Source: Glaucostegus cemiculus (lineage: Eukaryota). Taken from it: a stretch of DNA of 64,000 nt. Position 1 is the first letter of the stretch, and each line of letters opens with the position of its first letter. Both the position numbers and the translations under genes were made by a program. Below the pieces are notes generated by a model. The model made no database searches. It worked only from the letters and a program-made list of their open reading frames with translations, and had not been told where the DNA came from. Positions 1 through 64,000 of the stretch are shown here, piece after piece. The stretch covers positions 1 to 64,000 of the forward strand of contig CDPCPM010000793.1 in the NCBI GenBank assembly GCA_976551045.1, given 5' to 3'.

Positions 1-760
1 GACAACAGTCCCAGGCAGTGGAGGTGCTCAGGTCAAAGCCTTCCTATATATGGATCACGTTGCCTTCTACTCAGACCCACTGTCAGTCCAAAGTTGATAG
101 GTATCTGTGATCAGTTCAAACTGACCTCATGGACCAAAGCGAATCTGAGAGACCAAGTGAGACCATGTTGTTTGGCAGCCAATTCTTTCACCCTTCAACA
201 TCAGGGCTGCCACACACTTACCTTGAGGCAAATGCACTGTGGATGGGACCGTCATCCATCTCCTTTTGGAATGTACATTTGCTAACAAGGTCTGGATAGG
301 GACGCAGTGCTTCAGCCCCAACGGCTGCATTGCAGAGGACTCTGCACTCTGTGAGCTGCTCCCAGGGACACTTACTGAGCCAGACTTTAACTGATGTGGA
401 AGACTATCGGTTTGGAGAAAGGAAGTCTCTGAACTGCCCAAAATTGGTGGAGTCTTCCAATGCAAGGAGCTGTCCAAATGCTGGAGGCTGTCATATTCCG
501 TGGTCCAGAACCATGTGCTGGGGGATACACTGGAGCCTGGTATGGCTGCCTTGAGAGGAATGGGAAAAGACCACAGAGCAGGCCCTCCCACCATTACGCA
601 CTGAGTGGCTGGAAGCTGTGGGAAAGCCCCTTGGACTCAGCGCTCACAGAATGCACATCAAAGAACATTTAATGTCAGGCAGTTAGATGTAATGTAAATC
701 TTAGAAGTGGAGTGCTCTGTCTTGTACAATGAATTGCAACATGATAATGCACTACCTGGA
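1..760 (+). mobile_element. Degenerate L1-clade (Tx1-like) LINE, ORF2 C-terminus and 3'UTR
   Basis: 248-295 translates TVIHLLLECTFANKVW, the His/Cys half of the ORF2 CCHC knuckle. Frameshifted. Probable 3' end resumes at ~1285-1338 (TATGAATAAAGTATATTTTT). Confidence 0.6.
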
Positions 761-1285
761 TGCATCGCAGCTTGTCATGACAACTGCATGCCTGTGACCG
801 CAAGAAACTGCAGAGAGTTGTGGACACAGCTCAGCACATCACAGAAACCAGCCTCCTCTCTATGGACTCTGTCTATGCTTCTTGCTGTCTCAGTAAAGCA
901 GCCAACATAATCAAAAACCCTACCTACTCTGAACACTCTCTCTTCTCCCCCCTCCTATCAGGTGGAGGAAGCACAAATGCCTGGAAGCACATACCAGCAG
1001 ACTCAAAGACAGCTTTTATCCCACTGTTATAAGACTATTGAATGGTCTTAGTATAATAAGATAGAATCTTAACCTCACAACCTACCTTGTTATGGCCTTG
1101 CACCTAATTGTCTGCAAGCACTGCACTTTCTCTGTAACTGTAATATCTTATTTTGCATTCTGTTATTGTTTTCCCTTTACAACCTCAGTGCACTGTTGTA
1201 ACAAAATGATCTCTATGCATGGTATGCAAGACAAGTTTTTTACTGTACCTTGGTACAGGTGACAATACTAAACTAATTTACCAAT
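760..1285 (+). mobile_element. Rex1/Babar-like LINE 3' fragment
   Basis: Translates CLSKAANIIKNPTYSEHSLFSPLLSG...K.AFIP (Rex1-type ORF end), followed by tail ...TACTGTACCTTGGTACAGGTGACAATA. Confidence 0.7.
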
Positions 1286-3509
1286 GTATTATTTGAAGGT
1301 ATTATGAATAAAGTATATTTTTGGGGAAAGAAAGAAAGTGTACATGCTTAAAGTCTCTGGGGCGGGGCTGAACTCACAACCTAAAAGCTGAGGGGGACAT
1401 CAGTGAGCCAAAAGCAGTATCACAAGGGAACCTGGAACCAATATAAAATACTGGGGGAAATAGTCAATGAAATGGACTGTGAATTGCAGACTCTGAATGG
1501 CTTAAATTCTTGTACAACAATTCTGCTAATGAAACAAAGGGGAAATTGTTCAACTAAACAAGGTGATATTTCCCAGAAAATTAAGCTTTGAGTTCTTACT
1601 CAACCTCCAGACAGGCTTTAATCTGGAATTCCTTTAAGGGGAATGGGAGTAGGTTTGTGACCTCAGGATGGGACTGGACCTTTTACAAAAGGTGTAGCTG
1701 TGGAGTTAATTGAGGATTTTTTTTCACTAGACTTCGCTATGCTTTGGTGCATTGAATTTGCTCTCCCTGAAATAGCTAATTGTCTGGCCTCTATCCAAGA
1801 CCAGCAGTCACAATAAAAGGGTACCTCTAACATGCTGGTAACTTCACAATCATTGCTGCATCACATTATATTTCACACAGCACTCAATCTCTTTCCATAC
1901 TTCAAATGCCAATCCTGTTAAAATATTTATCTGGCTTTTAAAAATAATTAATTGACATGGTAACAAATACAACATCAGGGGACTGAATCACTGTGATTGA
2001 CATGCATACCTGGCCACTAGATCTTTCACCAAACACCTAGATTATACACACACCAATAGCACTTTTGGTTGCCATGCACTGACACAATGGGCTGAATGGC
2101 CTGATCTGATCCATGGGAACAGGATGAAAGTTGGCCCGTGTTAAAAGCATGTGATGAAAAGGACACATGAATGGTGAAAAGCCATTCAAGTTACTGGATC
2201 ACAATCTATACTATTAGCACAAATTTTAACAACCTCAAAAGAAATGCTTTGTAAAGTTCTCCCTGCATCTCTGAAAATGTAAATCAAATGCAACTTTAGT
2301 GCAGAGAAGTTCATGCCTGCCTTTGCGAGTCCTAACATTTCCATGAATCAAGAGCTCAAAGGCTCTCTCTGTTCATGGGCCACTTGACCATCTCCGTTCA
2401 ACCAACTTCTGTCTCAGTTTTCTTATTAACCATTATCATCAACCAAGTGGGAACTTGCCAGAGTAATGCTCCACTGTGGTAACCAGGTGGTAATGTTAGA
2501 ATGACACACAGCTCTCTTCCTTAACACTTTTTCATGAAGAGGCAAAAAAACAGTTAAAGGTGTGGCAGGCTGCTCGGATTGAGGTGAGGGGGCTGTGGGG
2601 TGAGAGGGAAGGCTTTCCATTTATGCTTGGCTTCTCCCCATTTGATGCATAAAACATTAACAAAACATAAGGGGACATTATACAGTGGCAAAGTGGAAAA
2701 TATCTCCCCTTAACACTAAAGCTGGGATTTAAACTATTCTTTTATTTCCATTTCATAAATAGATGGCAAGTTACTTCTAATTTTATAGTTTGCATTATAT
2801 CTTATAAATAATAATTAGTTTAAGAAAACTGAAGACAGAAGATATATTTAGGTTAATCATAACGTTTACCTGTTTGAGTTTAAACCAATGTACTAACAGC
2901 TCCATCTATTAGTTCTGCAGTCCAGGCACTGACCATTTCCCTCCCTAACATCTTCTTGAGTAGAACTTCTGACCTATTTGACTCAAAGCTGAGCAACTCG
3001 TCTTTTCCAGGAATCATAACATTGACTCCACCTACCTGGCACAGAAACCCAACCAATACCTTTATCTACACCCCCCACCCCAGTACCAACTATTCCACTG
3101 GCCATTGCCCTGTCATCTGCTGCCAAATGTATCATCAGCACATCCAAAACTCTGTTGTTGATCTAATTCACACTGATACACACTTTCTAATTCCTCTGGC
3201 TTTGTTGACCTATAGTGCATTTAGCCACCACAATGCCTTAAATGTTATATTCCCTAATTTACGTTTAAAACCTTTCAAGGTCTTATTCCTTCACATCTTC
3301 ATAACTTTGTATAAAGTGACAACTCTCTGCTCATCTAATTTCAGCCTTTTTGAACATCTTCTCACACCTATGCTCTATTTAGACCCCTCATTTATTTGCA
3401 AAACTCCTTTGATATTCTATGCCTTCCTCTCCCCATTTACAGCCTCACTAGAACCTATCTAAAAGTTCATGCACTACCTCAATGCCAAATGTATTTTTAC
3501 TCGAATGAG

Positions 3510-3760
3510 ACATACAGAAGAATTAAAGGGTTTGGAAGAAAAGATTTTCTACCCAGAGGGTGGCTGGAATTTGGAAAGCATTGCCGAAGTTGGTGGAGAC
3601 AAGTATTTTCACAACATTTAAGAAGTATCTGGAGAAGCATGTGAATCACAAAGGCATTGAAGGTAATGGACCAAGTGCCTGTAACTGGGATTAGTATAGA
3701 AGGGTGCACAATGGTTGATATGAACATGATGGACTGAAGGGCCTGTTATTATGAAATCCT
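3510..3760 (+). mobile_element. CR1-like LINE 3' end fragment
   Basis: FLPRG..WKALP-type ORF end and tail GGACTGAAGGGCCTGTT typical of chondrichthyan CR1/HER1. Confidence 0.65.
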
Positions 3761-3769
3761 TCTATTATG

Positions 3770-4392
3770 AAAACTTTTTATAGAGGGACCATTTGAGAGT
3801 ATCCTGACACACTGCATCACCATCTGGTATGGGAGCTGCTCAGCTGCTGGGCGGAAGTCCCTGCAGAGGATAGTGAGAACAGCAGAGAAAATCATAGGTG
3901 ACTCTCTACCCTCTATTGAAGATATATATATATATGGACCATTGTGTCAGATAGGCCACAAACATAATGTCAGACCCTTCTCACCCCTCCTACCACCTCT
4001 TTACACTCTTGCCATCCGGAAGAAGGCTCCAGTGCATTCGGGCAAGGACTAACAGACTGTGCAATAGCTTTTTCCCACAAGCTATCAGAACCATGAACTC
4101 CCTCATCCCTCCACCCCTCCCGCCAACACCAATGGATGCTAGGTGTACAAAAATGCACCAGCACTTTAAATGTCTGATGACTGCTGCCTCAGTATGCTCA
4201 CTTTAAGATTGTTTATTCGAGTCGCTATTTAATTTTGTGGTTCCAATGTTGTTAATGCCTTTCTGTCTTTGTGTCTCTCATTGTTTTTTTTAATGTGACG
4301 AGCACCTTGATCTGAGGAGTACGGTATTTCGCTCCTATTGATGATGAATGTGTATATGGAAGTGACAATAAAACTGATTCTGATTCTGTTTC
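3770..4392 (+). mobile_element. Rex1/Babar-like LINE 3' fragment
   Basis: ESILTHCITIWYGSCS...LQRIVRTAEKIIG and MSDPSHPSYHLFTLLPSGRRLQCIRARTNRLCNSFFPQAIRTMN. Tail GTGACAATAAAA(CTGATT)n. Confidence 0.8.
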
Positions 4393-4473
4393 TGTGCTGT
4401 ATGTCTCTAATATGATGCTTTGCATATAATGATGCAATGATGCAATGAACTGATACTTATCATTATTGAGGCA

Positions 4474-4830
4474 CAATAGAGGGATACAGTATGGAAACAA
4501 GTCCTTCGGCACATCGAGTCCATGCCAAATGTAAGCCACCTATTTGCACTTTTCCTATATTAATCCCATTCTTTCATTGTCCCCACATTCTTGTCAGCTC
4601 CCGCCACATTCTACAACTCATCTACATACAAGTGGCAAATTACAGTGGCCAATTAACCGACCAACCCACATGTCTTTGGGATGTGGGAGGAAACAGGAGT
4701 ACCCAGAGGAAACCCACTCAGTCACGGGGAGAACATGCAAACTCCACGCAGACAGCACCCAAGTTCAGGACTGAACCCAGGTCTCTGGTGCTATGAGTCA
4801 GTGACTCTAGTAGCTGCACCACTGTGCTAT
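4474..4830 (-). mobile_element. tRNA-derived V-SINE (HE1-like) with CR1-type tail
   Basis: V-domain GGAGGAAAC..GAGTACCC.GAGGAAACCCAC.CAGTCACGGGGAGAACATGCAAACTCCAC, with tRNA-like head at the right end. Confidence 0.8.
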
Positions 4831-6489
4831 AGCCATGTGTTATACATTTCAAGTTTAATTGGAAATTACAGACTCAATGTGCACTTTTATTTACCAGTAT
4901 GTACTGATCAACCTGAGGAGACTGCTGGTAATTTTCATGATTAATTGGTTGGAATGGAGCCATACCTGTACGGAGCCACAACATCATTTGTAGCAATTCC
5001 CCATTCAAGGACAGTCTGTACCATGGTTCACCAATGGATCTTGTGGTGAGTCAGTAATCCATTCCTGACCCACAGATTCATCAGCATGGAGATGATTCCA
5101 TGCAAGAGAGTTGCATACTAGCCCTTCTGAATTATTTAGCCAGGCAATGTTGAGTTATCAGATGCTGCTATGCTCTCTTAGTACTTCCCTTCAAAGCAGC
5201 AGGCTTCAGCTTTGAGATCAGTTGGTTGCCAGTTCACAATATTTTCTTCAGATATGTCTTTGTAGCAATTTTTTTTGAACACCACAGGATTTCTGGCATG
5301 CCTGGTATGAGCCACACATTTTGCGATATACATCTAATATTGGGAGCAGCAGAACACAGCTTGGAGTGGGAATCGACTGCGTTGTGTACCACCTACTTAC
5401 TTACACCCTGGAGCCAGGAGAGAGCCTTATGCCTACAGGCTTTCATTGTGATATCCAAGGTAACTTTGAACTGCTGCTAAGTATAAAAGTCTTACAAGCC
5501 ATGTTTAGCTTTTATTCTTTAGCTTAATTAAGATTAATCTATAACAACTGGAAGCAACTGGGAAACTTCACCCTCACTAACAAATCTGGTGGAAATACAC
5601 CTTTAATATTGGGTTGAATTTAGCATGGTGCAGAATGAATTGGAGCCATTAAAATGTGAAACTGGGAGAGATAATTATTGAAATGTTATGATGCTTAATT
5701 GAGTGCTACATAATGAATTGCACAAAGCACAATTGCATGAGTGAATCAGTTGTACAACATCTGAAAAACTAGTCCCTACTGTGGCAAGTTGTTATTAATA
5801 GCTATTAACCAAGACCATTATTTACATTACATTGTAACCACATCTCATCTTGTCAACTATTTAGATTTTATTTTTAAAAGTGGATATTGGAGACAAAGCC
5901 TAACAATAAACTATCTTCATATGTTAAATTTGTAATTGATTGGGAATCATGCTTGGAGCTCTGATGGAGTAATAATTGTGATCTATTCTGCCCAATGAAC
6001 CTACTAAGACTGCTTCTATTATCACCAACAAATTACCATCAAAGACTTCTTTCAACAAAAAGATTCGAGGTTGGATCATACGTGACCTGGCCCACACCTC
6101 ACATTCACTGCCTGTGTGACTCCCACACTGACACTCACCTTTCATTGCCCTGCAGATTGGAGGCTTTGCCACAGCAGCCACCCCAGGGAGTGGAGCAGCA
6201 TGGTTGGAGCAGCAGCTCGGCCTCAGGTGGCTGAAACCCAGGCCTAGTCCCAGATCCCCTAATGGTCTTTGAACAGCATAGGTTGTGAAAGGCCTTTACA
6301 CTTATCTCCAAGTGTCCCTGATATTGTGTGAGAGCCACCAGGCATGGACTGTGTAAAGCCATAGGGCAGACATGAAGCAAATCCAGCTCACTGACTGAGC
6401 CTGACTGAGTGCTGGTATCTGACCAGAACACATTTTGTATTGTTGTGCTGTAATGCATCCGTATGGAAGTCAGGAATGCACTGGTCATA

Positions 6490-6835
6490 GCAACACAACA
6501 AATGATGAGATTGGAGCAAGAGTAGGCATTCAGCCCCCAGCCCTGCTTCACCATGCAATAAGGTGGTTTATCTATTACCTCAGTACCATTTTCTGCATTC
6601 ATTCCTCAGTACCATTTTCTGCATTCATTCTCATAAATTCCAAAAATCCACAATCTTGATTAAAACTCAGCAACTGAGCTTCTACAGCCCCCTTAGATTC
6701 ACTATCCTCCGAGTGAAGAGATTTCCTTTTACCTCATTCTCAAAAGGCTAATCTCTTATTCTGAGACTCCACCCCCAGCCAGGGAAACCATCTCCCCTGT
6801 GTTGATACTGTGCATCTTTCAGTGAGCTCACCCGT
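6490..6835 (-). mobile_element. Degenerate CR1-like LINE 3' end
   Basis: GGAGCAAGAGTAGGCATTCAGCCC tail and CACTATCCTCCGAGTGAAGAGATTTC motif. Confidence 0.5.
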
Positions 6836-6844
6836 CTAGAGTCA

Positions 6845-7130
6845 GAGACACAGAGCACAGAATCAGGCCCTTCAACCCACAAAATCCACCGACCATTAAG
6901 CACCCATTTACACTGTTCCCATTTCAATCACTCCACATTCTCATCAGATTCTACCACTCAACTATACACTAGAGGATACTTGCAGAGGCCAATTAAGCGA
7001 CCAGCTGGAACATCTTTGGGTTACAGGAGAGAATTGGAGCATTGCATAGGCAGTCGCAGGGAGAACATGCAAACTCTTCGCAGACAACAGTAGATGTCAG
7101 GAAAGAAACCTGGTGAGGCAGCAGCTCTGT
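6845..7130 (-). mobile_element. V-SINE (HE1-like)
   Basis: Same architecture as 4474-4830 (GGGAGAACATGCAAACTC). Confidence 0.7.
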
Positions 7131-7139
7131 TACAATCAT

Positions 7140-7585
7140 GGAGTCAGAGCATGGACACAGGCTATTCAGACCACCCCATCCACGCCAACCGTACATTTCC
7201 ATCTGTATTAGTGTTGTCTTCCAGCACTAGGTTCATAGCCTTCAATGCCTAAGTGATCTCAGTGCTCATCTAGACACTTCCTAAATGCTGTCAGCAACTC
7301 TGCTTCCATCACTCTCTCTGGCAGTGCATTCCAGGTACTCAGCGCTCTCTGGGTGAAAAAAAGCCTCCCTCAGATAGCTCTTCCACCATGCTACTGTGCC
7401 ACCATTTTCTAAACCCAAGAGTGTTTAGGCCCAGTCTGTGTAGTACAATCTCCCTCATCACAGGCGTCAATCTGGTAAACCTTCACTGCACTTCCTCTAT
7501 CACAAGTATATCCTTCTTTGGTAGGGTTATAGACCTGCACACAGTGTTCCTGGTTCAGTCACATCAAGGCCCTTTGGAAGAGCAA
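7140..7585 (-). mobile_element. CR1-like LINE fragments
   Basis: GGCAGTGCATTCCAGGTACTC..CTCTGGGTGAAAAAA and CTGGTAAACCTTCACTGCAC motifs. Confidence 0.6.
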
Positions 7586-8574
7586 TAAATATTAGCTGAA
7601 GAGGAACATGTTCCAAAAGAAAAAATACACTATGCCATGCTAACCGTGTGAAGCAATGAACTCTTAGGCAGCAAAAAGGATGTAAAAGGACTAACTTTAA
7701 AGAATTTTTTAAAAATTGCAGTATAAAAACTGGGACATACACATGGGATTAAAGTAAAGCTGAAGGATAAGAAAACGAAACAAAATTATTCTTATTTTAA
7801 ACAAAAAAGCAATTTTGAAATAATTATTCTGAGGGAATTAAATTCCACTTTTTTTTCAGGACCAGTGAGATCATTCAACTTAATAGCTATTTTTGGTTAC
7901 ATCTCTTTCCATAAGGTTACATCTCTTTACAATAAGACATATTCATTTACAATCCTGTGCCTTCTATCCAAGTAATTTAGTCCTGATATATAAAGTAGTA
8001 AAGAAATATGTAACTGAAAGGATCACAGTCAGGGTGAGGGTTTAACGTTAATCACCTCAGTCTGTGGTTTAGTTTCATTAATTTATTAAATGTGTTTGTC
8101 TTGGCATCAGGAGAAGAAATGAAGACATTTCTTGGATCCTTCAATTCAATGGATTCATTAATGATCTAAGGATGAATTTAATTTATTTTTGTTAATGTTT
8201 GAATATCTTTGTTGCAGACAGGGGTTCAGTAAAACAATTGTACTGAGGGAAGGCACAATCAGAAACATTTATCCAACAGATAAAGGAGTCCCTGATACCT
8301 TCATGGTATTTGTTATATTTTTAATGCAGATATACAGAACACAACCACAACTAGTAACAACAAACACACAGTGGGTGTGATGTCAGAGAGAGAGGAATTA
8401 TCAGACCAGCAATGTCATGGTCCCACCCACTTCAGGACACTGCACATGTATAACATGCACGTTTATCATGCCCTTTCAAAAGCAGTCAACTTCAAATTTA
8501 GTGCACATCCCTTTGATGAAAGTTACATTACTTGGAATAAACACTGACAGTAACCAACTTTTCTGACTGAATGG

Positions 8575-10090
8575 AAATGACTGAAGCTGCTTTCTCAAAG
8601 CACTGCAGCCATTGTGGCAAAGCTGCTCCTATAGTGCTGTTGTGCAGGGACTTCTAGGATTTAGGTCAGTGATGACGATAGAACAATATATTTCCAAGTT
8701 AACATGATGTTCAGCTTGAGGGTTTGCAGCTGACAGGGTTCACATACAGCTGGTGCCCTTGTATTTCTAAGCAATGGAGATTACGGGTTTACGAGGTGTT
8801 GAAAAGAAGTCTTGATGTGCGCCTGTCATGCATTTTGTAGCAGATAAATACAGCATCCATGGTGTGCTGGTGACAGAGGGTACATCTGGTAAATATTTAG
8901 AGTGATGAAGAAGTGTAATTGTGAGCAGGCTGCTCTGTCCTGCATGGGGTCAAGATGACTGAATGGTAGAAATGCACTCATGAAGCAGGGGGAGAATATT
9001 GCATCACACCCCCACTCGTGCTGTGTGGATGGCAGAAAACTTTTGAGGCTGTGGTGGGATGAGGTACTGGGTGTGGGTATAAAGGTTCAGTCACTTGCTG
9101 CAGGACACCCAGCACAACTGTGTCCTGCTCTTGTTTAACACCCTGTTCCTTCAGTTACACCAGTGACCCAAGTTACAGCAGTTTGCATAACAGAAATTCA
9201 TCCTTACACAATTCACAACCAAAGACATCTGAGATACAGAATAAAGATTTGCCATCATGAAATTTATGTGAAAAAAATAAAATTTATTTTTGTTTCAACT
9301 TGTGTTTCTTGAAGCATGCATAGATAATGTCGCTTTGCATTGTGAAAAATAGTGATACAGATAGTTTTCTAGGAACTTCACCCACCACCCCAAAAACACA
9401 GGGTTCACCTGTATTTCTGTTGCTTTTTCAATGTTTATCACCACTAAGGTACATTGCACCTGATGGCTGGCACAGTTACATTTTTGGCCAATGGGAATTC
9501 TTCAGGATGTTGATGTTGGGGACCCAGCGCTGATAATGTCATTGAATGACAAGGGTAGGTGGTTAGAGTGTTTTTTTTGAAGATGGTCATGGTCTGGCAT
9601 TTATTTGGCTCAAGCATTACCTACTGTTTAGCTATCTATCCCTACAGGTCAACTAGGTCTTGCTGCACGCAGGCATGGACTGCTTTGTTATCTCAGTTGT
9701 GAATGGACTTGAATGTTGTGCAATAGTCTTTAGTGATGGTGCCCACATCAGACTTATGAAAAAAGGAAGGCCATTAATGAAGCAGCTAGAAGTGTTTAGC
9801 CCTACGAGATGCTCTTGAGGAACTGGGGCTGAGATCGTTGACCTCTAACAACCATAACCTTTGTGCTAAATATGACTCCAGCCAGTAGAGAGTTTTACCC
9901 CAATTTCCATTGACTTCAGCTTTACCAGGACTCCTTGATACCATACCTGATCGAATCCAGTCTGGATGTCAAAGGCTGTAAATCTCACCTCAGGAAAACA
10001 AGTCTTTTGTTCATGTTTCGATCAGGTATGTAATGAGATCTGAAGCTGGATCATTCTAGCAAAATACAAACTGAACATCGATAAGCAGGT
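8575..10090 (-). mobile_element. Highly decayed non-LTR retrotransposon relic (two blocks, ~8575-9130 and ~9480-10090); clade not assigned
   Basis: Minus strand at ~9950-9990 reads like the RT motif LDIQTGFDQVWYQG (degenerate D...AFD.V.H). CpG-depleted. Confidence 0.45.
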
Positions 10091-10094
10091 TAAC

Positions 10095-10605
10095 AGAACA
10101 ACACAGGAACAGACCCTTTGGCCCACCATGGCTGTTCTGACAATAATGTCAATCTAACTCATTCACCTGTATGCACATGGTCCCTGTCCCTCTATTCCTT
10201 GCCTGTCTGTGTGCCTGTCTAAGTACATCTTAAACATTGCTATTGTTTCTGCTTCTCCCACCTCCCTGACAGCACGTTGTAGGCACTACCATTCTGTGTA
10301 AAAAAATTTGCCTTGCACATCTCCTTTAAACTTTCCCCCCTCTCGCCTTAAACCTATAATATTTGGCATTTCCACCCAACGAAAAAGACTGACTACCTAC
10401 CCTATCTATGCCTCTCATAATTAAAAAAAATATGTTCTTCAACCAGGTTACCCCTCGGCCTCCAATGTTCCAAGGAAAACAATTGAAGTTTGTCCAACGT
10501 CTCCTTATAGCTAATACTCTCCAATCCAGGAAACATCCTGGTGAACCTCATTCTTGCCCTCTCCAAGGCCTCCGGATCCTTCCTGTAATGCAGCAACATG
10601 ATTAG
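10095..10605 (-). mobile_element. CR1-like LINE 3' fragment
   Basis: ORF 10402-10800 contains HYRKD.EALERA.MRFTRMFPGLESISYKETLDKLQLFSLE..R.RG.L. Confidence 0.85.
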
Positions 10606-11099
10606 TCGCCATGAGGAACTGTATTTTTTGTGCATTTTTCCATTGCTCTCAGGCATTGACTGTTGCCTTACATTCTGCTCAACTTTCATCTGAGAATTGC
10701 ATAACTTGATCCCTTGTATTTCCCAGTGCAATGCTTGTATGCATTGAAGATCAGAGATATAGATCCTGTTAATAATCCTGTGATGTGAAGAGTTATTCAT
10801 TTATGTTACTTCTGGGTAATTTTTGCAACAATCTGAAAAAAAAGGGGATATCTTTTATCCATCAACAATTAAGCATCCACTTTTTGGTTAGGCCTATAGT
10901 TTACTATGACTGAAAATGTGACTTTGCCTTTATGACTATTATTTTGTTCTCCTTGTTTGTCACTTGCAAATTCTTCAGCATTCCACTGTCAAGATCTGAA
11001 ATCACTTCAGTTTTCCCAATTTGTGATTTCTAAAATTTACTTTATATATCAGCCTTTATTTAGATTTCTACTGTAAAATTCATTCAATGTTGCTTCCAT

Positions 11100-11390
11100 C
11101 ATTTAAAAATGCAAGCAGCAAGGATCAGCCATGAGGTCCCTCAAGTCTGCTCCATTTGCAAAATGTCATAGCTGATCCTCTGACTCAAGTCAACTCTCCC
11201 CACTCCCCATACATGGAGTCTAGAAATCCATCAATTCTGGGACTGAACAGACTTAATAACTAGGCCTTTGCAGTCCTTGAGATTGAGAATTCCAAACATG
11301 CACAATCAATTGAATGAAGACATTTCTCGTCATCAGTCCTAAATGACCCTCTTCTTATCCCAAGACACCTAACCCCAATTCTAGGGAAAT
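11100..11390 (-). mobile_element. Decayed CR1-like 3' end
   Basis: GAGAATTCCAAA..TGAATGAAGACATTTCTCGTCATC motif shared with other CR1 relics here. Confidence 0.45.
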
Positions 11391-13944
11391 ACAAGGACAG
11401 ACTTACAAGGCAAAACACAAATTCACGATATGTGCTGGCGACAGTTCACTTGCAATAAAATTATACCAAACTCAAACTCAGTGTAAATGCAGTCAGATCA
11501 GAAACTTGTTTCCTCAGCTGCTGGGGTAGCTATTTACAAAGTACATCCATTCTCCCAAGCTTATTGTTGTTTCAATACAACCTTGACCACCTTGTTACTC
11601 ATGGTTATATATCAACATTTGTCAATAAAGCTACCAATAACCCATGAAAATGTAAACATCTGACTTACTTTCAAGAGAAGATTTTGCAAGTAATGGTTGC
11701 ACCAATGCTAACCACATGCACAAATAAATACTAAAGAAAATCATGTTATACCCTGATTATTTTAAAAAGATAAAGTTGAAAATAATTGCATACTGGAAAT
11801 TAGGGATAAAGATTAGAGGGTGGATGTGAATTTTGAACCTACCCCATTTTGATATAAAATTGCTGGAAGCACTCAGCAAATCAGGCAGCATCTGTGGAGA
11901 GAGAAACATAGTTAATATTTTAGGTCAAAGACCTTTCATTAGAATGGCAATATGAGAAAAAAAAAGGCATGTTTTATGAATCAGAGGAAGAGGTAGCTGA
12001 GGAGAACAACGTGAAAATCTATGATCAGTTAACACAAATGTCATACATAGTTATTCTAGCAAATTTTCACTAATTCAGAAGGGAACAAGCAATCTCTGCA
12101 ATGGTATGGATACAGGGGACCCCTATGGGGGTGGCAGGGTTGCTTTCCTCGAAAATCTGTAATCATGAGTTTGTAATGTGAAGCTGTATCATCCACACAA
12201 ACTTCAATAAACACAAATAAATTGTGTGTTTAAATTCTTTCTTTCTCCCCCACATAAACTTTGAGAGGGTGAACTTTATTACGTATCTCAAATTTTTGGG
12301 TTGCAATTGTAAATTCTTCCCTTACATGAACGCCCATAACACAGAGGTCGCCTGTAGCTTGCAAGAGACGAGACAGACGATGGTTCAGGTGTACGTTCTA
12401 TCATTTCAGGCATCTGGTTTGGTTTCTCATTGACAACATTTCTGAGATGCTATTTATCTACGCTCCTTTTCAGAACTTCCATAAATTAAAATGATAGGGG
12501 TTATATTTGCCTCTGATTTGCACTGTTTGGACTTTTTGTTTGATGACCCATTGGCAGTAAGATTATTATCTATAATTGACTTGGAAAGATCTTTTAACGT
12601 GCATTCATATACTCCTTGTTCAGTCTGTAATAATTAATGTTTAGTTTCGTAGAAGCTGAACACATCAGTATATTGTAATTATCTAGTTTTTTTTCTTGAA
12701 CTAATTTAACTCTCATGTTTTGTCCCTATTCCCACTGAAAGGACCTTCATATATGTCTCTTGCATTTTGAAAATTTTTTTATGAATTGTGGTTCAAATAA
12801 CAAGAGTTATTCAATAATTCAGGATATTATGTTTGTTTCATGTTTACCTGGAATTACACTTAATTATATTCTTCACAGGTCTCATACAAAAGGCAACAGT
12901 GCATTCATATCTGATGAATTTTCATTTGATACCACACTTCGGCCTACATCAGTTTTAAAATATTTTTTTCAGTTTGATAAGAGTATCAAAATGGCTCCAT
13001 TATGCACTTCATCTATTGAAAGTCACAAAGTAATGCAGCTTTAAGAACAAAATTTATTGTTTTCAAGACTTGGTTTAGTTTTGTAACCTATAATTACATT
13101 TTTAAATACAATTAAAGAACATCTTTATATGGTCAACCTGGTGATGCTTCATGTTACTTAAAGGAGTTATAGTTCTGAATTAACATCCCCCATTGCAGTA
13201 GGTACCTTTCTCATTACTGAGGTTTCTTTTGTACTACTCTTGCAGCTGAATACTTTGGAAAACATGCATATTGTTGGACTTTAAAATCTTTAAAGCACTG
13301 GTCACAGTGGTTCCTTCAATCACTGGTTTTACTGAATTGGCCTCAATACGGTATTCATACAGCACCTCGTGTAGCTGACAGATTCGGGGTCCTGTGTTGC
13401 TTTCCACAAAGTAGCAGTGAAGGTCAGAATGTATTGTTCACGCCTCCACACACTTGAACAACAGCTGCTTATTGTTAGAAGAAGAATGGGAGAACCAACT
13501 CTCTGATTAGGCCAGTGAGCAGCTGAGTCACAAATCCAAAGTTTGATTTTTAAACTCCACTGAATTAACACATCTCAGTTCAAACCACTTTTTAAGGATA
13601 GAGTAGTTTAGCTTCATTACCTCAGCTTGGGATGAAAACTGGGCCAGCTGCTGTAATTATGCATTCTCTTAACAGTAACCTGGTTGTCCATGCAACCTGA
13701 ATTCACAAATGCAAGTGGTTACTTGAATGAGATAGCGGAGGTATAATTGTCCCCCTTTGTAAATTAGGAGAGAAAAATAATCTCGCGGTTTCAATCTGAG
13801 AAGTTTCGAGAAGTGTGGCTTTGGGGCAAAATACAGACATCCCAAGTAATCAGAGTTTTTCTTCCAGAGACTGTGCCACAGCATTTACACTGAGAGTATT
13901 TCCAAGTCAGATTGTTGACTTCTTTCTCTTCATTCTTTATTCAT

Positions 13945-14290
13945 TCACAGGGTGCCAGTGTCGTTTGCAAGGCCATCTTTTTTTACCCATTCTTACTTGC
14001 ATTTGAACTATATTAATTGTTTGGTCACTTCAGAGAGCAGTTTAGTGTTAACCACATTGCTTTTGGGTCTGGATTCACATCTGGGAAGGACCCAAGGACA
14101 GCAGATTGTCATCCCAAATGAACATTGGTCAAACAGGTGAGGTTTTGGGACAATCTAGTAGTTTCAGAAATATTGTTACTGGGAGCAGCTTTTCATTTCA
14201 GATTTATTTAAATGAATGTGGTGGAGCTTGAACTCGTCTTCAGATCATTAGGCAAGAACCCTAGATTATTAATTTAGTTACATAATGTCT
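13945..14290 (-). mobile_element. tRNA-derived SINE (family shared with 50995-51362)
   Basis: Colinear similarity to 50995-51362 (CACTTCAGAG...AACCACATTG..GGGTCTGGA.TCACA...GGACAGCAG). B-box-like GAGTTCAAG on the minus strand. Confidence 0.6.
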
Positions 14291-14464
14291 GCCCCATTCA
14301 GTTCAGTTTTGTTTAAAATTTCATTATTTACTTGTTTCTAATTAAGTGGTGTAATGGGTTTTCACTATATCTGTCATGATATTCCCTTAATTTCTTTTTA
14401 AATGTTTTATTTCAATAAATTTTAAATGTCTCTGTAAAAGCAGCCTTCAACAACATGATCCATT

Positions 14465-14494
14465 GGGGTGGGGTGGGGTGGGGTGGGGTGGGGT
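14465..14494 (+). repeat. (GGGGT)6 microsatellite, G-quadruplex-capable
   Basis: ggggtggggtggggtggggtggggtggggt. Confidence 0.85.
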
Positions 14495-15164
14495 TGGCGC
14501 AGGCACAAGCCCTGGTCATCCTTTGTGGCTGCTGCATTTAATGGAAGAGCCACAGCATAGAGACCTCCAGCCTGGCCCAAGCTGCAGATAGCACAGCAGG
14601 TAGGCACAGGCATGGCATTAGCAAGGGAACCAAGAGTGTGTGACAGATATGATGGAGCACAATCTGCCCCAATGATTTTATTCCAGAGTACATACTAAAT
14701 CAACTATTATCTCTGTGGACATAATATTGTAAATGGGTAATAATATCCTGACCAAAGAATTGCACAGCATCTCTGACCCATTTCCATAATCCTAGCAGGT
14801 TTTCTCAGTTACAAAATTATGTCCATTAATTGTCCTAATCTTATTTGTGCAGTTCTGAGAAACTCAGGAAATGGCTCCAAGTTTTCTAATCAGCCTTCAC
14901 TGATAAGAATGTTTAAATTCCAGCTTCATTTTAAAGTTAAATCTCACTATTAAAATTTAATGACCATGCGAAGTCATATTGACAATAAAGAATTGTGTAC
15001 AATGCTCACTTCTAGGGTGTTTCACTGTTGTGAGTTGGTTACGTTCAGACTGAATTCAATCCACATCTATCCTTTAATTGCAGTATCAATAAGAGGTGAA
15101 GCTACCTCACACCAATACTATGAATTTAGTATTAATGCACCCATAAATAGAACATCTATTTTTA

Positions 15165-15335
15165 ACAACAAACAACCTGCTGGGGGAAGTCAGTGGATTG
15201 AGCAGCATCTATGAGGGGAGAGGAATTGTCAACTTTTCTTCCCCCTGCCAGATGTTGCTCAACCTGCTGAGTTCCTCCAGCAGATTGTTTGTTGCTCCAG
15301 ATTCCGGCATCAGCAGTTTCTTGTGTTTCCATTGA
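15165..15335. mobile_element. Short fold-back element resembling Penelope-like element termini
   Basis: Arms AACAAACAACCTGCTGGGGGAAGTCAG..TTGAGCAGCATCT and AGATGTTGCTCAACCTGCTGAGTTCCTCCAGCAGATTGTTTGTT are imperfect reverse complements. Confidence 0.65.
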
Positions 15336-15814
15336 TTTTTAACAATGCTTTCATTTTCTTCTGCATACATCAACAATTTACCTTGCATAACTTGCTTGCA
15401 AGTTCTTTCCACATCTGAACCAGAACACACTAGCAGAAAGGCCAGTAACCCCTCATTACATACTCCTAGACATGGTCTTCTTTGTCTAAGGATGGATTAA
15501 TTTTCACAGAGCTTCCAAAAAATTTCAAGGACTTCCCTCTTCTTCCATTACTTTGAGAAACAGTGCTGAAATCTATCAAATGGGTGACTTCAAACTATGA
15601 AGATAATTGCATGAAGCGTTTTCACCTGTGAGATGAATGGTTTCAATCATGGTTTTTGATTAATTAGCTTTAGAGAATAACAACAGTAAGCAAGAATGTA
15701 CAAAATTCACTTCCTTATGTCAAAAACACACAGAAAAAATGTCAAATTGTTTTCCATTTCTAAAACATTATTATTTGAAGTTTAGAAACTAGTTTGCATG
15801 CTATTTAAAATAAT

Positions 15815-15990
15815 AACAGAAAATGCTGGAAATACTCAGCAGGTCAGGCTGCATCTGTGGGATGAGAAACAGACTTAATGATTAACTTGGATTCACTTCC
15901 CATAGATGCAGCCTGACCTGATGAGTATTTTCTTTTAGCATTTTCTGTTTTTATTTTAGATTTTCAGCATCTGTAGTTTTATTGATTTGC
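15815..15990. mobile_element. Short fold-back element resembling Penelope-like element termini
   Basis: AACAGAAAATGCTGGAAATACTCAGCAGGTCAGGCTGCATCTGTGGGA ... TCCCATAGATGCAGCCTGACCTGATGAGTATTT..AGCATTTTCTGTT. Related single arms at ~11855-11945, 16705-16890 and 59075-59190. Confidence 0.7.
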
Positions 15991-16337
15991 ACGTTATTTG
16001 TCTGATCCTTTTGGAATAGGTATAGATAAAGACACAAAGTCAAATCCTATGTTTATTTGCTGAATACATCTTAGGAGTTACTATTAATTTTTTTTGTCAG
16101 TAAGCACAACCTATTTTACTGAGTTGGATACAACTGTAAATGAAAGGCTAACTTATTTTCTGGATTCCTTATGTTCATTTCCATCACACTGTTTTTTTCT
16201 GTATTTGTGTATCATTATTTTTCAGTGCTGTAGAGTTTTGACAACTTGTATCTAACGATTCTGAAGCCAGAACTAAAAGTGCAAGTTACTGTGATCAGGT
16301 AAATGATCACATTAACTTGCACTTATGTTAATCGTCT

Positions 16338-16618
16338 ATATAAGATAAGATATTTATTTATTAGTCACATGTACATCAAAACACATAGTGAAATGCATCT
16401 TTTTGCATTACTGAGAACGTGCTGGGGACAGCCCGCAAGTGTTGCCACTCTTCCGGCACCAACGTAGCATGCCCACAGCTCCCAACCTGTACATGTTTGG
16501 AATATGGGAGGAAGCCAGAGCACCTGGAGGAAACCCATGCAGGCAAGGGGCGAACGTACAAAACCTGGGTTGCTGGTGCTGTAATAGCGTTATGCTAACT
16601 GCTTCACCACTGTGTCAT
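16338..16618 (-). mobile_element. V-SINE variant with Rex1-like 3' tail
   Basis: V-domain GGGAGGAAGCCAGAGCACCTGGAGGAAACCCA. Minus-strand tail TTTCACTATGTGTTTTGATGTACATGTGACTAATAAA(TATCT)n. Confidence 0.7.
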
Positions 16619-16969
16619 GTGGGCAATTGTTAAAAAAAATTCTGCCTCTTGTCTGTCAACTGAGTAGAATTTTGGGTGTTCTCATAACCAGCAAACAAAA
16701 GATGTAGATGTTGGAAATTTGGTAAAGAAAGTGCTGGAAATACGTTTAAGCAAAATCAATGAATGGAAGAAAGTATTAACATTTTAGATACATGCTCCAA
16801 TTCTTCTTATTAAAGATCTTTGACAAAAGTTAATCCATTTGACTTTCTCCTTCTTGTTAAATGTTTCCAACATTTTCTGTATTTTACATATCTAGTCCTA
16901 TATTCTTAAGCACTCACCCAGTCTGCACTGGATTTCTCCAATTGTGAATGTCGAATGCAGTTCACTAGA

Positions 16970-17640
16970 TTAAAAGAAAAGTGAGTGAATCACTACGTCA
17001 CTTGGAAGGACTGCTGGGCCCTGGTCAGTGCAAAGGGAAGAGATAAAAGGTTGTGTATTGCATCTTCTGCAGTTGTACAGGAAGGTGGGGTAGAAAGGGG
17101 AGTAGTTGCTCTCACCCCCTTCCTTCCTGAGCAGAGCAAGGACAGAATTCTCCTGGCCCTCAACTTCACCACCACCCTCCACATGCCATCTGCTTCAATG
17201 AGATTCCACCTTCAGACACATCATTTTCTCCCCTTTCACCATTTCAAAGGGACCATTGTCTTTGTGACTCACTAGCTCACTCTTCTGTCCTCACCCACCA
17301 CTTCCCTTCTAATAGCACTTCCTCAGGCAACCACAGAAGATACAATTCACTTGAACATTTCCTATCTTCGTCTTCACAATGTGGTCTCGTCTACACTGGA
17401 GAAACCAAACATAGATTCAGGCTTCCATTGCTGGCCATATTAATTCTCCATTCTTCTCCCACTCTGACTTACCTGTCTGTGGTCTCTGTACTGTTAAGAT
17501 GAGGCACAATGAAAGCATGAGGCACAGCACCTCATCTTCCACCTGAACATATTCCAGCATTCTGGAATCCATATTGAATCCTATAACTTCAGGTAGCCCA
17601 CTCTCTCTGTAGCAGGACTGCTTTAAATCATCAATCTATG
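16970..17640. mobile_element. Penelope-like element relic (GIY-YIG region); + strand 17085-17640 with an inverted piece at 16970-17090
   Basis: + strand: KDRILLALNF, YTGETKHR, EAQHLIFHLNIFQHSGIHIE. - strand: CRRCNT.PF.SSL..QGP.QSFQV (Cys-rich linker). Confidence 0.7.
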
Positions 17641-17659
17641 ATATTGGCTCAGTCTGACC

Positions 17660-18432
17660 CACTGACCAGTTTACCTGGATCTTGATCAGTTAGGGAAGTG
17701 GGCCAAAGAGTGGCAAAAGGATTTCAATATAGATAGGTGTGAGGTGATGCATTTTGGAATGTCAAACCAACATAGGACTTAGATGATGAATGGTAGGGCA
17801 CTAGGGAGTGTAATGAAACAGAGGGACCCAGGAGTACAAATGCATAGCATAGCACAGCACCACAGATAGACACAGTGCTGAAAAAGGCATTTAGCATGTT
17901 GGCCTTCATTAGTCAAGGCACTGAGTATAGTAGTTGGGACACTATGCTGCATTTGTACAAGTCGTTGGTGAGGCTGCACTTAGAGTACCATGTACAGTTT
18001 TGTTATAGGAAAGATGTGGTTAAACTGGAAAGTGTGAAGAAAAGATTTACAAGGATGCTGCCAGGGCTAGAGGCCCTGAGTTATAGGAAGAGGTTGACCA
18101 GGCTTGGTCTTTATTCCTTGAAGCAATGAGGGGAAATCTTATAGAGGTTTATGAAAGCATAGATAAGGTGGATGGTAGCAGTCTTCTCCCCAGGATAGGG
18201 GAGTCCAAAACTAGGGGGCATAGATTTAGGGAATAAGCTGCCAGACAAAGTGGTTGAGGCAGGTACAATAGTATTACTAAAGAAGCACTTGGATAGGTAC
18301 ATGTAGAAGCGGGACTTAGAGGGATATGGCCAGAATGCGGGAAATTGGGACAAGATAGATTGGCACCATGGTCACCATGGACTTGTTAGGCCAAAGAGCG
18401 GTATCTGTGCAGTATTGCTCTATGACTCTATG
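17660..18432 (+). mobile_element. CR1-like LINE 3' fragment inserted into the Penelope-like relic
   Basis: LYKSLVRLHLEYHVQF.YRKDVVKLESVKKRFTRMLPGLEALSYRKRL.RLGLYSL; tail ..TGCTCTATGACTCTA. Confidence 0.88.
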
Positions 18433-18439
18433 GCCCCTA

Positions 18440-18680
18440 TACCTTATACCCTTAGCAACCTTGGCCTCATCAGAGATATTCCCTTTGTTCTATCCATCCT
18501 TCTATTCTGTCTTAAATTCAAAACCAATTAGTAACTTAAAACTAATTTGTTCTTTGTCTTCCCCCATTCTGACAACATTAACTCTTTTCTTCTTTCCACC
18601 GATTCTGCCTGACATGTTGAGGATTTCCAGCACTTCCTGTCTTTTTGTTTTAATTTGGATTACCATCATCTGCAATTTGA
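18440..18680 (+). mobile_element. 3' terminal part of the Penelope-like element
   Basis: ATCAGAGATATTCCCTTTGTTCT...CTGCCTGACATGTTGAGGATTTCCAGCACTT, matching the fold-back arms at 15815-15990. Confidence 0.55.
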
Positions 18681-19699
18681 AAAACTTGACTTCTGCATAG
18701 ATCCTGGTTTTGAATACACTCAGTAACTCAACCTCCATAGCTCTCTGGGATGGAGATTTCCAATGATTCACAGCCCTCTTAAGGGAAGGAATTCCTCATA
18801 ATCTCAATCTGAAGTGGCTGATCCTTAAATTCTGTCTTCTACTTTTAGATTTAGAATTCCACAATTCAGAGTATTTTGATTTAGCCTTTTGATTCCATAT
18901 TGTCTTGTGTTAGAGCTGCCAAGCTAATTTATAATAAAAATAAATGATGCAATATGAACTTGGACTATTTCCTATTGCTGACCAAATTAACTCACCTGCA
19001 GAATTTGCATTGGCATTCTGGAGTTGCAAGGAGTGTTTTTCTACAGAGGAAGAAGATTCCATTGGAAGATCATGAAGAATGGTTGAATGGTTGAGCAAGA
19101 TCATGAAGAATGGTTGAACAGTGTTTTAATTGAATAACTTTTTAAACAATCTTTCCAATCACATTAATTTTGAAAAATTTTGTAAATTCTTTCCAAAAGA
19201 TGTTGTAAAGTCATAAAAGCTTGTTCATTTAAACATAATCCTAATAATATTTCCAATAACTTACTAAAGAGACTTCTTAAAATCTTTCCATTGCCATATT
19301 TTTTTCAGAAACACTTCCCAAGTTTTTCCATGTATCTTAAAATCTTCACAAAAGTTTATTAATTTGGAAGTTAAAAAACTTGCTAAAAGTTTTAAGAAGT
19401 GGTAAATCATTTTTGTGAATTTCTAAAATGTTTTGGAGAATACTTACACACTGCTTACCTCTTTAAACAGTTCAGATTATTTTTGGGGGATATACTTTTT
19501 GATCTTGTGGGTGGGTCTAGGTTTGACTGTGTAAGGTGATGCCAGATTTTTTGTCCCTGAATGAAATAACAAAACAAAGGGAAAGTCACAGAAAATTCTA
19601 AAATATTTTGTCCAGGTTCTTGCCTGGAAAATTGCTCAAGATGAATGGACAGACTTTAGTGAGGTTGATGTTATGAACTCCAGGTAAGTAAAACCAGAA

Positions 19700-20065
19700 A
19701 CATGCACTTAGTAGTTTTGTAACATCCCAAAGCACCATTCAGCCAAAGAAATTAATATTAAATGTAGTCAATGTTGCAGTGTTAGAAGTTGCCAACACGC
19801 ACACAGCAGGGTGCCACAAACAGCAACCTGACATTGACCAGATAATCCATATCGCTGGGCATATATTGGCAAGGACTTGGAGGACAATTTCACTGCTTTT
19901 GTTAGAATAGTGGCATGGAATCTTTTGTGCCTACCTTCGAGAGCAGATGTGGCTTCGGGATAGAGTCCCAAGCCAAAAACAGCACCTCAAACATTGCAGC
20001 ACTCTCTCAGTATTGTGCTGGTGTCAGCTTAGATCTTGGCCTCAGATCTCTCAAGTGGGACTTGA
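19700..20065 (-). mobile_element. DeuSINE (SacSINE1/AmnSINE1-like) relic
   Basis: Deu-domain-like AATAGTGGCATGGAATCTTTT...CAGCACCTC..ACATTGCAGCACTCTCTCAGTATTG. Confidence 0.65.
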
Positions 20066-20084
20066 TCTGTAACATGATTCAGAG

Positions 20085-20413
20085 ACATAGAGACATGCAA
20101 CACAGGAACAGGCCCTTCAGGCCACCAAGTCTGCGCCAACCATCAAGCATGCACTTACACCAATCCTGCAGGAATGCCATTTCATTCTCCACACATTCCC
20201 ATCAACTATCCAGAGATTCTACCATTCATCTATGCACCAGGTGCAATTTAGTTACCAATTAGCCTACTTTGGTGGGAATACAGAGCACCCAGAGTAAACC
20301 CACACAGTCACAGAGTGAATGTACAAACTCCACACAGACATCACTGGCAGTCAGGATTAAACCCAGGTCACTGGAACTGTGAGACAGCAGCTCCACTGCC
20401 TACTGTGCTGCCC
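20085..20413 (-). mobile_element. V-SINE (HE1-like), apparently inserted in the DeuSINE head
   Basis: GAGCACCCAGAGTAAACCCACACAGTCACAG...ACAAACTCCACACAGACA; tRNA-like head at the right end. Confidence 0.8.
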
Positions 20414-20464
20414 TAGAACGCAAGGTGCTGTGGTCTGAAATGAAGCTAATTGTAATGTTTACAT

Positions 20465-20550
20465 TAAAATAAAAAAAACCCAAAAAGACCATATACATTT
20501 AAAGTGCTGGAAAATCCAACATTTTATTTACTACATTTTGTGACTACATA
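20465..20550 (-). terminator. Distal cleavage/polyadenylation site
   Basis: Minus-strand AATAAA at 20523-20528, two upstream TGTA elements (20532, 20545) and a downstream GU/U-rich element GGTCTTTTTGGGTTTTTTTT (~20471-20490). Confidence 0.6.
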
Positions 20551-23500
20551 AACGCTGAAACATTTTAACACTGAAAAAGCATGATGACATCATCACTTGC
20601 TTTTTTGCTTAGCAAACACAGCAGATGATATTGCACGGCATATAGTGAGAACATTAGCAAAGCTTCAAAACTAAATTAAATTTTCTTAACGCAGTACAGG
20701 AAAGATACTTAGAAACAAACCAGAATAATGCCTATTGCATTACACTCGCAGCTAGCACAAAAATACATAAGAAGCGCTTGACTAAGAGAAAGATTGACAA
20801 AATATCAGCAATAAACTGTAATCATATACAAGAATCACTTAGTTGGAAATGCAGATGCAAACGCATAAACTACTACCGCTTTCTAATTTGCAAAATGTCA
20901 GCAAATTGTCTTATATCAAAACCTTTTTTTTTAAAGCTTTTCTGATTTCATTGCTATGGAAGAACTTCCTCTGGCTCTTGGAAGAGATACTATTAACTAT
21001 GCACCCTTCACCTGTTGATTGTCTTAGGCGCTCTCTTTTAGGTATTAACTCCAAGGCAATCTAACTTGAAAGCGGAAGTGCAAAAATGCTGTCCAATTAA
21101 CTTTTCTCGAATCAAGGAACAATAAAGCTGAAAGTGTGCATTATTGATGACAAGAAGCACGGTTGAATTTCTTGGACAAAAGAGGGAAGAGGTTGTGTAA
21201 ATCCAGTCTGCAATGCACCACCAACGTTTGCTGTTACTTGTTGGTGTTAACTGTTAAATTATTAGTCGCAATATGTTATTACTACTGAGAAATTACTAAT
21301 GCAACTCCATCAGTTGCTTTGTATATTTGATCATTAAACTCGCGTTGTAACATATGTTGGTTACATCCTGTGGTTTACTTCATTCCAACGATGTACCTGG
21401 CAATATCTTACAGCTTAGTTTATTAGTGCAGTTTAAAATTGCGCTGTGTATTGCACGGTTGGAATTTATCTACATAAAAAATCACCAACCCCACACATTT
21501 TCAGTTTATTATTAGTCTAATGTCTAGGAAAATTCAGCGGACTAAAGGTAACATCCAACCATCTTGATTGATATAATTGTCAAACTGAAGGAGGTTAGTT
21601 AAATGTTCCCGATTAATCAGTGGCGCTTATTTGCATGATCTCAGACTCCAGAGTCCAACATCACTGTTTATTATTAGTTAAATAAACATGTTTCTGGAAA
21701 ACAAGGACTATCAGACAGAAGTAATTGGTTTAAAAGATAGATAAATACAGGTTAAAATGCTGGTAAGTGCGTCAAATACAACTTTATTAAATAATATAAA
21801 TCACGGTTTCAAAAATGTACGTCAGTACCTCTAAGGTCGGATATTACCTTTCTATATTATATCCGTAACTTCGATGGGACCGCCACCGTTCCAGCAACGC
21901 TGCCCCGCAGGCAAATACGCTTCAGGAACCCTTGGCCATTTGGGGAAATGTTGTCCGGCTGAACTATCTAAGTCACGATCGTGTCCCCGAAAACTGAACT
22001 TAAAGTGGGATAATGGTTTCCAGCATCAGGTTAGGTTGCCCGTAAAGTTCTTCGCCTTCTGCTTTCTATGCCCGTGCGAATGACAGATTAAAACAATGCT
22101 TAGACTTCACAAATCCCAGTGCTTCAAACATTAAACAAATTTTAAAATTCTTTGGAATTGTGGTCTTCCTCGAGGGAAGACCCTTCCTTAGTATATATTT
22201 TTAAAACACAAAAAGAGACTTTAAACAAATCTTACAAGCCTTCTAAGTGACGAAGTGATAACTTCAGTGATAATTGAACCTTATTTTTTTTGGCATTTTA
22301 ATTCGTTGGGATCTGGCAGTGTTTGTAACATTTGAAGTGTCCGCAAAGAGATTTCAGACGATATCAGACTCTGCACCTCTACAGCATTTTTTTCCCCACC
22401 AGCTTTCTGGGAACACGAGAACAGAACTCTTTACCTGCAGACTGTATCAGAAAGCTTTGGTTGCTTTAGGAACCTACTATGTACACTATTTTAAAGATGT
22501 ACAGATGCATAAATTAATACAAAAATCAAAACAAATCTTCACATAAGATAAAATGAATTAAAACAAATCACAGCACACGAACATTTTTGCAAGAAATACT
22601 TACACGCATCTTAGCAGAGAATGGCTTACCCTGTGAAAAGACTATTTTTTAATATAACACAAAAAAAGTTCAATTAACAGAAAAGTTAGGTTTCCCCTCA
22701 GAACCAACAGCAACCAACCCTGCACTACCACCTCGTCTTCAAAATACTTCTTCCTCGAGCCCATCAGAGTTCTGCCAAATCTACAAAATAAATAATTATA
22801 AAGCTTTGAAGTAACGTTAACAATTATCAAACTATTAAGTTCTGCCTTATCACATAGACTCTCTATACAACATAACCCTAAAGATTTATTACTATGAGGT
22901 ATCTTGAGAAATTGATAAGGAATGCACGGCCTGCGTTGTGTGAATACTCTAGGACGCAAAAAAGAGCTTTGGTAGTCAGCAAAAAGTGGAAATATCCTTT
23001 GGTATCAAAGAAAGTTTCATTGCATGGTTGCATGCAAAGCACCACGGTGAAAAGTTATTCCTTTTTTTTTAAAGTAGTGGCCTTTCTAGAGGCTGAGGTA
23101 TTCAAGAGTAAGGTGAGAAGAGGTCAACAGCGGTTTAACACTTTGGTTCAAGCAAGGCACTCGTCCTATGATTTTACAAATTTTGCAATATGTTTGCCTA
23201 TAGCTTTTATGAAGAAAACTTCACACTGAGTGACAGTTGAGGGTTTAAGGAAAGAACGCCGAGTAGCCCACTCACGAAGGCCGTGCAAGAAAAATCTTTG
23301 GTATTCTTTGGTATCATCAATGTGATTAAAATCACGAATGGAAATCGAGTGAGGTAGCGTCTTTGGTTCACACTATAAATAGTAGATCTTTACACATTTT
23401 TACACGTGGAAGCAGCTATTTTACCTTTGCTTCTTTGTCTTAATAATAGTAAATGATTACCAAATGTATCGTAAAGCTAACCACACCACAAGAAACACAA

Positions 23501-26500
23501 GGCCAGAGTATTGTTAAAATCCGGATTATTATCCATCACAATGGCCTCCTGCGTATGAACGCACCTGGCTAAATGTCACCTTTGAAAATCACTAGTTCAT
23601 TCTCTTTGTGCGAGGAGCATCCTTTAACAAAAATAAAGCTAGACAGTTTCCTTTGGTCATGTTGGGAGTGAAAGGGAGGCGTGGATGGGAAGGACGTTTA
23701 TAAAATTCAAGTTTATAGCGGGAATATAACATTGGTAAAAAGTCACTCAAGGCGTGTAAAATTACGAAAACAATACCTGACAGAAATATATATTTCATAT
23801 CACCGTGACTTCAAGAATGAGTGACTGGTGCACAACGAGCAGTCAGAGCAATGACTCCAAGTCAGACTACATTTGAAACCCTAAATATTTTCACAATTGC
23901 GATGTCCATTTTTAAACTCAATTATTCCCACAAATAAACACATATCTTTTCAGAAGAAATTCCCCTGGAATTTATCTAGCAGTTTCAAAAGGGTAGGTGT
24001 TTGGTACGAAGAGAAGTCTTTGCTGAGCGGAAATACTTTGTGGCATTTTACTTCCAGGCAACGAGAGAAAGGCGAATTTCTTACATAATGCAACACACCC
24101 ACCCCTCCACACCTCGCTCTGGCTGTGGCCGCATTATATAACTTTTTAATTATATCTGTATATCGTGTGGTCCGTATTCGACAGCGACTCGGTAAAACGT
24201 TGTTTTAAAACTGCCAAGCAAAATAAACCTTAAAATGAGTATAAAATATTGGGTTTCGCTTGCATATTAGTTGGACTTGAGGTAAAGAAGTTACTTTGAT
24301 GGAGCTTGACTTGAAACGTTCGTTGTTACAATGAATATTCAATCCTCGTCATTTATTTTTATCAGAAATGTCATGAAAGGGTCGCACCATCGCGAGTAGT
24401 AGGTTTGTTAAGTCCAATTAAACTTCAAGAGGCCGGTCCTCTTCGAGATCTTTGACTTTTTTTTGGAGCATATGTACTTCCTACCCTATGGACAGGTGTT
24501 CAATCATAAGACATGATACTATGTGTGTCGTGTGTCGTGTCAGTGACCCCATGAGATTGCTCCCCAAGTATCTTGTTGATACCCTGACCCACTTCATCTG
24601 ATGGCATCGGTATGTGATAAAGTATCCCGAAGACGGATACTAATACAATTGATCGGTGTAAAAACAAAATGGACTAGTTTTGCATTGTTGCTCGCCGACA
24701 AGTGCAATGTTCCTGAATAAAGAGTTATCTTTGGTTCTTTAGCAGAATTTTTTAAAGCACAAAGGGTAATATGTAACTGCAACTGGGTGACTGAAATGTT
24801 GCATCCTGTCAAGAATAAGTCATATCTTGACTGAAACCTGAAACATACTGTTCAGTAGCCCAGATCTGTGTTCTACAGAGTTCCATCTCTGTTGTGTTTC
24901 ACTATGGGAAACTAACCTGAATCATATAACAACTTCTGGTGTTAACAGCACCGAGCAGTAAAGTGCCTCCCTTTTCATTGGTGCATCCAACCAGATGGCT
25001 TTACTGTCAGCATTTGGTCATTGTAACTTAGGAAAAACAAAGCTTCTACAGTACTGACTTCCCAGGGTTATACACTGTATCTTCCCCGGTCCATGCAGAC
25101 CATTGTGTGCGGATTTAGTTCCATAAGGGACAAGAATCTAAACTTGCTTTGAAACTTGTTATGTTGACCAATAATTTACATAATTTTGTATACTCCATAA
25201 TGTATATTTAATGAAGGGGAGTTTGTATTTTTTTTAGTTGTTCGTTTTAGAGTTGATTGACCAATAGATTAAACAAAACATATAAATTATTATTTTTCTA
25301 ACATATAAGGTGGGGTAACTATTTTTTTTAAAGAATTGTGTTATAATATTCATTTTGTAGGCCACAGGGTTTTAGAATATACATTGCATGGTACTAAGGG
25401 AGTTTAATAAATTTACCCTGAAGCATATAGGGCGACTCGCAGTGGTCTGCGGCATTCTTTCATAGGGAATTCTTGTGTTAAACCTAAGTGAATTTGATAT
25501 TGCTGTTACTTGTGTAAGTACAGGCTGGTACACCTGACAGATGTGTCGGGAAAAGCCTGCGGCATTGATAACTGATTTGTTGTATCGCTGTGTTCAGTGG
25601 AGTATTCATTCAATTAGCATATTTGACAATGCTATCCCCAAATGGAAGCATCTTTTGTTGCCTCCTTGCCTCTGCGGCAATGTGGATAGCAAGGAACAGG
25701 GATAAAGTGAGTGATTCCCATCTGATTCTACGGTAACTGCCACCTTTCTGTAACGTATAAAGCAAAGTTTTGCCAATAAAATACCATATCATTATTTTGG
25801 TGTGCAAAATATATTCGAATAGAAAATAGTAAGTGGTGTATTTCATCGTAGATGAACGAAGCTCCCAGTACAACTAATATTTGTGCTTCTGGCGAAATCT
25901 CCCTGTCATTTATCCCGCTCTTTGTTATCCAACAGAGTTTTCATCTACAATACTGGGGTTGGTGTTATAGAATGGGTTTTTTTTTGGTCATTAGCTGTTG
26001 CATTTCCTCGGCCTGTGATACAAAGAGAATGCACTAGTGTGAGGTGACAGAACAGCTCTCACAGTGTTGAACTGTGCCCAGAACCGGGCCTTTCGCGTTC
26101 AACCAGCATAGAGCTCGAATTCAATCACATTCCAAATGTACACAGAACGACTCCACAATTGTAAGGGTCGTGCCTGAGCACAACCCACAGACCAGCCCCT
26201 TGCAAAGTTTTCTGGCCACTGGCACATACACGGGTATTTCTACAACATACACCTTGGTTGGTATATCCGAGGAAGTGAAATGGGTCAATGTTTGAAATAA
26301 AGTTCTTTTCATGAAGATGCTCCCAACGACTTTACAGCCACACACACTGAACGATGTTGGATGATGAAGGTGTACGGCCAGCGGCTTCATTCTTTTTTTT
26401 TGCAAAAGTCATAATAAAGTGTTGTAGAACGGAGTCCTAATGCAGGTCAATTAAGTCTTTGGTTTCGTTGGGCATATAAATATTATATTGTCTTTGAGTT

Positions 26501-26580
26501 CATTAATTAAACCTGCTGCCTGGAGGTCCTGGTCATTGATTTTAAAGCTATTCCACCGAGGTTTAGTCCGGGGTTCTCCT
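20500..26580 (-). other. ONECUT1: Predicted long (~6 kb) ONECUT1 3'UTR
   Basis: TE-free, AT-rich, with a dense strand-specific set of miRNA seed matches. Ends at a well-formed poly(A) signal. Internal AATAAA sites (e.g. 24352, 22885, 21783, 21505) could give shorter isoforms. Confidence 0.65.
22455..26463 (-). promoter_or_regulatory. Cluster of miR-9 and let-7 seed-match sites in the predicted 3'UTR
   Basis: miR-9 8mers (+strand TCTTTGGT) at 23295, 23305, 23360, 24728, 26456. 7mer-m8 (CTTTGGT) at 22455, 22967, 22997, 23141, 23651. let-7 8mer (TGAGGTAG) at 23350; 7mer-A1 (TGAGGTA) at 22895, 23094, 24278. Confidence 0.75.
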
Positions 26581-26873
26581 TCATGCTTTGGTACAAGTGC
26601 TTGATGAGGAAGATGAGTTGACTGGGTTGGAGGTGCCGTCATCCTGCCACTTATCCAAACTCCTCCGACGTGCGTTCATAAAGAAATTGCTGACGGTGCT
26701 CAGCTCCAAGCCCAGCTGCTGGGAAATGGTTATTTGCAATTCTTTGGACGGACGCTTGTTTTCTTTGAATATTGCGTGTAGAGTTCTGCGCTGAACATCC
26801 GTGAACACCAGCCGAGGTTTCTTGGGCGCGGCGCCCCTCTCTTTACCATGCTCCTGCTCTTTTCTTTTGCACG
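26581..26873 (-). CDS. ONECUT1: ONECUT1/HNF6 coding exon 2 (linker plus divergent homeodomain)
   Basis: Acceptor tctttgtcttgcAG|CG completes the phase-1 Ala codon (G+CG). Encodes ACKRKEQEHGK...KKPRLVFTDVQRRTLHAIFKENKRPSKELQITISQQLGLELSTVSNFFMNARRRSLDKW...SSSTCTKA, stop TGA at 26581-26583. 1108+293=1401 nt = 466 aa plus stop. Confidence 0.97.
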
Positions 26874-29800
26874 CTGCAAGACAAAGACGTAATATTAATC
26901 GATACCCACTCACAGCTCCGGAGAAAATACCAGACAACGGCAAGGTGAGAAACAGATGCAACGATCTAAAACAAAGACCGGGCTGCGTTATTTGGACCAG
27001 ACTTTCTTAGTTTTCAAATAAGATCCCAATTAGTCATTTAACGATTGGAGATTTCATTCACGAGGAGTTATTTGTCAATTTCGGGTCGATGACTGACAAC
27101 AATTTAAATGTAACCACTTGTGCGTGATTGGGGTTATTGACTACACGCAAGTCACCGCCAAAAGAGGTCTCCGGAGCAACATTTAAATATCTTTAGGCAT
27201 GTGCCCAAATCAAAACATTCTCAACGTGAGATGAAACATTAAAGCAAAACATTAACGAGGAACAAACGTCATTATCAGGCCAACCAACTTGTTCTGAGTG
27301 TTAACTCTGCAGTTATTTTCTGTGTTACCTTGTCTAGAACCATCTGACTCCAAGTCCACGTCCACTTCTTCGGTTCTCTCCCTATCCAGGAATTCGCCCA
27401 ACTCTCTCGAGTAAAGCTGCCAGGTTGTGGGTGCCCTGTACCTGGCATCATTTTGTCTCCCAATCTGGCTCCCTTTATGTGTAAAAACAAACGGACGCCG
27501 GAATTTGATTTGAGGGTGGATAGATTTTTTTTTTGTTTTTGTTGTTGTTTTTGTTGTTGTATGGTGAAATAAACCAACTGGTCAGAGGCGATGAAGATAC
27601 GGAAAGTATGTGCAAACACGATTAGGGTCTTTAAGACAGCGAGATGAAATTCAACTATGAATCAGTAGATGGCGCAGTTCTAACTAACTTTAAACCTTGA
27701 GACTACTCTGAAAATGAACTACATACAAGGTAATAGAGACAGATTCTCGATTGACTTGATAAACACAATTGTTTCCTGCACATTGAGATCAACGCCTTAA
27801 AAAGAGCATTATTAACTAGCGAACTAAATTAAATGTTATTTTTATAGCTTCGGTGAACTGCAGCAATTGTACCAACCGCTTTCATCTTAACTCCGCTTTA
27901 TAAATAAAATGCACCGAAACAAAATTTTGTAAACATTTAAATCCCACAATAGACAGTTCGCTCAGTGACACTGCAGAGGTCTTTTCAAATTGATGCAAAT
28001 TTCCTTCGATTTCAACCTTTGTTCCTTGATGTAAACACCACAATCCCTCTCGTTTTGGCTGCATTATTTTTCTTTAAAATCCACATTACTTAATTAAAAG
28101 GTTTCGGTTGTCAACGACTACAGTGCAAAATTGAACTGTGGCTGTCCAATGAAATATGCTTCAGCAGAGGTCAACAGTCTCATCTCGGGAGGTAAAAGAC
28201 TCATTCCACGCGGAGAGACACCTAACCTGCAGCCCAAGATAAAGATAGAGCTGTCAGATGTCATTTATCATGTAAATAACCAGGGGGAGGAAGGGAATAT
28301 CGACCAAAATTGCAACTTAAGATCGTCGTTTTAAATAGGATGTGAACTTTCAAAAACAATATTTGGGGTATTGGAAGGGGCAGAATGGAGCCGCGGAACT
28401 GTCCGTGGTGCTGAATGCAATATGCCCCGCGATACCTCGCGGAGATCTTGAGTCAGCAATGCTTCTGTACCGGCCCATTTTAAAAACAATCTCAGATTGT
28501 AAAATTAAACATTCCACGGGATTTCAATATACATTATGAGTAAAGCAATAATCCACTTAATCTCCATTTCCACACGTTGTTTTCAAAATAGAGTCACCTA
28601 AATTGCTTTTAATCTCTACCGACTGTAATTTGGACAGGACCGTTTTGAAATCATGCTGGAATTGGCTATCAGAGATACGTTGCGTAATCCATAATTATGC
28701 ATTGGCCCAATTTCCCCAGATTGCAGCCTCTAGCCAACATCTTGTTTTGATTCCTTGTGCTAAATTACCTCACTGCCCACTGCTGTAAACGTAGGTGTTT
28801 ACATCTATAAATATTTTTTCAGTTCCTGACGTAAGGAGCTGAAGCTGCGGAATCAACCAGATGGCGGCGCACTGGTCCTGTGGAACAAGTCGACGGTGAC
28901 GAAAAATCTTTAAAGATTCCGAAAAGTTTTAACGCATAGATGTCTACCACATTACGACGTTTTGTACTAAGAAGGAGGACGGAGAAAATATCTTTAAAAT
29001 CGTTTTACAAATAAGGAAGAAATATGCCATTTCCCTTATTTTATACTTGAAATTAGTTTTATTTGGAAAGACTAATAAAAGTCAGGATAAATAGAAAGTT
29101 TTTATTTCCTATTTACCATTGGAATATTTTAATCTCAGGATTTAAGCAACCACATATGCCATTTTTATCCACTAAACTCACGCGTTTAATTACTCAATAA
29201 CGGAACAAAACAGTGAGCAGCGGAGGAAGATCTTTGTTAATTCATTGTTGTTTTCTTTCTAAATTTGAGAATAAACTGATCAGCGTAATTGCCATGGATA
29301 TATCCACTGAGTATCTCCGGTCACAACCAGTAGCAAGGTGCCCGGAATAATAATGGAGCGAATTAAAACAAACTCCCGCTGAAAAGCCTTGAGTACAAGC
29401 TGTGCCAATTTCACTGCTGCCACAGGGCGTCCCCCTTTGCCTCCCTTTAATTGCTCCCACGTCATTTGACCTAAATCAATCACTTCACTCAAATTAGATA
29501 TAGGCAGATAACACTTTAAACTTCATCATTTAACTATTAATTACAATTGTCCTCATCTTTGTAAGTGCAAAAAGGCTATCAATTTTGCTTTTAATTATTT
29601 ACTGAAACCTAATCGAGGCGAAATTGTTGCACAAGTAGGTACGGGATGAACCAACAATAGCCTGTATTTCTATTCCAAACCCACCAGTTTGACAGTGCGT
29701 TTTGGCTGTAATATTATTGAACTCCACAAAGACTGGCTGAAAGTCTGCATGTTCAGTATTCCTCCTCTGTACAACGACAGGCAATCTAATACTATAGAAA

Positions 29801-32800
29801 ACGAAGGAACTAAACTCCAGCATTCTTAGCTCAAGACTAAAGGTTAAATATTTCGAAAACTGTGCTGCATTTTTAAAAAATCATTAATATCCTTAAATAG
29901 GCGACTGTGTTACCTGCCCAAATATCAGTAACATCGTTTTAATGCTGGTAAATGCCTTCAATTTAGACAAACATTAACAGAAAACAAATGTGCTTGGATA
30001 TTAGCTAGTTATAAATCAATGAGGTTACAAGGACACTGTCAGGCAAAATCAGGAAATGTCACAGGTGTAGAACTTTCCCAGAGTCCAAGCATTTAGCCTA
30101 AAATATTCCATAACTCGTATCGCTTCCCTTATCTTTACAATGTAAACAAGCAAATAGCGTGCAGTGTTGCAAACTGTGGAAACCAGTGCTTTCAAATGTA
30201 ACTAAGTTTATGAGAACCCAGAAGCTTCCATCCAAATGAGGCTCTTCCGATCACACAAAGAAGCATGCCAGACTCCAGGAGTTGCCGGGCTGTTCTAGGT
30301 TCAAATAAAGCCCAGAAGTGCACATCTGTACACTTCCACAGAAGGGGACTTTTAGGTCAGAATTTTAATTAAATAATTAATAACAAGAGACCTTTCTGGA
30401 AAGTACATCCTATAACTCTTGGAACATATCAAGGCCTTGTTAGAAGAGACAGCCGAAATAATTAACAATTTCAGGTTTCCAAGCAACGCAATATAAAATA
30501 TATAAAACATACCCCAAGGAAATTATTCACAGTATAATGATTGTTTCACAATTTAATTTTGACATTTAAAAGTACGGCGATGACCTTTCCTCCTGTCACC
30601 TATATTTTAGTTTGTCTAATTGGAGCCCAGAAGCAAATAAAAGTAATGAATTTCCAATATCATCGGTGATCACTTGTATTACTGCATGTGCAAAGGCACC
30701 GATTGTTGTGAAATTTGGCGTATAATCGCCAAATTTATATTGTATAATGTTATTTTGACAGCCTTGAAATCTAGTCTTTGATCTATATAAGTGGCACAAG
30801 AACACATCTTCCAAACGCTGGAACAAAAATGTGCTCGGGCTCCTTGCTATTGGAATTTACGCCAACCGCATTCTGCACTTTAACTCATTCTTGCGTCTGT
30901 AAATGATTGTTTGGAATCAACTACATGTAGGGAACGCGATGATAAGACAAAGCGAATGCTGACAACTGTTGTAATCACTTGGAGCAATGGCTATCTCTTT
31001 TCATAAATTAGAAATGTTTACAAATTCAGTCTTAAATGAATGTACGCCTTAAACCCGTGACATTTGCTCGTTTCCCTGTTACATGGGTCACAACGGAAGG
31101 ACTGCCATGCTAATATATTCACAAAATACCGACTCAGCAGCCTATTTGCATGCGCAGGCCTGTTGGTAACATTTAGCTAGTTTTTAATACGTAAAGTGAC
31201 TTCAACAGATTCCTATATATCTGGTTTAAGTACATTTCCTCCATCTAGAGATGCCGACACTCCCAATTATGCCGGGGTGAAACACATCAACACTCACGTG
31301 AAGAAATAGATATCAATAGTCCCCTAATTTGTCCTTGGAGGTGCAACTAGTGGGCGTTGCTGAGCGATACTCATTTGAATCGAATTAACTCATTTGGATG
31401 TAATGTTAAAAAAACTGCGCTGTCACGTTAGTGATTTTACACGGAGACAATCCATGATTTTGATTATTTTTTTAAAAAATCATTCAAACTAATTTGCATC
31501 TTTTACATTCTTATTGTTTAATTGAATATTATTGTCAGGTTAATGAACCTATTTTATACTTTCCTCACAAGTGAAATTCTCAAGAAATTCTTTATCTCTA
31601 TATTTAAATTACAATGCATGCTATGTAGATTAAAACCTACGCACTGATACAGTGGGGAATGAGAATTCATTTTGAACAAAGTATACTGTAACGTTGTGGA
31701 TTTAATTGCTTTACTGTTGCCGCACCTGTCAGCAGCTACCGACTACATGAACCAGTCTCTGCTGACGGGGCCATTTAAAGTCTGTTCCCAATATCGCCAA
31801 AACCTGTTAGCACCACCAAACCACCCAAAAAAAGCTTTTTGTTGATTCTTCCCCCCCCCCCCAATACCAGGATTGAGATCACCTCCCAGTCTGAAAATTA
31901 ATATTTGAAAATTAATTACGGCGCGTTCAAGATTTGTGTTATGCCATTTAATTTGTCTATCTAAATGTGAAACCAAGCGCTAATTAACCCATCGCCCTCT
32001 TTAAAATGCAAGACACCAAATAAAAATATAATTTTAACAACTCTTCAGCGACAGTTAGTAAATTAAATATATATAAAATAGGTAAATCTGGATTATATAC
32101 GACAAGGGAAGAACAAAATGGAGTGTAAAGAGGTCACCCTTGCAATTAGTATTTTCTGCTTGCATTTGAAGATAGTACAGGAAGTGTCAAGACCTCAATA
32201 TTCCTTACATGTAACTACCAATTTTGAGACTGTTTGCGGGAGGTTCAATGTAATCTCGGTACTAGAAATCCCCCAGGGATTCGCGGGAAGACGCAAACAC
32301 AGGAGGCGAGCTCGACAAAGCAAGAAGGGAATTGGATGAATAACACATTTCACTTTCGCAATGGAATTTGTTTCGGCCTCTTCATGCAAGGACTTTTTTT
32401 AAAAAAGAATGTGTCCTATATAAAGCAAAGAAACGCGATGCTCATCAGGTACAGATTGGTAAAAAAAAGGAAAGCATCCGGATTAACAGTGGCCAAATGA
32501 TCACTCCCCTACAATAAGCAGTAAAGGTTCAGCGTGTTCATTCCCCCAAAGGTCAAAACATAGCAAGAAGGCATTCAAGTTAATGAAACATTTTCAGTAC
32601 CCCCAAGATCTGACATAACTATCTGTTGTGGGATTTTAATGGCAATTATATATCAGGATTTAAAAAAATGGAATTTGGTTTGTTTAAATTATTTCTGCGG
32701 GTTATTGTACAATTTGTTCAGACAGATACGTCTTTCATTTTGTGTTTAAATGAGGGCCCGAGTTGTTCAGTGAGAAAGAATAAATAATAAATGAATTGAC

Positions 32801-34679
32801 TGAATAATAGATCACAGGTTAGGACACGTTTAGATAGCTTTCCATCAGGTTGTTATGTTTAGCAGCTATAAATGTAACGGCTCAACGTAAACATTTATTA
32901 CTTAATGGACGCCTAAAAATCGCAGTGTCAGAGATATTGCAACAACCACAGCAACCTCTTTTGAACACCACTATGAAGTGAAATAAATGCATATTAATAA
33001 GGCAAAGAGAACAGTTGTGGTTAAAGAGGTGATTAGCAATCCAAATCAGAGTGTGGGTATTTTCTGTTGAAATGGAGACGTGACCTGTTCCAACATCAGC
33101 CAACCCGCCTTGGCAGCGTTTACCTTCCGATAACACCCATAAGACTCTACAACATTTTCTAATTCAAGTGGTTGTTTCCAGTATCGATCCATGCAAATAA
33201 ATGTAGACTGAGGTCGACAAAATTGTCGTAAAAATACACTCAAGGCAGCGTCTAAAAATCGAACAATACGAATGTTATCAATCGTTCGATGGAGATTTCT
33301 TGACTAGTTATTTACTCAAGCGTACGCATGCTCTCACAGCAATTGAATTTGGATTTAAATTATAGAACACGAAGAGTTCGGGGTAGATCATTTAAATACA
33401 TGTACACGGCACCTCTGCTTTGAGTAAGCTACATTTTAAAGGGGAACATTCAAATGGTTTATTCTGTCAACTTGATTTTATACAGAAGTAATTCAGAATA
33501 TTGCTCGATATTATTCAACAAATCTTTGCTTTTTTACGAGGCTGGACTATTACTTTCAAAATAAATTATCTTTTCAGGTGAAACCTCAGGCTGTTCGAAC
33601 AATTCCCAAAATAAGCGATAACCAGGCGACTAATGTACTGCGATTCGCTTTAAAACCAAAACAAAGTTTCCTGTACATTTTACAGCTGGGGTTAGGAGAG
33701 ATTACGCGCATTAATTGCTTTCTCGTTTTATATAAACGTGCTTCTTTATAGAAATGTCACACACACGCGAACAAATACAAAAACAGCCTTCCTTTGTGCA
33801 CTTAGATCTGAATTAAAATTGCCCGCAAGTGCACGTCAGAGTCTGTGTGAAACGGATCACTGCTCCCGACTCTGGCTTAGATTGACTGTCTTTCGTTCTC
33901 TTGGGAAAAATTAATAGAGACCTATCAGTTAATTAACAAAGCCTCACGCAGGGCCACACCGAGAGAACAAACCCAGACTTCCCTCACTCGCTACAACACA
34001 ATCAGAAAGTTAGCCAAAGTAACAATTCGCCTTTTGTTTTGCAAATCGGTCGCGACAAATCTCATGCTCAATAAAATTGTAGGGGTAGAAATGAGGCCAA
34101 TTAAAATTACTCTTGGCTTCATTGTCAACCCAGAACGTGCAACAATAGTTAGTAATTTACTTTCACGGGCTTTCAAGAAGAATATTTGGACCCCGGTCTC
34201 TCCTGGATACCGATTGAACTTCACACCGTTACTGTAAGGGGAGCGGTTCGTTGCCAAAGGCACTGGATCAAGCCGTTACCCTGAAAGTAACCAAGTCACA
34301 GACCTGAGGTTACATTTTGCGAGACGTTTCTCATTCTGCAGCAGACAAATCGGCTGCGGTGAACTGACACCACCGGGTTTGTACAGTTGGGCACCAGACA
34401 CCGGTGTAGACAGGGCCAGGTCGCCACTCCAGCTGCAACTATAGATTAAAGAAAATGCTGTCAGGCTGGTGTGAGACCGGGGGGAGGGGGGGGAGCGGTT
34501 TGTCTGGCTTGGGATCCAGCAAGTTTCAGGTACAAACCGGACTAATGCTAAAGGACCGTTTTGTTTAACCGTGGTGGGATTCTGGATCACTGTATCCTTT
34601 CCCTGTTGAATGCATTTACCGAGACTGTGTGGCCGCGGGACCCAGCACAAGCCCCGATATAACGGCGAGCTCTGCTTAC
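26874..34679 (-). other. ONECUT1: ONECUT1 intron (GT-AG, phase 1, 7806 nt) between CUT and homeodomain exons
   Basis: GTAAGC donor and polypyrimidine+CAG acceptor join the two ORFs in frame at the position expected for vertebrate Onecut genes. Confidence 0.93.
28395..28415 (-). promoter_or_regulatory. RE1/NRSE (REST/NRSF binding element), intronic
   Basis: Minus strand reads TTCAGCACCACGGACAGTTCC, a 17/17 match to the RE1 core TTCAGCACCACGGACAG. Confidence 0.85.
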
Positions 34680-35787
34680 CTGCCAAGCGTAGGGCCGACA
34701 TTCGCTGGAACTCGGGCTCCTGCAGCCACTTCCACATGCGCCTGAAGGTCTCCCGGCCCGACTTGAGCTTACTCCAAGGTTTCGGGTTCCTCAGTAAGTC
34801 GGACAGGGTGCCCTGCGAGCGGCACAGCACCCGTTGCGCGAAGATCGCTTGCGGGATGCTGTAACGCTTGAGCTCGGTGGTGATCCTCTGCGCTACCTCC
34901 TTGGTGTTGATCTCCTCCAGCTGGCTCGACCCGCCGCCGCCTCCTCCTCCGCCGCCGCCACCTCCTCCTCCTCCGCCGCCGCCTGCCTGCGACCCGTTGG
35001 AGGAAGGGGGCGGCTGCTCGCCCCTGGCCGAGCCCAGGACCTGCCCGTGGCCCTGTGCGTGCGGGTGCACGTGGGGGTGGTGGTGCAGACCGTTGATGGG
35101 CACCATGCCCACCGAGGGAGGGCTGAGCCCCCGGCTGAGGTGCTGCTCCGCTCGGCCTAACATGCCCGGGTGGCCCTCGAAGCCGTTCGGGGTCAGCATC
35201 TTGTCAGCGGGCATGGGTCCAGCGTGCCCGTAAGGTGTCAGACCGTGCTGGGAGTTGTGGATGGTGCCCAGGCCGTTGGTGAGAGGGGAGCCGGAGAGCG
35301 GGGAGAGGCTCTGAGCCATGCCGCTCATATCCTTGTGATAGTGGCTGTACAGATTGTTCATTGAAGTCAAACCTCTCTCGTCCCTCATCAAGGTGAAGCT
35401 GCCGCTCACGTTGCCGGCCAGCCGCTGGTGGTGATGGTGGTGGTGGTGAGGGAACTTGTCGGACACGGTAGAGATGGGAGGCAGCGGCTGCAGAGGGGTC
35501 AGCGTGGTGTACGTACTGCTCATGCCCGGCACCGTCTCACAAGCCATGGTCATGGTCGGGTGCAGCGGGGCGGCCAGTGCGTGGTCCGGCGGCCGGTGGT
35601 AGTCTCCGGGACCGTCCAGGATCGAAGCCATGCTGGACACCATGGAGCGAGCGTGCACCGGCAGATTCCGATGGCCGATCGAGCGGCTGTGCGGGCTGGG
35701 GCTACTCAGCAGGTCGCCCGGCTGCACCGGTTCATGGGGCACCCCATGCAAATCGCCCAGGTTCTCCATCGTTAGCTGAGCATTCAT
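34680..35787 (-). CDS. ONECUT1: ONECUT1/HNF6 coding exon 1 (N-terminal region, STP box, poly-His, poly-Gly, CUT domain)
   Basis: Begins MNAQLTME in Kozak-like ccaaccATG. Contains TYTTLTPLQPLPPISTVSDKF, His7 and the CUT domain EEINTKEVAQRITTELKRYSIPQ...LSDLL...RMSALRLA. Ends at donor G|GTAAGC (intron starts 34679). RITTELK and the N-terminus match paralog 1 rather than ONECUT2/3. Confidence 0.97.
34930..34983 (-). repeat. Imperfect GGN triplet repeat encoding Gly18
   Basis: 54 nt of mixed GGC/GGA/GGT/GGG codons immediately before SSQLEEINTK. Confidence 0.95.
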
Positions 35788-36289
35788 GGTTGGCGCACGG
35801 TTTTACACCGGACATCTATCTGGCGTGTCCCTGGGAGAGCTTCACATCAAGGTGGTCACTTGCTCTTTGCATTTCATTCATTCATTTATTACTCCCGATT
35901 AGGTCTATTGTTTCCCTCACCAGCCCCAAGACTTTTGCCCCCACTTTCTTCTCTTTCTTGCTTTGCTGTAAGGCTCCCCTTTCCCGTCCCTCCCTCCCTC
36001 CCACCAATTCTAATTATTTTTTGGCTGGTAAATTTGTTGCTTAGAACGCCCGTAGCCGCGGTGCCAGCCCGCTCCGGTCCCTCGCCGCCTCTGCAGCCAT
36101 ATCTTCACTGTGTGTGTTTGGTCCACACTTCGCTTGTCTTTGGCCCCCCGAGCCGTCGCTGCCGCTGCTGCAACCCTCCCCCATCCTCCACCCCCCCTCC
36201 CTTCCAAGTACACCCCCCCCTTCTCTCTCCCACCACCACCACCACCACCCCTCCCCTCCCCTCCCCAACCACTCTCTCTCCTGCCTTCT

Positions 36290-36500
36290 GCCGCCAGCAG
36301 TGCGCACTCACCGTCTGCGCACTCCTCTGCAAGCCGCCCTGACGTCGGGCAGCCAATTGGAGATTGGCGTTTCCTTCCGGGTTCCCCATGTCAACACAAA
36401 ATCCAGAGAAAGAGCCGGAGAGGAGAGGAGAGGGGAGGGGAGGGGAGGAGAGGGGAGGGGGGGTGGAATCAAATCAAATCACAGCCTCCTGTTTAAGGCA
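36290..36500 (-). promoter_or_regulatory. ONECUT1 proximal promoter (TATA-less; CRE-like plus CCAAT boxes)
   Basis: TGACGTCG at 36340-36347, CCAAT/ATTGG at 36353-36360 and 36363-36367, two TGCGCACTC at 36301 and 36316, polypurine tract 36415-36465. TSS position is inferred only. Confidence 0.6.
36415..36465 (+). repeat. (GGAGA/GGGGA)n polypurine low-complexity tract
   Basis: ggagaggagaggagaggggaggggaggggaggagaggggagggggggtgg. Confidence 0.85.
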
Positions 36501-39500
36501 GCGCCGGCTCCAAGCTGCACATTGCACCGGTTTCTCTGCCCCTCCTCCCTCTCACAAACACACATTGCATCCAACAGCAAATTCTCCATCTAACACTCCG
36601 GGTGCATTTCCCCCCATATTCATTTTATTCAATGCACTTTATTGTTAGCGTGCCTCATTATTACATTAGATACAGAATGCAGACTGCTTCACTAGAAATG
36701 CATTAAAACTGACCCGATATTGTTAGGCAGCCCGAGCTATTTTAGAAAGGGCATCGCGCCGCACGAAGACAGCTCCAAACTGAAGGTTATCCCTGTCCAG
36801 ATCCACTCCCTTCTCAAATCCACGACCGTTAATTCCACGTTTGCAACCGGGGTAAAATATCACTGAAACCAGTTTGTTTTGCTGTTGTTCCTTGGGGAAC
36901 ATTAGGTTGATGTAATGTTCCACTGCACCTCGGCCGAAGATGTAAATCGGACCCTGGCCCGTCTCCTTGCTTGAGGTCGAGTGGGTTTCAAAACATAAAG
37001 AAAAACCAAATCCCCGGGTTCCCATCTCACTGAGGCAAGGCACCGAGGCGAACATGTCGGCTGGATATTCCGGCAAAATGAAGCAGGTGTAAAGTGCAGT
37101 CAAAAACTGGTTGCAACATGTTTAGCTAAATTTGTATAATATATGTTTGATCAATAAACTGAGCTTGGATAGGCCAACAAAAGGTGATGATGTAGAATTA
37201 ATTAACCACACAAGTCACTTCTGACGACCACAGTGCAACAAAATTGGCAAACAAATTAAATGGAAGAGAAAAGAAATTCCAAGCCACCAATCTATTTTTA
37301 GGTCAGTAATAGTTTTCTCGTAATGGACTGGATTCCCCTTAAAACTCTAAGGTTAACGCTTGCCGGATAAACAATTAAAACGCAGAAGTGCTGAAATGTG
37401 TTAAAGACAAAGGGTTTTATTTCTAAAAGGGACGCAGCACGACACATGCCACTGTTGCTGTTTTAAGCGCTGGTCCGATAAGGTGCTAAGCAAAAACGGG
37501 ACAGATGTGCCCATTGTTCTACGATTAACAATAACGGATGAGGCCAGACAAGTGTTTGGAAAATGTGGCCCTGTTCTCGCAGGCGAACCGCGGGAGGGAC
37601 GGAATTATGACATAATAGATTATGATATTTGACTGAATTCGTACAGATCTACACGAAATTGGTCAAATTGATTGGGTGGGAGAGAATCGAATGATGAATA
37701 TAAACAGGGCAAGTGTCGAATTACGTATCAGAATTCTCATATATATATAATATTAATACACATATATGTATGTGTGAGCAGGAATCAATCATTCGGTCTT
37801 ATATTTCAGGAAAATGAAATTACTATGATGGCAATTATGACATGCCAAAATGCGATTAGCCAAGAAAACATCAATAGCAAACAGATGAAAAGAATTTAAA
37901 ACAGATCATTGCAACAGCAACCTTACTATTATCTGTTTAATCAAGCCCCACTTAGCATTAAGATGGATACATTACATCAGTTATATCATTAAGCCATTAT
38001 CTTAGCAGAAGCGTTAAACAGCATTTGCTTCCAGTAGTTATTTGCAATATATATTTGGCAACAATGAAATAATCACTGTTAAGACAACCATTACTTGTTA
38101 AGCTATTGTCATGCTTCAAATATTCATCAGCAGTTTTATCAATTAATAACTTATATTCTGATTATTGATTACGTTAATTCAGCGGAATCTCAGTCAATGC
38201 AATAGATTAGGTGGGATAAATAGATGGACGAACGAACCTTTATATAACCCCATCAATACAATTTCATGGAAATATTAGGATCCAAAATTAATTTGCTTCT
38301 GCGTTGACATTACCACAGATTGGTTTATTTTGGACTTGCACACGTGTAGAGCTTTTGTTTTGTATTTCTGAAGTTCGACTTGTAGTTGAACTACCACGAA
38401 CCACATGAAAGTTAAACAAGAGAACCAATTGGAGAATAGCAATTTTTTGTAACACTGGATTGCAACAAAACCTGATTATAAACCCATTTTGTTGATGTCC
38501 CATTCTTAAACTAAAGCTGCCCAATGTGCCTGCGTGTGTGCGTGAATATTAATGGTCCTGATGCATTGCGGTCAATGTTTGTGTATTTGTTGGGGGCGAG
38601 CGAGGGGTGGGGGTGGGTGGAAGAGAATGAGGAGAAATTGCACATTTGAAATCAAAAAGGTAGTGGCTAGGATCTAAAGGTCGGCATTAGTTAATCCAAC
38701 AAAACGTTGAAAAGACTGTTATGGGTAAATTTAGCAGCATCTTGAGCAGGCGTCTTCTCGCCCTTCTTTTATGGTGCTTGTAGTGGTCAGTTGCTGAAGG
38801 TCTGTCTTGATTGAAAAGGGACATGTCAAAGGTGACGCTTCAAGACTCCAAGAGCCAACAGCTGCCGTTTCAACAGATTAACCGGAGACTTTTTTGTACT
38901 TTCGCCTGTTGAGCTTCTTGGACCTACTTGGTCATAAGAAAACACACATCTGTCAGTCCAAAAAATATAAGAAATACCCGGTGGATGTTAGAGGGGGAAT
39001 GGGAAAGTTAAATAATGCAGCTGTTCCTTAACAACTGCTATTTCTCCACAATAATCATGCACTAAAAAATTAAACTTGCAAAATACAACTTTTCTACGTA
39101 TTGACGTTTTCCCATTAACGCTCTCTCGCTGAACAAGGCTGAATGTGAACGAGTACAGGAAATACGTGCTCCTAGAGTTAGCAGGAAGATAATTAGCAGG
39201 AATGGTAAATCCTTGGAAGTTTTGAGCCACCGTTTCACACCGTTTCAAATGTGCGTGTTATTCTCCTGAAAACATAATAAGTTTAGGCTGGGATCTGACT
39301 TTAGCCTCACCAGTCTGCAAGCACACAGTCCTGCCGCCCAGAGTTGGAAATATTTTGGATTTCAGTTAACTACCTCACTGTGATCAGTATCAGTGTAAAC
39401 GCGATTTATTTTGAAACTACACAGGAACCTTAAATTGCCCACTGTCTCGACGCAAGGCCGAAGCTGACATCAGATTTGGTAATTGTGTTGCAAGTGATAT

Positions 39501-42500
39501 CTTCATAACGCAAACACTCATTGACCTTACTTAGATTTCCACTGTTCAGCCTCAAACTTCATTATACCGATGGCGGTGCAAATAGTTTTAATGAACATTA
39601 AGGCATGTTCCCCTCATAGCAAAGCAGAGGCCGGTCCTCACACTAAAACTGCATCTGTTCATATTCTCATACTGGTCGATATTTTTCATTCACACTCACA
39701 TCTCAGCGGCTTGTAAAGGGAAAATTAGACTTTTGTTGAGATTCACTCAAGCAAATCTTATTCGTGTTAGAACGCGAGTTTGTCGCATATGTTTTGTGAC
39801 TGAATTAAAATGTAAAATGGTCGTGACCTGATGGCACTTCGGTACACTCAAAAAAGCCCGACCGCTAAGCCAGCAGACACGAAGAATAGGATTAGAAAAA
39901 AGGCACGTGGCAATTAATTTGGCGGAGATTAATTGGTATAAATACCGATGTTATTAATATGAAATGAAACATACACATGGATTGGGAGGACTCGACTTCC
40001 TCGATTTTGTAGGCAATTTAGTTTAGATTAATTTTACGCGATTAGCAATTGTTACATTATTATACCGCTTTCATTTTATATTTTATTGTCGAACTATAAT
40101 ATAAATATTCGTTATTTCAATACGGTCAAAAGTTAAATACACCCTTTGCTGGAACTTCCAAAAAAATGTATTTAATTTTAATTTGGGCTTTTTACTCTTT
40201 ATTTAAAGCAATTTCGTAAGTGTGATGTGTTTGTTGGTAGATCTGTAAAGGCTTGTGAGATTTATTAAAATTCACAATTATATTTTCTTCCAGATTACGT
40301 TGTTCACTAGGTTGACGCAAGTAACAAGTATTTTATCTTTATTTCTGTTTTCAATTCCATTTAAACGACTCTGCTTACAAAAATCATTGCCAGAATGAAG
40401 AGTTGAATTATTATGTTTAATTACCTGGGGAAGTAGGGTGGTGATGGCGATGTGGTGGTGAGGGGGAGGAAGTGGAACTTACACATTAATGTATTATTGT
40501 CACAATTCGGTCATTGGGGCTATGAAGCACCCTACTAGTGCACCAACGTTAGGGAGAGAGCCTACAAACAAATATGGAAAGGCGTCGTTCACATTTCACT
40601 TGGAAATAGGTATAAAAAGAATACATGGTATAATTATCCAGGTAAATCAGTTATTGACTACGCAGTAATGGTTCCCAAACATCACTAATACAGGCTCCAT
40701 CTCAACAGAAGTTATTGCACTTGCTCTTCTACATTATCTCCCCTTATTTCGCATTTTATGAACTATTTGCTAAGCAAGCAGAGTTGTTCCCATTAAATAT
40801 TTACACTCTAATGTCTTCTTGTTTCAAATTATTAATTAGGCGCCTTTGGTCATTTTAAGTTGAAATGGAGAGTCTGCGAGGCTTTAAATATGATTTCAAA
40901 TTATTACAGCCTTCTATAATGCGAAAATTATTCCATGTCTTGCATGTCAGAGATTAACAGCTTTAAGGATCAATAATGTGAAATTCGCGAACTGGAAGCC
41001 TGCAAATGACAGCATTATTGATAGCAGGCATGTAAATTACTTCATACTGTAAAATAAATAAGAATGTAAAGCCACAATCATCGGGATTAAAACTGGCAAA
41101 TTGCTGTATATCTGCCGCAACAACACTGGAAACATGGCAGAAATTGTTAGAATAACGACTAATTGTAACCAGTGAGGATTTCAAGTGACCCTTTCTGCAT
41201 AGAAATCAATGCAAAAGCGTCAAAAGACGGATCCATTTTCTTCGTAATCTTAAAACTTACTTTAATGTCAACTTACTATCAACTTGCTATTTCGGTTGAG
41301 GTACACTTAAGCAACAATCAGCTTCAACATAAAGTTGTATTTTCATTTTACTTCACTGCGATTAACCAAAGATTTATCTTTTCTGTCATTTTGATACCAC
41401 ACAGTAAAACTAAACGCTATTACCTGATGAATATGCCTATACTTACCATGTTATTAAAGGTAATCAGTATTGTTCCAAAAACGTATTGCAATCCATTCAG
41501 GATAATATTTGATATCGCCTTTCACTTTGATCATGTGCTCTTAACGCCATCCCGTTTCTGTTCAATTTATGCTTTGAAAATAAATTGTCGATAAAACACT
41601 GTAGCTATTCAGTCAATATCACCTTGCATTTTTTGAAAAAATTAATAGAGCTACTGATAATATTCATGTTCAACCAAGACCTAGTTTTCTAAAATTGCTT
41701 TTTCATACTCGAAAGATAGTTTCAATTGAATTCAACTTTTAATTTCTTTCGTGATTCCTGTAACTTTTTAATGTTTAAATTGTAAAAATGTTGTGAATTG
41801 AGATCGCTCAATTTTTGGAAAGAAACATCAATTTCCGGAAGAGGTTGAATGGAGGAAATTTAAATTAGGCAGCGATTTTGCTGATAATTCCAAGTCAGTC
41901 GTTCGAAAAGAATTCGGCGGGGCAGGGGCTCTCCTGTTTAATCCAACTGGTGCAATTGCAGAAGTATTTTACACACATTTAAACGAAAAACCACAAAGAT
42001 GTTCGTCATTTTCAGAAAACTAATTAATTTAATGCAAAACAAGAAATTCAGTTAACAGTGCAAAGTTTAAATCTACTGGGGTTTTAAAAAAGTGTGGAAG
42101 TTAGGAAACAAAATCTCCACGGAAGCTCAGACTAGAGAATATAAAATCATGTTGATTAATGAATGTTATACACCCAAGTTGGTCTAATGCGCCAAATATG
42201 AGAGAGCAAAACGATTATCCTGTTTCTGCTATGTTTAATATACAGGTCCACGTACACTGAGATTATCCAAAGTCTCATACAATGTATTTTAAACGACTCT
42301 ACCCCCCTAGCAATGGAGGAATTCAAGGCTGGGTGTGTGCTGATACAGGTACAAAATGTGTTACTGGATAACCACAGGTGAAGTTTGCTTTACTTAGGGG
42401 GGAAAAAAAAGCTAAAAATAAACACTTCGCTACCAACTGCCAGACATTCTCCCAGAAATCCTTTACCAAATTCCACAAATTAATAATTTCGACGGTTCTA

Positions 42501-45500
42501 AAAGTTGAGGAATATTTCACAGAATCCCAAAGGAAACGAAGCTAGCAGTGACAGGAAAAGGGGTTGCCTAATTTTGAAAATAATAATTCGGGTGAAACAC
42601 CCCCAGCGTTGGAAAGGCACGAGCACAAAAAGTCTGTTCACCTTTCCTATTGTTGCTGGGATGACATTCTTGCTCAGAGAGCTTTGAGAAAGACGAATAC
42701 ACTTGTAAGAACAGCAACTGCTAATTCTTGTAAAAACGTCTAAATGTTCAATGTAGATCCCGGTTGGGACGGGGAAGGATTCTTGAACATTCAAGTTTCC
42801 GATATTAATAATCCCAGTCGTAACTGATGAGTAAATACATTCCGGGAGGGGTGGCTGTGAGTCTTTCGGGTCAGTTCGTTCTACCTGATGCACCATATGA
42901 TCAAGCCAGGTGCCAAACCGAGCACAATGGAACTGACAAAACTCCCATAAAGAGCAAATTGAATTATTTAACGCCACGTGAAATCATTACTTTTAAAAGA
43001 AGCGATCAAAAAGGTGGTGTAAATTATGTACTAATTCACTATGGGAAAGCAACGGTGGAAGTAACCCACACAGGAATAAAACGCAAATGGCGAGATATCA
43101 AAACGATTTGAAAAAAATGCGACTAAAACTTCTGTTCCCTGTAACTCTCCAGAGGCAACAATTCGTGTCTGATTATGATTTCCAGCGCTGAGTTTCAGAA
43201 TTACAAACTGCTGTCTCATAATCGTTCTCAAAACTGAAGGGGCTAATTAATTCGGGCCGACGTCGGCACAGGTTGAAAAGCTGTGCTAGTTTTCAAACAC
43301 AGTTGTAATAAGTCAATAGCACGGGCAAACTCTCAGTTTAAATGACAACACAAACAAAACCGAAACACTCGGTCCTGTCATATCCAACAAAAGGATCATC
43401 TACACTTGCAGTTAAGCGATTGTCAATGTTTAAAATGCACAATGAAGACCAGAGAGGGCGGGACCCAAGCATTGTTCAATTAAACAAACGAGGAAGAGTC
43501 ATTTAACTTGAAATTTCAGGCATAATACAGATTAATGAATGGCGTGTGTACATGTGTGTGGATTTAAAAGCAGGGGATGAGCGTGTACAGCCATTGGTCA
43601 GAAGCCCCCCTGCTCTGCGTACTCAGTTAAATAACATCCTCCTACCCCATTCCCCACCGTCTAAAAAGACGAAGGTCGGCAAGCCCGTGACAATTAAATG
43701 GCCTATTAACAACAGCAGCAACTGATAGGTTAAAGCAGAAGAGGAACATTAACTCTTATCTAATTCAAAGCAGGACCACATGCAGAAAGTTAACAAGAGG
43801 TGCTTCTGAGCCTTTGCTTCTGTAACTCAAGCCCTGATAAGTTTGCGTTAAATTGGTCCACGCAAGCTGCATTTCACAGAACTACAATATCCATTGCATT
43901 CATCCCAATGGTCTTGTTGTAAATATAAACACAACAAATATGGCTGTTACAGTAGCTGGCCTATTAGTTATTATTGCACTACTTATCAAGACCTTTCAAT
44001 GAAACTATGTGCACGTTTAAAACAGGATAGCGTTTCAAAGAGATGGTTCCACGTCAATCAATTTGTAATTATCAATCTGAGGGCCTTTGCGGGTTTACCG
44101 CACAGACGTAGTAAAGAATGTGCAGCGAGAACAAAATCGAAAACACGACTCCTCAATCAATAAATGGGACTAAGACAGTTCAGCTTTTTCACACTGTTGC
44201 GCAAAGCAATTCAATTATATTTGAAATGCTTTAGTCACAACACATGTTCAGTGATTACTGGATATTCATTTATCCATGTGCAATGTAATTTATACCATAA
44301 TAAACCAAATTTCCATAAAGAATTGGCGTCATTATATTGAAAAATCTCTTTTCATGTGTTGCTTCGCCACTTGATCGTTGAGTGCCGCGCTCTCAGCCAA
44401 TGCAGAGCAGCTCTCATTTCACCCGCACTTAATGGGCAGACATGGAGGAGAACTCCTCCTTGTGTCCTGTAACCGCCCTTGTCAAATTAGGAAACAGAAC
44501 TTTGCAATAATAACGTCAACTACTGCTCAAATGACAAAGAGAATAGCAACGTTATTCTTTTGCAACTCAGTCTGAAACATGATTTTGAATCGAGAAATGT
44601 ATCCAATTAGCGTTATATTTTGTACAGGGAAATCAATCATGAAAAAAAATATCTTGTGAATTACCACACCCACTAGTAACTAATTAAATAAGATATTGTG
44701 AAATTTGGAAACAGCTAAACATCGAACCTCGACATTGATGAAGTTGTTACCTTTAACACTGCAATAGCAAATTGGTATCTCATTCCCATCTTAATCCACA
44801 ATCTTTATTCTACAACTATGACCATCACTCCCAGGTACTATAAAAGAAAGCAATTAAAACACACTCTTAAGGGAATACAGTAAGTTGTCTGAGACAAATG
44901 TCTGAAAAAGAACATTCCAGATTGCAAAACATTGTTCCTAAATGAGGACAACAGACACATCGCCAATGTTAGCATAAACCTAATGACTGAAGGTCAGAAC
45001 GAAAACAAAGCTTCACCGGTCGTGGTAGAGGAACTAACAGGCTTTTCATTAGAACCTACTTCTAAAACAACATTGGAAGTAAGTGTGGGCAGTTCTTTAT
45101 ACATGCGGAGTTTACAATTCAGACAATTTACTGAATGTGTTAATTATACCATGTATAATACCAAAAGGCAGGAGGCGAGGTCTTTATATACTGTTTCAAT
45201 TACAAATATGCCCCACTTTAAAAAAAATAAAAGCGCACCTATGTTTATATATAATGGCTCACATGTAACTATTGAGCCACTGCAAAAATGTACTTTGAAT
45301 CATTACATGGATGATCCACTCCACGAAACTCATTATATCTGATCGTGGGTTCACACACATTATATTTTAATGTCTTTTTGCCAAGAAACAGAACGAAGAT
45401 ATATAACAAAACAGCGCTTTGCGAATTGTGCATGCAATCTGAGGACGTGGTATCAGTATGACTGGAAACTATTCCTCCGTCAAATTTTATACGCTTAAAT

Positions 45501-45839
45501 CAGTGTTTGGTTTTGGAACAGTTAAGTGCAGATAATATTCTGTCTTGTTCAAATTTACATGAGAAGTCCTTCAGCTGGTTTGCTCATCTCGGTTCAAAAG
45601 AAGGTCCAGTTTTGTACATTTTAAGAACGTATTATTAAACTGTCACATAATTGAGATTTATCCACTTTAAATAAACTAAATTATTATTGTTTAACGATCA
45701 AGAAATATGAACAAGACATCACGGAAACTACACGTTATGTACGGCCATCAAGCCATCACAGATATGCTTCATCAAACGCATTGTAATTTGTATGCCAGTG
45801 TGCTGTCAAATTCTCTGAAATATATATGAAATATTACAA

Positions 45840-47300
45840 GCTGCGATCTGTCACGTCACTTCCTGTTTTTAACCATTCAGGAAAGTTTGCAATAGTCTGT
45901 TTCTGCAGCTCTTGCAGCTCGGAACAGAGTTAATGAATGACATCCCCTGAAGCATGTCAAGCGGGATCTTAGTTGCTTAATCCTTCTCGTACAGTCACCG
46001 TCACCAGCCGACCTGTTCTCCCGTCTCTGCAAGACTTCTGCTTATTTCTCTAAAGTCACAATTACAAATCTCCAATTTCACACTTGATCTCGGACGCATA
46101 TACAAATTGTGTTTAGTATTTTTGTTGGCAAGTTGCATTGAAAATCTCCCAACGTCATCCACCCCTCCTCCCACCGTCGTTCTTTTGCAATTCCAACCCA
46201 TTCCCAGATCACATCAAAACATATTCTCAGTTCAACACTCTCCCCCCCCCCCCCCCCCACCCCCAACCCACCCCGCCCGGATGTTGACATCTATTTGCAA
46301 GGGTTGAATGCGACGCCCTTTCTCCCTAACGCAAGTGTGATGCTGCAGGTCTTTACCGCGCCCGTGACACATGCCCCAGCCCTCGCCGGAGTGAGCGGCG
46401 GCTCTACCATGCCAAACCCAGCGGGGTGCCACATGTAACTGGGATGCACGTACACCCCTTGGACCTATTTGCAATTCTGACTTGAACTATACTTACCGAA
46501 ATCCGTGCTAAAGGCATGTTTGCAGCTGTTTCGTGGCATGTTGCGCCTTTGTAAACATCCACGGATAACCAAATGTCGGATGTGCCCCAAGGAAACATAG
46601 ATCTGCATAATTTCAACTGGAAGCTCTCCTGCTCAGTTCCAGGGCCTTTTTTTGGGGGTGGGGGCGGGTTTGGTGGGGAGGGGGTGTTCGGGGTACGGGT
46701 GCGGGCTTGCTGCTTAACATACGAAAGTTTATCAGCTTATCCGGGGAGTCGCCCACAGCAGCCGGAGAGCCAGACCGTTCGGTCCCGGGGCCGGGGATCT
46801 TCATTCTCCTCTGGCCCGTCCTTTGGACCTCAGGAGAAAGACCAAAGGCCCCCCTGCCCTCTCTCCCCACCCCCCGCCGTCCCATCCTATATTTCGCCCT
46901 CTTGCTTTCGAAACAGTCGCCGGAAATAATAAAATATATATATATGTTTTAAAAAGGATAAAACAAAATAAAGCCGTTCTAGCCTTCCTCCTTGTCCGTG
47001 GGGTGAAGCAGCTCGTTTCGGTCAGTATATCCTCGCAATGTCAGTTGCATTTGAATAGCTCTGGCTTGTTATGTACCTCGATGGCTATGAAAGGGAATCA
47101 GTATGCAAATTGTTTCAGTTACAATCGAAAGGTTCGATCTGAGGTAGCTCGCTAACGGAAGCTGATGTCAGCTCTCCCTGGATTAGTCGAGATCTATCTG
47201 CCCAGTGAAGTAGGGTTTTAAATTCTTGTTAATTAAAAAAAAACAGTTTGCAACACCACGACTCCCCCCCACCCCCTCTCTCTCCCACAACCCCTCCAAT
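45840..47300. promoter_or_regulatory. Second GC/CpG-rich island ~10 kb upstream of ONECUT1
   Basis: GC-rich with many CpG, C-run at ~46242-46258, G-rich tract 46654-46705, ETS/CRE-like GTCACGTCACTTCCTG at 45850-45865. No credible ORF. Confidence 0.55.
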
Positions 47301-50300
47301 GAAGGCTGAATAGCCCCTTTAAGACAATTATCATTCTGCAGGTGTTATCTGGTGGGATGCAATGAGTGTTAGTATAATAGAGCAAGTGCTTGCAGTTTAA
47401 ACAGGACGAAAGATTTTGGACACCAGCTCCTGTTCAGAGTCCCCGCACTGCAAATCCAAATGCTTACCAATCAATATGTGCAGTAAATGAACACAGTGAA
47501 AGAAATGTGTGGCTGCGGTTTTTCGCTTTATCCCACATACCGCTGCCTAACGTCACTTGTACCTGGTCTAACCCTACACTACCTCAAATCTGGGAAAAAT
47601 ATGGCTTTGATTGCCGTAACCTGCAGTCTGTTCCCTCTGCTATAGGCTAAAATTGCCCTTTTTGACCCTTCTCCCTACATGGCCAGAAATCAAATAAAAA
47701 TCCAAATGCAATATCGGCGAGCATGTGCGCTGTGTATCAGAGAGCAGCGCACATAGGCCAGTGCTTGGAAGATCCATGCTTTGAAACGGTAACGGAGATT
47801 TCAATTTCCCCACATCTTAAGAAGAAAGGTTTAAAATCTGGTTTTGGAGAAATGCACAATGTAAAGCCCGGTCACTACAATGTTTATCACCAAAACGGAT
47901 AGTTCATTGATTCTTAAACATTGCCTTTGAGCAGAACCGCAGGTCATTAATACCCGAACCTCGTTTCACAGCAACTCCCGGAGCTGTGCGGTGTTGTAAA
48001 TGTGACCATATGACAGGGTTTCCCGTCAAAATAACCCGAGAACCACCAAGACAATTTTAAACAGAAACTTTTCGATGCAGAAAGCAAAAGCCTGTTGTGG
48101 ATATTAATCCATAAACTGCTCTTTTGAAATAAAATTGATAACATATTAATTAATAATTGAACCTTTGAAAATATATATTAGAAGGAAAGACACGTTCCTG
48201 TGATTCTGAAATATACAATTGTCAGCATTTCTTTCCTATGTTTTCTTGAAGCCTAAGATTTTGGATTTAATCACATTTGGGAATGTAAATTTTGAGGTAA
48301 TCTCAGTGCTTTTTGGAACCTGCTGCAGCCGCTGGATAGCTAACCGTATATCCAATGTCGATGGAACCCCACAGAGTGTTGCTTTGCATCCTCCTTTTCC
48401 AAGTACAGGGGAGACAACTTAAACCCCTGTGTTGACAACTGACCTTATTCATACAGGACACATATATCTGACACACAGCCCAGCACGCTTCATTCTTTTG
48501 CTAAGCCAAATTATTTGGATTGTAAAAGCAGATCTTACTAGCCTTACAATCGATTTTCTATTGATAATAATGCAAACTAATTTATTGGAAACCAAACAGA
48601 TATGTGAGATGAGGCTGATTTTTCTTGATACCAGTATAGGTGACTTGCTTTTCTGTAGCGATCTGGATGTTGACTTGCCCAGTTGAAGCTTATGGCTAAG
48701 CTGACCATCTGTCATTCAATTAACGTTTCAGGGCAGCTGATCTGTAACCAGAAGGGTCAGCGACCCCAGGACAAACCTAAAGCTGCCAGAGAAAGGCGAC
48801 AAAAGTTCAAATGTTAAACGCTTGGCACTTCTTCGAGGCTGGGCAGGTCAGAATATTTGCCTATGTAAAGCTTGCATTGAGTGCTCGGGGGAGACTGCAC
48901 CCGGATTCGATTTAAAGCTATTGTACCACTTTGTTCTTTCAGATGACAAACACACTTTTAGTAAACAATAGATTACAGGATTTGGATTTTTTTTAAACGC
49001 CACGTTTAAAGTTATATCAACTGTACAGTAGATTTGAGCAACATCTTTTTCCCTCTCTTGTAATTGAGCTAATTCCCCTCAACGGAGATGCTCTAAAGTG
49101 ATTGGAAAACAGAAAGGCAAAATCGTTGTAAATTAATGAAACTGACTTGAAAGTGCTTCATTGATTTGTCAGTAAGCGGGAAAATTTACTACCGCGTCAT
49201 CATAATCACAACCCCCACCCGGTTCATGATTAAATTCTCAGATACTGCAAATTCTAATCAAGAAAACTTACTTAAATTTGAAACAGCGTATTAACTAGGG
49301 AGGATTCTATGATACTTTGCATTATGCATAGGTTGTCATTATAAATTGACGTTTAGAATGTTACCCTGCCGATGCGTATTCTATAAAAGCAACACGCACT
49401 CCCAATACCATAAACTAAAGGAACACAGGTCCAACGAGTTAGCTGAAGCTTTCACACAAAACACTAAAACAAATTAAGTTTTCGCTATGCTAATTTAGCA
49501 GCCATATATATTTAACCAGCGACGTCGCTGGAGCAGGTATGGATGGATTTATTTTAAAAAAACAAATGTAATCTATAACCAGAGTTAATCTGCATCTCTG
49601 CCCTTTGAGGAATGGTCGTTCTGTCCAAATTTGTTTTGTAACATGCTCCAAATTTGTGCATTTAAAATACTGCAGGTGGGAAGCGGAATGATATTGCGAT
49701 ATTTTCTGGCAAACAACTCAATTTCGACATCCGATCAATTCGTCACGAATTTTTAACCTTTTAGCCATCATTTGCTTTTTGGATTCAAGGAAGTGAACCT
49801 CTTCCTAATAACACATTATCAAATCCAATCCTCAAGTGTTGAGGCGCATAGCTATTAATATTCTAAAATACAGCTGGTCTTCGGAAATTTGTAGGATATT
49901 ATTCAGTTTAATAGCTTCTGAAGATATTGAAAAATCAGCAGAAATTATTTCAGGTCACGTGGAAGGTCTCAGCTAGTTTCATTGTCATAAAATCCATCCT
50001 GATTCAATATTCCTTCACATCCAATTCTCGGGATTGTTAGAATGATAATGCGGATTCCTTTTAAGCACCTTTGCATTTAAATTTGGACAGCTTCACAATC
50101 CGCTGGAGGAAAAAATGATGTTGATCGTGGAGCAAAACTGGAGTCAGAACTGACGGCTTCTGATTACTTATTACACGAGAATGAATCTGGATCTTATTGA
50201 CATCAGTTCAAATGACACAAGTGATTGCAGTTAGATACAATTTTATTGGAATAAACAGTTCATAATAAACATGAAGAACAAATCCACATTTGTTCATTCT

Positions 50301-50413
50301 CAATTTCCAATTAAAGTACATATAAATAAACAATATGTAACTTCTGTAAAATAACTGTTGCTTCAGAAAAATAAACTTAGCATGACATTTAGACTAGACA
50401 CAGGTAGTTAATA

Positions 50414-50455
50414 TGTATACCCCTGTGAGAATTTTTATCCTCACAGGGGTATACA
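50414..50455. repeat. Perfect 16-bp inverted repeat with 10-nt loop
   Basis: TGTATACCCCTGTGAG-aatttttatc-CTCACAGGGGTATACA. Confidence 0.9.
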
Positions 50456-50994
50456 AAGGTAGCAAGGATTGGAAGGTATTGTTCCCTATGTAATAATCTC
50501 TCATTTTCACCTGTCCTTTTTCTTCTCCTTTTCTAATAAGCACATGGTTCTTTACAGCTTCAAAGACAAGATAATTTCACAGTTAGTTATTGCGCTAATA
50601 AGAACTTTCATCACTCCGGCTGAATAATACTATGTATGTTTAATTCAAAGTCACTTAGTTTGAATTATCTGATAATTCATTTTTAACGTACTGCGTTGGT
50701 GCCTTTCCATGTTATTTATACTGCTTCATTCAAATTACTGAATAATTCACTTTTTAGGGCAACAGGAGCTTAGAATTATCAGGAGCAGACTATATTTCAA
50801 ATTACAAGCATTTGGATTAAAATGGTCATCCACATGAAGCACAGCAGATACTAAAAGCCAACAACACTTTCAGTCCTGCAATGTATTATTTCTGTATTTT
50901 GAAAGGTATGATAATTCATTCCTGGAAATAACTTTTTTTTTGTCTGAAATATCTTAGGGAGGACTAAGATTCGTAAAAAAAAAATCCATATTTT

Positions 50995-51362
50995 TCAGGA
51001 TCTGGGCATTGCTGGAATGACCAGCATTTATTGACCATCTCTGGTAGCCCTTGAACTGAATGACTTGCTAGGTACTTTCAGAGGACATTACAAGAGTCAA
51101 CCATATTGGTGGGTCTGAAGTCACACGTAGGCAAGTCCAGGAAAGGACAGCAGCTTTCCTCTACTGATGACCATTAGTGAACCAGATTGGTTTTTACAAC
51201 AATCCAGTAGTGTTTGTTCTTTAGAGGTTAGTTAAATGAAAGGTTATTAACTATTTAAATTCTTCATGCATCATGCTTGGATTTGAACTCATGTCTCTGG
51301 ACTCTTAGTCCAGGCTGTTGGATTATTAGTGTGGTAATTTAACTGCTGCCCCACTACCATTA
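50995..51362 (-). mobile_element. tRNA-derived SINE; first TE upstream of the TE-free block
   Basis: Minus-strand B-box GAGTTCAAATCC (~51280-51291); colinear with 13945-14290. Confidence 0.65.
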
Positions 51363-54300
51363 CCCTATAGGAATGAGATAACACTCTGTTTACATTAATA
51401 TAAGACTGAGAGATATGAGTTATAATGCTGGCTTTATATCACAATTTACTCAGGCCACATACATATATATGATTCTGCACAGCAGTTTCCATTTGATTAG
51501 CACTAATTTAATGTTAGTGTAAGTGGCACAATTAGCTTTCTAATAAAAAGCCAAAGATGAAAAGATGTTTGCTAGAGGTTGTTTTTAAAGGTTCCTTCAG
51601 TTGCTTCTAATCATGAGTATAAATCACATTGTTATGAATATTTTTATGGAAAAAAATTAGAATCATATCTACACAAGGTAGTTTTCATTAAGAAACATAA
51701 AATGCTCTTAGCTTTAATGGTGTTCTACTTAAATTATCATTATAGGGAATTTTTCAGTTGCTAATTAAGGGTGAAGACATTGAAGCTGGGGTGATTTTGA
51801 TATTATTCTGCAGTTATAGCTAATCATATCCTTCATGGGGTTAAAGGTCAGGTAAGTGACACCAACGATACATAACAATTATATCAAGATTATATTATAG
51901 TTCAAGGAACAAAATAGGATAAATGTATTTTGAGTGAAAGATTCTACTCCCACCTCCCCTCACGTGCCTCCCCTCACCTAACTGTAGGTGTGAATGACGC
52001 TTCTCCAATAGCCTCACTGAAATTCAAGCTATCTGTACTTCTCTTCCTGGGAGGCCACACTGAAAATCTCACAACACAGGTTGGGAAGGAAACACTTGGG
52101 TGGCTTTAGTACAGACCAAAGTTGTTTATGTAACTAATTGGGGAATCATGTATAGTACATCATAAAATATCAAAGTGATTTTATTCAAAGTAAATGGACT
52201 GAACCAACAGTTTTCTTAAAAAACTAAAAATTATTAATGACCCTATTGCTTTTAATACTGCCTTTCTTATTTCTAACAACCGTTTTCAAACTGAAATGTA
52301 AAATTAATATCTTAAAACAATTTACCATTGTTTTGCTACAGTTTACCATTGTTTCATCAGCAAGGAACAATATAAAATTGTACAAGTACTGAAACTTCAT
52401 TTACATGGATATGCCATTATAAGTATTAACTTCCTCCACAGCATTGCAGGTGTCCAGCAATAATTCAAGAAATGTACTAGTAAATATATCATCTATGAAG
52501 TATTCTGTTAAGCTGAATATGATTTTGCAGAAAGGAATACACAGATGCATACGCACACACATACACAATATTACATGTAGCACGATCTCAGTTTATCTAA
52601 TATCACATAATTAAACAGTATACAAATGTTTTGGATGGATATCAATGTTAAAGATCCATCAGACAGCAGTTTTCTGATGGCAGTAATTCACAATACGCGC
52701 TGCAGTCTCAGGCCTGGTGTTGGACTTCTGTTATGCTGTTAAACGTAATCCCAATTCTTTATGAAACTAATCTAGTAAAGTAAGGCCAAAAATGAATGCC
52801 TAGATCTACTAGAAGTGCATAAGCATGTTTCTTCTCGGGTTTCTGTTTAATGTGTGTGCACCGACATTCAAAGCTTTCAAAGATGATTTATCAAGTTTGT
52901 TTCAGAGTGCATGTTATTAATAATGTGTGCCCATTCATGTTGGCCTATGGATTTCACTGGAAAAAATAGCAAGTACAACATATACAATTACATTTGCTTC
53001 CTCGGGCTTGACAGCAATAACTTATCTCCTCTGTTGTTACTGCGTTTGCGCAAACTTGTCTTCATATGTTATAAACCATTTCATTGCACTTAATATCTGG
53101 ACATATTCTGTTACAGACTGCAGCCATTCTGGTTGTCACTGTGGTACTAACTATGATAACCGGAGGCTTTCGATGTCATGGAAACTGATTTATTTCTCAA
53201 TTAATGGTTTAAAATGAAGATTCAAGGTGCACCAAATTCAAATCTGCAGGTAGATCTGAAAACATTCACTATCTTTAGAAAAAACAGCTATTTCTTAGTT
53301 TTATAATCTACAAACCTAAGCTTGTATTTGAGTGCAAAGTACTCAATTTCTGCATTTTGTACTGCACCTCTTTATGGATTTTTAAAATATTAGGTCCTTT
53401 ATATATTTTGTGTCATATATGAAAATCATTTGAGAATGCATAAGGTGCAAAAATGTACCAACCTGATTACAATAAGAGGCTCAATTATGAGAATGGAATC
53501 ATGTCATTTGTTTTAAGAAAGCAAGATTAAGGTTGAAATCTCTGAAATACTTTTTTAAAATAGTGAATGCTCATGGTATTGGTGTCTGGGGCAGCCTGAA
53601 GGAATGTTTGAGTCAAGCTAAAAAACTGAACTTGTTTCTACAGATCTGAAGTTGCAGTAACATGGGTTAATGAAGGTATCAATTGCTGTTAATTCTGCTC
53701 TCTTACACTGTCAAAATCAGTAAATCTTTCAATTTAGTATCACTAATAATAAGACAGAAACTGGTCAAACATTGTTGGTGAATAGACATTTCTGAATGAA
53801 ACCTTGCTTCATCAAGTTCCCTCAATAAGCTGACTTAATGCACAACATGACATTTCAGAAGTAATTAACAGGGTATATTCTTACACTGCATTTTAAAATC
53901 AGTACCTGATTTAATTTGGTAAGGGCATTTTGATTTGTCACCACCCATTACATTCAACTACTGCATTGTCTGCAGGTCAGCTTTTGTAACTGAGCATAAC
54001 AATTCTGAATATTCAAATTTAAATGAGCTACCAGTGAAACAGTTCTTCCATATATTGACCCATTATAAAGGCCATTAGTGAATTGGAGATATGTTTCAAT
54101 TGGATAAACTTCAATACTTACAAGATTTGTAAAAGGCTATAATAAACATCAATGCATTTTTTGCAAGATATCATGAATAGGATGTACAGACAAAAACATT
54201 TAAAAAAATTCAGAGACAATAATGGCAAAGATGTGAACAGGTTGTGACTTTGAAGAGACAGGATTCCCTATCATTGTTTCTTCGAGTTATGCTGCTGAAA

Positions 54301-57300
54301 TTCTTACTATTTTATTAATGTCTCTCTGTGACCTCTTCCCCTTTTTTAATCTTTCTCCAAGCTTTATACATTTATGGTCTAAAAAGGAAATCATGCATAA
54401 ATACCCAATGTTGCATAATTGTTTTGCATTGGCAAGCTTGTATCATGATTTACAAAACTTGTCCAATCCCTTTGATGACCAGAAAACTCCTTACAGATAT
54501 TAAAGTCTAATTCTTTAACTCCACTTTCAGGCAGAATGGCAATATCCTTAAGAATGCAAAATTGTTTTAAATCTTGAAGTCAAGGGTTGAACAATTTCAT
54601 TAAGTTTGACCAAATAGCAGCTTGCAGAATATGGGTTAGATTAACCCTAGTTTACTAAGTCTGTTGATATAATAGTTGCTTTTAGAGCAGGGATATTACT
54701 GTTCACTGATGGGTACATAAGGGTCAGGAGCTGATTGTTCAGTCTCTCAGCTCTGCTTCCCAATTTAATAAATCAAATTTCATCTACACCTTAACACTAT
54801 TTACTACTTCTCTGTATCTCTTGTCAGCCTTATCCAACAAAATCCATCTCAGTCTTGTCCAGGCATCCATGGCCTTTTGAGGGAAGGGTCCCACATTTCC
54901 TCTGCATCAAAGTAGTGTAGATTTAGTCTTTGAATAATCTAGCGCTGACATCATTGTACTTGTTATTTTTGATTTCTTCCACCCAGGGAAATAATGATCA
55001 ATTTCTGTTAATCTTTTAAAGAAACTGCCAAGTTTATGCAGCTGCACTTTAAACTTACCCCTTGTAGCTCAAATATACAGTCATCATTTGCAGTTGGCCT
55101 TTTGATTGATATCAATTGCACAGCTTCTGAGAATGGGATATCATTGGATGGGTGATGCTTTATGAATCTCATTGGGTGGGAAGGAAACAACATACTTAAT
55201 TGGTGCCAAATATTCAGTACAATTTTGTCTACTTCTTCAAACAGCATATTTCTTCCTTTGCAGATAAAAGTTAATAAATCTTTGTGGATCTGCATTATAA
55301 CAATGGCAATTATTCATTATATGCACTTTTAGGAATCTCCAGCTTAAATAAATCCATGATTGTGGAGCTGCAAGTATATGAGGCATTTTGTATTGGTCAT
55401 CTCCTCCTCTGTCACTTTAGTCTATGTGTGGCTGGGTTTCTACCTCTTCCAGTTTTAATAAAGAACAATTACTCTAATACAATGGTTACTGACACATAAC
55501 ACACTTCACTTCCCAAGATGCCATGTTAAGGCCTATGAGCTGCAGTTTCCTGGTAACAGAAAAAAATTCCTCCAGGTATTCTGAACCAATATGTTATTGA
55601 TCAGTAGAATGATGAATGGTGAGTAATAGAATTGCTTATCTAGTTTCAGGCAGGAAAAGCAAGGAAAAAAATGTTGCATCTGCATATTTCTATGGTCTCG
55701 CAGGCTGCAAGTGAATCTACAAACCATGGCCTGCATTAACACTGATTGTAGACAAATAGGTTTGCTGATTTGTGCATCACCTTTATTTAAATGATTGTCT
55801 TATATTTATAACATTAAAAATAATGAACCTAGGTTCATTTTTTCAAGGTCCCAGTTATGATATTAGAATTATAGATGACAGGTGTAAATCTTTCTTTTAA
55901 AGAAAAGCTCTAAATCTCTTGCATTACTACAATGTATTTAATGTAATAAATCACCTTAAGGTGGATCACAGGCCGAATCTGAAACCAAGTCGCATAAGCA
56001 GATTTTCAGACGTGTGGGCAAATGTCAGCTCAAAGAGCTTTAAGGTGCTTCTTAGAGGAAGTTTAGGAGGTGAAAAGATTTAGCAATGGAAATGCAGGGC
56101 TTATGACACAGGCCAGAGTTTTCCAACCTGGTTGTTGGCTGGAAGGAATGTGGGAGAGGCATCAAAAACCATTGGTGCCCAATGACGCTTTGTCAGTTAG
56201 GTAATTTAGCTAGAATGGTCAGAAAAAGAGCAAAAATAAATACAAATATATTCAGCAAGCTGTCTGTCCTGGCTGCAGGGAAATTCGCACTCCTTTAATT
56301 CCTTAGAAGCAGTGGTCCTGCATTTATAGGGACTAGTGGGCCCATGTTTCACTGAGTACAAACAAGCTAGGCTTTCATTCACAAAGATTGGGAACCACCG
56401 CCTCAGACATCTGGCGGTATGGTCACCAATGGTGGTGCATGAAAAGCAAAGGCTCAGAGCTCCCATTGGTCATCAGGGCTCTACAGATGAGGCCAACATA
56501 CAAAATTCAAATTTGAGGCATTGCTGAGAAGTATTCTAATCTGTGATGGTATTTAATCTTTCCGACATAAACGTTTGGTAGCGGAGGCATCACTAATAAC
56601 TGACAACAAATTAAAATGCCAGAACCACTGTGATGTAGGTCTATTGCTGTTTGACACATGTTGATATAAACACTGTTCTGGCTGCAGGTAACTCATCAGT
56701 GACAGTTTGTGAAAGAGACACATCATCTTAACATATCTGTTTCTTCAAGGTTGTCAGCAACAGGAAAGCTTTAAGTGACTACAATGACGGTAAATAATCT
56801 CCAGCCTACAGACATCTAACTACACGATCACTCCAGTTACAGAGTACAATTTCCAACTTCTGTCATTTGACAAATTAAACTTAAATATACAATTAATGCC
56901 TGTTAAAACCAGAGATGAACTTAGCAGTTAGTTGAATGGAAAATATTTTGAAACAAAATTGTGAGGAATTTTCAATAAATATAAATATTGTAGGCTGAGC
57001 CTTTAGTAATAAATGGTAAGAAGTATTTTTAATTTATAAATCATAATGACACCTTAAAAAATCAATGACATGCTTTAAGAGAATTGCTCACCATAGGGGG
57101 TGCTAAAATTTAAGATCATCTACAAAAATTACAGAACTGAAATTAAATCAAAGCAAGCCTTCACAGGGTCTTGTGGGTTGTGAGCAGGTACACAGTAATT
57201 TGAAGTATTTGTAGTAGCTGAGGCTTGTCATTTGAGATGTGATAAGAAATAATTTGTAATAAGCGAGCTACCTTCTTTAATTGTCTTCTGCTGAAGTGGA

Positions 57301-59289
57301 GAGTCCCAGTAATGATTTATTGCCCCGCTGCCTGTCTGCTGATAACTGGTCACCAAATGGCTCCTCATTACTCAAAGCTCCTTCATTCTCTATAACCAAA
57401 ATCTTTTCCCATTAGTCCAGTTTTGTTCGAAGGAAATGAATGTAAGGCCTTCTAGTGTAAGCCCATAAACTATTTTAGTATATAAAAAAAATCATAAATA
57501 ATGGGGGGAAATCTTGTTTGCTACGCCTGCTGGATCAACTGCCTCTTGGCCTTTTGATAGCATCTTTGAAATGGAAATGCCCAGCTGCCTGACCTTCTGT
57601 TCAATGACCCTTTTGTACAAAGTCAAATCACCGTGGCTTTGCAGAAGCCCAATCACAGCAATTCACCTGATGGATACTCTATGCCTTTAATACCATTTAC
57701 AAAAAATATATAGAATATTCCACATTAACTGATTTCATGACAGCACACATCAAAATAGCTGAAATTTTACAGGTTAAAAAGTGTATATTAAAATCACGTG
57801 GAATATTATTTTAAATGGTTTCTTTTGCCATTTAGTGCAATTTTATGATTCATAACCAGTTAAAGTGCAAGAGAATTACATGTAACTTATAACAAGTAAA
57901 CCCAGTGTATTGCTCTGTTGCTGAGATAGTAATAAACAGAGAAAAGTTGCAGCAGAATTGCTGCAAACATTTTGTGATAGTGACTCAAAGGACATTTATA
58001 TAAGCTCAGTTTTTCTGTACGAATTAGTAAATCCTGTGTAAAACCCATTGACTACCATCAGAAAGGTTACACTGATAATTACCCTTCCACAAAGTAAGGT
58101 GATGTATTACTCAATTGTTTGAATATTTCAGTTTATTTTCACTCACAAGGTGGGGCAGGGCTTGACTTGTTTAATTTGTGTAAATTGCAGTTTATTGGAA
58201 TGCTGAATTGAGAGTGAGAGGAGAGGAGGTTGTTGGCTGGCAAGTATGTCAAATTTCTCAGTGAGTGCATGAAACAATAGGGTTCACAACAATGTGGCAA
58301 GCTGCCCAGTTTCTCAGCACACAAAAACTGGTTCATAATTACACTATAATTCAATCAGAAGTCTTTTGCTGCAGATAAGTCCCTAATGAAATTAGGATTC
58401 TATGCAAAGTTAACACTGAATACAGACATTCAAAAATTGGTAGATCACATCAGGACTACTTTCTATATAATCCCTCACAGTGTTGTACTCAGTTAATATC
58501 CAATTTGTAAAATTGGACTCTGCAAAGACACAAGGTTATGGCTGGCATGTTATAACAGAGCCATTACATTTCCCATTCGGACACTTCATCACTCCAGCTG
58601 CCCTGTTCTATATCTAATTTACTTACATTTATCTGCTGCACACATTAGGCAATTGGCTTCAGACAGGATGTGGAAAAGCACCTTAAATACTTGGAATGGA
58701 AGGACAGGTTTATTGAAGCTTTTACCTATTGCAGGAGAGTAACTCCACAAACCACAAATTCTTGTGGAGTTAGGTAATGAGGAAACATGCCCAGACCAAC
58801 TTCAACCTGTAAATAATTTCTGTATTTTTTTAAACAAAGTTGAACTGGAATAATTTCCCACTTCCTCAGTTTGAGGAAAAGTTATGTTAGGTGTAAACAA
58901 CACAACTGTAAAGGTAGTGATGAGGAAATCTTTTGTCTCTAGCTTACACCATAACTTCTAAAATAAAATAAAACAGCGACTAAACAGGGATGACTCATAA
59001 AACACAATACTGCCTCATAATTTCAAGGAACCCTAGTATGAGAAACATTTTACTGAGTACCAGAAATAAAATACTGCAGGAGGTGGATAACTGAAATTTT
59101 AAAAAAGGAAAATGCTGGGAATATTTAGCAGTTCGGGTCATGCCTGGAGAGAGGAACAGAGTTAATGTTTCAGGGGGATGACTTTTTGTCAGGATTGTGT
59201 TATTACAGGTTGTAAACAAGAACAGTGGAGGGAGAGACGTAAGGTGAGGTCTGAGTATGGCTGGGAAAAGGGTGTGGTTAAATAATACA

Positions 59290-59890
59290 AATTAGGAAAT
59301 TTAGTTAAGTACATGGAAAGGAAGGACTTGGAGGGAAATGCCAAATGTGGGAAAATGGGACTAACCTGGTGGGTACCATGGTCAGCATGGAGGAGTTGGG
59401 CTGAAGGGCCTGTTTCCATGCTGTATTACTCAATGACTCTTTGAAGAGGAGGAGGACATTCAGTCACTTGAGCTACTTCACCATTCAGTAAGGTCACACC
59501 TGATCTCATTGTGGCCTCTGCTCTGCATTCTCACCTACCCTGGTAACCTTTCACCCCCTTGCTTATCAAGAAACTAATTCTGCCATAAAAATACTCAAAC
59601 ACTCTGCTTCCACTGCCCTTTGAGGAGAAGAGTTTTCCAAAGACCCATAACCCTCTGGGAGAGGAAAAAGAAAGTCACCTAATCTATGTCTTAAATGTAT
59701 TTTCAGCAGCATTTTCAGTTCTACATTGTCTCACAAAAGGAAAAACACTCCACACCCTATCAAGATACCCCAGGATTTTATATGTTTCAATTAAGTCATC
59801 TTTCACTTGACTAAATTCTAGCAGATACAAGCCTAGGCTGTCTAACCTTTCTGTGTAAGGACCATCCATTCCAGTTACCAACCTAGTGAG
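59290..59890. mobile_element. Two tail-to-tail CR1-like 3' ends (+ 59290-59445; - 59450-59890)
   Basis: GGGCTGAAGGGCCTGTTTCCATGCTGTAT tail; minus ORF YTERLDSLGLYLLEF..VKDDLIETYKIL. Confidence 0.75.
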
Positions 59891-60779
59891 CCAATGGATA
59901 GCCCAGCTGGTCCTTCTGAGGATTTCCAGCTTTTATTTTTTCTTAGTACATTGTTTATTCCCTTTGGACCAAGCTTAGATATGCCTGATTCTGTCTGATC
60001 TCAGAAACTAAGTAATGTGGTTGGTACTTGGATGGATGAAGGATTCAGAGCATCAGACGCAGCTAGCTTACCTGGAAAGTACAGGGTGCTTCAGCTGAGG
60101 ATCACCTATGATGCAAATTTTATTGTTAACTCTAAAGAACCCCAGCAGCCACACCTGGCCTTAGGATGGACTTTTGGTACTGTTTATATTTTTATGACAG
60201 CTACCTTATACATAGGTTTACATTAGGAGGAGGGACTAAAGAGGTTGCTCAATGTTAATCTGTGGGTAACCTCAGCCCAGACTGGATCCATTCATCCTTT
60301 CTGCTGTCGCTGAAGAAGCTCTTCATCCCAACATAAGTAACTTCAGTATAAAGGCAACATTAAAGTTTCAGACAAGATTCATAATGTGGATTATTTTCTG
60401 TCCTTGTGAAAGCAGGAAAGGTAGTGAAAGAGCAATGAGATAGTTTCCAGCATCACTGCATGTAGAAAGTTGTAGACGAAGCATGAAAGAAAGCTAGAAC
60501 CACAACTAAAAAATAGCATTATATCAACTGTCAGGAAAAGAACAATAACAACCTCCATGTATATTGTTCATTTGATGAAGGGTAAACATCCCAAGGCGAT
60601 TCGTAGAAATGTATTCAGTCAAAAATAGAGGGCGAGTGACAGTGGAATGTATTAGCAGGGATGTTCAAAAAGATAGGTCTAAGGAGAGAGAAGAAAAGAT
60701 TTAGCAAGTTAATTCCAAACCATCAAATTTAAACAGTTGAGGCACCAACAACAATTCTAAAGGAGTTACAAGAATAAAG

Positions 60780-61447
60780 AGATCTGGGGAAAGATATGGA
60801 TAGTTTGCTGAAAATAGTGCAGCTTATTGAGGAAACACATTGAATCCTGGGCTTTGTAGAACGAAGAACAAAATATAACAGCAAGGAAATCATGATGAAT
60901 CATTGTAATTGGCTAATTGTGCCAAATTCTGACCACCACACGTTAGGAAAGATGTACAGATTTTGGAAGAGGTGCAGAAGAGATTTACCAAAGCGATTTC
61001 AGGAATGAGGGACTATTTATGGGGATAGACTGCAGAAGCTGAGATTGTTTTACTTGGAACAAAAGAGGTTGCAAGGGGCTCTGACAGAGATATGTAAAAA
61101 CAAAGAAAGGTATCGGTAGAGTTGGTAGACAACTGTAGCTCTACCCTTTCATTTGGAAAAGAAGTCATAAACAAGTGGACATTGAAAGAAGGTGATTGGC
61201 AGGAGAAGGAGTTTCTTTCAATGCAGTGAATGGTTAGGGTCTGGAATGCACTGCCGGGAGCAGCAGGGGAAGTAGATTCAATTGTAGTGTTCAAAGTGAG
61301 CTGGATATGTATCCAGGAGAAGAATCTGCAGGGCTACTGGGAGAGGGCAGGGGAGTGGGACTATTTGGATTCCTCTTATATTGAGTCAGTACAGACTTGA
61401 CAGGCTGAATGGCCTCCTTCTGTGCCATAGCCATTCTGTGATTCTGT
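60780..61447 (+). mobile_element. CR1-like LINE 3' fragment
   Basis: RKDVQILEEVQKRFTK; WNALP; tail GGCTGAATGGCCTCCTTCTGTGCC..ATTCTGTGATTCTG. Confidence 0.8.
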
Positions 61448-61615
61448 AATCAAAAAGAGGAAGGATGTGCAAGAGGCTAGATGTGAAAAGGTGTTGATTT
61501 TGAGGATGAGGTGGTGGAGGAGGTTACTGAGATAGGAAGGCCTGAAACTTGTGAGATTCAAATCTGAAGATGAAATTTTTAAATTAGAGGTCTTGGGGGA
61601 CTGGGATCCAATGTA

Positions 61616-62920
61616 TGCTATTGAACATTGAGATAATGGGTTAGCAGAATTAGTGTGAGATAGGATACAAACTCTAGTTCACGAGAATTGGCCAGGAGAT
61701 CACTTTTTTCTGAAAATACAGAAAATAAAGTTAAGGGTTTCAGTATAAGATGGAGTGTGAAAGGTGTGGGAAAAGATTGAAGCTGGTTATCGCTATGATG
61801 GTGAGGAATGGAATTAAGAAGATTATTTTGGTATATAAAGCTGGAGAAATTAAGCCCCTTGATTTACCTGGCAGACAACAACTTGGAATTGGTGACAGAA
61901 GTACAAATTTGAGTTGGGGACAAAGATAATGGTTTTGGTCTTCCTAATGTTTCACTTTAAGAAATTGCCTCTGAACAAGACTGGATGCTAACTGGGCAGT
62001 CTGACATGACACAGGGAGTTGAAAAGTTAAGAAAGGGAGAGCGTTATTGTACCTGTGGAAGCTCATTCCATCATGGGGCCAAGAAGTGGCATGAAGTGGC
62101 ATGAGGAGGTGGCCAACATGGTTTCCTCACAGAATTGCAGAGGAACAGTTGGAAGATGTAATTGCAGAAAATGCCGTAAATACAGATCAATTCAGAAGAG
62201 TAGAAATGGGTAAGTGTAATCACACTTAGATGAATGGAAGAGGAAGTTTCGGTGAGCAAACATTATAAAAAGTTTCAAAAGGTGAGAAGGATGAAGTGCC
62301 CTTGTAACATTGCTTCAGGCCATTTCAAAACTGTCATTTGGATGGGAAAGAAAGACTTTCCCTTAAACCATCAAAGCACCATTGGATTAGTGGGAAGGGT
62401 AAAAAAAAGGAAATGTCAGAGGAAAGAATTCACCCAGTAGGTCAGATACAATATGAATAAGAAACAGTAGCTCATTCCAGCAATTACTTGAATAATCATC
62501 CACAACTGATTGTGTAAAGCAAAAACAATACTAATGTTAGAAGCACAAATTCAGATTAAAGGCATGAAATGCTTGCCATTATTTAGACCTGGTTGCAAGC
62601 TAGGTTCAATTGGATAGACATATTACAGGCCGTGGGATCTTTAGAAAGGATAGAAACATCAGGAAGAAGAGGGAATAGCATTATTCATCTTTTTAAATCC
62701 ATTTCCCACTGTCACAGAGATAACCTGCTTCAACACTCATAACAGTTTCCTTTTCCACACCTTTCACATGCCATCTTATACTGAAACTCTTAATCATCTG
62801 TTATTTCAAAAAAATCCAGTGGTCTCTCGGCCAACATTCTGTCCTTTGCTCTCATAAACTAGAGTTTGTATCCTGTCCCACACTAATTCTGCTAACCAAT
62901 CATCTCTATGCTCAATAGCA
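61616..62920. repeat. ~180-200 bp diverged inverted duplication (61616-61791 vs 62719-62920)
   Basis: GGTTAGCAGAATTAGTGTG.GA.AGGATACAAACTCTAGTT and TTTCAGTATAAGATGG..TGTGAAAGGTGTGG occur on + in the first copy and as reverse complements in the second. Confidence 0.85.
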
Positions 62921-63559
62921 GGATGAAAGACTCTGGGAGAAGTCAAGGGGCCTGACAATAATGTACAGTGGGGATGTACAAATACTGGAATTAGGGAAGT
63001 ACGTGGCACAATGAATATAGTGGCAGAGTTTAATGTTCACAGAGACGTGGACTCAGAAACAGCTTGAGTGAAGAAGACATGAGATTTTTAGAATGCATTT
63101 GAGACCATTTATATTTTAGAATTTTATATTTTAGAACCATCAAGGGAACAGATCATACTACCTTCAGTTAATATGACTTCCATAGGAGATAGAGTAAGGC
63201 CTGGAATTATAGTACAATTAGCTTAATGTCGGTGATCGGTGAAAGATGCAATAGAAAAAATATCTGGAAACTGACAATATAATTACGAGTGTATAGGAAC
63301 GTTCAAAAAGGAAGGTCATGTTCAAATGAACACTGAATTTTTTTGAATAAGTAATGGAGTGACTAAGGGTATTATCGTAGAGGTTGAAACTCCCTAGTCC
63401 GGCATTCTGTGATATGTTAACCCTTTTTTTGCATTGGTATTCACTGTGGATTACACTGCAAATATCCAGATGATAACAGATGGGTTAGTTTTCAATAGCA
63501 TGAAAGAACTTATAAAAGTACCAATTAAGGGACAGAGTATTAGAAACACTCACTGGACT

Positions 63560-64000
63560 AAAGGCAGACAAGCCAGCAGGATCTGATGACCTGCACACAA
63601 GGGCTTTACAGAAAGTGCCAGCAGAGACAGAGGACTCTTTGGTTGAAGTTTTTCAAAACTCACTGAATTCTGGGAGGGTACCAGTGGATTTAAAATCAGC
63701 AAATGTGACTTCCTTGCTCAAGAAAAGAGGAAGATGAAGGGCAGAAACTGCACATCAGTTAGTTTAATATCTGTTGTTGGCAGAATGCTGGAGTCAATGA
63801 TTAAAGAAGAAAAAGCTCATAATTTGGCAAAGCTTAATCTAAGCAAACCAAGTCAACATGGTTTCATGAAAAGCAAATCATGTTTGACAAATTTGTTTGA
63901 GTTCTTTCAGGATATAACAAGCAAAGTGAATAAAGGGGATCTGTAGAAGTGATGTATTTGGATTTCCAAAAGGCATTTGACAAGGTGGCACATTAAGGTC
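63560..64000 (+). mobile_element. CR1-like LINE reverse-transcriptase fragment (runs off window)
   Basis: VSLISVVGRMLESMIK..SQHGFMKSKSCLTNLFEFF..YLDFQKAFDKV.H, with stops/frameshift. Confidence 0.9.

What the first reader, a model, noticed from the sequence alone, without database searches (positions are those of the whole stretch)
22455..26463. Ten miR-9 seed sites in the predicted 3'UTR, eight within 1.2 kb
Seen: ACCAAAG(A) on the mRNA strand ten times (five 8mers, five 7mer-m8), including a tandem pair 10 nt apart (23295/23305). There is also a 7mer-A1 at 22149 and a site in the last codons (26586). A given 7-mer is expected less than once per 6 kb, and I noticed only about four in the same orientation in the other ~58 kb. 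Established: Onecut mRNAs, especially ONECUT2, are miR-9 targets. Inference: a heavily multiplexed miR-9 module 3-4 kb past the stop of ONECUT1 may be ancestral for jawed vertebrates. It is also independent evidence that the long UTR is real.
Basis: partly seen in the sequence, partly recalled or inferred. Interest (0 to 1): 0.7.

Follow-up and report, generated by a model that had tools for sequence, protein, structure and literature searches.

The report
Ancient helix-bridged miR-9 cluster, ONECUT1
The predicted untranslated tail of ONECUT1 in a cartilaginous fish (likely a ray) carries ten matches to the nerve-cell microRNA miR-9, a known kind of control, and its core, with let-7 and miR-124 matches and two arms predicted to pair, is shared with ONECUT2 and ONECUT3, so this likely silencing switch is older than the last common ancestor of jawed vertebrates.

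Summary
The gene is ONECUT1. miR-9 repression of ONECUT1 through many 3'UTR sites is published for human and predicted for mouse (12 conserved sites), so the headline is known. Added here: the core (about 22870-23420) aligns in colinear islands with the 3' regions of ONECUT2 and ONECUT3 in the same genome and was found nowhere else. It keeps three miR-9, two let-7 and one miR-124 match in all three paralogues, so it predates their split. Two seedless conserved arms (23273-23287, 22923-22937) are complementary in all three (40 of 45 pair cells, one compensatory change; loops 335, 1724 and 1872 nt), with miR-9 and let-7 matches at fixed distances from the arms. This predicts an RNA bridge that gathers silencing complexes; I found no description of it in the held library. 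Not shown: that the region is transcribed here, cross-species conservation, or that the helix forms. The scan earlier noted a different helix (miR-218 cluster) in ONECUT2 of another genome.

The parts
34681..35787 (-). ONECUT1 exon 1 coding part (N-terminus and CUT domain), followed by a GT donor
26581..26873 (-). ONECUT1 exon 2 coding part (homeodomain, stop ends at 26581)
20500..26580 (-). Predicted 3'UTR; 3' end inferred only (AATAAA at 21788, 21672, 21510, 21424, 20528; interspersed repeats resume below about 20380)
   Evidence: no read evidence
26586..26592 (-). miR-9-5p 7mer-m8 in the last codons (Thr-Lys-Ala); same letters in ONECUT2 and ONECUT3; probably weak because inside the ORF (general knowledge)
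26456..26463 (-). miR-9-5p 8mer, no aligned paralogue counterpart
24728..24735 (-). miR-9-5p 8mer, no aligned paralogue counterpart
23651..23657 (-). miR-9-5p 7mer-m8, no aligned paralogue counterpart
23278..23416 (-). Island 1: aligns with ONECUT2 (81%, E 5e-24 genome-wide) and ONECUT3 (85% over 78 columns, E 9e-13)
23360..23367 (-). miR-9-5p 8mer, invariant in three paralogues
23350..23357 (-). let-7 8mer 2 nt behind the miR-9 8mer, invariant in three paralogues
23295..23312 (-). Tandem miR-9-5p 8mers (10 nt apart here, 9 nt in ONECUT2, single site in ONECUT3)
23273..23287 (-). Arm A of the predicted long-range helix
23141..23188 (-). Island 2: miR-124-3p 7mer-m8 (23154-23160) next to miR-9-5p 7mer-m8 (23141-23147), both invariant in three paralogues
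23094..23100 (-). let-7 7mer-A1; a match at a similar place in ONECUT2
23016..23048 (-). Island 3, shared with ONECUT2 only (91%); holds TGGTGCT, recalled as the miR-29 seed match (not verified)
22967..23003 (-). Two miR-9-5p 7mer-m8 sites just 5' of arm B; each paralogue has such a pair (nearest 25-32 nt from the arm), flanks poorly alignable
22923..22937 (-). Arm B of the predicted long-range helix (start of island 4)
22895..22901 (-). let-7 7mer-A1, 21-24 nt 3' of arm B in all three paralogues
22455..22461 (-). miR-9-5p 7mer-m8, no aligned paralogue counterpart
22149..22155 (-). miR-9-5p 7mer-A1
20931..26549 (-). Seven scattered miR-9-3p seed matches (near 26543, 24753, 23634, 23472, 22799, 21123, 20932) and one more let-7 match (24279)

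Best explanation
This is a sense-strand cluster of miR-9 seed matches in the predicted 3'UTR of ONECUT1 that likely lets miR-9, helped by let-7 and miR-124, switch the mRNA off as neurons mature; its core is shared with ONECUT2 and ONECUT3 and contains two conserved arms predicted to pair. Shown: the sites, their excess and strand bias, gene identity, the paralogue alignment and the complementarity of the arms. From literature: miR-9 represses human ONECUT1/2/3 UTR reporters, and Onecut mRNAs rise when miR-9-2 or Dgcr8 is lost in mouse. Inferred: the region is in this animal's mRNA; Argonaute complexes bind seed-only (1 of 11 sites has a match to miR-9 positions 13-16) and act together; the module was inherited from the single pre-duplication Onecut gene; the 15-bp helix closes a loop of 0.3-1.9 kb and brings two site clusters together for cooperative repression (least certain step, about 0.3; that the helix forms at all about 0.6).
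For: Excess and strand bias. Same in paralogues, first 6.1 kb: miR-9-5p 7-8mers 11, 12 and 7 on the sense strand vs 0, 0 and 1 antisense, shuffle mean about 1, 0 of 300 shuffles each. 10 of 11 six-base cores carry the m8 match and 6 of 11 the A1. let-7 4 vs 0.39 and miR-9-3p 7 vs 1.31 in ONECUT1, each 0 of 300. The core block has 4 matches in 2.85 Gb: window, its duplicate contig, ONECUT2, ONECUT3. Seed columns invariant 44 of 53 vs 83 of 172 other columns. Helix: arm B is the best partner of arm A within 8 kb in 3 of 3 paralogues; 2-of-3 majority gives a perfect 15-bp stem, 0 of 5000 shuffles (max 12); 40 of 45 cells pair, one C-G to U-A double change, one U-G; central pairs predicted at p about 1 in folds of 592, 2100 and 2200 nt; fixed site-to-arm distances. 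Literature.
Against: No transcript or read evidence for the UTR here, and no orthologue DNA from other species was compared. Five AATAAA/ATTAAA hexamers lie between the stop and the main cluster (25408, 25212, 24357, 24150) or inside it (22890), so short isoforms could drop most sites. Seeds are no more accessible than background (median 0.079 vs 0.078). miR-124 is not enriched by count (1 site, 162 of 300 shuffles). Helix: found post hoc; the first test, with shorter islands and self-pairing allowed, was not significant for ONECUT1 or ONECUT2 (284 and 253 of 1000); per paralogue the revised test gave 22, 0 and 218 of 1000; energy margins over the next partner are only 1.2-2.4 kcal/mol; in a 2.2-kb ONECUT1 fold the helix falls to p about 0.59; 5 cells are mismatches and there is only one compensatory event. 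The column test is partly circular because windows were anchored on seeds. PMC10914762 states that mouse OC1 lacks sites and did not respond; PMC10356556 reports full-length OC2 mRNA barely responds to miR-9 in prostate cells.
Confidence: 0.75

Rival explanations
1. A plain additive miR-9 target: many independent sites, with the complementary arms conserved for another reason (protein-binding motif) or pairing without effect on silencing.
For: Four of ten sites have no paralogue counterpart; weak covariation and competing partners for arm A; additive multi-site repression explains the published reporters.
Against: A perfect 15-bp complement in the majority of three ancient paralogues (0 of 5000 shuffles) and constant site-to-arm spacing despite loops of 335-1872 nt. 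This rival differs from the best explanation only in the helix step.
Confidence: 0.45
2. The structure shields sites or turns the UTR into a miR-9 sponge rather than a repressible target, as proposed for the human ONECUT2 UTR.
For: PMC10356556 passages: OC2 mRNA resists miR-9 and acts as a ceRNA; several seeds are partly paired in the 2.2-kb fold.
Against: Onecut1/2/3 are de-repressed in miR-9-2 and Dgcr8 mutants; island-1 miR-9 seeds lie outside the helix (unpaired 0.78-0.99 in the short fold; 0.33-0.91 in the long fold).
Confidence: 0.1
3. A DNA enhancer downstream of the gene with TCF/LEF- or SOX-like motifs and an inverted pair of factor sites; the miR-9 match is incidental.
For: The whole 21-50 kb region is CpG-rich and repeat-poor like regulatory DNA; paralogous conserved elements are often enhancers (PMC3531063 passages).
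Against: 30 sense vs 1 antisense miR-9-5p matches over three paralogues; ATCAAAG and AACAAAG (recalled TCF and SOX cores) occur once per strand; the conserved letters match four different miRNA arms read from this genome.
Confidence: 0.05
4. Chance, repeat expansion or recent gene conversion between paralogues.
For: One tandem pair looks like a local duplication; the site at 20267 abuts an interspersed repeat.
Against: p about 4e-10; no repeat hits in 20400-26570 other than the paralogue islands; islands are 77-96% identical with unalignable spacers of very different length.
Confidence: 0.02

Closest known systems
miR-9 repression of ONECUT1/2/3 mRNAs (PMC10914762; bioRxiv 10.64898/2026.10.02.755877; PMC13060328; Luxenhofer 2014 seen only as a citation)
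   Same: Same miRNA, same gene family, many 3'UTR seed sites (mouse OC1 12 conserved + 2; here 11). Human OC2 sites 7+8 with seeds 2 nt apart are the strongest PAR-CLIP sites; the ray ONECUT2 tandem pair has the same 2-nt gap and aligns to window 23295-23312 (homology to the human pair inferred from spacing; the figure's letters were not visible).
   Different: Those papers count sites gene by gene; the passages read do not report an alignable module shared by the three paralogues, adjacent let-7/miR-124 sites in it, or a long-range helix.
ONECUT2 3'UTR as structured ceRNA (PMC10356556)
   Same: Long conserved Onecut UTR, many miR-9 sites, structure proposed to matter.
   Different: Whole-UTR fold model and a shielding role, no specific conserved helix in the passages read; ONECUT2 only.
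RNA bridges / conserved complementary regions (PMC8052449; Lovci 2013 as cited there)
   Same: 10-15-bp conserved complementary arms up to kilobases apart that bring a regulatory site to its place of action.
   Different: Catalogued in introns for splicing, exons excluded; 0 mentions of ONECUT. Here in a predicted 3'UTR among miRNA sites and conserved between paralogues.
Cooperative miRNA sites beyond the 8-39 nt rule (PMC9875415 abstract; PMC10899768 passage)
   Same: Cooperativity of distant sites with a suggested role of target structure.
   Different: Shown for miR-21/miR-155 targets; no evolutionarily conserved helix named in what I read.
Paralogous conserved non-coding elements from vertebrate genome duplications (UCNEbase, PMC3531063)
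   Same: Non-coding islands kept by ancient paralogues of developmental transcription factors; an ONECUT2 cluster of 2 elements is listed.
   Different: Mostly taken as enhancers; this one reads as an RNA-level miRNA module. Whether the database lists this element as a paralogue was not checkable.

Membership tests
ONECUT1/HNF6 gene | One CUT domain plus divergent homeodomain, two coding exons | tested here: met
   (PF02376 + PF00046 in nearest relatives)
ONECUT1/HNF6 gene | Groups with ONECUT1 rather than ONECUT2/3 | tested here: met
   clade support 100/100, sister to Mobula HNF6; best PDB match HNF-6
Canonical miR-9-5p target UTR | 7-8mer seed matches on the mRNA strand above chance | tested here: met
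Canonical miR-9-5p target UTR | Cognate miRNA encoded in the genome | tested here: met
   three hairpins over the Rfam cut-off; also let-7 and mir-124
Canonical miR-9-5p target UTR | Sites conserved | tested here: met
   Between paralogues: 3 of 10 invariant in all three, 1 more with ONECUT2, 2 positionally; across species not tested
Canonical miR-9-5p target UTR | Sites lie in the mature mRNA | tested here: inconclusive
   No read evidence obtained; only polyadenylation hexamers and strand bias
Canonical miR-9-5p target UTR | Repression depends on the seeds | not testable with these tools
   Human UTR reporters respond to miR-9; seed mutants not seen in the passages read
Conserved long-range RNA helix (RNA bridge) | Complementary conserved arms of at least 10 nt | tested here: met
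Conserved long-range RNA helix (RNA bridge) | Covariation | tested here: inconclusive
   1 compensatory, 1 wobble, 5 mismatch cells of 45 in three sequences
Conserved long-range RNA helix (RNA bridge) | Pairing in cells and functional rescue by compensatory mutation | not testable with these tools
   needs probing and reporters
Paralogous element from vertebrate whole-genome duplication | Shared by paralogues older than jawed-vertebrate crown | tested here: met
   each clade holds cartilaginous and bony vertebrates
Paralogous element from vertebrate whole-genome duplication | Paralogues are 1R/2R ohnologues | not tested
   Recalled; no synteny test, no invertebrate outgroup, cyclostome rows unresolved

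The most novel reading that the evidence does not exclude
The ancestral vertebrate Onecut mRNA already carried a folded silencing hub: a 15-bp long-range helix that gathers five miR-9 and two let-7 sites from both ends of a variable loop, kept in ONECUT1, 2 and 3 since before jawed vertebrates, and needed for the sharp, cooperative miR-9/let-7 shut-off that ends the early-born-neuron window.
Probability: 0.3. Interest if true: 0.75.

Novelty: new variant of a known kind. Interest (0 to 1): 0.5.

Why it matters
Onecut factors mark the earliest-born neurons and are among the strongest miR-9 targets. A site arrangement kept by three ancient paralogues dates this miRNA-target link to before their duplication and picks out which of the dozen sites matter most. 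The predicted helix gives a precise two-arm mutate-and-rescue test of an open question, whether RNA structure makes distant miRNA sites cooperate, and warns that short-fragment reporters would miss it. Without the helix the finding is a well-known target seen in one more vertebrate.

Tried and rejected
Expression: the run search gave 'no RNA holder listed' on record, and no reads were laid, so the UTR extent stays open. CpG-rich, repeat-poor DNA as UTR evidence: rejected, it spans the whole locus. Site accessibility and 3' supplementary pairing: no signal. miR-124 enrichment by count: none. First helix test was ill-posed (self-palindromes counted, arms cut by island ends) and not significant in 2 of 3; both versions are reported. 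Module in the fourth Onecut gene (C541): no 7-8mer in the first 6.1 kb, best profile hit E 1.2 at one 8mer 8.5 kb out, 20 kb examined. In one search only exon 2 of C541 was used by an extraction error; it is a long, compositionally odd branch, unplaced. Timing relative to cyclostomes: unresolved. Luxenhofer 2014 not held. Literature searches for a paralogue-shared module or helix listed nothing describing it, judged from listings and the passages cited; subscription journals, figure contents and bioRxiv supplements were not visible. Earlier-findings look-ups by sequence, place and words were empty.
Full report
Observation. Five more lie elsewhere on that strand (reader: about four) and seven on the plus strand, none between 14751 and 41365. 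In 21400-26580 the shuffle mean is 0.55 and 0 of 2000 shuffles reach 10; it is the top 7-mer under 4 of 4 backgrounds and survives correction for all 16384 words; its 21 one-letter variants occur 0-2 times. Three mir-9 hairpins in the own genome carry the matching arm; mature 5' ends of all miRNAs used here are recalled, not measured.

Gene and organism. The minus-strand gene has a CUT exon (35787-34681) and a homeodomain exon ending at 26581. Exon 2 matches HNF-6 best in the PDB. The nearest protein is Mobula HNF6 at 95%, so the animal is likely a ray. In a tree of 4 own and 27 of the 120 listed proteins, chosen by name, the window gene falls in the ONECUT1 clade (100/100), C19 with teleost onecut2 (97/93), C15 with tetrapod ONECUT3 (97/99). 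A fourth, divergent gene (C541) is unplaced. C421 is a 99.7% duplicate of the window, with all sites and no substitution in the core.

Paralogue comparison. In the first 6.1 kb after the stop, miR-9-5p 7-8mers number 11 (ONECUT1), 12 (ONECUT2), 7 (ONECUT3) and 0 (C541) on the sense strand and 0, 0, 1, 1 antisense; 0 of 300 shuffles reach the first three. The flanks are homologous too: four colinear islands align with ONECUT2 (window 23416-23278, 23188-23141, 23048-23016, 22938-22869; 80-91%) and three with ONECUT3 (77-96%), separated by unalignable spacers of very different length. A genome search with the core found 4 places: window, duplicate, ONECUT2, ONECUT3 (the tool skips common words, so this is a lower bound). 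Invariant in all three are the miR-9 sites at 23360, 23305 and 23141, a let-7 8mer 2 nt behind the first, a miR-124 7mer-m8 beside the third, and a let-7 7mer-A1 at 22895. The second tandem site is shared with ONECUT2 only; sites 26456, 24728, 23651 and 22455 have no aligned counterpart. Seed columns are invariant in 44 of 53 cases against 83 of 172 others (p 6e-6, partly circular). let-7 (4 vs 0.39) and miR-9-3p (7 vs 1.31) matches are in excess in ONECUT1, both picked after seeing the 7-mer ranking; miR-124 is not. Since each paralogue clade holds cartilaginous and bony vertebrates, the shared core is older than their last common ancestor. If the three are 2R ohnologues (recalled, untested), any three of four span the first duplication, which would predict the module in lampreys and hagfish.

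The paired arms. Two conserved stretches without a known seed, 23287-23273 and 22937-22923, are reverse-complementary. Arm B is the best duplex partner of arm A within 8 kb in 3 of 3 paralogues (-27.9, -28.8, -21.0 kcal/mol; margins 1.2-2.4). The 2-of-3 majority forms a perfect 15-bp stem, against a maximum of 12 in 5000 shuffles; single paralogues give 10, 12 and 8 bp (22, 0 and 218 of 1000); 40 of 45 cells pair, with one C-G to U-A double change, one U-G and five mismatches; loops are 335, 1724 and 1872 nt; global folds put the central pairs near p 1. Against this: the idea is post hoc, an earlier looser test failed in 2 of 3, island and fold windows were chosen to hold both arms, and a 2.2-kb ONECUT1 fold with a competing partner gives about 0.59. 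The layout round the arms is constant: miR-9 7-11 nt before arm A, miR-9 25-32 nt before arm B, let-7 21-24 nt after arm B, let-7 50-66 nt before arm A.

Mechanism. Most likely miR-9-loaded Argonaute binds these seeds, with let-7 and miR-124 at neighbouring sites, and destabilises and silences the mRNA as these miRNAs rise during neurogenesis (established pathway; inferred for this animal). Pairing is seed-only at 10 of 11 sites and accessibility is average, so strength would come from number and spacing. Closing the helix would bring the island-1 cluster, the pair before arm B and the let-7 site after it within reach of one another whatever the loop length (inferred, about 0.3). Rivals are additive sites with an incidental helix, shielding or sponging, a DNA enhancer, and chance; the last two are strongly disfavoured by strand bias and statistics.

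What is known. PMC10914762 (passages and supplement search): all three human ONECUT UTRs have multiple 8mers and respond to miR-9 in reporters; OC2 sites 7+8, 2 nt apart, are the strongest PAR-CLIP sites; mouse OC1 said to lack sites. bioRxiv 10.64898/2026.10.02.755877 (passages and section 10): mouse OC1 has 12 conserved and 2 poorly conserved sites; miR-9 and let-7 set temporal identity; its supplements were closed and may list let-7 sites or species tables that bear on novelty. PMC13060328 (passages): Onecut1/2/3 rise in miR-9-2 knockout retina. PMC10356556 (passages): OC2 UTR as resistant sponge. PMC8052449 and PMC3531063 (passages), PMC10899768 (passage), PMC9875415 (abstract) and PMC11675081 (passages) give context. 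Searches listed no paper describing the shared module or helix; the library lacks most subscription journals.

Open. No read data were obtained, so the UTR is predicted; hexamers at 25408-24150 could give short isoforms without the cluster. The CpG-rich, repeat-poor character covers 21-50 kb and is not UTR evidence. No orthologue DNA from other species was compared.

Verdict. Real and far beyond chance; known as a miRNA-target pair; new, as far as searched, as a pre-duplication multi-miRNA module with a candidate RNA bridge. Interest 0.5.

Noticed in passing
G000 C421:763000-782209: A second contig holds a 99.7% identical copy of the locus (13 substitutions, 2 gaps in 6.1 kb): probably an unpurged haplotype.
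   Followed up: partly
window 21000-50000: CpG observed/expected 0.5-1.0 and almost no interspersed repeats over about 30 kb, against mostly 0.05-0.4 outside: looks like an unmethylated developmental-gene domain.
   Followed up: partly
G000 C15:9076629-9076705 and C15:13373436-13469657: One mir-9 hairpin lies on the same contig as ONECUT3, 4.3 Mb away; regulator and target may sit in the same duplicated chromosome segment.
   Followed up: no
G000 C541:155158-183002 (L008, L026): A fourth, fast-evolving Onecut gene with GC-rich, repeat-laden 3' region lacks the module within 20 kb; one 8mer 8.5 kb out with a weak (E 1.2) resemblance to the tandem-site context.
   Followed up: partly
window 26581-26595: The last codons (Thr-Lys-Ala-stop) use identical letters in ONECUT1, 2 and 3 and spell a miR-9 7mer-m8.
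   Followed up: partly
window 23322-23335: A small hairpin predicted between the let-7 site and the tandem miR-9 sites (p 0.89); the ONECUT3 counterpart is a longer palindrome, the ONECUT2 one is weaker.
   Followed up: partly
ONECUT2 UTR 5774-5837 (L010/L011) and ONECUT3 UTR 3619-3681 (L012): A further 64-nt island shared by ONECUT2 and ONECUT3 (81%, E 2e-10) with no BLAST match in the window.
   Followed up: no
window about 34930-34990: A long poly-glycine tract just before the CUT domain, absent from the ONECUT2 and ONECUT3 proteins of this genome.
   Followed up: no
literature: Two papers disagree on mouse Onecut1: no miR-9 sites versus 12 conserved sites, perhaps short versus long UTR annotation, which hints at alternative polyadenylation as a switch.
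   Followed up: no

Follow-up and report, generated by a model that had tools for sequence, protein, structure and literature searches.

The 64-kb window, by which we mean the whole stretch of DNA analysed here, carries the ONECUT1 gene of a batoid on its minus strand. ONECUT1 (HNF6) is a regulator of liver, pancreas, and young nerve cells. The best matches of the host protein are chondrichthyan HNF6 proteins, headed by HNF6 of Mobula birostris (95%), and the gene falls within the HNF6 clade with a support of 100/99 in a tree of 29 rows, of which 25 were picked by name from about 130 stored proteins and four came from the ray genome. Two coding exons flank a long intron that separates the CUT domain from the homeodomain (Table 1). 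Directly before the CUT domain, at about 34930-34990 on the minus strand, exon 1 encodes a glycine run much longer than that of the Mobula protein. The intron contains a canonical binding motif for REST (RE1, or NRSE) on the ONECUT1 sense strand. Measured along the transcript, this motif is 6,265 bases past the donor and 7,372 bp past the ATG, and exon 2 follows after about 1.5 kb. With the gene assigned to the HNF6 clade and the intron delimited at 7,806 bp, the original prediction of an RE1 inside the ONECUT1 intron proved correct. The same intron includes, 922 bp downstream of the RE1, a candidate in-frame cassette exon (the spacer exon), one of six open 144-bp intron candidates bounded by AG and GT or GC, and the only one beginning with GGA. 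By description, it fits the onecut1 spacer exon of the little skate (bioRxiv 10.1101/2025.07.30.667746).

Table 1. Position and strand of the features discussed in the text (window coordinates, except for the ONECUT2 site)
Feature	Position	Strand	Remarks
ONECUT1 coding exon 1	34680..35787	-	ATG (35787) to the end of the CUT domain
CUT-homeodomain intron of ONECUT1	26874..34679	-	7,806 bp, GT (34679)...AG (26874)
ONECUT1 last coding exon	26581..26873	-	homeodomain, stop codon
Canonical RE1/NRSE	28395..28415	-	two half-sites, 2-nt spacer, gene-sense, in the ONECUT1 intron
Constrained non-coding block, candidate enhancer	27961..28415	.	about 455 bp, few differences from organism A
Candidate spacer exon	27329..27472	-	144-bp in-frame cassette, 48 aa, CUT-to-homeodomain, begins GGA
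Ten miR-9-5p 7mer-m8 seed matches	22455..26463	-	below the stop codon, presumed 3' UTR (end unmapped)
Perfect-core (15/15) RE1 in the ONECUT2 intron	C19:4497261-4497277	-	gene-sense

On the minus strand, the element reads TTCAGCACCACGGACAG-TTCC, and its exact 17-nt core occupies positions 28399-28415. This core agrees with the published canonical consensus TYAGMRCCNNGGMSAG (PMC2926608), the match starting at 28399. The half-sites fit TYAGMRCC (left) and GGMSAG (right), and the 2-nt spacer AC is followed by an intact GG dinucleotide. Allowing up to three mismatches, the core remains the sole match in the window; at three mismatches, shuffled windows gave a mean of 0.14 matches, with one match in 14 of 100 shuffles. 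A base-composition model predicts 2.7e-6 occurrences of the exact 17-mer in 64 kb and 0.12 in the whole genome. Because we found 14 exact copies genome-wide, as opposed to none of the reversed control, the RE1 is not a product of chance; the original prediction had called a chance match in the window very unlikely. When the 2-nt spacer was left free, 80 sites were recovered in the genome versus 3 for the control, which suggests that the motif is under selection in the ray genome. Three tandem RE1 cores with a 56-bp spacing were observed elsewhere, at C639:17188-17316. The tail of the ONECUT1 element, TTCC, departs from the usual one in having a T at position 18, a position that is C in nine, A in two, and T in one of 12 other exact sites. 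One of the 14 exact genomic copies belongs to a 99.8% duplicate of the window locus on contig C421. The duplication spans 62.8 kb, window positions 591-63411 being 99.8% identical to C421:746385-809184, and the C421 copy is likely an uncollapsed second haplotype. About 1.75 kb of extra DNA is present in this copy near window position 63411.

In transcript sense, a constrained non-coding block begins with the RE1. In comparison with a close relative (organism A), the block shows 8 differences in 455 bp versus 32 in the 360 flanking bp up to 28614 (Fisher p 4e-6, with block borders set after viewing the data), counts that rest on the difference rows listed, taken as complete up to 28614. From this constraint and from the short motifs that it contains, we infer that the block is a candidate enhancer. 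FOX-like, ONECUT, and E-box words occur within it, scored with no null model and useful as leads only. At 28299-28305, this genome reads ATCGAC where all four close relatives aligned read ATCGAT (28304 C>T). We take ATCGAT to be an ONECUT/CUX-type core, and this position is a possible autoregulatory site inside the block. As for the RE1 itself, it is free of differences in organism A, among the differences listed, and in organism I, where all seven differences of the aligned piece lie outside the motif. Organisms G and H, represented by 40 of 105 difference rows, were left out of this count. An unconstrained 21-mer would stay unchanged between these close relatives with a probability of 0.14-0.32, and the identity seen in A and I is therefore weak evidence. 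A more distant relative (organism D) aligns at 28290-28361 with 5 differences in 72 positions, and has no aligned piece over the RE1. Two further distant relatives have no alignment cover over this region, a gap that proves nothing. The alignment of organism D ends 34 bp short of the element, with dissimilar sequence beyond, and speaks neither for nor against the presence of the motif in that relative.

The ray genome has three further ONECUT loci, on contigs C19, C15, and C541. The C19 locus is ONECUT2, according to its best matches and a moderately supported branch (94/61), the C15 locus groups with proteins named ONECUT3, and the C541 locus is divergent. This last one (C541:155176-183002, minus strand) represents a fourth, strongly diverged ONECUT-like gene on a long branch, with 85% in the CUT and 69% in the homeodomain exon. 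The ONECUT2 intron, too, holds a perfect-core RE1 with a T at position 18; its donor distance is 12,097 bases and its acceptor distance 1,214. In a scan of 944 kb, matches to the canonical consensus were confined to the introns of ONECUT1 (in the window and in its C421 duplicate) and ONECUT2. The two elements share a perfect core, the sense orientation, and the rare T at position 18, and each precedes its acceptor by 1.2-1.5 kb. The ONECUT3 intron (95.7 kb) holds a single antisense site with two mismatches, a non-canonical site lies about 15 kb below exon 2 of ONECUT3, and the intron of the divergent C541 gene holds an antisense RE1-like site with a 7-nt spacer. We gave no weight to these ONECUT3 and C541 sites, which are antisense and weaker or non-canonical.

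A REST gene is encoded in the ray genome (PF24540 above cut-off, 64.2 bits). Its first coding exon, the part compared, matches a batoid REST at 99%, and a PDB search with this exon returned generic zinc fingers only. In mammals, REST binds RE1 sites and recruits co-repressors. The orthologous intron, where the original prediction proposed to look for REST ChIP-seq peaks, does carry them in human and mouse. A review cites REST ChIP-seq sites near Onecut1 (PMC5323410, citing Johnson 2007). In Table S2 of PMC4499139, human ONECUT1 has a REST peak at hg19 chr15:53075562-53075880 with a score of 2758 that is classed as human-mouse conserved, the other human ONECUT1 row scoring 53; the mouse partner peak is at mm10 chr9:74868433-74868655 (mm9 chr9:74716268-74716456). 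In mouse E13.5 pancreas, the REST peak at Onecut1 is placed at +6,635 from the TSS (PMC8415321 Table S3). REST is thereby documented at the Onecut1 intron in both ES cells and E13.5 pancreas (PMC4499139, PMC8415321).

The position of these peaks could be compared with that of the ray elements. Human ONECUT1 c.1 lies at 53082081, as given by variant coordinates in PMC10628528, and we took the length of human exon 1 as 368 codons plus one base, with a carnivore HNF6 of 465 aa that shares H33 and P94 as guide. This places the centre of the human peak about 5.3 kb past the ONECUT1 donor, versus 6.3 kb for the ray RE1 (ratio 0.84). In human ONECUT2, the intron of 34,492 nt opens 1,571 nt downstream of the TSS (PMC10356556), and the reported ONECUT2 REST peaks are at human chr18:55114378-55114719 (score 4195, about +11.6 kb) and at +11,447 from the mouse TSS. 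These ONECUT2 peaks lie about 10 kb into the intron, versus 12.1 kb for the ray RE1 (ratio 0.83). Thus, each paralogue keeps its own donor distance between ray and mammal, a correspondence of position only. The distance to the acceptor differs, the ONECUT2 intron measuring 34.5 kb in human and 13.3 kb in the ray. The human ONECUT1 intron, which we take to be about 31 kb, is far longer than the 7.8-kb ray intron, and the shortness of the latter accounts for the ray RE1 being also near exon 2. The placement of exon 2 beyond the human peak depends on this approximate intron length and on the listed distance of 23.9 kb to an intragenic CpG. Judged by its position, the ray RE1 is likely the same old site as the mammalian ONECUT1 intronic REST site.

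A blastn comparison of the ray ONECUT1 and ONECUT2 introns gave 0 matches. Local alignment of 300 and 1000 bp on either side of the RE1 stayed at chance level, with 41-98% of 200 random windows reaching as high a score. Since the flanks do not align, shared ancestry of the ONECUT1 and ONECUT2 elements is unproven. We propose only tentatively, and with more doubt than confidence, that an intronic RE1 predates the ONECUT1/ONECUT2 duplication and was kept in both copies, in rays and mammals, while the flanking similarity was lost. If this were true, ONECUT would be a founding target, by which REST became connected with the neuronal and endocrine programme as vertebrates arose.

Altogether, we consider it probable that the canonical RE1 of the window, which is predicted to bind REST strongly, represents the same old site as in mammals and acts as a damper and not as an on/off switch. 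In cells with high REST levels, that is, non-neural cells and progenitors, REST would sit at the edge of the constrained block and restrain the element there, which is probably an enhancer. This brake would come off as REST levels drop in newly formed neurons or in endocrine precursors. Expression in liver and pancreas progenitors would proceed via other elements, which the RE1, at over 7 kb from the start codon, would leave open, and the miR-9 sites would end ONECUT1 expression later, as a separate layer.

The original prediction joined the RE1 and the miR-9 cluster in an incoherent feed-forward loop, a circuit with the RE1 as its dominant switch: loss of REST would free both ONECUT1 and miR-9, and miR-9 would later silence ONECUT1, resulting in a transient pulse in newborn neurons. 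Several parts of this scheme are in place. Between positions 22400 and 26580, a region whose lower border was chosen after viewing the sites, there are ten miR-9 seed matches in sense and none in antisense, and 500 shuffles averaged 0.45, with 3 at most. The seed agrees with three miR-9 hairpins of the ray genome, and seed sites within 15 kb number ten for ONECUT2, seven for ONECUT3, and one for the divergent C541 gene. What the prediction called the miR-9 cluster thus consists of seed sites downstream of the stop codon and not of miR-9 genes, an Rfam scan of the window having found no RNA family. Moreover, the reciprocal feedback between REST and miR-9 that the prediction invoked is reported in human cells, where REST represses miR-9-2 (PMC2978373), and repression of chick Onecut1 by miR-9 is described in a review (PMC5415563). 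In the skate retina, onecut1 drops from 46 to 7 TPM from embryo to adult (bioRxiv 10.1101/2025.07.30.667746). A transient ONECUT1 pulse in newborn neurons would be logically consistent with such a circuit.

However, the arm leading from REST to miR-9 was not recovered at the ray loci scanned: 80 kb around each of the three miR-9 loci yielded no RE1 that fits the canonical or the non-canonical consensus. Additional miR-9 genes may have escaped this search, in which 65 candidates were scored. The C207 miR-9 locus presents two RE1-like candidates with two mismatches, one of them at C207:4959806 (minus strand), 6.2 kb upstream of the hairpin. In addition, the claim that REST loss de-represses ONECUT1 finds no support in the mouse pancreas data. 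In Rest-knockout E18.5 pancreas, a bulk sample of a late stage, the log2FC is 0.30 for Onecut1 (adjusted P 0.12) and -0.29 for Onecut2 (P 0.13; PMC8415321). Table S7 of PMC4499139, which the paper links to experiments with REST depletion, lists Onecut2 but not Onecut1, and Onecut2 is reported to rise in REST-knockout myoblasts (PMC12343973). The RE1 is also distal. In the Rest-knockout pancreas, up-regulation was most enriched for promoter-proximal REST binding (PMC8415321), so that distal REST binding need not silence. This fact, together with the presence of REST at the intron in bulk E13.5 pancreas, softens the puzzle of how expression in liver and pancreas coexists with the site. For these reasons, we regard the pulse circuit driven by a dominant switch as rather unlikely. 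The weak knockout effect on mouse Onecut1 would fit a damper; being non-significant, it would equally fit a site without effect on ONECUT1.

The latter possibility belongs to a second alternative, namely that REST-binding sites arose independently in batoids, in mammals, and in ONECUT2, or that REST binds here with no consequence for ONECUT1. RE1 turnover is high: only 15.3% of the REST peaks of human ES cells have a conserved counterpart in mouse, and many RE1s are of recent origin (PMC4499139). An independent origin would also agree with ONECUT1 and ONECUT2 flanks that resemble each other no more than random windows do, and with the alignment of organism D ending before the RE1. Yet in ray and mammals alike, ONECUT1 and ONECUT2 each have an intronic site, at donor distances that are specific for each paralogue, and under uniform placement a given 13.3-kb interval would hold a perfect-core site with a probability of 3.7e-4. 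This value overstates the case because RE1s cluster at neural genes. On balance, we find this alternative distinctly unlikely.

We give very little credence to a third explanation, in which the RE1 controls a local feature, for example how often the 144-bp spacer exon is spliced in, or an antisense or internal transcript. The candidate spacer exon is indeed close by, and in the little skate the spacer isoform amounts to 68% in the embryonic retina and 10-11% later (bioRxiv 10.1101/2025.07.30.667746). Nevertheless, the analogous spacer is minimally included in mouse retina (same source), although the mouse intron has a REST peak. Finally, a chance match or a transposon-carried motif is practically negligible, given the expectation of 2.7e-6 per window, a 501-bp region that matches only its own locus and the duplicate (in a search skipping common words), the lack of any other match for 27500-29500 in the 614 kb of genome compared, flanks of other exact RE1 sites that look unrelated by eye, and the constraint of the block adjoining the RE1.

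The presence of REST at the ONECUT1 intron is already known in mammals, and what this analysis adds is the second intronic site, in ray ONECUT2. In the literature searched, which included few subscription journals, we found no report of an RE1 at ONECUT1 in cartilaginous fish, and none of a shared RE1 position in ONECUT1 and ONECUT2. REST as a whole word does not appear in PMC10515288 or PMC6582315, nor does ONECUT in bioRxiv 2020.07.07.192229. Because the binding is known in mammals, what is gained is a date and a testable element, and no new mechanism. If an RE1 has indeed been kept at a similar place in ray and mammals, and in both genes, ONECUT1/2 would belong to the most ancient core of the REST network. 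Deletion of the 21-bp element would test how a gene of liver, pancreas, and new neurons lives with a neuronal repressor.

The closest known counterpart of the ray RE1 is the mammalian ONECUT1 site, with which it has in common the gene, the intron, and a similar donor distance (about 5.3 versus 6.3 kb). They differ in that REST binding has been measured at the mammalian site, whereas the ray site is known from its motif. The mammalian ONECUT2 intronic site likewise has a ray counterpart, the sense RE1 with a 15/15 core located 12.1 kb into the ONECUT2 intron. Unlike this intron, the upstream region differs: mammalian ONECUT2 has further upstream peaks at -350, -29.6 kb, and -73.7 kb, and no site with two or fewer mismatches was present in about 110 kb above the ray ONECUT2 start. 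Among fishes, NRSEs of the fugu protocadherin clusters bind REST and suppress non-neuronal activity, and five NRSEs have been predicted in the protocadherin clusters of the elephant shark (PMC2926608). The fish protocadherin elements and the ray RE1 conform to a common consensus of two half-sites with a 2-nt spacer. The protocadherin NRSEs, however, are multiple and located in or near the promoters of variable exons, whereas the ray RE1 is a single, distal, intronic, predicted site, and its host, unlike the protocadherin clusters, is a transcription-factor gene that is used in endoderm too.
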